From NCBI GenBank assembly GCA_004431415.1, contig QPMI01000433.1, positions 1 to 51,122 of the forward strand: a stretch of DNA of 51,122 bases. The letters are read 5' to 3'. Made by a program: the position numbers and the translations under genes. The notes under the pieces were generated by a model, which saw nothing but the letters and a program-made list of their open reading frames with translations, ran no database searches and was not told the DNA's origin. This document shows positions 1-51,122 of this stretch, in pieces. This DNA comes from Cyanophora paradoxa CCMP329 (lineage: Eukaryota > Plantae > Glaucophyta). Position 1 is the stretch's first letter. Every line of letters starts with the position of its first letter.

Positions 1-1249
1 GCGTCGAGCATCTCTGGGCCGAAGGCGACGGCGTGTAGAGGGGGGTACGGCCCTCTGCGTCCGCCTCGCTGCGGGTGCGATTGCTGTGAGCTCGAGGCGG
101 AGAGGGTCGGGTCGGGGCGGGGCGGAGGGGAGGGCACTCGATGGCGGAGGGCGGGGCCGAGGCGGCGAATCGCACGGCGGTCAGGCGGAGGCCGAGGCGG
201 CACGCCTGCGCGAGCCGGCTCAGGGGCGGCTCCCGCCTACGAAACTCGACGCGACGGCGCCAGGGGAAAGGGATCATATGACTCGCCTCGCGCAGGGGGA
301 ACGCCTCATCGACGGGCCCGGGGTCGCCCTCGTCGTCGGCGCCAGCGTCCTTGCGACCTTGCACCCGTCTCTGCATGAGGAAGAGGGCCTCCGCCGCTTG
401 GTAGAGTTCTGAGACGGGGCTCTGGAGGTTGCCCGTCGCATTCGCGGGCTGGAGCTGCTCGAGAACCGAACGTCGACGCCCTCGCTCAAGGCGAGGTCCA
501 GGCACAGTCTGCAGAAGCAGGTGCACATGTCAGGAAGGGAAATTAAAGACTGCGCCCGCGAATTAGAAGCGGATCGCACCTGAAGTACTGCAGGAGGGCA
601 GTCGACGTCGGGCTCTTCATGGCATCCATGTAAGCGAAGTTCACCGTCGTCTGGACCCTGCACCAGCCTCATGATCAGGAGCCCCAAGGCCCTCCTAAAC
701 CCTAGGGCCTGCAGCGCACGTTTTCTTCCTTTCTTCCCGCTTGTTTTCCTGGATGTCTTTTGGGACGGGGTCTAGCCCCCTTCGCGCGCTGGCGTCGAGC
801 TCCCACTGCACCACCCACCTGCCGGCGCGTCAGCATGCGCAGAAGGGATTATGGCCCCAGTGGGGAAGGAGAATTCGAAAGCGGGGACGGACCGCTGAAA
901 TTCGAGCGCGCTCACGGCATTCCCCTGCTTTTTTCTTTAGAGCGGCTCCCTCCATCTGCAGTGCGTATGCTTACGGTGTCAGCGATGGAGGGCGTGGCGG
1001 GTACAGGGAAGCACGTGATGTAGAATCAATCCGCCCTCAAGCACCGCATCGCCCGCAAGGTCTCGCAGCATCTGATGGGGGATTTCGATAAATTTCCCAG
1101 CGATGCGAGAAAGTTTGATGACGAATATTTTAGAGCTCGAGCGTTCACGGGCCGCACCTGCAGTATGGCTGCGGGCTGGGATCACTGAAGCGGAAATCTT
1201 GGAGCATCCCGTTCGCCACTTCCGCCGCCTTGTTTTTGAGTTCGGACAG

Positions 1250-4200
1250 CTACGAGCACGTCAGATCTAGAGCCGCGCGCTTGCGATAGCTAGACCCGCG
1301 GAGCCCTCGAGCTCCCCCGCACCGTCTCTGCAGATGCCCGCTCGAAAGCGGCCCGCACGACCGGCTCGCTGCGCGATCGCACAGCAGCTTCCAGGGCCCA
1401 GAGTCCACAGTCGCGCCTTTCTCGATGAGGAGCAGCGCCAGAGGGAGGCCCAAAGGCGATTCCAGGGCGGCCTGCAGCGCGCGCGCGCGCCCTGCTCTCT
1501 CTGCCCCCGCGCCCGCGCGACGCCTCGCCATCTTGATCTCCCTTCCCTTCGTCGGGCAGCGCGCCCGCGTCCAGCAGAATGCGGGCCATTTCTATCGCCC
1601 TGCGCCGGGGGCCGCGCTCGAAGTGGTCCCGGAGCCCATCGAAAGCGAAAACAGAGAGCGCGCACTCGCGATCGTGACCGTCCGCCACCGGTACCCCTTC
1701 GGGAGGTTTGCCCCCGGACCTGGCACGACCGCTCGCACCGAATCGCAGAAGGCTCCGGCGCGCAGAAACGAGCTGTCGCACCGGCCGGCCCTCTCCTGCC
1801 CCCAGCCGCGTGGGAGGCACATTGCCGCCGCGAAAAGAGGCACGTCTTCAAGCCTAGGAGCCTTGGCGCCTTGGAGGGAAAAAGAGGGGCATGCGCCGAG
1901 CTCGAGGGCCATCCTGCAGCAAGGTGAATTTCGAAAGCCATCACACACGTGGAAGAGAGACGAAAGCACTTGAGAAACGGAATGTTGCGGCTAGAGACGG
2001 CCTTCGATATCGCGGCAGTTGTGTCGGCGTTCTTTGGCACGGCGTTCCCCGACTCCTTCAGCACTCTGCAAGAGTATGAATACGCGGGACAGCCTTTTTA
2101 GCTTAAAAACGGGAGATCTAGAGGCTTTGAGGCACCGCAAAAAGGTGGTCCCCTCTTCGCCACTGGTAGCCGCACGCGAAAAACAACTCTCCGTCGGGTC
2201 ACGGCTGCGTGCCTGCACCGGGGCGTTGGTGGCGTCAAAGGCGTCCGCGCCAGCCGCCAGCAGCAGCCTCGCGGCCGACTCGACAAAGGACGGCCCGTTC
2301 CGCCGCGCCGGCGCTTGATCGCGAGCTCCTGGCCAGGGTCTGGTAGAGGCAGCTCTGCCTGTCGCTCCCCTTGGCGTTCACAGCCTCCGCCAGCTTCGCC
2401 GAGGGGACTTTGTCCAGCAGAGCCCGCAGAAGGGCAGGTCTCCGCGCAGGACGGCCGTGTGCAGAGCGGAGCGACCTACGACTTGGTTGCGCGACTCCCA
2501 CGCCACCGCGATTGGATTCGTGGGGTCGGCCCCCAGCGCGAGGAGCGCGCGGGCCGACGCCAGCGCTGTGGCAGCTGTGCTGGAGGCCGCCAGGCCCAAT
2601 GCCGAGCTGTGCGAGAAACGGCCCGTGCCGGGCGGATCCGCTGGACGTCGACGCTCGGCTGTGCTCCGCGACGCACCAGCAGACGGACGAGCGGCGCCGA
2701 TCCAACAAGTGCAGCAAACTCGAGAGCAGAGGGTCCCGCCTTGGCTTGCATCTCTCGCTCCTCCCGTCCCCCGTTCTTGCCGCCTTGCATCCCGCCTTCC
2801 ACCTTGACCGCCGTCTGCTTGTCCTCCGGACCTAGCTCAGGATCCGGAGAAGCACCCAGGGCGACAAGGTGGGAGGAGTTTGCATCGGTTGTATGCACAG
2901 CACAATCGGAGCACGCCTCGCGCGGATCTGCCCCAGCATCGAGCAGCAGGGCTGCGCATCCGTAGTCGCCGGCTGCGCACGCTGCCACTAGCGGAGTTGT
3001 GGTAAACAGATGAGGGTTGCGACCAGGGCCAGGGCCGGGTTCCGAGATGCCGGCGACTCGGGCCGACGCGCGTGCACCCCGTTCTAGCAGAAGGCTGCTT
3101 GCGAGCTGAGTGTCGGTTTAAGGTAAGCTGCTCGTCGGAGCATCGCACCGGACGCAGTTGGCTGAGGCTGCGCGGGCCGCGAGGGCGAGGCAGATGTCCA
3201 AAAGCCGGCGGTGGTGCCGGGCACCAGTCGAGCAGCAACGTCTGCAAAAAGCTTCGTGAGAAAAGTGAAAAAAAGAGAGGGAAAGGAGGAGAGGGCGGGA
3301 AGGGGTCGACGGTTAAGGAATAGAATCCGAAATTTATGGGAAGCAGGAACCAGGAGAATGGGGTCTCCCTGGGCGGCCGCGATCTCGAGCGGGCTGCCGA
3401 GCCCCGCGTCGGGCTTCGGGGGGGGAGGGCAGCGCTCCAGGAGCAGCTTTGCGATGGCAGCACGCCCCTCCATCACGGCGAGCTCAGTGCCGAGCACTGC
3501 GCGAAGCGGCCCTGCAAAGAGAGAGATCGCAGCCGTCAGACCGGCCACGGGTTTCGCGCTCTAAAACAGGCAGCTTGCCCGCAAATCCGCGCCGTCGCAA
3601 CCCTGGCGTTGCAGTTGGCGGGCAGTCCGCCAGCGGTCAGGTGCCGTTCTACGCATGTGTGCTGCTTATAATTACCCGATCGAGAAGAAGAGAGACCACC
3701 TCCGCGCTGCCGGCTGCTGCCGCCGCCTCCAGCGCGCGCACTGCCACCTGCACAGGGATTCATTGCAATCGGAAGGGAGGGGCCATAAGCATGAACTGCA
3801 AGAGCGAGCCTCCTTCTCTCGTGCGCTTTTGAGCGGGACGTGGAGGAATCCTGGAATCGGTGCGCTCGCTTTGTCGGTGGTCGTGGGGTCCTTCTCGAAA
3901 CGCTCGAAGTCGTCGTCCCAGAGCCTCGGCGCGGCCCGGCGGAGGTCGATCTTCGCCGCGCAGGGCGTGTCGAGCTTCGCGCCAGCGTCCAGAAGCTCCA
4001 TCACGACCTCGACGTGGCCGCCCCCGGCGGCCGCATAGAGCGCAGTCCTGCAGTCGGATGCTGCGTCGACCCTTGCGCCAGCCCTTAGCAGGAATCTGCG
4101 GGGCCACTGATCATGAGACATGTAAATGCGAAACGTCCGCCGTGCGATCAACTGACTGCACGGAGGCCGTGTCACCCCTCTCAGCGGCGTGCAAGAGCGG

Positions 4201-4305
4201 GGGTGATCCATTCCAGGGCCAAGTGGCGGCGTTGCGGGCGGCGGGTACGCCCCTCTCCTCGAGAAACCTGAGCGGGGTGTCGGCTGGCGGATTCACGGTG
4301 GTGCA

Positions 4306-4372
<67 letters not shown>

Positions 4373-5368
4373 CCCCGGCCCCGGCCCCCTGATCGTACCT
4401 CACGGCGCGCTCGTGGGAAAGCAGCACGGCGCAACGGCTCAGCAATGTGCCACCGGCTCTGAGGCCGCTACTGACGACGGCGAGCGAGGCGACGTCTGCG
4501 CCCCGCTCCGCCAGCGCCAGGAAAGCGTCGACGTGCCCTGCCTCTGCAGCCTCCGATAGGGCGCTCCGCATCCGCTCGAGCTCCTCGTCCTCCGGATCCC
4601 GGCCAAGGGCCCGTGCACGTGCCTCCGATGGCGCAGGCGCGGGCGCGGGACACAGGGCTCCGATGTCTGCACCCAGATCGAGGAGGGCGCGGATGACTTC
4701 CACGTGCCCCGCTCGGGCGGCGGCATGCAGGGGCGACGCCTCTAGCTCCGGGTCCGGCGCGTCGACGTCGCCATCCCCCCGGTAGCCGTGCAAAGGGGCG
4801 CCCAGCTCGGCAAGCGCTCGCACAGCCCCCGCATGGCCGCACGCCGCCGCCAGGCGGATCAGCGACGTCAACTTGAGGTTCTTGCGGCCCGCGGTGCTCT
4901 CGAGCTCCTCCTGAAGGGGCGCAGCGCTAACCGGAGCGCTCACGTCGAGTCCCGCTGCCGCGAGGGCCCTGCGATCATAATTATATAAGCGAGCAGATGT
5001 TAGAAATACGTACGGTCATCAATCGACAGGCGGCAGCCGAGGACAGCGTGGCAGATCGCGCACCTCAGAACATCTACGGCGCCCGCCTCAGCTGCGGCGT
5101 GTCCAGCGGCGGAGAGCAGTTTTCGATATCGATCAGGAGGCGTGCTTGGGTCTGAATTCGCGAGAAGATCCCTGTGCGAGTGATTGGCGCCAGCGCGGCG
5201 GGCCGCTAATCAAAAGCTCAAGCAGCGGTACCTCATCCGAGACACGTCGCCTGCGGCTGCGGATCGGACGAAGCTGAGTCGCGCGTCCTCCTGTGCTGCA
5301 GCTGGCGACACCTTCGAGTCCGCCTCGTAGTCGGAAGGAACGTAGTCCGGGCTTTCCTCGGACTGCAT
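1250..5368 (-). CDS. Multi-exon ankyrin-repeat protein (boundaries approximate)
   Basis: Successive minus-strand segments encode ankyrin motifs: LIRLAAACGHAGAVRALAELGA, SPLHAAARAGHVEVIRALLDLGAD, RTALYAAAGGGHVEVVMELLDAGA, AACAAGDYGCAALLLDAGAD, SALEFAALVGSAPLVRLLVRRGA, RSALHTAVLRGD. Candidate ATG at 5368; 3' end uncertain. Confidence 0.7.
4308..4370. repeat. Poly-C homopolymer (~63 nt), probably intronic
   Basis: Direct reading; lies between ankyrin-coding segments. Length may be an assembly artefact. Confidence 0.9.
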
Positions 5369-5844
5369 CGATATCATAGTATCGCTGGACTGGCGCCGCG
5401 GCCGGCGTCCAGATCAGAGGAACCGGTGTTATGCGATGCTGGCGTCGCCTAGCTATATAGCGGCCTATATAGCTAGGCCTGCCGACTGCGCATGCATATC
5501 ACCGCAGCATCATGGCATATGCCGCGCTAGGCAGCTGAGGCAACCTCAGCCTGCCTAGGCCTCATTGTTTTTCTGCCGCAGTGCCTTGCTGAAATTAAAT
5601 TGGTGTCGACGTCTTGGAAACGATCTTATATATATACTATATGATAACTGTTTTATTGTGCACTGTAATTATAAGAATATAAGCAGTTGATCTTATCACC
5701 CCACCCCCTCAAGCCCCACTCCTAGCCTGGAGCCGACCCCCCAGCCAGTGTCACCGACCGGCTGGCCGTCCGATAAAGCCGAAAAGGCTGGCCCGGCTGG
5801 TCAACAAATCGGGCGGCTGGGCCATGGCCAGCCTAAAAGTCCAA

Positions 5845-5889
5845 AACCAGCCAGCCAGCTGTTCGGCCGGGCCGCTGGCCAGTGCCCTA
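5845..5889 (-). repeat. hAT-like terminal sequence (TAGGGCACTGGCCAGCGGCC on minus strand), related copy at ~44495-44559
   Basis: ccagccagctgttc..ggccgctggccagtgcccta here versus ccagccagct..gctgttc..ggccgctggccagt(cgctgagt)gcccta at 44.5 kb. A TAGGG terminus is typical of hAT TIRs. No partner end found. Confidence 0.4.
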
Positions 5890-6242
5890 GTCGGCGCCGG
5901 CCCGGCGCCGGGCCGCCGGGCCGGGCCGGGCCGCCCGGCCGGTGGTCCGGCGGTGGATCGATATCGCCGAGTCGGATCGATATCGGAGCCTCGGAGGTCC
6001 GACGGACTCCGGGAGGTCCCCGGGGAGGATCATCGTCGATTCATCGATATCCGATATGATCGCCCATTGATCGGGAGGATGATGCCGGCACCGGGCAGCC
6101 GGCGTCCGGACGGTCATGCCGCCATATGCATACTGTAGAACTAGTTAAATTAGTACAGGAAAATAATTAGTACTTTGCCAAAACTGCTTGTATGGGGCGG
6201 TAATATTGGGGGGTATACTGTATGGAACGACCTCTCAGCACG

Positions 6243-6313
6243 TAATTACCGCGGTACCAAATTACCGCGTTTTAACAAATTCTCGGCGCGGTAATTTGGT
6301 ACCGCGGTAATTA
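6243..6313. repeat. Perfect 27-bp inverted repeat, relic of the MITE family at 6885-7138
   Basis: taattaccgcggtaccaaattaccgcg (6243-6269) and its reverse complement (6287-6313). The same aattaccgcg/taccaaatt motifs occur inside 6885-7138. Confidence 0.8.
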
Positions 6314-6362
6314 AGTGAGCGCGGTATTATAGTGCCACACCAGCGTACCGTACTACGGTACT

Positions 6363-6816
6363 TAGGGTTCCGGGCCGAAATTTCGGCCAGCCGAAATTTC
6401 CGAAAGATTCCGAATTTTGGCCATGGGGGGTTGGGGACCTTCTGGCCAGTTCAGGGGGCCCTGAGGGGGGAAGGACTCCGGAGGAGCACGTGAGTGAGGC
6501 CCTAAGGGGCCCGGGCGCCGGGCGGCGGGCGCCGGGCGGCGGCGGCCGCGGCGCCGGCGGCCCGCGGGCCGGCACCAACTTGGGGTGCGCGCGCGGGGGC
6601 GGGAGTCGGGGACTGGCTAACTTCGTCCGTAGGCACTGCTAGACACACTAGTAGGCCGTCTGTCTTGGATTAAAGGGGACTGTGCATGTTATTAAGACTA
6701 GTACTTCCGGAGGGCAGGGACATACCGAAATTTCGGCCGAATTTCGGCGAATTTCGGCGGGCCGATTTCGAAATTCGGCGCTCTAAAATCCGAATTTCCA
6801 AAATTCGGCAACCCTA
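6363..6816. mobile_element. Non-autonomous hAT-like MITE
   Basis: Left end TAGGGTTCCG, right end (reverse complement) TAGGGTTGCCG; subterminal ccgaaattt/aaattcgg motifs clustered at both ends; no credible ORF. No clean 8-bp TSD. Confidence 0.6.
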
Positions 6817-6884
6817 AAGTCTACGGTACGGTCGCGTACGGTCAGCGTCGGTCACCGGGTAGGCCGGGGTAGCTATAGCTACTA

Positions 6885-7138
6885 CCGTAGACGACTTATA
6901 TACCGCGCTGACTTAACTACTGCGCTACCAAATTACCGCGCTCAAAATTGTTATAACGCGGTAATTTAAAAAAATTGGTAGCGCGGTAATTGTCTTTTGC
7001 TTAGATTTGCTAACACTTTTTGTATGACCGTACCCCAAATTGATGAAAACGCGCTAATTTGGTGCCGCGCTAAAGCGCCTACCGGCGCCGAAATTTTAGA
7101 ACGGGTAATATGTGGGGCGGTATTTAAGTCGTCTACGG
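6885..7138. mobile_element. Tc1/mariner (pogo-like) MITE, 254 bp, with TA target duplication
   Basis: TIRs CCGTAGACGACTTA(T/A)ATACCGC at both ends (one mismatch); flanked by TA at 6883-6884 and 7139-7140. Confidence 0.8.
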
Positions 7139-7490
7139 TAGCTAGGCGTGCCACGGTGCACGTATACGGTATACCGTTTATCCACTTTATAATTACCGTA
7201 CGCGTACGCGTACCGGTAGTACCGTTACTACCGTAGTACGTAGTACGTACGTGTTCAGAAGCTTGAGCCTTGAGCAATTGCGCGAAGGAGGCCTAGGGCC
7301 GCGGTTCGCGCATGCGGATCATGATCATCGGATTTCGATCGCCGGCGCGGCCGCGGGCCTTCGCGGCCGCCGGGTCGGTCTCGCCGCGGCCGTCTAGATC
7401 TTTAAATTTGCACTTCAAGGCTTGAACGTCAATTTAGCGCTAGCTATAGAACGGCTTCGACCAGCAGCGCGCTAGCGCGCTCTTAGATCG

Positions 7491-10400
7491 ATGGGCAACG
7501 TGATCGGCGATCCAATGGCGGGGCGGCAGAAGAAGCCCCAGGGGCCCCCGTCCCCGCCGCCGGTCGTTCTGGCGGCCGTCGCTGGCGATGAGGACGAAGT
7601 CAGGTACGCGACTGGACTCCGGGAGCTCGTATCTGCTCTGCACCACGGCCACGTGCACATCGAGAGCGTTAACGTTAAAACAGGCGGCTGCTGGCGGTGG
7701 CGTGCGCAGAGGCGGAAACCATTGATCCCGAGGCGGCTGCGAAGGCTGCCGCGGATGAGGCGCGGTACGTACATACGCTCTATGGATTCGTTGCTCTAGA
7801 TCTGCCAGGCTGCACCAGACCAACGTTAGCCAATCGTGGTGCAGGAAGCAGATGGACGGCGCTGGCCCTGACACAACAATTCCCATGATGGATTTGGCCG
7901 CTCGCATGGCCGCTACTCAAGCACGGTGCGCGCCGCGCGTCTTGAGATCCTGCTCAGCGGCCGCTCCACGCGCTGGCGATCCGCGCGCGCGCACCCTATA
8001 GCTAGCGCTCCAGCTTGGCGGCCGACGATGACAGCGCAGGGAGACGGCCGAGACCGCAAGGGCAGCCATCTTCGGAGATATATTGGCAGCCTCCGCGCGC
8101 TTCTGCAGCCTCTCGCTGGTCAAGTGTGCACGTGCTATCAGAGGAAGCTTAAGAATTTGCTTAGAGCTCGAGGCGGATCCGGAGCTGAGCGCCGCGAATT
8201 CGAATGCGCAGGCACGTCCTGGAGACCATTCCAGAGCTGCGGAAGCCAGTGCAGGCGCCGGATGCACACACGGAGCTGCATTGGGTATGGTAGCCTTGAA
8301 TGGGGCGCAAAATCCCTGCTGGCTGCGGCGCGTGCGCGGCGGCCGAGGGCGGGCGGACGGACGTCCTGAAGCACCTCCTGTCGCTTCCCGACGCTCGGTC
8401 GACGTCCAGGCAGCCTTTCGATCATCCCGACGTCCTTACCCACGCTATCCACGGCGGCTCGATGCCCGTCGTCCGGTTCGTCCACCGACGCGCTGTGCCG
8501 CGCGCGTCATGATCATTTATCCAGCGCGCCAAATTAAATCCCCCGCACGTGCACAGCTTTCTGCTGGAGGAACGTAACGTGAATGCTGCACGCTGGGCGC
8601 CCGTGCCAGCGTTCCTCGCTCGCAGGTGCGCCGTGAGCGAAGACGCGAAGAAGCTCAAGATATTCTCGTCCGCCAACTGCTTCGTGGACTCCGTCGAACT
8701 CCCGTGCGCCGCGCAGCGGCCGCCACGCACATCCCGTCGTTTCACGCACCCCCGGCCCGCAGCGTGCCCATCTGGCATCTTTTGAAAGAAGACATCGCCA
8801 GTTTACACGAGCGCAATTATCCCCTCGACACGGCAGCATGGCGCGGCCACATCGAAATCCTCCGGTCCGCACTTGCGCCTCGCTCGGGCCCACTAGTACT
8901 AGTACTGGGCCAACCATTGAATTCTCATGATCAGCCGTCGACGCGTGAATTTTCTGTATCGCAGGATGCTTTTAGACGCTGGGGAATGGGACGCGAAAGC
9001 GAACGCAAAGAGAGCATATTCCGCCAAGACTTACGGCATCAAATATGCCTTCTGCGCTGCAGCGATTCACGGTCGAGTCGACGCATGCAGGCATGCATTC
9101 GATATCATGGTTTTTCGGAACCTGATTATGATACCTTTCAATTGCAAGATCAGTGATATTGACGTGCTGTGGCGCAGGCTCCTGGTTTCGGTGGCCGGTG
9201 GTCTACCCGAATTCGAATTCCAATTGCAATCTCATCATGACAAGCTTATCCGGATCTGCGCGGCACTGGGACAGCTGGGCTCTCTTCGGTGCGCGTGCGC
9301 ATGCGGCCACCCATTACCGATGAGCGATTGTTCGTCTTGTGATCGGATGTGCTCGAACTTCGGAAGGTACCTGGTGGGACGAGTTGCAATTGGCGGCCGC
9401 TGCTGGCAGCGACGAGCTTCATCTAGCAATGCTTTGGGCTGTGCGCGCAGGGCACGCGGACTGCCTGCGATTCTTCGTGGAACACGGAGCGCCTCTGAGC
9501 TCCTCCAAGGCGAGCAGGCTGGCAAGATATCGATCTCCCCGCACATGTGCATCGTCGATTCCTTCTCTCAGAATAAGAACAGAGCCGACCACAACTGGAC
9601 GGTGTCAACCAATCCGGATCCCATGTACGGAGAGCCGAGGGACTTGATGCAGGCGGCGGGGTCAGCCGCCAGTCCCGAGTGCCTGCGGCTGGTCTGTCCA
9701 GCGCGAATTTCGAAGGCCGTGCGCCTCCGCCGGCACGAGAGCCCACTCTCCCTCTTCTACCTCAGATCGCCGAGCTGGATGCAGCCGCCTTCGAAAACGG
9801 GCGGGACGAGGCGCTGCTGCGGGCGGCCGCCGCGAAGCCCCCCCTGCGGGGCCCCGACCGGCGAGCGGAGGCCGTGCGGTTGCTCCTCGATCTCGGGGCC
9901 GGGATCGGCGACCCCGCCCTCTTCGACCCGTCCCGGCCCGTGCGGCACCGGTGCCTCCACACCCCCCTCCACGCCGCATGCGCCCAGGCCCGCACCCCCC
10001 ATCCGCATTCCTGTCATCGATGTCGTTCTTCTGACGTCCGGGCAGCTGGAGCCTAACCTCGACGTGATCCGGTGGGCTCCTCGCGATCGCCACCCCGACC
10101 TGCGCATGCTGCAGCCGCAGCTGCCGCTCGCCGCTGACTTCGGGAGTGTCGAGCAGGCTGCTCATTGAGGCGAAGAGCGACCTCTCCGCTCTGGACAAGG
10201 GGGGACGCACGCCCCTTCATGCCGCCGCCGCCCTGAATTCCGTGGCGCTCGTCCGGTCAGTTCGCGATCGGCCTGCAGCTGCTTGCGCAACCGAAAGTCC
10301 CAATTGCAACCGATGCTTCTTGCCATGGCGCGGTCGCAGCGCGCTGCTGGACGCCGGGGCGGACCCCGACGGATCCGGAGCTCGAGCCGGGCGAAAGGCA

Positions 10401-12460
10401 CCGCTGCATCTCGCGTGCGAGGCGCTGGCAGTGGACACGGCCCTCCTGCTCCTCGAGCGCGGCGCCGACCCGCATCGCGCGGCCGCGGGCGGCGCGCGGC
10501 CGCTCCACTGCTGCGCCTGGCCGAGGCACAACTCCTCCGATCCAGTTCGCGAGGCCGAAGAGGCGCGAAACAACCTCGAGGTCGAGGAGGTGCGGGCGAG
10601 GATCCTCGCCATCGCCGACGCGCTTCTCGCGCGCGGCGCCGAGATCGACGCCGCCGACGACGATGGGGCCACCTTCTTCACCATTGCGGCGGCGTCCGCG
10701 GACGGGCGCGACGCCGCCTTCCTCGGCGCCTTCTGGAGCGCGGCGCGGACGTGAACGCCGCCTCGAAGAAGGCTCTGCCCCCCCCCCCCCCCGCCCCCGG
10801 CCCCTGCACGCCGAGCTGAGGCGAGGCCGCAGGGGACCGCGCTGGCCGCCGTGGCCGGGGGCCCAGTTGAGGACGCCCTCCCCCTCGTCCGCTTCCTCCT
10901 CTCGAAAGGGGCCGACCCGAACGCCGGCCGGCGCCTCGCCCGCCCCATCGCGTCCGCCGCTCTGGCCGCCGGAGGCAGGACGGATGTCCTAAAGGTTCAA
11001 GTTTCATTTCTGCCGCGGTCGTGATCATGAATTCGCTGCCGACGCGCGCCCTCCTCACAGGTGCTTCTGGACGCGGCGCCACGCTCGACGCCGAGCACGT
11101 GGTGGAACAAGAAAGGGGCGCCGGCCCCCCCGGCCGCTGCCCGTCGCGGCCTCACGAAAGCGCCACCGGATGTGAGCGCATCGAATTCGCCGCCGGCCAC
11201 GCCGGCGCCCACGTCGATGTTCCGCCGCGCAGGTTCCTGCTCCAGCGCGAGTTCGATCGGCTCTCCGCGCCAGGCGCACCGCGCCCGCCGTCGAGCGCGC
11301 CAGAACGGTCTACCTCCTCAGCGGGAAGCGCGTGCGCCCATGCATCCCCATAGCGGTCGGGCTCGTGATCGCCGCGCGCTCATGATCACCCGCCACGCAA
11401 GGACGACGGGGCGCTCTCGGCGCCGCCGCCAGGTGCGGCCTCGCTCTGAGGAGATCTATAGCTAGAAGCCTTGGATTTCCCTGACCCTCGAGCCCTCCAG
11501 GTTCCTCCTCACAGCTTTCATCGCCACTCTCGAGGGCACGGAACCAGAGGCCGCCGGCGCGTCCCGCGCGCGCCCGCGCCGCGCCCAGAGGAGCTCGATG
11601 CGACCCGTGCGCGCGCCGCAGGCTCGCCATCGATCTCCTCCTCGCCTGCGACGGCCGGCTGCGCGTCCGGGACTTCCTCGTCAAGACCCGAAGGTCGATC
11701 CCGGCGCCAGCCCCGCCGCTGCAGCTGCCCGCCCGCCCGGGCCCTCGGCCTCTGACGTGCTTCTCGCGATCGGCAGTTTGCGGAGCGCTTCGCGAGCGAA
11801 GCGGGGGCGGCGGAGGAGGGGATGCGCGTGTGGCGCGGCGCGGTGCGCCTCGCGGCCCTCGAGGGCCGCCTCGACCTCGACGGCCGCGGGCCCGGCGAGC
11901 TCGCGATCGAGGAGGGCCCCTCGAGCTCCCGAACCCGATCTCTCGCGCCCTCCGCGAGGTCCGATCCCGCACGACCTCGCACCCGAGCGCCGGCTCGCCC
12001 CGCGACGACCCGACCCCGACCCCGACCCCGACGCCGACGCGGCGCAGGCGTGCCTCCTCGGGCTGCGCCTGACGGCCCTCCGCCTCGCCCGCGCCGCCCC
12101 CAGCGTCCAGTCAGCCCGCCGGCGCCGGCCCCCCCCGCCGCCCTCGAGCTCCCCATCTAACGCGCCCGCCCCGGCCCCGTGCAGCACACCCGCGGCCGAC
12201 GCCCTAGGGCGCGCGCCGCTGTACCACGCGGCGGCCCGGGGGCCCGCCATGCTGGACGTCTGCGGGGCGCTCCTGGACCGAGGTACCCCCCCCCGAGCCC
12301 GGCCGAGCCCGGAATCCACTCCCAATCTGCGCCGGCTTTAATTTCGAGCTCGCTGCGCCCGCGCAGGCGCCGAGCTGACGCCGGCGGTGCTGAACGCGAC
12401 GCGGGACGGCGAGTTCCGGCGGGCCCTCAAGGAGCGCGCCGCCTCCGCCAGGTCTTCATC
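7491..12460 (+). CDS. Large multi-exon ankyrin-repeat protein (possibly more than one gene)
   Basis: Motifs PPVVLAAVAGDEDEV, ACAAAEGGRTDVLKHLL, YPLDTAAWRGHIEILR, WAVRAGHADCLRFFVEHGA, DKGGRTPLHAAAALNSVALVR, KAPLHLACEALAVDTALLLLERGADP, LLARGAEIDAADDDG, GRAPLYHAAARG, separated by short intron-like stretches. Confidence 0.7.
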
Positions 12461-12737
12461 AGGTCTGCTGCACCCGCCCTAGGCCTCGCCCTCGATCGCG
12501 AGAGCTCGCGCTCGCGCTCGGGTCCGCCGACGCCTCGCAGCTACGGGCACACCCGTCGACGTCGCGCGCTTCGCCCTCCGCCTCCGCGACCGACTCCAAT
12601 CCGACGGCGTAATGGCGCGGCCCGCCGCCCTCGAGCTCCGATCCACCCCTCTCTGCTGCGGCTGAACGTTCTGCGCAGTGCTGGGTGCGGTTCGACTGGC
12701 CGGGAGGAGGCGCTCCGCCCCGCTAAAAAGCAGCGCA

Positions 12738-14464
12738 GATGGACGAGATGAAGGCTACGGGCATCGAGGCCGGCACCGAGGTTCCCCCGCCCCTCCCTCT
12801 CGGTGCGGTCTGACTCGGTGATCATGACGCCCGCGGCAGTGGCGGGAGGAGATCGGCCGCGGGCTCCGAATGGCCAAAGCCGTCGTCTTCGTCGCCTCCC
12901 CGGTGCCTTCGATTTCGGCGCCAGATCTTTCTCCTCGGCGCTTTCTCCGTCTCACGAGCGCCGCCCGCAGCATCTGCGCCTCGGACTGGTGCGCGTGGAC
13001 CCCGCACCCGCGAAAACCCGACTTGAGCTTATGATCACGGCGACCGCAGCATGCTGGAGCTGAGCCGGGCGCTGGACCTCGGGAAGCCGTTGTCCCGCCT
13101 GCGCCTCCGCACTGAGCTGGACCCCGCGCGCGGTCGGCCCCTCTTCCACTTCTCCGAGCCGGCTCGGCGAGCCGACGTATACGTATCCCCCGCAGGGGCT
13201 CCTCCGTGGCCTCGCCATCGCGGACTTCACGACGCGCGACCCGTACCCCTCTCCTTCATCGGCTCTTTGACGCCACGGCGCCCGCGGCGCAGCGACGAGC
13301 TCTTCGAGTCGGGTACAGCTCCTTCCTGGCTGGCCTGAAAGCGCCTCGCGGCCGTCCCTCCGAAGGCGCCCGCGTCCCCACGCGGTGTGATCGGTGCCGC
13401 GCTGATCATGAGCGCTTGCCGGCAGACGGCGGGGGGAGGGCGGAGGGGGCCCTAGGCCTGCTCGCCCACCGAACGCGCGCTGCGACCCGCCGCCGCCCCT
13501 TCTGCTTCGTCTGGAGCAGCCCCGAGGTCCGCCCGCCCGCCGGCCGCCCCGCCCCGCCCCGCGCCGCCCCGCCGCGAGCCGGCCGGCCTGCAGACGCGCC
13601 CCACGCGGCGGCCGCCGCGGCGCGGCGGCGCTGCGCGGCGTCCGCTGCTCGTCGACTGCTCCGTGCGCCCTCGCTCTTTTTCTCGTTCTCGCGCACCCTC
13701 GCGCGCGGCCTCTGATCGAGAGTACGTCTCGCAGGACGGCCCGCGGAGGAGGGGGCTCCCGCGCCCTCGCGCTGCGCCGCTTCGTGCCCCTCCTAGGAGC
13801 CTCGAGCTCCTCCTCCCCCGCCCTGGCCTCCCGCCTCAAGGTGCCCGGCGGCCCGCCCGCCCTTTGATTTCTCTCGTAGAGTCGAGAGTCGAGCCGGCGC
13901 CCGCGGCGCAGGCGGCCGCGCCCACTCCGTACCGTCCGCCCGCTCGTCCTCTCCGGCACGCGGGCGCGTTCCTTCCTCTCGCGTTGGATCTATGTATCTC
14001 CCGTTGCGATCCGAGCCAAACCCGCTGCAGGTGCCTTTCGCGCTGGAGTACACCTCGCGAGGACGCGGGGCTTCCCCCTCGTACCCGCGGCGGCGCGCGG
14101 ACGACGTCGACGTCGACCTGCCGTCCGCCCCTGCAGGCCCCCGATCGCGAGCCCTCCGAACCTGACCGCACTCAGGTTCTCGACGCTCTGCTGGCGGATA
14201 TCGATGCGAGGGGCCCGCGGCCGGACGCCGCGCGGCGGCTGCGCCCGTCTGGCACGATCACTCGCCGTGCCGGGGCGCCCTCCTCTCGCGATCGCGATCG
14301 CGAGGCACTCAGGGCCGCGATCGCGAAGCTCGACGCCGAGCACGCGCGGGTACGAATATAATCCCGAGATTGGGCCTCCCTCCTTTCACCTGCTGATCAT
14401 GACTTCCTCTGGCGCAGTTGAGGCGGAGCTGTGGAGCTCGACCGTGCCGGCGCACGCGGGCTAG
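12738..14464 (+). CDS. Possible multi-exon hypothetical protein
   Basis: Host-like coding segments (e.g. MLELSRALDLGKPLSRLRLRTELDP, QVLDALLADIDARG) alternate with intron-like stretches; no recognisable domain. Confidence 0.3.
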
Positions 14465-15139
14465 CGCTATAGCTACCAGCGCTCCCGCGCCCTGCACGGG
14501 ATGTGCAGCCCTTGGTGCAGCGGCGGACCCAGGCAGCGGCAGCCCGTTCTTCGAGAGCTTGTAGCATGATGTAGTGGCTTCACACCGTACAGGTACGGCG
14601 CAGGAAATAGCGGGGTCTCGAGCTCCATGCGACCTCAATTGCCGTGTATAAATAATGAATAGTTGGCTATAGTTACGTACGTTCCTCAACTGCATGTGTA
14701 CATGTACTCATGATCATGACGTCGACTCGCGATCGCGATCGGCGACTCATGATGCGCTCGAGCTCGCGATATCGGTATCGATATCGATTGACTCAGTGAG
14801 CTCGCGCGCGCCGGAACAAAGAACCGGAACAGGCCCTAGCTAGCTATAGGCCGTAGGTCTGAAGGCAGGGAGCGGCTACATCCAGCACAGCTAGCGGGAG
14901 CCGGAGCGGAGACGGTCCCCGCGAGGCGCACGTACTTCTCCAGGTCCCGTAGATCTGAGGGAGGCGTGGGCGAGGCGGAAAGCTTAAGGTGCGGGGCGGG
15001 GCAGGGCAGGAGGCTGGTAGGGGCCGGGGAGCTCGCGGGGCGCACGCGCGGGGCCAGCGATCTAGATAGAGGTCCAGGCCCGACTAGGCAGATCGAGGCC
15101 GGGAGCGGGGCAGCTGCAGGACAGGGCAGGGCAGGAGGC

Positions 15140-15640
15140 CTAGGCTGGAAGGCCGCGCGCACGCGCGGGGGCCAGCGGCGGACGGTCCGCAGGGGGGGGG
15201 GGGGGGGGGGGGGGATATTAGATAGAGGGCAGGCCCGACTAGGCTAGAAGGCAGGCCCGACTAGGCGGATCGGGCGAGGGGAAAGGAGAGGGGCAGCTGC
15301 AGGGCCTGCGGGGGCTGGAAAGGGCAGGACCGGGCGGGGCAGCTGCAGGGCAGGGCAGGGCAGGGCGCCTAGCTGGAAGGGGCGCGCGCACGCGCGGGGG
15401 CCAGCGGCGCGACGGTCCGCAGGGGGGGGGGGGGGGGGGGATATTTAGATAGAGGGCCAGGCCGACTAGGCTAGCAAGGCCAGGCCGACTAGGCGGATCG
15501 GGCGAGGGGAAAGGAGAGGGGCAGCTGCAGGGCCTGCGGGGGCTGGAAGGGCAGGACCGGGCGGGGCAGCTGCAGGGCAGGGCAGGGCAGGGCGCCTAGG
15601 CTGGAAGGGGCGCGCGCACGCGCGGGGGCCAGCGGCGGAC
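15140..15640. repeat. ~230-bp tandem duplication including the last codons of the TPR gene
   Basis: gcgcacgcgcgggggccagcggcg and ggcggatcgggcgagggg..ggagaggggcagctgcagggcctgcggggg recur with ~230 bp period; partial copy near 15040. Confidence 0.75.
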
Positions 15641-17329
15641 AGTGCGGAGCCAGTCGAGGTCGGCGTAGCGCGGGTCGGTGCTCAGCGCCGCCTCCCACTG
15701 GCGATCCGCCTCGTCCAGCTGCCCCGAGGCCGCCAGCCCCGCCGCCAGCGCCGCGCTCATGTCCGCGAAGCCCTAAGTCCGGATCAAATCCGGATCGAAT
15801 CCGGATCAAATCCGGATCAAATCTGGAAGCTCGCCTGGTATTTCGCGGTGAGGCCGCGGAAGATGCCGACCGCCTCGCCCGTCCTGCCCGTCTCGTAGAG
15901 CGCAAGCGCGTAGTTCGCCCGCGCGAAGACAAAGTCCTTGTAGGAGACGTTTAGATTTAGATCAGTTAGTTAGATTAGTAGCTGTAGGCTGCCGACCTTG
16001 GCGATCTTGGTGCCCGCTCGTAGTCCGAGAGTGCCTTCTCCCAGCGCCGAGGCCGGCGTTCGCGTTGCCCGGTTGTTCCACGCCTGCAGAGGAAGAAGAA
16101 GAAGACGAGTCAGATAGGAGGGGGGGGGGCAGAGGGGGAGAGGGGAGAGGGTGTGTGGAGGAGTGAGAGAGAGGCGGGTTGGGGGGGGGGGGGGGGGGGG
16201 GACAGGAGAGGGTGGATGGAGAGGGGGGGAGGGAGGGAAGGGGAGGGGAGAGGGAGAGGGTATGGCGGGGGAGAGGAGAGGCCTAGGGTAGGGTGGTGGG
16301 GCGGGGGCGCACGACGGGTCGTTCGAGTCCATTGAAAGAACCTGCGCGGTGCGGGGGTAGATTTAACGAGCCGTTCAAGGGGGGGGAGGGAAGGGGGTAC
16401 GGGCCTTGTCGTAGCTTTTGATCGCCTGCGCACGCGGAACCCGGGTTGTCAACCGTGCAAACGAAACGCGCGGTTGTACCCCCATCCAGGAGACAAGGTA
16501 GGGCCGGGGTGGAAGAAAGGGGGGGGGGACGGGGGGGTAGCACCTCCTCGAAGCGGCCGAGTCCCTCGAGGGCAACGCCGCGGTTGAGGTAAGGATCGAT
16601 GGCTCCGGGCTCCAGCTCGATGCTTGCTGTAGTCGGCCAGCGCCAGCTCGAGCTTGTTCTGCGACGTCCGCGCGTTCCCGCGGTTGCTGTAGCCCTCCGC
16701 CCGGTCCGGCACCATCCCGATGATCTCCGTCCACACCTCTGCCGCGCCGCATCATCAGAGGGCTGCGCCCGCCGCCCGCGAGAGAGAGAGCGTGCGCACT
16801 CTCAGCCTCCTCGAAGTTCCCGACGTTCGTCAGGCTGCGGGCCGACACTTCAGAGAGTGCGGCATGCAATTGAATGAAGAACGCACTCGAACGCGCGTCG
16901 AAAAGCTTGCGCAGCTGCGGCAGAGAGTGGGAGCGCGTGCACGTGAGGCGTGGGGCGTGGCTGCGGCGCCCTGGCGCGGCGCACCTTAAGCAGGTCGTCA
17001 ACGGACAAGTTCAAGGGAGAGTTGGATCGACGGGCCCCGACACCGCGGGGGTGCGCTTGCGGCGGCGAGTGCGGGGGCGGACGTCGCCAGAGGCGCCGCG
17101 GCCAAAGCAGCAGCGGCCAGAGCAGCGGCCAGACCTTGTCGTAGAGATGAAGCTACCGCATACTTCTATCCGACCCGGCGGCGCTCGTGCTGGCTCGCCG
17201 GAGCACGTGGCGCCCTCGCTGCGTGCTGGGCGGGACGGGGAAGCCGCGGGAGCGGGCAGATCGTCCCTCTCCATCCAACGCTTGCCTCTGCACGGGCGTG
17301 GCGAGTGCGCTTGCTGCGAAGCTGGCCAT
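15596..17329 (-). CDS. TPR-repeat protein of the cyanobacterial/plastid type, with putative transit peptide
   Basis: Exons encode WTEIIGMVPDRAEGYSNRGNARTSQNKLELALADY, PYLNRGVALEGLGRFEE, AWNNR, FARANYALALYETG, FADMSAALAA, DPRYADLDWLRTVRRWPP. N-terminus MASFAASALAT. Confidence 0.75.
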
Positions 17330-17398
17330 GACGCGGTGCTGGTCAACTAAGTGTGCCACTACCCCCGCGACCAGCTTGCTGCTTGCTTGCCACGCTTC

Positions 17399-18727
17399 AT
17401 GCAAGCATTCGCTGCGGCCGCGGCACTCGCATACGCGCGCACGCCAGCCAGACTGACGCCGCGACCAGCCGCATCCGTCCGCGCGCCGCCGCTCTCCTTC
17501 GTCCGCCGTCCACACCGGCGCCCTCTCCCGCCCGTCGGCGAGCTTCTTCGGACAGCAGCCGCGATACGCATTCGCATCGCGCGGACGTCAGCTACCCAGC
17601 GCACCGTTACCATGGGTCCGGCAGCGGAGCGCCGATCAAGTACCTCTCGCAGACGGAGGCCCAGAAGATCGATGAGGAGCTCATGGGCCCTCTTGGTTTC
17701 TCTGTCGATCAGCTGATGGAGCTCGTGCGTTCCGCCCCCGGCGCTGTTCGCATACGCGTCGCTTACAAGCGCCGCCGCTCGCACGTCGGGATGTTGGCGC
17801 AGGCCGGCCAAGCGTGCGCCCTCTCGGTCGCGCGCGCCTACCCTTTGGAGAAGCACCCTCGCGTGCTCGTGATATGCGGGTTCGTCGGGCGACTCGCCGG
17901 GCTGTCGCGGGCGCCGACGACGCGTGCCTGCGGCAGGCCTGGTAACAACGGTGGGGACGGCCTGGTGGCCGCGCGGCACCTGGCGCACTTCGGATACAAG
18001 CCGTGCGATTCTCGCTTCTCTGTCTGCGTTCCGCTCCGCGCGGCCGACGCCGACGGCAGGGCGATCGTGTACCCGAAACGGACGGCGAAGCCGCTGTACG
18101 CGAACCTCGTCGTCACGTGCGAGTCGCTGGGCATACCCGTCCTCGACGCCCTCCCCGCTGACTTCGAGGCCGCATTTGACGTGCGCCCGCGCCCGCCCCG
18201 GCCCGCGACCGTAGGCTAGGCCCCCTCACGACCAGCCGCCCCTGGGTACAGGTCGTGGTGGACGCGATCTTCGGATTCAGCTTCATGAGCGGGGGCGTGC
18301 GGCCGCCCTTCGACGCCATCCTCGCCGCCCTCGCCCGCACCAAGCTCCCCGTCGCCTCCATCGACGTACCCTCCGTCCGCCCCCTGCCCCGCCCCCTCCG
18401 TTCCCCCTCCCCCCTCTCATGTTTCGCCCCTCCTGACTGTCCGCGGGACATGCAGGGATGGGACCTCGAGAAGGGTGTGTACCCCCCGCGCAGCTAGAGC
18501 CAGCCCCTGCTAAGGTTAAACTCACCGACGCGGGCGTGCAGGACCGACGGGCCCGGACGCGATCCGGCCGGACGTGCTGATCAGCCTGACGGCCCCGAAG
18601 GCCTGCTCCCGCCACTTCGCGGGCGCCTCCACTTCCTCGGGGGCCGCTTCGTGCCCCCCGCCATCGCCCAGAAGTACCAGCTCGCGCTGCCCCGTACCCA
18701 GGCCTCGACTACATCCTCCAGCTCTAG
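17399..18727 (+). CDS. NAXE: NAD(P)H-hydrate epimerase (YjeF N-terminal domain)
   Basis: [90 protein letters not shown] across GT-AG introns. Confidence 0.92.
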
Positions 18728-18835
18728 CCGCCCGGCCGCCCCGCCGCCCGCCCCCGCCCCCACTCCCGCTGTGGTTGCTCGCCGAGCATGTCAAGTATCT
18801 GCATGGCGCACACGGTCCCTCCCTCCGCCGCCGTC

Positions 18836-19972
18836 CTACATCATGAAGCCGAAATCGAGGTTCTTCTCGCCGTAGCCGAAGTAGACGTGCCCGAAGTTGC
18901 GCGTGCCGGCCATGTGGTAGAACAGGAAGCCCGGCCACAGGAAGTTGCGCAGCGTCGCACCTGCGTCAGCGGCTCGAACTGCACCGACCAGCAGCCTGCG
19001 GGCCCTCGTCAGCGGGGCGGCGGCGGGCGGGCGCGAAGCGAGGGCGCGCGGGCGCACCCTTCGGGACGTCCTTGGAGATGGGGGGGAAGAAGTCCTTGTC
19101 GAAGGAGGGCTTCTCTTCGATGTCCTCCACCTGGGTGAAGTGCCCGTAGTTCGCCATGTTCTGCGACCCGCCGATGCTGAGGCCTGCGGCCCCCGCTCAG
19201 CGCCCCGAGCCCCGCGAAAAGGAAAGGAGCGGAGCGCCGGTCGTGCGCACCCTCGAACTTCTTGTTGAAGGCGGCGTAGTGCGTCACGCTCAGCGCGATG
19301 GCGCCCCGGGGCACTATCGAGCACTCCAGATCGATTTGCTCCACCAGCGTCGCTAGCCGCTGCTCCTCCGTGATCTTGTACTCGCCGGGCGCGAGCTCCC
19401 CCTCGACGGGCTCCGCCGGCGGCTCCGGCTCCGCGGCTTCCTCCTTCGGCTCCGCGCCCTCTTCCTCCTCCGGCTCCGGAGCTAAGGGGCGGCCGCACGT
19501 CAGCGGCAGCGGCGGCTCCGGCGGGGAAGGCGGCGCACGGGGCGGCGGCGGCGGGTCCTTCCCCATGTACTCGAAGAGCGGGTCCCCGCAGAAGAGATTT
19601 GTCAGCTGCTCAACGCGATCCTTCGTTACTTGGTCCACCGCAGGCAGCGGCTTGAAGGACATGCCGCCGTTCGCACTGCAGACGGTCAGCCTCGGCGTCC
19701 TTCTCGGCGCAGGGCAGCGCGGCGTGCTAACCTGTAAAAGCTCGTGCGGACATTCTTGTCCTGCAACCGCAGAATCTTCGGAAAGCCTTGCGCCACGATG
19801 TAGTCCACAGGGCCGGTGGTCATCACTTTGCCCCAGAAGTGCACTCTGTCGAAGTTGTGCTCCAGCTTCAGCAGCATGAGAGAGGACTCCAGGGTTGCCC
19901 GCTCATGGTCTGTGAGCGTGTAGCCGTAGGCTGCTATGTGTGGAGGTTCAGGAGCAAATCCTCGGACTCCAT
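18836..19972 (-). CDS. RSPH9: Radial spoke head protein 9
   Basis: VHFWGKV..DYIVAQG, FCGDPLFEY, ITEEQRLATLVEQID..IVPRGA, ISKDVPKG-CWS, LRNFLWPGFLFYH, YFGYGEKNLDFGFMM-stop. Confidence 0.88.
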
Positions 19973-20364
19973 CCCTAGCTACGCGCGTCCTGACGCGCCG
20001 CCGCGGTGTTCTGTCGCTCTATCTATCGCCTCCGAGCTCGCCGCTGTGCTGCTTCGCCTGTTTTCGTCGCCTGCAAAAGGTGCAATTCTTGTCGCAATGC
20101 GGTAGCCCCCTCAAGCCGGCGACTCGCGGCGAGTCGGCGGCGACTTGGCGGCCAGCTCATCGCACGCAGGCTTCCTGCTCGCTGCGCGGTTTCTTGAACC
20201 GCTCCAAGCTCTCCGGAAGCTTTCGGGGCCGACGCTCGACACGCGGTCGCCGCGGCCACAGCTTTACAGCCTTGACTTAGCTAGGGCAGCCCGTGGCGCG
20301 CACTTGGCGGAGCTGGAGGTCTGCGGTCGCTCTAGTAGCTATCCGGGCGGCGCGACGAAGGAGG

Positions 20365-22439
20365 ATGTCGGTGAGAACCTAGCGCTGCTCGGGTCGCGCC
20401 TCCGCCGAGCCGCAGTGCGCAGCGCCTCAGGCTCGGGACGAGGACTCAGACTTGACGGACGAAGAGTGGGATGAGGCGCGTTCCACCGCAGCATCTTGCT
20501 CGAAGCTGGAGGCTGAACGCGCCGCAGGACGTCGAGTTCAAGACGGACGACAGCGCGGACACGACGGGGATGCGAGTGTACATACGGAAGTGCGAGGAGT
20601 TCAAGATCGTCCCCGTCAGCCAGCTCGTGGAGCGGATCGAGGAGGACTGTGCGCGCCGCTGCTCTCCTCTCTTTCCTGCCATGCCCCCGCGCGCTGACGC
20701 GACGGCAGACATCGACCTGCACCACTACGGACTTGGCGAGAAGGGCGGGCGGGCGGTAGCCGAGTGCCTCAAGGTGCGCGCTCGCGCCGAGCGCTCCGAC
20801 TCGGGGCGCGCGGCGTCGGCGCGGGCCCGGCTTGCGCGACGCGGCCGCGCAGGTGAACAAGACCATCAAGGGGATCAACCTCGGGGACAACAACATCGTG
20901 CGGCCCCGGTTGCGGCGCCCAGCGGGCGTCTACCGCGCTCGCCGCTTGCGGTCCGAGCCGGGGCGGGGGGGCCGCAGGGGACGAGGGCGGGCTGGCGCTG
21001 GCGCAGGCCCTGGGCCAGAACGCGGCGCTGACGCAGCGGACCTCAGCGAGAACCGCTTTGCGTCGCGCTTCTCGTGGGCGATGGGCGAGACGCTGGCGAG
21101 CCACACGTGCGCCCTCGTCGAGCTCTGCCTGCGCGGCAACCGCCTCGGCGACAAGGACATCGGCATGCTCTGCTCCGCCCTCGTGGCGTGCCCGGCCGTC
21201 CTTCCCCGCCCCGTCCCACCGCTCCGCCGCGCTCCTCTGAAGCCCCCCCGCGCAGAAGAACAACGTGCTGCTGAAGCTGGACATCTCGCACAATTCTCTC
21301 GGCGAACGGTGCGCGTTTCGCGTACCCCTCCGCCCGCGCCGCCGTCGCCGCCCTCCTCACGCCCTGCAGCGGGGCGAGGCGGTGGGGAGATGCTGGGCGG
21401 CAACTCGACGCTCACGGACGTCGACGTCTCGTGGAACCAGATCGTCCGCCGCGGCGCCGTCGCCCTCGCGAACGTGCGCCTCCGTCCGGCCCTCCATCCC
21501 TCGCTTCTTCTTACTACGCCCCGCAGGTGCTGAAGGTCAACTCGGCCCTCACACGCTTCCGCATGGTGCGTGCGGGCGGGCGCCCCGCGCGCCCCGCTCG
21601 GCCCCGCCCCTCGCCTCTGACCCCCCGCCCGCAGGGCTGGAACTCGCTGGGGGACCCCGGGGCGGCGGTGCTGGGGGAGGCCCTGGGCATGAACCAGAGC
21701 CTGAAGCTCCTCGACATCTCCCACAACCGCATCGGCGCCGAGGGCATCCGCATGATCTCCACCGTGCCCGCCCTCTCCACGCCACGCCACGCCTGATGAG
21801 GGCCTGACTCTCGCGCTGCAGGGCCTGATGAGCAACAGCACGCTGCTGGTGCTGCACGCGCAGCACAACCTGATCAAGGACTCCGGGTCGCGCCCGCTGG
21901 CGGAGGCGATCTACGGGGTGACGTCCTGCCTCACCGACGTCGACTTCCGCTCCTGCGAGATGCCCCCCGAGATCGTGCGCCCGCCCCGCCCCTATAGCTA
22001 GAGCAGAGCACGGCTAGAGCACGGCGAGGGCTCGGCGAGCGGGCCCGCCGGCCAGCGCCCTCTAGCTATAGCCCTAGCTAGAGTACTAGAGCCCTAGCTT
22101 AGAGTATGGACAGGGCTCGGCTCGTGCGCCCGCCGTCCCGGCCCGCCCCGCGCCCGGGCCCGCGCCCGCTGCTCTACGGCTTTTTCTGAGCCGGGGCCGG
22201 GGCCGGGGCCGGGGGCGCGGTAGGAGCGGGAGATCATGCTGACTGTGATGGAGCGCCGCCGGCGCTACCTCGACGACCTCGAAGCGGTACCCCCCCCCCC
22301 CCCCCCGCCTTCTATCCGATCCAATTCATCTCTGAGGCACGCTCCGGCCCGCGCTTGTTTGCAGGAGCAAGCGGCGCGGGACGACCTGGACCGGCGGCGC
22401 GAGGCGGCGGAGCGGGAGCAGGCCCGCGCCCGCTCCTGA
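20365..22439 (+). CDS. RNI-like leucine-rich repeat protein (LRRC74-like)
   Basis: YIRKCEEFKIVPVS, IDLHHYGLGEKGGRAVAECLK-VNKTIKGINLGDNNI, LVELCLRGNRLGD, NSTLTDVDVSWNQI, WNSLGDPGAAVLGEALGMNQSLKLLDISHNRIG. Confidence 0.75.
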
Positions 22440-22619
22440 GGGCAGGGCCGGCCTCCCCTCCGCGCAGAGCAGCAGGATATCGATGCACCTACTATCGTTA
22501 ATTAAACCTATGCAACTACTACTACAATATGCGCCGCTATCTGTAAAGCATCATCACGTGTACCTCCTGTCCTAGATCTCACTAACGCTCTCGAGCTCCC
22601 GCCTACGCGGATGCGGGCT

Positions 22620-23642
22620 GGGCCTCAGCCTCCTGGGCGGGGCCCGCCTGCGCGGCCTCCTCGGCTTGGCGCCGGCCGGGCCGTCCGTCTCCATCGCCTC
22701 GCCTCGCTCGAGGCACCCTCGCCGCCCACCTCCTCGCCCGCCGCCGCCTCCGCCGCCGCCTCGCCGCTCGCCTTCCGTCGATGTCCTGCCCAAGCGAAGC
22801 CAACCCGTCAGCATGCAAGGCGGGGCCGAAGGCCTGGCCGGCAGGCGCACGGGGAGCTTCTCGTCGTCGGAGTCATCGCTGAAGTTGTCGCCGCCGAAGT
22901 CGCCGCCGCCGAAGTCGCCCCGCCGAAGTCGAAGTCGTTGTCGTACGCCCGCTCGACGCTGCGCGCGCGCTCGGGTCAGCGACGCCTAACCGCGCGCGCC
23001 CGCGCGCAGATTCGATTCGGAAGGTTCGAGATTCGGCGCACCGCGGGTGTCGTCGAACTTCCAGTCGTCCTCCTCGATCCAGAGGTCCCAGTCGCACTTC
23101 ACGAACGGCTTCTTCTCCTTCAGCAGCCGCGGCCACGCCCCGTGCGTCTTCTTCGGCACTGCGCCCCGGGATCAAATTCGACCGAAGGTTCGCGAAGGAC
23201 GGCGAACTCACCCGTGAGACGCCACCGGCCGGCGATAACGCTCCATTTGGCCTCCTCAGCGACGACCTGCAGAGCGCGGAGGCGGAGGTGAGAAGAGGGC
23301 GGCGGCCCGGCGCGCGCGTACGTACGCGCGCGAGCGCGCCGGCCAGCGCACCTCGTCGTGCAGCTGGCACTCGACGGCGTAGGACTTGCCGTTGGACGAG
23401 CCGGCGAACTTGAACGTGCCGTCGGCCGCGACGCTCTTCCCGTCCTCTGCGATGACCGGCTCCTTCACGTCGACTGTGACGTAGAGCGCTTCTTGCGCTG
23501 AGCCCAGAGAAGGGTCGGACGATGGACGAGCTGCGCGACCGCGGCAGGGGTCAGCGCGGCCCTCGCAACACGGGCGCGCGGGCCCGCGCGGCGCGCTGGC
23601 AGGCCGCGCGGCCTGTTAGCGGCTCGCGCCGGCTCACCTCAT
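22620..23642 (-). CDS. p23-like (CS domain) HSP90 co-chaperone
   Basis: LYVTVDV..FKFAG..GKSYAVECQLHDE, WPRLLKEKKPFVKCDWDLWIEEDD, followed by an acidic/Gly-rich tail; 3' end approximate. Confidence 0.7.
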
Positions 23643-23928
23643 TTGATTGAAGTGTGCCGCTTGATGAGCGCGAGAGAATGGACCGGAAGGCGTGGCCCAG
23701 GCGACTAAATTGGCGAAGAAACTTTCTGGAAGCGCTTCTGCCGGGTACACGCAATGATGAAGGGGTGCAAGTTACGTCTGGGTACATAGTCACGCAACGA
23801 AACAAAATAGTCGACGGCCCAAAGCGCCCGGAGGCGAGCAGCACGCGACCAGCGAAGCTCTTTGAAGACCAGGAGCACAACGCACAATCGGCAGCCCGCA
23901 GCCACGCGCGGGCGGCTACACGGCAGGC

Positions 23929-26900
23929 ATGGACGCTATCCAGAAAGTCGTGCGCGCTATACAGACCCGGTGCAAGGCGGAGAATGTGACGCCTCAGAGA
24001 CCCTGTGCGCCTTCATGGCGCGGGCGATTGTCCTGGAGCACTCGGACCGCTTCCACCTCGACCGCCCGCTCAGCGAGGACGACATGAGCGAGTTGGTTGT
24101 GGTGCGCAGCGCTTAGCTAGGCACGGCCTGGACCGGCGGGGCCGCCTGATCGACCGCCCCGCAGATGTGTGTCAACCGGCTGAAGGACGTGGACAGCCCT
24201 CGCTCGCCTCGGTGAAGCTGCAGTGGAGTTTGATGCGCAGTACTCCGCCGAGCTGGGCGCGTGGAGCGCGAGAAGACGATGCGCGAGAAGAAGATCAACG
24301 CCATGCTCTCCGACATCGCCAGCATCAAGGCCAAGAACGACAACGACTTTGACGTGCGGCCGCGCCCCGCAGCGCCATCCCGCGTTGTCTGCTTGCGCGC
24401 TGACCGCCGGGGCGCACCAGCGCTGACCTCCATCTACCGAAAGGTCTTCGCGTACCTCGTGAGCATGTCGGGGACCGCCGCGAGGGCGGCACCGTCGACC
24501 GCGCGGTCGAGCTCGAGGTCAGTCCGGCGCCGTGGCCCTCTCTGCGGGACGCGGCGAGAGCGAGCGGGCGGGCGCGCGGGCGCAGGTCGCGGCGGCGCTG
24601 GAGAGCGTCTTCCCGAAGATCGGCCTGCGCGCCTTCGTCGCGATGCCGACGACGAGAAGAAGACGCAGCTGCGCGAGCTGGCGAGCATCGTGCTGGGCAT
24701 CCGCCTCTTCAACAAGGACATCGGAAGGGCGGGCGGGCCTGGAGGAGATCCCGGCCCTGGCCCAGGAGGAGGCGCGCGCCATGGAGGGCCGCGTCCGCGC
24801 CGACAAGGAGGAGCTCCGCGCCCAGGTCCTCCAGTACCTCGAGGTCGTCAACCACGGCGCCCTCCCCGAGAAGGCCCGCCCTCTTCGTCGTAACCCCCTC
24901 CCTTCTCCCCCCACTGACGCCCGCCCGCCCGTGCAGCGATGCGGCACCTGCGGACGGAGCTGATCAACAGGCGGCAGGTGGGCTCCTGCCTGGACACCGT
25001 CGAGCAGGACCTCTCGGGCATGCTCTCGCACGTGGACGAGTGCGTCGCCGGCTTCGACCGGGAGATGGCCGAGCTGAAGGCCTCGTCGGCTCCAAGACCT
25101 CGGTGCCGAAGGAGCAGGTCTACCCAAGTTCGACTCGCTGGCGCACCTCTGGCACTCCTCTCGGACGAGCGCCAGGCGGTCGCCTGCCTCGCCCGCGTCC
25201 TCGAGACCGTCGAGCGCTTCCGCGCGCTCCGGCGCACGGAGCTCACGCCCAAGGCCCTCGAGGCCGCCCGCGCCGCCCGCGCCGCGGACGCCGCCGCCGC
25301 GCGGCAGCTGAAGGACTTCGAGGCGGCCGAGGCGGCGGCCGCGGGCTTCCAGGCCCTGGCCGCGGGCCCCGCCCAGGACGCCCGCACTTTCGCCCGCGCA
25401 GCCGAGGAGCGGCCGCCTCCTCCTCGTCCCCCCGCCGCCGCCCCCGCCGCCCCCGAGCGGCCCCGAGCGCCCCGCGCCCGCGGCGGAGCCGTCGACCGCG
25501 TCGGCGGCGGTGCAGGCGGAGAGGAGCCGGCGGCGGCGGCGGCGGCGCCGGCGGGCGAGCCGACAGACGAGGCGGACGAGACGGGCGTCTCGTCCATCGT
25601 GCGCGAGGCCGGCGCCCAGGCGGCCGCCGAGGAGGCCGCCGAGCCGGCCCGGAGGAGGCCCCGCCGCAGAGGCCGCTGCGGAGGCCCGGCCGCCGCCGCC
25701 GCTGACGGCGAGGCGGCTGCCGCCCCGGAGGAGCCGGCTCCTGCGGAGGCGCCGCGGCGGAGGGCGAGGCGGCGGCGGCTCCCGCCGAGGGCGAGGCGGC
25801 GCGGCGGGTGAGCGCCGCTGAGCCGGCAGGCGAGCGCCGCGGGAGCCAGAAGGGGAGCCAGCGGGCAGCTTCAAGGCCGCCCCCGCGTCGACGAGGCGGC
25901 GCCGGCGCCGGCCGAGGCCGCCCGGCCGAGGCCGCTGCCGAGCGGCCGCCCTCAGCGCGGCGGCGGAGAGGCCGCCTCGGCCGCGGGGCGGCGCCCGCTG
26001 CGGGCGAGGGCGAGCGGGAGGACGGCCGGCGTCGGCGCGGCGGCGCGGCCGCGCGCCCGTCCTCGCGGCAGCGGCGCGGCCGGCTTCGGGCGAGGCGCGG
26101 CCTGCGTCGGGCGGGCGCGGCCGGCTTCGGGCGAGGCGCGCCTGCGTCGGGCGGGCGCGGCCTGCGTCGGGCGAGGCGCGGCCTGCGTCGGGCGAGGCGC
26201 CGGCGGAGGAGGCGGCGGCGGCGACCGCAGGGTCGGCGAGGAGCGCGGAGAAGGCGCCGAGCGCGGCCGGCTCGCGGCCGCCGAGCACGGGGCGGCCGCC
26301 AAGCCGGCGACGCCCACCGGCTCCAAGCCCGGGACCCCCACAGGCTCGGCCTCCGCCGCGGCGGCGCGGCCGCCCTCGGGGGCGCCCTCGGCAGCTGGGT
26401 CGGCGCGGGGTCGCGGCCGGGCTCGCGGGGCGTGGCGGAGGCTGCGGCGGCGGCGGCGGCGTCGGGCTCGCGGCCCGCGAGCGCCGTCGCCCTCGCGGCC
26501 GTCGAGGCCGCCAAGCCGCCATCCGCCCCGGCTCCGTCCGCTCTGAGCGCGCCGGCTCCGCGGCGGCGGCGGCCCCGCGGCGGCGCGCCCGCCCTCAGGG
26601 CGGCGAGCGCGGGCGGGCGCCCTCGGCGACCGGGTCGGCCTCGGGCGCGGCGGCGGCGCCGGGACGCGGGCGCGGCTGCGGCGGCAGCTGCGGCGGCCGC
26701 ACGAGAGGCGAGGAAGCCGGTGCGGATCGGGCGGGGGATCCCGAGTTCGCCCACGCGAGGCCGAGTTCAGGGTGCGCGCCCCGTTATTTCCCTTCCCTCG
26801 CCCCCGCTTTGGCGCCTCATATCCCCCCTTCCCCCGCAGGGCTTCTGCCCGGTGACGCTGGTGGAGCGGACGCGCTGCTGATCCCGGGGAACCCAACCTG

Positions 26901-27655
26901 GGGTACGTCAAGTTCGCGGACGCGTACTACGCCATCTCCGGCGAGGAGGCGATCTGGCGCTTCATGGCCACCCCGAGCGGTAGCCCTGCCCCCTTCTGAA
27001 ACTTAGCGCGCCGCTCACGCCGGCCGGGTACAGGTACGTGGAGGGGTGCTGCAGGCGGTGCGGCGGGCGCCGGAGCTGGTGCGGCTACTGCGGCTCCAGC
27101 AGCGGGTCGTGGGGGCGGCCTGGGGGCCGGCGGGCCGGCGGCGCGAACCTCGCCTTCGCGCTGCTCGGCTCGTTCTTCGCCGAGGGGCAGGAGGCGGCAA
27201 GGCCCCGCCAAGGCCGACGCCGACTGCCAGACCTCCACGCACCCCATCGAGAAGCACATCGACCCCAAGGTCGGCTCCCCGCGCTTCCCTGCCCGCCCGC
27301 TCTGAGGCGGGCCGGGGGCCGGGGCGCAGTACACGTGGAACGAGTGGGAGCTGCGGCGGCGGGCGCTGCAGCTGACGAACCTGCGCTACAAGAAGACGCA
27401 CTCGGCGCAGACGGTCTTCAGCCACTTCCGGCGCGACAACGAGACGCAGCACTACCCCCCAAGGACTCGGGCACGCAGACGCGCGTCGACGCCGGCACCA
27501 ACGGCCCCGCATGCACAACTACATCGCCGGCTCCGGTGCGGCCCCCGCCGCCTCCACTCCTTCAGTCTCTCGGGCCTGACCGACCGCCGCCTCGTGCGCT
27601 GCAGGGGCGACCCGGACTCGAAGATGCACGTCGTCACCTGACGCTGGAGCTGTAG
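23929..27655 (+). CDS. CFAP206: Cilia- and flagella-associated protein 206
   Basis: SETLCAFMARAIVL, QLRELASIVLGIRLFNKD, ELINRRQ, SVPKEQVYP, GFCPVTL, QTSTHPIEKHIDPK-YTWNEWELRRRALQLTNLR, SHFRRDNETQ; several frameshifts. Confidence 0.88.
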
Positions 27656-29354
27656 GCGCCCCGGCCCCCGCGGCGCCCGGCTGTTCAATCTGCCATTACG
27701 CGCGATTGCGATGGGGTGAGCCAGCGGCCTCGCGGTGCGGGCGCGCAAGGGGAAGCCAGGGCGGAAAGGGCGGCTGCTGGCCCTGTTGCAATAGCAACTC
27801 TGATAGCAACAAGGAGGATTGCACAGAAACATAAATAATATGAACGGAACAGGGACACTGCAGTTGCACTGCCCCTGTTGGAGGGAAGGACCTCTAAAGG
27901 TCAAGCAGGAAAGTTCACCCCTGTAGCTGGTCACGTTAGCTTTGAGCCGAGATAGTGTGGACTCTGATAACAGCTCGGTGCTTTTTTCAGAAGTGGGGGA
28001 GGACGAGATCTAGCTCAGCGGAGGACTAGAGCTTGAGAAGCGCCGCCGCCCGCCGCGCCTCCGCCGCGGCGCCCCGCCCTGCGAGCTGCGCCGGCGTCGC
28101 CCCCGCGGCAGAACGCGCCTCCGCCCTGCCCGTCGAGACGCGCCGCCGCCCGCCGTGCCTCCGCCCCGCCCGGATAGCCGCTCTGCCGCCCGAAGCGCCT
28201 CCCGTCCCGCCCGGCGAGCTGCGCCGCGCCCGCCGCGCTCCGCCCGCCCGGCGAGCCGCGCCGGCGCCGCGCCCGCCGCGCCTCCGCCTCGAGCGGCGAG
28301 CCGCGCCGCCGCCCGCTGCGCCTCCGCCCCGAGGAGCGGGAGGAGCCCGGCGGCCGCGCCGCCGCGCCGGCGTTGGCCGGCGTCGGCGCGGGCGGAGGCT
28401 AGCTATAGGCGCAGCGCTAGCGGCAGGCGCTTAGCGCGTACGCGGCGGAGGCCGAGGTCTTGGAGGTGATGTGATGCTTGCTTGTGGTTCGACCCGGTCG
28501 ATTGCATGCGGGTGCAAGACTGAGGGTGGCAAGCATGAGTCGTGCAATTGCAACCGGACCCTTCCCCGCGGCAGAGGAAGCGACGAGCACAGCCGTGCAG
28601 CATGCGCACCGATGGAACAGATGCGATGTTGATGCCCATGGCCAGCTGCGACGCTCGCTGCTGTGTCTCGCGGAAGTGATCATGAGAGGGCGCTCAGGCC
28701 TAGGCCTAGGACGGCGCGCGCGGCGGGCATGCGCAGCCGGAGTGGACGAGTTCGTACCTGGTGCGCCGGAATCGGTGGAGCGTGGAGCGTGGAAGCGCCG
28801 ACGGCGAGCGCACGAGCGAGCGCACGAGTGAGGCTCGAGCGGCCCGGCCCGGCGAGCGATCCGATCCATGCAGCAGAGCAGAACCTCGGCGCTCACTCGC
28901 CGTGGTCGTACGATGTCGACGGACGCCACGCGCGCGCGCGCGGAAGTCCAACAAGCCGATAGCCGGTGCTCAGCTAGTTGGCCAGCTAGCGAGCCTGTCG
29001 GCTAGCTTGCCGGCTTAAAGCACGGTACTGCAACACGATATCGCCTCCAACTCTCAGGAGCGATTTTTTTTTCAGCGTCCGTACAACAGGTACTTGAGGC
29101 GGCCTAGCGACCACCCTGTGCCCTCCGGTCTCGGCATGTATGACATGAATCGTTGGCGTATCAGGCGCATTCAGGCGCACTCGGTCCGGCAGATATACCA
29201 CCACTTGGTGAGGCGCTAGATTGCATTTTCCGAAAATGTGTTATTGCCCATTCCAGGTTGACCCGACGGGACCCGGATCTCCCAGTACACGTTTTCGGAC
29301 TCCTAGGGACATGCCTTGCTAGGATCCGGCGAGAAAACCCGGGTTTTGGGAGGA

Positions 29355-29416
29355 GGGGAAGGGAGTCCTTCCCCAATAACAAGTGGGGGAAGGGGAAGGG
29401 AGTCCTTCCCCAATAA
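29355..29416. repeat. Two tandem copies of a hairpin GGGGAAGG-gagt-CCTTCCCC-aataa
   Basis: Direct reading: 29355-29374 and 29392-29411. Confidence 0.8.
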
Positions 29417-29512
29417 TCACTAAGGCGATCTCGAATTGAAGACCTGCATGCGCAAGACTCTGAGACCGAAGCCGTGATGCGAACGTCGTCGCGTCGATCG
29501 CGTCAAACTTTC

Positions 29513-32239
29513 TCAAAACTTCGACGACGGTCGGATGTCGGGAATTGGATCAGTTGCTCCGAAGAAGAAGTCGATGAGGAGAAGGACGAAGCCGATCAGG
29601 AGGATCGAGTCTGCGGGGTAGCGTTGGCTCGGACCGGGTACGGGTTCGGGATTGCGGGGTACGCACGTGCGGGCTTGGGGCGGGGCGGCGACGCTCGAGG
29701 ACGTCGACGTCGTGCTCGCGCGGCGCGCCGGGTACCGGTGGCGGGGGCGTCGGGTGGGGTGGGGTCGTCGGCGGCGGGACGCGCCGCGCGGACGAGCGTC
29801 GCGGTGGCGGTGAAGGTCGAGCGGCGGGATCTCCGGACCATGCGCCCGACGAGCTCTGGTCCCGCAGGATGGCCGGCCGCCGGGGCGCGGCGCTCGTGGC
29901 GCTGCAGGCCGGCGGGAGGCGGCGGGGCGGCGCAGGAGCCCTCCGCGTTCGTGAACGTCAGCTTCATCGCGTACTGGAAGCGATCCTGGAACTGCCGGCG
30001 GGCGGGGCGCGCGCTCAGAAGACGCGGGCGCTCCGAACGCGGCGCCGGCGGACCTCGGCGCGCATGCAGACGGGAGGTGCTGCCCGCTGCGCTCGCGCTC
30101 GCCGGCGCGGTCGTCCGCCACGCACTTTACCAGCGCGCCCTCGAAGCTCTCCAGCATGCTGCGGGCGGCGCGCGCCGGACATCTCAAAGCGATCGGGGCA
30201 GAGAGAGAACGCTGCCTCGCTCACTCACCACGTGTAGTTGACGGCGGAGCCGACGCGGAGGTGAGCATGACCGACGAGCCGGGCCCCGCGGTGAAGTTGA
30301 GGGTCACGTTGTACTGGCTTGGCGCCGCCGTGCACTCCGCCGCCGGCGACGAGAGGTTCGCGGTCGTCGGGTCCGTCCACCGCTGTACCCCACCCCGGGC
30401 GCGACGTACGCCACCTGCGCGGGCGTGAGCGGTCGCCTCCGGGGCGGGGCGAGAGGGGCGGCGGCGGCGGACGTTGTTGCCCGCGGGCGTGACGGGCGTC
30501 GTCACCTCGACGCGCAGCATCGTGCCGAGGGCGTATCGTTGTCGATGGCCCGGATCGCTGCGGCGGCGCGTGAGCCCTCGTCCGAGCAGAAGGCCGCTCG
30601 AAGAAACGGCGAAGTGTCGCACTCAGCCAGTACTCGTTGCTGCCCGGGAGCATGGCGGGGACGGTGAAGTCGAACGTGCCGTTGCTCGGCGGCGCCTGCT
30701 GGTCCGGGTTGGCGTCGAGTCCGGGCGGCTCGCCGGGTCGTAGTCGAACCGCTTCCCCTCACTGATCGTGGCCTGCGCGCGGGCGTAAGAAGGGGGGCGG
30801 GCAGGCGAGGGGTACAGGTCGGGAGGCGCACGTCGACGGTGAGCTTGTCGATGATGGAGAGAATGCTGGAGCCGTTGGCGGCGCGGAGGCGCTGAAAGAA
30901 GCCGTGCAGGTCGTAGAACCCTGTGACTCGCTCCGCTCGGCTCGGCGCGGGGCGGGCCGGAGCCCGCGCGGGGCGGCGGGCGCACGGGCGGAGATGTTGG
31001 AGGTCAGGATCGGGTAGCCGATGGAGAAGGAAACGGAGCGCTGCTCGCCCGTCGCCCAGGACTCGGGCTGGTCGAAGGTCGTCGCGGTGCCCAGAACTGC
31101 CGCGGCCGCGGCGCGTGAGCGCGGCTCGGTCAGAGGCACGGCCGCGGGCGGCGGATCGGAGCCGGCCGCACCTCCTCCAGGAGGTGCTTGACGGAGGCGT
31201 TGGAGGAGGTGATGGCAGCTGGCCGTTCAGCACGGGCAGGAAAGTCTGGGCGAAGGTCGACGGCTCTGGACCCGCGCACGTGGCCGCAAAGATCATGTAG
31301 CCGTAGACCTGCGGGGAGGCTCATGATCAGACGCGGCGCGGGCCGGGGCGAGCGCGGGCGGCGCGCGGCGCGCCTGTCTCGGGATCACAAGGTCGAGTCC
31401 CGAAGTTCGCCGTAACAACGAGAGTCACGAAGCCCCTGCGAGGGCGGTAGAGATTAGAGCGTTCCACTGAGAGACGCAAGAAGAGAGGAAGGGACCACGC
31501 ACATGGATTCCGAGGTCATCGAGTCTGGGTCGGAATCCTGCGGGCGGAGCAGCGCGCGTTCAGCCCTCTCTGCACGATAGCAGGGCGGCGGAGGCGGAGG
31601 CACGCGAATCACCAGGTGTACGAGCAGGTGGACATCGTGGGGTACATAGACGGCACGAGCGCGAGGAGCACGAGAGCTGCGACAGCGTCACCGGAGGCAG
31701 CTGTAGGAGGCGGCGCCGCAGCGAGAGCGCACCCCCGAGACGATTGTCTTGATGTTCGCAGAGTGCACACCATCATCTTGCACCGTCGCCTGCGCAGGGA
31801 ACGCCTGATAAGAGAGGCGGGAGGCAGAGCGGACGAGCGCATGCGCACGGGCTGGAACCAGTGGTACGTGCCGACATCGAAGGAGATCCTGTCGCACCTG
31901 GTGCGGCCTGCCACGTGATGGTGCAGTTCTGGCCCACTGCGGGCGCGTGAGACGCGCTGGACGAGCGCGATCTGATGCATATGGTGGCGAGCGCTGGCGC
32001 AAGTACGAGCGCGTCGCACATACCGATGCAGACGAGTTCTGCTTGAAGTCGGTCGATGGGCTGACGATCTGCACTTGCGTTTTCTGCGCGCGCATTCGTC
32101 CGGCGTATTCGCCCGCGGGCCATGCACGTGGGCGCATGCGCACCGAAGCACGCTTGCGCGCTGGCTCTGGAAGCGAGCCAGCAAGCCAATAGGGCAAACA
32201 CAAGCACTTGCCGAGCTGCGCGAGCTGCGCAATCTCCAT
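29513..32239 (-). CDS. Putative multi-exon secreted or membrane protein
   Basis: Hydrophobic signal-like segment (LVFALLACWLASRASA), beta-rich exons (QYNVTLNFTAG, MKLTFTNAEG) and a hydrophobic C-terminal segment (SILLIGFVLLLIDFFFG); gene model uncertain. Confidence 0.35.
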
Positions 32240-32439
32240 CTGTGCCTAGCTACGGCGTGGGCGTGCGCGTGTACGTGCAAATCTTCTCGGGAAGCCGACG
32301 AGTGCTGCCGCCTAACCAGAACACTGCCTGCTCAGCCAGCCAGCTGGTTTGGGTTCGTCAGCTGGGGTACGCTATGTGGAATACCACGTACCCCGGTCGG
32401 CGACTTGAAGAGGTTGTCGTCCTAATACCCTGCGTTTTT

Positions 32440-32791
32440 CGAGGGTGGTGGTACCCCCCTGGGAGCGACCGGGGGCGGGTGGGGCGAGGCGTGCGGGGTA
32501 CGGGTGCGGGGAGGCACGGGACGGGGGGTGATTGTGACGGGACGCGCGGTATGCGTATATGTATACCCTGTGAATGGACATATACCGAATATATGCCTAT
32601 TGAGTTGCGATTGGCGGCTATTGAGCGGGGTGGGGTGCCCTGGACGGGGCGTGAAAAACGACGAATGGGGTTGCGCGGCGGCGGGGCTCGGGTTGGCGGC
32701 TCGGGTTGGCGTTTCGGGGTGGCGGTCGGGTTGGCGGTCGGGCGGGTCTGGGGTGGCGGTCGGGTTGGCGACGGGCCCGAAACCACCCCTG
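32440..32791. mobile_element. Possible hAT-like MITE relic(s)
   Basis: Minus-strand CAGGGG/CAGGGC termini near 32461, 32642 and 32791, with subterminal ggcggtcgggtt repeats at 32685-32770. Confidence 0.3.
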
Positions 32792-33368
32792 GGGGCGGGG
32801 GCGGGGGCGGTTCGGGGCGGCCTTAAAGGGGCGGGGCGAGCGGGGGCGAGCTCACTCTGGGCGGCGCGATGGCGGACATCGAGGGCGCTGAGCGCGAGAT
32901 TGCGACAACCTTCGAGGAGATGATGGAAGTCATCAAGCGCTCCGAGCAAGCTCAAGCGGAGGTGCGGGCCCTGGAGACGGAGGTGCGGGCCCTGAGACCG
33001 AGGTCAAGAAGAGGCGCTGCGCCTACGACGCAGCTCTGGAGCGCGGGACGCGTGCACGGAGGCTGGCGGCGCAACCGGAGGGCTGCTTTGCCTCTTTCAT
33101 GCAGACCGGGCGCATCAAGCGTTTCAAACTGAACGGAGTTTGCGTCACGCCCCGCCCATTGTTAACTTCTTCCGCCAATGAAATTAGCCCAGCGCAAACT
33201 TGAGCTCGAACTTGGCCTCGTACACAGTGGCGTACACACGCGGCCACAACGGTCACAGTAACGGTCAGCAGGCCGGCTTGCTAGTCAGCTTCCCTCGGCT
33301 AGGCCGGACTAGCTAGCTTCCCGCCATCGCGCACGCCCGAGCGCGAGCATTCCTGCACGCCGCCGTGC

Positions 33369-35386
33369 ATGAAGCAGTCAAAGCGAAAGGAACCCAGCCT
33401 CTGGGATGACGGCTTCGACGAGGCCCGACGTCGGCACCGCTGGCACGGCAAGCGACCCGACAGCAGCAGCTCGTGGGCCGGCAAGGGCAACATGAAGCGT
33501 GTCAACAAGATCACTCAGCAGGCGCGCAAGGCGAAGGAGCCCAAGCTCCCTGACCTCGACATCCTCAAGGGCGAGCACCCGCGGCAACGGTCCGCTGCCT
33601 GGACACCAGCGGCCGCGCCTACCACGTTCGCCTTGGCGACTTCGTCATCTGTTCAGTTAGCTCAGACACCCAGCTGTGTCCAGAACTCAGCGTCGTTCGC
33701 CCGAAGCCCTTCCATTTCCCGCGCCCAGGTGAAACGATTTTGGCGCGAGTCGAGGGCGAGTTCCCAACACAGACGAAGGCGAAGCGCGGCGACTTCAACT
33801 ACTCCGTCAACGGCGTCATCCTTCGGCGCTTCGTGCGCCCGGAGGACTCCGATGTGAAGGACTGCGGGCTCGGCAGCGTGATCATCAAGGCAGACGGGGA
33901 GCAGGCAGCCGTGGCCATCGCAAACCACCTCATCTACTACTCGAACGTGACGGTCCGCCCGCCGCGCCCGCGCCCCGTTCCAGCGTCCGATGCCGTGCGC
34001 GCAGGTTCACGCACCCGCGAAGGTGGTGGCCGCGGACGAGTACAAAGCCCTCAACCACGCCGATCCCCACATCTACGTCTGTAAGCAAATCATGACGTTC
34101 CCGGGCGACGGCTCCTTCCAGTTCGACGTCGCCCTCGCCTTCAACGCGAGGCTCAAGCGAGTGGCGAAGAAGAAGATGGCGTGCTTCCTCCGGCCGCTGT
34201 CGAGGCCGGAGGAGCGCGTGGAGGCGATTGGCTACCTTCAGGACGCCGCCGCGAACGCCCTCAAGCGCCGGAAGACCGGGACGCAGCTTGTCAACGTCAA
34301 GATCCCGGTGGCCGGGCCGGCAATGTTGGTCTGCGGCTCTTATGACTCGTTCGAAGTTCTTTTCCTATCCTCTAACGGTGCGCATCGCAGGAGAACATCG
34401 TGGCGCAGGTCGCGCACGTCGCCACGCCCATCGACCGAAGACGGGCCAGCCGATCCCGGTTGACAAGCTGCCGGCGGCGAATCGCTTCGTTATCGAGCTT
34501 CCGGACCGCGAGACCGCTGCTGGTGGAAGCCGCTTCCTTTTTCCCGCTCGCTGTTCTTTTTCCGACCTCTTTGCAGCTGTTCTCGGTCCCTCCGGCGTGG
34601 CGCAAGCGTCCAAGCGCGTCTGCAAGCGGGACGCGGACGGGAAGGCGATCCGGAAGCACAGCGAGATGCAGACCGTCACCGTCGAGAAGGCGTACGGCGG
34701 CTTAATCGTGCCGCGCCACACGGGCTCCCATGACGTCGTCCAGTTCGACGAGCGTGCGCCCGGCCCGCCCTCGCCGCGCCGCTCGCTTACGAAGCTCTGC
34801 TCCTTGGGCGCGGCAGGTCCCGTCGGATCGTGGCCACGAAGCGCTCGGCAGGAAAGGTGGGCACGTCACGCTCGAGCTTCCGAGCTACGAGTACGGCCCC
34901 GACGGCGAGCGCATCGCCAGCCTCGCGGGCCCCTCGCGGCTGTCCCGTGAAGCGCCCGCGCCGGTGCCGCGCCGGCGCCAACACCGTCGCCAAGGCGCCG
35001 CCTGTCCCCGAAGCAGCCCCTTCAGAACCTGCCGCCGCCGCCCTGCCGGCCCCCGCCGCCGCCGCCCTGCCGGCCCCCGCCGTCGCCGCCCCGCCGGCCC
35101 CCGCCGCCGCCGCCCTGCGGCCGCCGCCGCCGCCGCCCCGCCCGCCCCGCCCCGCCGGTCGCCGCCCTGTCGGCCCTGCTGCTGCTGCCCCACCGGCCGC
35201 TGCCGCCCTACCTGCCCCCGCCGCATCCGCCTCGGTCCCAAGTGCGCCCCCTCCCCTCGCCCCCGCTCGGCTACTTGCTCGCCTAATCCTGCAGCAGGAA
35301 GGATCGCGCGGCACAGCTCGCGGCCGCGGTGGCGGCGCGCAAGAGGGCAAAGTCGTGAAGCTGCTACTGAGAATCGCACTATCTAG
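33369..35386 (+). CDS. Unknown multi-exon protein, convergent partner of the RAG1-like gene
   Basis: Exon-like segments with strong GC3 bias (MKQSKRKEPSLWDD.., RGDFNYSVNGVILRRFVRP.., YVCKQIMTFPGDGSFQFDVALAF.., TVTVEKAYGGLIVP..) joined by short introns; Pro/Ala-rich tail. No domain recognised. Confidence 0.6.
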
Positions 35387-35425
35387 GTTACAAGGTGCGC
35401 TATGTCTGGTCCAAATCCATTTCGT

Positions 35426-38400
35426 CTATTTCCCCTCCGCTAGATCGTCTGCTAGAACCTCTGCTAGGGCCCTATCATCGAAATCGAGCATGTTGGCGCC
35501 CTCATCCTCCGCCTCCATCTCCTCCTCCGCCTCCTCCTCTGCCTCGGCGTCGTACTCGGCGGTCTCCTCCTCCTCCTCCTCCTCGTCCCCGCTCTCCTCG
35601 GGCACCTCGTCCTCCGGCACCGGATCCCCTCCTGCAGCTCAATATCCTCGTCGATCTCCTCCTCGTCCGCAGGCAGGGGCACCGCTGCCACCTCCTCGCC
35701 CCCGGCGGCGCCGCCGCCGCCCCTTCGCCCTGCATAGCCGCTGACCGGTGGGACGGCCGCAGGTCGGGGGATGAAGGGCCCATCTGGCCAGGCCTTGGCG
35801 GCGACGGGCGCGTCGTACTCGGCGTGGGCAGCGTCCTTCCCGCCGGCGCTCGCCTCCGTCATGTTCCGCATCCACAGCGCCAGGCGCCGCCGCTGGTGCG
35901 TCATGATCTGCTTGAGCATGTCGAGGTCCTTGTTCCACCCGCCACCGAGAGACGTGACGGTGTGTCGCAGGCGCCGAAGGAGCCCATGTAGGACTCGATG
36001 ACCTCGCAGCTCCAACGGCCGGGCGCGTTCGTGTTGTCGACGCGCGCCCAGAACGCGAGGTGCGCAAGCGTCGAGTGCATGTAGCGTGTGAAGATCTTCC
36101 ATAACGGGAAGTGTGTCTCCATCAGGCCCTGGAGCTCGGCGACGGCCTCGATAACTTGCTGCCGCGCCTCCTCGTCGGGCTTCATGTTCCGCTCGTACTG
36201 GTAGATGATCTGGCGGAGCTGCCAAATCTCGTGCATGCCCTCGTCTTCTCGCTCCAGCTCTCCTTACTGTCGCCGAAGCAGATGCTGAAGAGGGTGTCGG
36301 GCGCCTCGGGGTCCTCCAGGATCTTCTTGGCGGTGTTGGCGGAGATCTTCTGGAAGAACTTGTAGGTGGCCCCGTTCTCGGTCTTCTCGAACTTGATGTT
36401 CCGCGCGTATTTATCGCGAAGATGACGCTGCAGGTCTTCGATGCGCTTCTGCTGGTCCTCGAGGCACCACAGGCGAGGGCGAGGAAGAAGTAGACGAAGA
36501 ACCCGGCCACCCAGCTCTTGATGCCGTGCAGGGCGTCGTCGAGCCGGACCTGAGGTGCGCGTTGGCGTCCGCTGAGGCGAGGTGTCGCGGGCTTCTCACC
36601 TCGACGGCAGCGACGGGCAGCATGCTGTTCGGGAGCGGCTGCAGGAGGGCGTTGGCGTCGTGCTCGGGGTGCGGATTCTCTGTTCGCTGGCTGGAGGGAG
36701 GCCGTCCCGATCCCGCGGCCCTGCTGCGCGCACGACTTCGACCGCCGAGCACTCGGACCTGCAGTAACGTGAGCCCCATGCCGAATCTCAGCGCGTGTGA
36801 CTCGGCGAACTGACCCGCGTCGGTGGACAGAATCGCAGTGCGGGCACAGGTCGAAGCCGAGGAGGACGCGGAGGAACTTGTAGTCGCCCGTCACCAAGAA
36901 TTCGACCTCGACGGGCTTGTCGTGCTCGTACCCGGGATCAGGGTGAGCGGGTTCTCGTTCAGGTACTCGACCATGTCGGCGAGGGCTTGATGCGTGGCGC
37001 AGGTTCTCCTCGCTGTCGCTACCGCCGAAGAGCATTAGGGGCAGGAGGGCGTAGCAGCTCTGAACGCCCTTCAGCGGGTGGTACGCCTGCGTCCCGTCCT
37101 CCTCGATGACGTAGTAGCCGTCGACGATTGCCACGATGCAGGTCATGCCGTCGGTCGTGGAGACGCTCTTCCCGCGGAACGCGATCGTCCCGTCGCCCGC
37201 CAGGCGGACTCGAGGTCTGATCTTCTTCCCCTGTGCTTGTGCAGCGGGACGAAAGCGCTGATGAGGGCCGACAGGGCGGGCGTCGGCGTGACAGCTCTGC
37301 GGGGCGGCGGCGCTGCCGCCTCTCCGCCCGCCGCCGGCGCTGCCGCCTCTCCGCCCGCCGCCGGCGCTGCGCTCGACGGAGGCACAAAGAGCTCGAGCAT
37401 GACGCCCGGCTTGCCCTTGTTCTCCTCGTCGCCGACGCCCGCCGCTGTTTCGACGATCTGCACGATCTGCACCGCTCGGTGAGCCTCGTCCCTCACCCCG
37501 CCCCGCGCGCGCGCGCCGCGCCTTCTCGAGGTCATCGTTGACCTTGCCCGTAGCTTCGTGATGCAGTGCTTCGACGGGAGGAAGGCTCGCAGCCCCACGA
37601 AGTGCTTCTTCAGGGCCTTCTTGAGGAGCTTCGTGAACTCAAAGTACGTCGCCTGCCCCGGGTCGGTTTAGAACGGGATGGGGGTTAAAACATTCGAGAA
37701 AGGGCGCACGTCCGAGATGCAGTGGCGGTCCTTCCACTCTAGAATCTCGCAGTCGGGAAGGTGTCCCGCAGCTTCCTGCAGGCGATGCTCATCGCCTTCT
37801 TCACTTGCAGCTGACCCGATTTGCTCGTTTCCAGGGCTCGTTGGGCCTGCGGACGGTGGTTCAGAAAGGTGCTCTTCTCCAACGATTTTGTAGCCTATTA
37901 AAGTACGATTCTCGGTAGCTCTTTTTATGTATAATAACGCGCACTGCGTGTGGCCCGATGATGCTCACGAGGCGGCGTGCCTCCGCCTCCAGCGCCTCCC
38001 TCCTCTTCTGATAGGCGCCCTCCTCCTCTCCTTTGTTCCTGGGGCGCCCTGGATAAGCATGCATATGCCTGCGCGCGCGCCGCCCCGCCTTGTACCTCGC
38101 GAAGTTCTTTTTAAACATGGGGAGGCGGATCTGGATGTCCGGACTCGCAGCGTTTAGAATCGTCGAGAGCAGCATGCGGAGGAACCGCGTGCGCCGCTGC
38201 CTGGACGTATCCGAGCATCCCTTCCCAGGGACCTGCCTAGCTATGCGCGAGATGGTCGCTGCACGCTGTGCCGAAGTCCGCGGGACCTTGGCGCGCTTCG
38301 ACTGGTGCTCCTCCCTAAGCTTCTTGTTCTCCGCCTCAAGCACTGCGATGCGCTCGTCGCGCGCTTTGAGCGTCGCCTTGCGGACGATCCGCTCCTCAGG

Positions 38401-38440
38401 CGGCACATCTTCCTTGCCGCGAGCGCGTTTCGGGGCGGTG
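35426..38440 (-). CDS. RAG1/Transib-like DDE transposase (spliced; frameshifts may be assembly errors)
   Basis: Ordered motifs: CSDTSRQRRTRFL; ILEWKDRHCISD-ATYFEF..LPSKHCITKLR; RVRLAGDG (D at 37192-37194); CYALLPLMLFGGSDSEENL; FLVTGDYKFLRVLLG (D at 36883-36885); CPHC; DDALHG; ISANTAKKIL; TRYMHSTLAH; GRWSCEVIES (E at 35994-35996); acidic tail. Confidence 0.8.
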
Positions 38441-38544
38441 CCGGGGCCGGGGCCGGCCGCGGCGCCGGGCTCGGCGCCTCATTAAGAACTGCATTCGTCT
38501 GCTCGCGGCCGGGCAGAGAGCATACACTCGTAAGCGCGGGCAAG

Positions 38545-39063
38545 TCAAGTCATGACATCGAATTTGAATGAGCGGCATACCACGTCGGCGCCGAACGCGC
38601 GACGACCGCGCTGCTGCTGCTGCTCTGGGCTAATCTGAGGCGATTGCGGGCTCGCTGGAGCCGATGGCGACCCGGGTGGCGAAGCTGGAGGGCTCTGCAG
38701 GATGCACTGGAGGAACACAGCCACTGCGGTGGCCTCTTGAAGCGCCGCCGTGCAAGCTAAGCTATGCGGATACAATGGAGACGCAATGCCGCGCGCCTCC
38801 AGTTCCAGGTGGGCGTTTCGGCTGTGGGTGAGCACTGCGATGATCCGCATAAGCGCCTGGTACGCGACCGACGCGTCCGCCATCTCTAAAACGACTGCTG
38901 CGGGCGCTGGAAACGTTTGGGGCGCGGGCTGGGCCGCGGGACGGGGCGCGATGGGTCGCTGCATCGCGCGGGCGGGTTCAAAACTCGGAAAAAAAGATCG
39001 CGTGTACCTCCCCTGCCATCTGCGGAAGCGGCAGCTCCGAGCGCCGCGAGCAAGCATACACAT
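38545..39063 (-). CDS. Hypothetical orphan ORF
   Basis: 172-aa ORF with plausible helical core and Pro/Ser/Gln tail; no motif recognised. Confidence 0.3.
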   Translation of the reverse strand: MCMLARGARSCRFRRWQGRYTRSFFPSFEPARAMQRPIAPRPAAQPAPQTFPAPAAVVLEMADASVAYQALMRIIAVLTHSRNAHLELEARGIASPLYPHSLACTAALQEATAVAVFLQCILQSPPASPPGSPSAPASPQSPQISPEQQQQRGRRAFGADVVCRSFKFDVMT

Positions 39064-39366
39064 CCGCGACAGTTAGGCGCCGAAGAGCAGCAGGCGAGCC
39101 CAGCATGCGCGATAATGCGCAATTGCGATGCATAGCTACCTTAGGCGAAGCGGCTGGTCCACCCGCGCGGTCCTTGCCGGCCGCGATGCTCGCTCGTCGA
39201 TATGGGTATGACGCGCTAAGCAAGGGGAGCATGCCCAGACTGGGTACGCAAACTGCTGAACGTCCAACTCCAGCTGAACGCCCTGCAGCTGGTGGGCCTG
39301 AAGCAGCCTCAAGCGTTAGCTATGTCGCATCGACAGTGTAGCTATGTTAGCTGTGGAGCGAAGCAT

Positions 39367-40098
39367 ATGCCCGCTGACTACGTGTCCGAGGAGGAGGACC
39401 AGGAGGAGACCATCAACGCGCCGTGCAATCGCCCAATGACTTCGTCTGTCATCGAGATCAACAGCAGCGACTCGGAGAGCGATGGACCAGCGGCAGCGCG
39501 CCGAGCGCAGGGCGCGCATGAAGGCGGACGAGGAGCGCGCGCTCGAGGAGGAGGATGAGATCAGGCGGCGCCACCAGGCAGCTTTGGAGGTCAACCTCGC
39601 AATAGAGCGCGACTCGGTGAGGCCATACAAGCTGGCCGAGCTCAAGCAGTTGCTGGAGTACGCGCGCGCGTGGATGCGCGAGCACGAGCAGCTGTACGAG
39701 CAGTTCGAGGTCGCGCTGGCGCACAACAACCTCCTCGAGGCCATTAACCTGCGGTCGGAGATCCGCAAGCACCGCAGCACGGCGCGCTTCTGCGGGCAGG
39801 ACCCCCTCGGCTCTACGAGGAGGCGGCCTTCAAGCCTCTCTATGACAACGTGACGGCCTTGCAGCGGCGGGCGGGGCAGATGGAGCATTTCGGCGACAAT
39901 CTCTTCAAGTGCGCGGAGCACTTCCAGCGGGTGCGCATCCGGCAGCAGCAGGCGGCGGCGGCGGCGGCGGCGGAGGCGGCGGAGGCGGCGGCGGAGGCGG
40001 ACGGGGCTGCTGCTGCTGCTCGGTGCAAGCGCCGCCGCCTGCGTCGCGGCGACGGCGTGCTCGTCTCGCGGCCGGACGATGCCGACGACGAAGCGTAG
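39367..40098 (+). CDS. Apparently intronless charged/coiled-coil hypothetical protein (two frameshifts)
   Basis: MPADYVSEEEDQEE.., ..ERRARMKADEERALEEEDEIRRRHQAALE..LKQLLEYARAWMREHEQLYEQFEVALAH..; strong GC3 bias. Confidence 0.45.
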
Positions 40099-40107
40099 CG
40101 CCGTTAG

Positions 40108-40365
40108 CCGCCCCCGCCCCGCCGTTAGCCGCCCCCGCCCGCCGGCCCCGCCCCCGCCCGCCGGCCCCGCCCCGCCCCGCCGGCCCCCGCCCCGCCCCGC
40201 CCCGCCCGCCCCCGCCCGCCCCGCCCCGCCCCGCCCCGCCCGCCCCGCCCGCCCCGCCCCGCCCCGCCCCGCCCCGCCGCCCGCCCCGCCCCGCCCCGCC
40301 CCGCCCCGCCCCGCCCCGCCCCGCCGGCCCCGCCCCCGCCCGCCGGCCCCCGCCCCGCCCCGCCG
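40108..40365. repeat. (CCCCG)n microsatellite
   Basis: Direct reading. Confidence 0.9.
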
Positions 40366-41909
40366 GTCGCCGCCCTGCCGGCGACGGCGTCCTCGTCTCG
40401 CGGCCGGACGATGTCTGCAGCTAGAGTCACCAGCTGCAGTCTGCACCTGGCTTGAATACGACAGATTTACTAGTTATTCTGCTATCGTGCGCGCACCGTG
40501 GCACCGTGGCACCGTGGCACTCAGTGACTACCGAGAGTGGCGGGCGGGCTGGCGGGGCGGGCTGACAGGGCGGGGCGCCTGGCGGGACAGTCGGGGCCTC
40601 CGGGACACTCTGGCAGTCCGGGGGCCTCGGGAGCCTATTTTCGCGCCATACAAGGCCTCCCCCGACCCTGCAGCTGCATAGGAGGCCTTATATAGTGCTT
40701 TAAAAAGGTTCTCTAAGCTTTTTTCGATGTCTCCCAGCTCCTGGGGCGATGGGCCCAATTTGGAAGGGCCAAAAGTCAGCAGAAGACTAGCTGTAACGTA
40801 GTGTATAGGCGTATGATGAGTCATATGGTATGACGGGTTAAATGGGCCCATCGCGGGGGCTTTGTGCAGGGCACTAAATAACGCCGTGTGACGCCTCTAC
40901 ATCTTGAATAAAAAGTTCTAATCAAGATACGAGGCTGCCGTGCTTCAATCGCAAGCCTCGGAGTGCAGATTCCCTGGCAGATCAAAAATTGCGAACGCGA
41001 TACCGGGGGTCGCCGCGCGCTCGCAGCCTTGCGAAACCTTGAGAGCGGATAAGATTGCCGCCGACAGCGAGCCCAGCTCCCCGCTCGCAGTGCAGCCGCG
41101 CGCTTAAGGCGCCGGCCAGCCACTTGGCCCCGGCTGCAGCTGCTCCGGCACGGGCGGCCTCAGCCAGCCGGCACCATGCTATCGCAGCTTCAGCCATGAG
41201 CCTCGGAGAGGGCGGAAGTCTCCGAGGCTCGGTCCGCGATCCAGGGCAGGCGTGCGTATGTTCCAAGTTCGCGGGCGAGGGCGTGCGCCTCGCCGAATCG
41301 TTGTCGCGGCGTGCGCCTCGCCAGGTGTACTACAGTGCCACAGTGCCACGTTGTCGAAAGCGCGAGCCGCTCAGTCAGCCGAGTTTCCTCCGCTGGCCAA
41401 CCGGGTACGCATACGCCCGGCCCGGCCCGGCATGCCACGAGAGCGCCCGCGGCGCTTCACGCGGTCTTCCTTCATCTCCGTGACCCGCTTCTGCGAGACG
41501 AGGTCGGTGGGGGCAGCGGCTGCTTGCCGCAGTGCATGGATTGCCAGCCCCAGGTGCGAGGCCTTGACTCATCCCGAGCTTCCCGAGCAGATTACCAGGC
41601 GCGCCGGCGTAGCTCAGCGCCGATTGGGTCTGGCACGGTCCGCCTTTGCGGCCGACCCCGGTTCCGTGCCCAAGCCGTTCCGACCTTCCCGAGCAGATTA
41701 CCAGGCGCGCCGGGCGCACCTAGCTCAGCGTCGCCGAGCTTATAGGCTAGGCTTGCTCGGAGGCTCCGGATGCACGCACAGTTAGCCAACCCAGCCGCGC
41801 CCGCGTCCCCGCCCGGCTGTCGTGTGGGCGACGCATGCGCAAAAGGAACACAAATTTTTCTCATCCGATGAGAGCTCTAGCTATGCAGGACGAAGCGAGC
41901 GGGCCGGGG

Positions 41910-43661
41910 CTAGCGCCCGATGGCGGGCGCCTCGAAAGGCGACGTCTCCGGCGGCACAGCAGCGTGTAGCTGCTGGACCGCGGCGACCCACCCTGCGACC
42001 CTAGGCCCCGGGTTCCGCATGAGCACGTCCCTCATGTAGAGATACTCGATAACGGCCTCCAGCTCCTCCACCTCCTTTATGTACATGCGCTCCTCCTTCC
42101 GCCACACCTTCGCCTCACGCTCCAACTCCAAGTCCCAATTCCTCTTCATCCTTGAGACCTGCGCCGCGCCGCGTTACGCGCCAGCGGGCGCACGCACGCG
42201 TGTGGGCAATCGCGGACCTTGTTTTCCAAGTCATCCACCTTCGTCTGCAGCGCAGCGTTCTGGTTCTGCAGCTCCTCGCACTCCTCTTCGAGGTTTTTGA
42301 CCCGAGTCGCTCTCTGCGGGCGCCGGAGGGACCGCCGTCAGCAGCGCATTGCGGGCGCCGGCGGCGCGGGCGGCGCGGCGGCCGGCGGGCTCACCAGACT
42401 GGCGTTGAGCTGCATCATCTCCTTCTCCAGCTGAGCGATCTTCTCCTCCCGTTGAGCGATCTGCCGCTGCTTCTCCCTGTTGGCCCACCGCAGATCAGGG
42501 AGCTCCCGCTCCAGGGAGCTGCACTTCTGTTGGAGCTCCTCACGCTGCGCCGGTGCACGGAGGAACACGTCGACTTTCGCCTTCAGTTGATTGGCGAGCT
42601 CCGCGCCAGTTAGACCCTTGTCTAGGACATCCTGCGGCCCGAATCAGCGAGGCAAGCTGCGGGCGAAGCGCACGGCGGCGTGAAACGGCGCGCGCACACG
42701 CTGCTGAAGGTACTCGATCGCTTCAAGGAGCTTGGACGCCATGCGAACCGCATCGGAAACCCGCTTGCAGCCGGTGAGCCTCCGATAGAGTGCGGCGTCC
42801 TCCTCCTCGATGCGAAAGCGGTGCCGCCCGGGCTTGTCCCAGGGGTGAATCGATCTTCCTCCTCGCCCGTCATCTCGACATCGCACTTGCGCCGCTTGCA
42901 CTGCTGCTTGGTGGACGTGGCGGGCTTCTTCGGGGCTGGCTTCTTCGCGGCTGAGCTGGCAGGCGACGGCGCGACAGAGGGATCGTCCATATACCGCTCC
43001 ATGGCAACGAAGGGATCCTCATATTGCTCGCTCGGTGCCGCCGCGGGCGAAGGCTGGGAGGTCGCCGCCGCTGCCCGCTTGCGACTCACGCGCTTAGGCA
43101 TGTCCACGGGGTCGCTGGCGAGGCCGCTGCCGCCGGCGGCTGCGTGCGTGGAGGCGTGGCCGGCTGATCATGCGAAGGCTGCGATTGCGAGGGCGCAGCT
43201 ACTACCCGCTTGCGACGCGGGCGATCAGGCGTGTACACGGGGGTCGCTGATGAGGCAGCTGCGACAGGCGGCGTACACGGCTGTACAGGCGTACCCCCCC
43301 CCAAAGGCGTCCCTGGCGTCTCACAGCAGCCGCTGCCGGGGCTCTGCTCGAGCTCTGAGCGTACTGGCGAGACTTGTGGGGAGTCGCTCCCGCCCGCCGG
43401 CTCCGCCGCGGGAGGCGCCAGCGCGACCGCGGCCGTCGCATGCGCAGCTGGCGCTGCATGCGCAGGCTGAACGACTTGCTCGCTCAAAGCTGCGTCGCCA
43501 AAGTCGTCTGGATTCACGTCCTCGCCGAGGTCGTCCTGGCTGCCGCAGGTGCTGCCGCCAATCTGGCCGTGCCGCGGCCTGCCATCGCTGGCGCCGCCCA
43601 GCCACGCTCTAATGGAACCGAACGCTGAGCCGACCTTGGCAGACAGCACAGAGAGCGGCAT
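41910..43661 (-). CDS. Run of minus-strand hypothetical coding segments (coiled-coil and low-complexity)
   Basis: ORFs 43086-43661, 42622-43107, 42338-42568 (ELQQKCSSLERELPDL..IAQLEKEMMQL) and 41910-42149 may be one spliced or frameshifted gene. Confidence 0.35.
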
Positions 43662-43869
43662 CTCGATCGCCGAACGCTAAGCTATAAGCGCTTTTGCTTT
43701 TCCCGCGCAAGTCCGTGGCTGGCCGCAATCTAGCTGCAGCTGGCCGTGGCTTGGAAGGGGGGGGAGATGGCTTGGGGGGATATAGAATTTGGTCTAGCCA
43801 GCTCGAACTCGAACTCAGCCGGCTGATAGCCGCCGTGACACGGCCGTGTTCAAAATTCAAATTCCATCC

Positions 43870-44365
43870 ATTGTTAAAGCTCGCGAACTAGCGGGATGTC
43901 CAAAAGGTCGCGCCGTTTTCGGCCCGTCGAGGTCCGTCCGGGGCCGTCTGCGACATGCGAAACAGCTCCTTACGCGCGGAACAATAGCATAAGCATTTGA
44001 GATGTAGGCAAAGACTTCCGCACGCTTTGCGTATGCGCCGGGCCGCGAGGACCCAGCCGACCCCGAAAATTCGATCCTGTACGTATACGGACCTGCACAG
44101 CTTTCCGCGCGCCCTCGCATCCTCGCGCGTGCGCATCGCTACAATAGTAATTTGAGATCTTTGTTAAGCTTTTCGCGAGCTCCGAGGACGCGACAGGGCG
44201 CGAGAATCCAGCCGACCCCGAAAATTCGATCCTGCATGGACCTGCACGTCTTTCCGCGCGCCCTCGCCTCCGCAGCCCCGCACATCGGTGCTATATGCGT
44301 TCGAGATTCTGTTTAAGCGATTTGCAAGCTCTGTGCATGCGCCTGGCCGCGAGAACCTCGCCCCT
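43870..44365. repeat. Degenerate ~150-bp tandem repeat (about 3 units)
   Basis: ccagccgaccccgaaaattcgatcctg at ~44053 and ~44208; ctttccgcgcgccctcgc twice; ttgagat..ttaagc motifs recur. Confidence 0.7.
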
Positions 44366-46071
44366 CCCGGGCCTCCTTCCCAACAATATTATATAATTAA
44401 TCTCTTCTCAATCTGCTCCACCCTTTAGTTCCTCAGTAAATTAATATTCCTCTAGCCGGCCAGCGCTAGCTGGACTGGCCGTCAGCCAGCCAGCTTCCAG
44501 CCAGCTGCAGAAAGCTGTTCGCGATCGGCCAGGCCGCTGGCCAGTCGCTGAGTGCCCTATATATATAGGCCTACTGTAACAGCGGCGAGGGCGTCCGCGA
44601 GGCTTCGCCGTACTTAGTGCTCCGCAGGAGCACGGATCTTGTTGATTTAATCGATATTATATTCATGTACTTTCTCGATTAAATTTAATTAAATTTAATT
44701 CATTTAATCGGAAACATATCGCTAAACTCGATTAAGATCCATAAAAGATTCATTTGTTAAATAAAACAAATCGATCTCTTATTGAATTCAATCGTAATTA
44801 TACATGAAATTGATATGTTATTATCATTGTTTTGTTGAGTCTAAGGGGGGACCCTTAGAAATGTTATGTATAATCTTTCAGGCAGCATTTATTTGTCAGG
44901 CATTTAATCTATCGATTTTCATAAAGTATTTTATTTTGGCTAAGTCATTGTTTGGATTAACAATGAAATTTCAATTTTATAAAAGTTTTCTAAAAAGGTG
45001 CCTGACAATGCCTGACATACTATATTAGTGCCTGACAACTATATTATAGTGCCTGACAAACCATATATGGTAATACTATATGTTATAACCTACTTTCTCA
45101 GTGTTAGTTGGTGTAGTTGATTCAAAAAATGCATTTTATACTCTGATTCATTGTTATTTCCTGTGAAATTTGAGTCAACTCAACCCACTTAGTCAACCCT
45201 TGCATTGAATTCGTAACAAAATCCATATACTATTACTACTTTTACGATTAATATGAGTCAACCTTGAGTCCACTTTAATATAAATATTATATAATAGGGG
45301 GAATCAAGGGGAGATGCTTAGAAACATATGAATTATTGAACCTATGATACTTATATCGTCACGCAGGCCTCGTTAAGAGGATTTCGAATCTGTTTTTGGT
45401 TTTGTCAGATGATGAGTTGGTGAAGAGATACATTCGTTTTAGTGTTTTGTATGTGGTTTAATGATATGATGTCATAATGCATGGGTTTTCGTCAACAGTT
45501 AAATGAACAGTTAAGTGGACACCGTTTCACGATAAACGAGTAGACACTGCCTACTCCCAACAGGTGTCCACTTAACTGTTCACTTAATTGTTCGCAATTT
45601 GCTTCATTGTCTTTCAATAGCTTTCCCGCATATCTTGTTTTCAATTGTTGTTGCAGTACACTATTACAATAGTTGTCTCGTTAACTGTTCACTTATCTGT
45701 TCGCTGCGGAAAAAAGACGATGACGGACGTGTTATGTTACGAAATGATGTCATAATGACGATGCATATGTATATGATATATATGACACACCATCGAACTC
45801 GGGAGATCATGACGATCACGGCGATATATATATGTTATGTGTTTATGATACATCATTATTACATCATTATGATGCATCATTCCGAAATCTCGAAAAATCG
45901 ATAATCGGCATCTTCAAACGCTTGTATCTCATCACCAGATCATCAAAACGCAACGTTCTGCATATCGCTGTGAAGCGCTTGAAAAGATCTACAAGACAAT
46001 GTGTATATCATATGCATATATGTATATCAGTCATACATATATTTGGAAAAAACGAGTTTTCGCCTAGCAAA

Positions 46072-47457
46072 CTAGCTAGTTTTGGTCCTTTCTCTTAGTG
46101 TTCTTTGAGGTTTAGGGGCTGTATATGACTCCTTAGTAGTCTGAAAGTCACTATACCATCTCTGGCTATTCACTTCTGAAAGTTTCTGTGTCCCTGCTAT
46201 AGTGAGCTTTTTGAGTTCCCTGTTAACTTTCCCAGCCTTCTCCTTTCTAGCCTCTATCAAAGGCTTATCTGGGACTTCATTAGCAGCTTCTATGCCTTCT
46301 CTCCTTATAGCAGCATCAACCTTGGCTTCCTCTTTGGCTTGCTCTAATGCATCCACTGTAGGTGTTTCCAGATACTCAACTGAATTCACAGGTAACAGCT
46401 CATGGAAAGCAAACCTGTTTTCTATGATCTCACCAGTGGGACTCCTTAGCTTAAACTTAAAGCCTTCCCTACTATCAACAGTGTAAACCATCCTAGACCA
46501 ATTGTTACCCTGTTTAGCAAAGGCATTTTTCTCAACTTTCACTCTAACAAACATGCCTGGCTGCATGGTATCAAGGTAAGCTATTGATTTCTTGAATCTT
46601 TCATCTTCTAATCCCACTATATACCTATAATGCTCCTCTGTAGTTTCGCCTGGCTTCATCTTAGTAGCTGAGTGAACTGTATTATTGTAATTATACTCAA
46701 TATCTCCTAACACATCAAAGAATCTAGCTGTGTTATTGGCTATGCAGTAGTTTGTGATCAATCTCTTAATCTGCTTGTTAAAGGCTTCAATTCGACCTTG
46801 GCTTCTATGGTCAGCAGTTCCACTCACTTGGTGTTCTATGAATTTACTAGATAAATACTCCTGGAATATTCGATTTTGGAACTCACTCCCAGCATCTGAT
46901 TGAACTTTTACTATGGGTCTTGCTACTCTCATCTCAAGCTGTTTAAATGCAGCTAATGTAGTGAGAGCTGATTTATCCCTTATAGGTATGATATACCCAG
47001 TTCTCAGTGTTGATTCCATTGCAGTCATAAATGTATCATAGCCATTGTTTTGTTTCTTATAAGCTGGGAAAAAGAGCAAATCAATCACATAGGTATCAAG
47101 GGGTTGCCTTATTGGGACCATGGGATCTCTCTTCCTAGATATAGCAGGTGCATTGATCTGAACTACCTCTTGCTTTTTATAGAACTCTTGCAACTGCTTA
47201 TAGGATTCATCTGGTAACTCAGCCCTCATAGCTTGAAGCCCTTTGTAACCAGTTCTCACATCATAGAATCTCTTGGCAATCTTACTGGTTTCTTTCACTG
47301 CAATAGCAACTGGGATCTCTACTGGGACAAGCTCTTTCATCTCAGACTTTTTAACAATTCGAGATTCCCCCTTTTCTTCCTTTGGAACTGTGATGGGCAG
47401 TAGGTTACCTTGCAGTTGCTCAGTGGTTCTCCTAACTATTCTTCCAGTTGCTGGCAT
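46072..47457 (-). CDS. Retroviral-type (rve) DDE integrase, Polinton-like
   Basis: 461 aa; YVIDLLFF (D), VQSDAGSEF (D), GRIEAFNKQIK (E), YNNTVHSATKMKP, and C-terminal VRV..FAK..NWS..GEIIENRF..EL segment typical of Polinton integrases. Confidence 0.92.
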   Translation of the reverse strand: MPATGRIVRRTTEQLQGNLLPITVPKEEKGESRIVKKSEMKELVPVEIPVAIAVKETSKIAKRFYDVRTGYKGLQAMRAELPDESYKQLQEFYKKQEVVQINAPAISRKRDPMVPIRQPLDTYVIDLLFFPAYKKQNNGYDTFMTAMESTLRTGYIIPIRDKSALTTLAAFKQLEMRVARPIVKVQSDAGSEFQNRIFQEYLSSKFIEHQVSGTADHRSQGRIEAFNKQIKRLITNYCIANNTARFFDVLGDIEYNYNNTVHSATKMKPGETTEEHYRYIVGLEDERFKKSIAYLDTMQPGMFVRVKVEKNAFAKQGNNWSRMVYTVDSREGFKFKLRSPTGEIIENRFAFHELLPVNSVEYLETPTVDALEQAKEEAKVDAAIRREGIEAANEVPDKPLIEARKEKAGKVNRELKKLTIAGTQKLSEVNSQRWYSDFQTTKESYTAPKPQRTLRERTKTS

Positions 47458-47460
47458 CTC

Positions 47461-49872
47461 TTAATTAAAAGGAACAGAATTAATACCATCTGGTAAGATG
47501 TATCTCTTTGCATCAAAGCAGTTTAGGGCAACCCTTCTACTCACAGTATCTATTATTGTGTGATCTGCCCTTCTCTTCTGCTTTGCAGTCACAGTCTTGC
47601 TGATACCTGCAAATAAACACTCCTTAAAATCATTGAATTGGAGTTCCTCAGTGGAAGTCCCAGATAGCTTACTTCTCTCAATCTCAGCTGTTCTGAAACT
47701 GTAAACTTTGGCTCTCAGACCCACATACTCCAATATAGCAGAACCTGGCATCTCATTTTTGTATTTACCTGGGGTCATTCTTGAATCACCTCCAAGGTCC
47801 AAAGAATAAGCAATATTCTCTATATCTTTTGCAATGGTCTTAGATTCAATATATAGACAGAAGGAGTCAGTATCATGGAATAGTAACTTGGCTTTGGACC
47901 ATTGGGACCTCACAGTATCATAGAAGAACTTGTAGTTATGCAGTTTGGCAGCATCCAAAACATAAGCCCCAATAGCAACTGGCTTATCTAGTTTCACATG
48001 CTTTGTGTAAAACTCAAATGCAACTGCCCTTTCACCTATGGGACTTGTTGATTTCACTAAAGGAGAGGCTGCATATTTCATAAATAGCTTCTCAGTGTTG
48101 GCAATCTTAACCACAGATCTACCTCTACATGATTCAATGCATTTCCCATAGATTGAATTATTCATGAGTTTATAGAAATCAGCCTCGAATTTATTCACTG
48201 CTTTCCTTCTCATCTCAGTATTCAGCTCAATGTAGGGTTTCATTACAGGAGCCACAGTAAATGAGAGGACCCTGTGGACTTTACTCAATTTCACCCCTTT
48301 GTCCAACAGATACTGTAGAAGAGGCTCAGAAATCACATAGTTTGTCACAGAACCAAAGGTTGCAGTTAGCTTAGGGGTCTTATCAAGCTCTTCTCCTGAA
48401 AGATCCAACAGGCTCTTTTGATATTGTGATAATTCCGCATATTCTACTATTTTCTTGTTAATAATTAGGGGGAAATCACTGTGGTCTAGATATAGCCTTA
48501 TTGGGTATTCCAGATCAACTTCCAGGAAACTGGATCTGTTATCTTGTGGGTTGAATTCGGTCTCCCATCTAAAATCACCAACTGGAATTGGCTGACTCAA
48601 ACAGTAGCCATACAAGTTGTTAGCATCAAACAGCATAATGTGGGAGTTCTCACCATCAGCCTCAGCATACCTACAAGGCATTGTTGCAAAGCCACCCCTG
48701 ATTCCCCTCTCAACAAATTCGTATTGCTCTACATCACTTATAAGCTCTATTTTTGCCTCGGTGGTCCTAAGCATAGCATCCCAAGATAACCCAGGTGCAG
48801 ATACATAATGAACTGGGTCAAGTCCATATACTGAGTGTGAAAGCCTTCTGAAGGCTTGGAATTTGTTCATTAACTCATCTACATCAGCAGCTCCAAAATC
48901 CATGAAATTGCTTGCATCAATGAACTTGTAAAGACCCCATTGCAATGAAAGGTATTGATCAAAGTTTTTCGAAAGGATTTCGATTCGCTTTTTATCACCC
49001 ATGCCTGCTATTTTTCTGAAAATGAATGTCCCACAGTCATCCATTTGGTCAACAACCACTGCTACTTTTGTTTGCTTTGAGATTCTCCTATGGAGATTGC
49101 AGTTTCTGCATGCAGGAGCAATATAATGACCTGTGTGGTGATCATGATCCCTGCATTTGAAGTTCTCTTTGGTGAACCTCTCACTGCAAAGGTAACAGTG
49201 TTTAGTAGCCTTGTAAATTGCTTTCTGCTCATCTGTGAGTTCATTCATGGGAATATTGGTAAACAGGAAGTCAATTAGCTCTCTTGCTTTGGATTCCAAG
49301 CATTCAAACAGACCTCCCATTGGATCCTGCCCCTCAAATCGAAACTCCTGAACATCTGCCCCAGTGACTATTCTTATGTTGACTGCTGAGACTTCTCTCT
49401 TGGATTTTGATGCATCAATGGGGATGCTTCTATGTTCAATCTTGCAGTATACCACAACAGGAAGCCACACAGTTTTCCTGAGGTTTTTCAGTCCAAACTC
49501 TATGGTGGTCTCAGGTTTAGGTGTGATTCCCTTTGAGAGTCTCCAATCAATGCATCTGTTTGAGTCCACATGAGCAGTGAGTTTAGCCTCAGACCTGAAT
49601 CGAGATAAACATGTATCACAGTAGTGTAACTTTTGATCCTTGGTTTTATCAAGGGCAACTCTGAGAAGTCTTGAAAGGGACATGATTGTAATATAGTGAC
49701 CATTCCCTTCATCATCATGAATGAGCATGAGATTAACCTTTTGCTTTCTACCTGGGTTACTGGATTGATGTAGGGGATATATAACATCTCGATCCATTCC
49801 AAATATGTTTATGCTGATGCCTGCATTTTGAGATTCGAATTTATCAATGATAGCAGCCACCAGTTGGAGCAT
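47461..49872 (-). CDS. Protein-primed family B DNA polymerase (pPolB)
   Basis: 803 aa; FDANNLYG, KLMNNSIYGK, FHDTDS, GLRAKVYS, YGLDP..SAPGLSWDAML, GIRGG; C2H2-like HYCDTCLSRF..LTAH; EndoVII-like CYLC..RDHDHHTG..ACRNCN. Confidence 0.92.
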   Translation of the reverse strand: MLQLVAAIIDKFESQNAGISINIFGMDRDVIYPLHQSSNPGRKQKVNLMLIHDDEGNGHYITIMSLSRLLRVALDKTKDQKLHYCDTCLSRFRSEAKLTAHVDSNRCIDWRLSKGITPKPETTIEFGLKNLRKTVWLPVVVYCKIEHRSIPIDASKSKREVSAVNIRIVTGADVQEFRFEGQDPMGGLFECLESKARELIDFLFTNIPMNELTDEQKAIYKATKHCYLCSERFTKENFKCRDHDHHTGHYIAPACRNCNLHRRISKQTKVAVVVDQMDDCGTFIFRKIAGMGDKKRIEILSKNFDQYLSLQWGLYKFIDASNFMDFGAADVDELMNKFQAFRRLSHSVYGLDPVHYVSAPGLSWDAMLRTTEAKIELISDVEQYEFVERGIRGGFATMPCRYAEADGENSHIMLFDANNLYGYCLSQPIPVGDFRWETEFNPQDNRSSFLEVDLEYPIRLYLDHSDFPLIINKKIVEYAELSQYQKSLLDLSGEELDKTPKLTATFGSVTNYVISEPLLQYLLDKGVKLSKVHRVLSFTVAPVMKPYIELNTEMRRKAVNKFEADFYKLMNNSIYGKCIESCRGRSVVKIANTEKLFMKYAASPLVKSTSPIGERAVAFEFYTKHVKLDKPVAIGAYVLDAAKLHNYKFFYDTVRSQWSKAKLLFHDTDSFCLYIESKTIAKDIENIAYSLDLGGDSRMTPGKYKNEMPGSAILEYVGLRAKVYSFRTAEIERSKLSGTSTEELQFNDFKECLFAGISKTVTAKQKRRADHTIIDTVSRRVALNCFDAKRYILPDGINSVPFN

Positions 49873-50473
49873 AACTCATAATAGCCACTCTGAGCATTTC
49901 GATTCTCTCAAGTCGATAGCTATCAACAACATTCATCTGTTCCTGACACATTTGGGCTGCTTTATTCAGCTCAGTTCGAATATTTCTCGATTTGGTTAAT
50001 ACAAAATAATCACTGTAAATGTATTTCGATATCCAAACCTGTGGATTGCTGACTTTAACGAACTTGCAGATAAAAGATAAGCGAACTTTGATTGCCCTGA
50101 ATTGATATAGACTGTCTCTTAAACGTTTTGGAAGAGAGGTTGCAATTCTATCTAAATATTCAATCACATCTACCACAACTTCCCTTCTGGCTCTGTATGT
50201 GAGCCAGCGATATAATTCATTCATGGCTGTTCCATCTTCTGCCTCTGGTTCTATTTGCCTCAGGCGATCGAGTTCATCAAGAGTCTCAACTTTGTCATAG
50301 AGGTTATTGGCTTTTCTGGTTAATTTTGCTAAAGTGGGTCTGCCCCTTGAAATAAATCCGATTTCCCGGTCATATTCAGCCTCTGTGATTTCATGGGCTG
50401 CATACAGTGTTCCCAGTAATCCCATGAGTTCCCATTTCTTCTCTCTAATGAGTCTGTTGCTAATTCGGGGCAT
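49844..50473 (-). CDS. Putative terminal-protein region resembling the N-terminus of Polinton pPolB polyproteins
   Basis: 209 aa; IKVRLSFICKFVK..YIYS..LERIEMLRVAIMSYAPTGGCY resembles the segment that precedes the OTU-like region in Polinton pPolBs; overlaps the pPolB start by 29 nt. Confidence 0.6.
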   Translation of the reverse strand: MPRISNRLIREKKWELMGLLGTLYAAHEITEAEYDREIGFISRGRPTLAKLTRKANNLYDKVETLDELDRLRQIEPEAEDGTAMNELYRWLTYRARREVVVDVIEYLDRIATSLPKRLRDSLYQFRAIKVRLSFICKFVKVSNPQVWISKYIYSDYFVLTKSRNIRTELNKAAQMCQEQMNVVDSYRLERIEMLRVAIMSYAPTGGCYH

Positions 50474-50507
50474 TGTTCCTAACTTGTTCCTACTCTCAAT
50501 AAATATT

Positions 50508-50825
50508 TTATTCTGAGATGTTCTGAACGCGATTTTCTAGTTTCTTTCGCAATTTGGCTTTGTAATGCATTGGATTATGTGATCCATTTTTTGTCCATAC
50601 ATTTGGGTTTTTGTGATACTGTTTAAGGGCGTTAATTAAGTTTTTCTCTGTTTGTAATCGCAAACAATCAATATCTTTGGAGGAAAGCTGTGACATTTGA
50701 TACCCATCACATTTGCTTTGGCATTTGATGATTTTGTCTATAAGAGCTGGTATATCCTTCAAATCATCTTTTTCGAAATGTTTGTTTTCAATCATTGAAC
50801 TCATTCTGGTAGTCCAGTTTGCCAT
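50508..50825 (-). CDS. Hypothetical 105-aa protein of the element
   Basis: ATG-initiated ORF, co-oriented with and 34 nt from the next ORF. Confidence 0.55.
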   Translation of the reverse strand: MANWTTRMSSMIENKHFEKDDLKDIPALIDKIIKCQSKCDGYQMSQLSSKDIDCLRLQTEKNLINALKQYHKNPNVWTKNGSHNPMHYKAKLRKKLENRVQNISE

Positions 50826-50868
50826 TTTGTACTGTTTACTATTATAAGAATGTATTTGTTTTAAATCC

Positions 50869-51029
50869 TCAGGCAGAATTCGATTGTCAGGCAGCTGATT
50901 CAGCTAACATTAAGAAACTCTGTCACTTTTTGCAAGTCAGTGTTCGCAAAAACAATGAAACCATGAACTTATAAAAGTTAAATAGAAAGGTGCCTGACAG
51001 TGCCTGACAGTGCCTGACAGTGCCTGACA
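50869..51029. promoter_or_regulatory. TGCCTGACA motif module, second copy (first at 44878-45058)
   Basis: (GTGCCTGACA)x4 at 50990-51029 with inverted tcaggca/tgtcaggca copies upstream; lies directly 5' of the minus-strand gene cassette. Confidence 0.5.
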
Positions 51030-51122
51030 AGCTCTTTAACAATCATCATCATCCTCATCAATAAACTCTCTTGTATTTTCCGAAATCAGTTTTACACACT
51101 TGTAACCTCTATCATATACTTT

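Follow-up and report, generated by a model that had tools for sequence, protein, structure and literature searches.

A putative transposase gene and its convergent neighbour

In the stretch of Cyanophora paradoxa CCMP329 DNA that we analysed (51,122 nucleotides of contig QPMI01000433.1, hereafter the window), the EukProt Cyanophora paradoxa model P0001 (tig00000137_g8141.t1, 944 residues) was found as an exact match running from 38883 to 35403 on the minus strand. The mapping of P0001 onto three minus-strand frames, the contigs assembled from DNA runs and the codon periodicity place the transposase gene at 35403..38883 (minus strand), which extends it beyond the range of 35426–38440 given in a preliminary description of the locus. 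It is also less hidden than that description held, as its predicted protein was already present in EukProt, though unnamed and without annotation. The proposed algal host was correct, the gene family being one of EukProt Cyanophora paradoxa (EP00741) models, and three-frame translation recovered all eight of the motifs previously compared with RAG1 on the minus strand and in the order reported. In P0001 these motifs start at residues 414 (RLAGDG), 474 (GGSDSEENL), 520 (TGDYKFL), 535 (CPHC), 602 (DDALH), 668 (SANTAKKIL), 753 (TRYMHSTLAH) and 776 (GRWSCEVIES).

The putative RNase H-like catalytic part, residues 407–546 (36811..37227, minus strand), was delimited by direct reading of the motifs, as were D418 (37192–37194), D522 (36883–36885) and the CxxC pair C535/C538 (36835–36846) on the same strand. 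A predicted helical domain extends from DDALH (D603, H606) to H757 (36075..36543, minus strand) and corresponds to the ZnH2 domain of RAG1 according to AlphaFold models superposed with VIA-align. The zinc-histidine pair H757/H762 and the putative catalytic glutamate E784 (35994..36077, minus strand) were assigned from HMMER and Pfam alignments to RAG1, and mapping of P0001 places the exons of an acidic C-terminal tail, residues 868–944, at 35403..35632 (minus strand). The gene also contains a short in-frame tandem repeat of AAGGEAAAP units (37322..37382, minus strand), the copy number of which varies between paralogues, with two units in P0001 and three in P0002; DNA unitigs break within this repeat, at 37337–37341. 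Tail-to-tail with the transposase gene, three-frame reading identified a plus-strand neighbour gene at 33369..35392 (3' limit approximate), which is fragmented by the same assembly indels. Protein searches were carried out with either window-derived sequences or the database protein P0001.

Reading frame, introns and antisense RNA

Mapping of P0001 to the window revealed approximately eight short introns and approximately ten sites at which the window is one base short, and it is these real introns and single-base gaps that place the motifs in different frames. Over 35300–39100, short-read contigs from two DNA runs carry one extra base, C or G, at 35431, 35625, 35698, 35749, 35754, 35981, 36237, 36460, 36665, 36933, 36982 and 38448, and at eight more sites. 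Since the insertions coincide with the frame slips, the frameshifts in the window are assembly errors. The transposase frame is open in the read-derived sequence, in keeping with the earlier suggestion that the frameshifts are artefactual and the gene possibly intact, as the inserted bases restore the frame.

The GC contents of the first, second and third codon positions of P0001 were 0.66/0.46/0.84 overall and 0.63/0.42/0.89 in the core. This strong minus-strand coding periodicity indicates that the core is not a chance open reading frame of a GC-rich genome. Periodicity was weak at residues 548–576 of P0001, and the paralogue models differ between the CPHC and DDALH motifs. The intron set of P0001 is verified in part only: RNA supported a single sense-strand intron, at 38038..38094 (minus strand), which reads CT..AC on the plus strand and hence GT..AG on the minus strand, and whose joint, 38037 to 38095, was found in run X17 and equals a P0001 intron.

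Contigs from two RNA-like runs revealed a spliced plus-strand RNA over the catalytic core (35761..38037), antisense to the transposase gene. Its joints define eleven GT..AG introns, at 35896–35972, 36060–36125, 36231–36278, 36366–36433, 36555–36610, 36769–36830, 36942–37002, 37081–37141, 37215–37274, 37479–37553 and 37644–37834, and a twelfth at about 35393–35760, whose joint from 35392 to 35761 ties the antisense RNA to the region of the neighbour gene. None of these joints occurred in either DNA run, and the 5' splice sites are good (for example, GTGAGC and GTGCGC). When the exons were joined, the plus-strand RNA contained stops in all three frames. Splicing of the antisense RNA takes out 161 sense codons, among them the codons for H757 and H762, within which periodicity is retained (0.55/0.39/0.86). 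As every frame of the joined RNA is interrupted and sense-codon periodicity persists within its introns, the spliced plus-strand RNA is antisense and probably non-coding.

We also considered the opposite assignment, in which the spliced plus-strand transcript is the real gene and GC-rich DNA, by leaving frames open, has produced a spurious minus-strand transposase. The twelve canonical plus-strand introns and a contig depth of about 800–900 would fit such a gene, as would the lack of a sense contig across the core. However, the stops of the joined RNA make it resemble antisense translation, the minus-strand codons, including the 161 within antisense introns, have GC3 values of 0.86–0.89 versus GC2 values of 0.39–0.42, and sequence, feature and fold searches all link the minus-strand protein to RAG1. 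We therefore rejected a plus-strand coding assignment and regard it as extremely improbable.

Unspliced contigs at the 3' end had a depth of 17–40 only, versus the far deeper antisense contigs; one unspliced RNA-run contig of low depth covers 35598–35790. No sense mRNA that crosses the core or joins the motifs was present among the assembled RNA contigs, which show presence rather than absence, and a rare sense mRNA may exist. Abundant RNA complementary to a transposase coding region is a feature shared with other antisense-transcribed transposons; unlike in those elements, the Cyanophora antisense RNA contains twelve canonical introns, and a splice joint connects it with the region of a neighbouring gene. 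We suggest that this abundant antisense RNA probably restrains expression of the transposase.

Similarity of the transposase to RAG1

The C-terminal part of the core provided the sequence matches to RAG1. A Pfam search with residues 730–870 returned RAG1 (PF12940) as the sole family (E = 0.031; 12.8 bits, below the 25-bit cut-off), aligning residues 752–827 with profile positions 556–628, and three of the four matches in a PDB sequence search with the same residues were RAG1 (E = 0.5–1.7). In the HMMER alignment to the RAG1 chains (932–974), H757, H762 and E784 correspond to H937, H942 and E962. The residue aligned to E784 is a glutamine in the 6oem structural series, which fits the catalytic E962. 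The distance from the second histidine to the glutamate is 22 residues, versus 20 in RAG1. An ESM-Atlas feature search with residues 400–860 retrieved RAG1_RNase_H, ZnC2 and ZnH2 clusters (0.94), and residues 400–700, outside which the H-H-E motif lies, retrieved RAG1_RNase_H/ZnC2 clusters as the best matches (0.95).

Read by motif, D418 and D522 lie in RAG1-like motifs at RAG1-like spacing, in a region where the AlphaFold pLDDT is 25–30. We take the RAG1 counterparts to be D600 and D708, and those of the CPHC cysteines to be C727/C730. On this numbering, 104 residues separate the two aspartates versus 108 in RAG1, and 366 residues separate D418 from E784 versus 362. CPHC, also placed by motif, lies 13 residues past D522 versus 19 in RAG1, and 219 residues ahead of H757 versus 207.

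Other searches were blank. Pfam gave no match for the whole proteins P0001–P0005 or for the raw open reading frames of the window, and phmmer against the PDB found no RAG1 with the whole protein, with residues 395–870 or with pieces 395–560, 500–570 and 590–705; the piece bearing CPHC matched generic zinc fingers only. An exhaustive phmmer search of 1.8 billion representatives with a 147-residue window piece of the RNase H part, which includes some intron translation, retrieved the transposase's own family only, and word-based protein searches with the core returned paralogues only, the frame-0 open reading frame giving five unannotated EukProt proteins. With blank whole-protein Pfam and PDB searches and a phmmer result confined to its own family, the transposase would ordinarily be classed as a sequence orphan.

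Two AlphaFold models were built from paralogue-only alignments and are of low confidence, with pLDDT values of 35.9 (residues 240–870) and 49.5. In both models, residues ~600–757 form a helical domain that VIA-align placed on RAG1 790–934 (Z = 8.0–10.1 over 126–138 residues, rmsd about 4.4–5.2 Å), although the matched region is all-helical and a Z below about 13 can arise by chance; the larger of the two models reproduced the match. When Foldseek matches were re-aligned, the top 21 rows were all RAG1 or amphioxus BbRAGL (Z = 8.1–10.1 over 122–137 residues), with unrelated chains at Z ≤6.2. BbRAGL scored 8.7 (residues 889–1032) and HzTransib 6.0 over 120 residues. An unbiased VIA-align run against 48,161 representative chains gave Z ≥8 for just five of them, all RAG1 or BbRAGL, and the next-best chain (Z = 7.7) matched another part of the model. 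The structure search proposed in the preliminary description thus yielded RAG1/RAGL as the best matches, over the ZnH2-like region only and from low-confidence helical models. Its equation of DDALH with the RAG1 motif IDALH agrees with the structural match, which starts at DDALH.

Since the sequence match takes over where the structural match stops, RAG1 is hit in one colinear register by two almost non-overlapping segments, a ZnH2 region resembling that of RAG1 and the H-H-E motif. This register, DDALH...H-H...E colinear with RAG1 790–974, bears on whether the transposase could instead belong to another DDE superfamily (hAT, P, Kolobok, MULE, KDZ or similar) and have become RAG1-like through convergence in a zinc-braced RNase H core. 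Such an origin would be compatible with our finding that no HMM or structural tool aligned the RNase H part, with its two aspartates, to RAG1, and with our failure to find Transib-type ends or a 5-bp duplication in the window. However, no transposase family other than RAG1 emerged from the Pfam, PDB, Atlas or fold searches, and together with the colinear register this makes convergence very improbable. The earlier RAG1/Transib reading gained RAG1 matches from Pfam, the PDB sequence search, ESM-Atlas and VIA-align, but the sequence scores lie below curated thresholds and the structural models are of low confidence. On balance, we consider homology of the transposase to RAG1/Transib highly likely.

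Copies, ends and relatives of the element

The transposase gene is multi-copy. Counting genomic copies, as had been proposed, gave at least 11 paralogous models on 11 contigs of EukProt Cyanophora paradoxa (EP00741), identical or nearly so wherever the exon models agree, and some of the 11 may be haplotig duplicates. In one DNA run, unitigs that differ from the window in indels but in no base had a depth of 366–393, versus 11–19 for unrelated contigs of the same run; in the second DNA run the transposase unitigs had a depth of about 1,600, versus 21–53 for unrelated contigs. This high depth, which is not equal to copy number, suggests that tens of genomic copies of the element exist. A metagenome scan and an exact-protein contig look-up recovered no further copies of the gene.

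Inverted-repeat scans, a scan for terminal inverted repeats (TIRs) with 5-bp target-site duplications and a gapped comparison of the flanks, all within the window, found no terminal inverted repeats, CAC-type ends, RSS-like ends or 5-bp target-site duplication. Two candidate end pairs, 32403/39910 and 33356/42682, were rejected as chance matches without duplications, and the remaining candidates were GC-rich low-complexity pairs.

The tail-to-tail arrangement of the two genes recalls RAGL/ProtoRAG elements, in which a convergent second gene also lies alongside the transposase gene, and the locus could accordingly be read as a full ProtoRAG-type RAGL transposon whose neighbour encodes a RAG2-like cofactor. 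The ZnH2 region is closer to RAG1/BbRAGL (Z = 8.7–10.1) than to HzTransib (Z = 6.0), as this reading would predict, but that gap may simply arise because typical Transibs have a shorter zinc-binding domain (Tao et al. 2022, PMC9435367). Searches with the neighbour gene in five frameshifted pieces gave no Pfam match at E ≤1 or E ≤10 and no PDB sequence relative, and no homologue was found among proteins of 132–420 residues. No Kelch, RAG2, PHD or BAH match was obtained in these fragments, and RSS-like ends were not found in the window. As these fragments gave no Pfam or PDB relative, the two-gene ProtoRAG-type reading is not supported, and we judge it very unlikely.

Our preferred interpretation, which we hold to be very probable, is that the locus carries a single copy of a young DNA transposon present in multiple copies in Cyanophora paradoxa, and that the transposase belongs, as a very divergent member, to the RAG1/Transib superfamily. 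From what is known of RAG1 and Transib, we infer an RNase H fold, catalysis, element ends and mobility. D418, D522 and E784 would form the active site of this fold, and a C2H2 zinc site made up of C535, C538, H757 and H762 would brace it. The transposase would then nick the element ends, make hairpins on the flanking DNA and integrate the excised element, as its putative relatives do.

We compared this element with RAG1/RAGL and with Transib. Read by motif, the order and spacing of its D, D, CxxC, DALH, H-x4-H and E-S motifs agree with those of RAG1 and RAGL (mouse RAG1, BbRAG1L and AanRAG1L), and its low-confidence models contain a ZnH2-like helical domain that superposes on RAG1 790–934 and BbRAGL 889–1032. 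In contrast to RAG1 and RAGL, it has no detectable RAG2-like partner, its tail is acidic rather than cysteine-rich, and its sequence similarity falls below the Pfam RAG1 threshold; the protein also lacks the RING and the N-terminal region of RAG1. The gene has several introns, whereas the AanRAGL genes are single-exon (Tao et al. 2022, PMC9435367). As with Transib (HzTransib; subgroups I and II), the element appears to be autonomous and multi-copy, its transposase is RAG1-core-like, a RAG2 gene is not detectable, and its non-animal host is in line with the published wide distribution of that group. It differs from Transib in that HzTransib fits the model less well than RAG1 does, scans of the window revealed neither CAC-type inverted repeats nor a 5-bp duplication, and the locus has an additional convergent gene and antisense RNA.

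RAG-like elements had been described at the outset as known mainly from animals, with few unicellular cases. One protist RAGL has indeed been published: Tao et al. (2022, PMC9435367) described an active element of the pelagophyte Aureococcus, and Martin et al. (2023, PMC10462144) accept the protist case. RAG1/Transib relatives are not so restricted, as Tao et al. also reported Transib-like proteins from bacteria, fungi and plants. Since RAG1-like elements outside animals are already published, their occurrence in a non-animal is not new. Among the papers searched, none linked Transib or RAG1-like elements to Cyanophora, and the supplements of Tao et al. 2022 contain neither a Cyanophora entry nor searchable protein motifs. 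What this locus adds to the known family is a glaucophyte lineage, together with introns, a neighbour that is not RAG2-like in our searches, and antisense RNA. More speculatively, and in our view rather doubtful, these features could mark a third kind of RAG1-family element that is neither Transib nor RAGL: an intron-bearing and currently active transposon lineage of Glaucophyta, with an unrelated convergent partner and spliced antisense control from the partner's side.

RAG1-like and Transib transposases are the line along which the V(D)J recombinase is followed back to its origin, and a very divergent, intron-containing and apparently young glaucophyte family would represent an independent deep eukaryotic lineage that helps to weigh vertical descent against horizontal spread. 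If the third kind of element is real and vertically old, RAG1-type transposases would have been present in early Archaeplastida. The element is possibly active, and its ends and partner protein could differ from those of Transib and RAGL. Its dominant spliced antisense RNA offers a testable case of transposase control in an alga little studied for mobile DNA.

Base accuracy and splicing of the transposase gene

Compared with contigs assembled from short reads, the window carries approximately 20 single-base deletions in the 3.8 kb from 35300 to 39100 (about one per 190 bases), and at every listed deletion site the missing base is a C or a G. As roughly one base in each 190 is missing, ORF-based readings of this assembly are unreliable. 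Within the transposase gene, the EukProt model places sense introns at 36752-36810 and 36544-36593, which overlap the RNA-supported introns of the antisense transcript (36769-36830 and 36555-36610) and use minus-strand splice sites that are distinct from those of the antisense introns. No RNA support for these two sense introns was found among the RNA-run contigs seen, and the models of the paralogues differ from one another over this stretch.

Both the DNA and RNA runs also contained low-depth joints from 35721/35722 to 38433/38436 that leave out approximately 2.71 kb. These joints may represent copies of the element that have lost internal sequence; alternatively, since the match on their shorter side spans only 21 letters, they may be artefacts of GC-rich repeats.

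Sequences flanking the transposase gene

An ORF at 43086-43661 (-) begins with ~99 residues that match the N-terminus of P0002 exactly; P0002 is the EukProt model of another transposase copy, on contig tig00021758. At least one further transposase copy thus has this stretch upstream of it as well. The repeated unit may reach several kb past the transposase gene, or tig00021758 may be an alternative assembly of the same locus. Divergent from the start of the transposase gene is a 123-aa ORF with many charged residues (39482-39853, +), which possibly forms a coiled coil and gave no match in a Pfam search.

The right end of the window, 44000-51122, is AT-rich, with a GC content of 36-46% versus 62-74% across most of the preceding 30 kb. 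On its minus strand are matches to protein-primed DNA polymerase B (PF03175; Pfam, E = 9e-14) and, as ORF matches under the Pfam cut-off, to endonuclease VII and an rve-type integrase core. The block appears to be an insertion of a Polinton-like element or polinton-like virus adjoining GC-rich host DNA.

A possible relationship to DUF1280

Residues 463-497 of P0001, the EukProt model of the window's transposase (window ~36955-37059), matched DUF1280 weakly (PF06918, E = 0.28), and DUF1280 is also present in cnidarian clusters among the ESM-Atlas neighbours. Together, these two observations suggest that DUF1280 proteins may themselves be related to RAG1/Transib.
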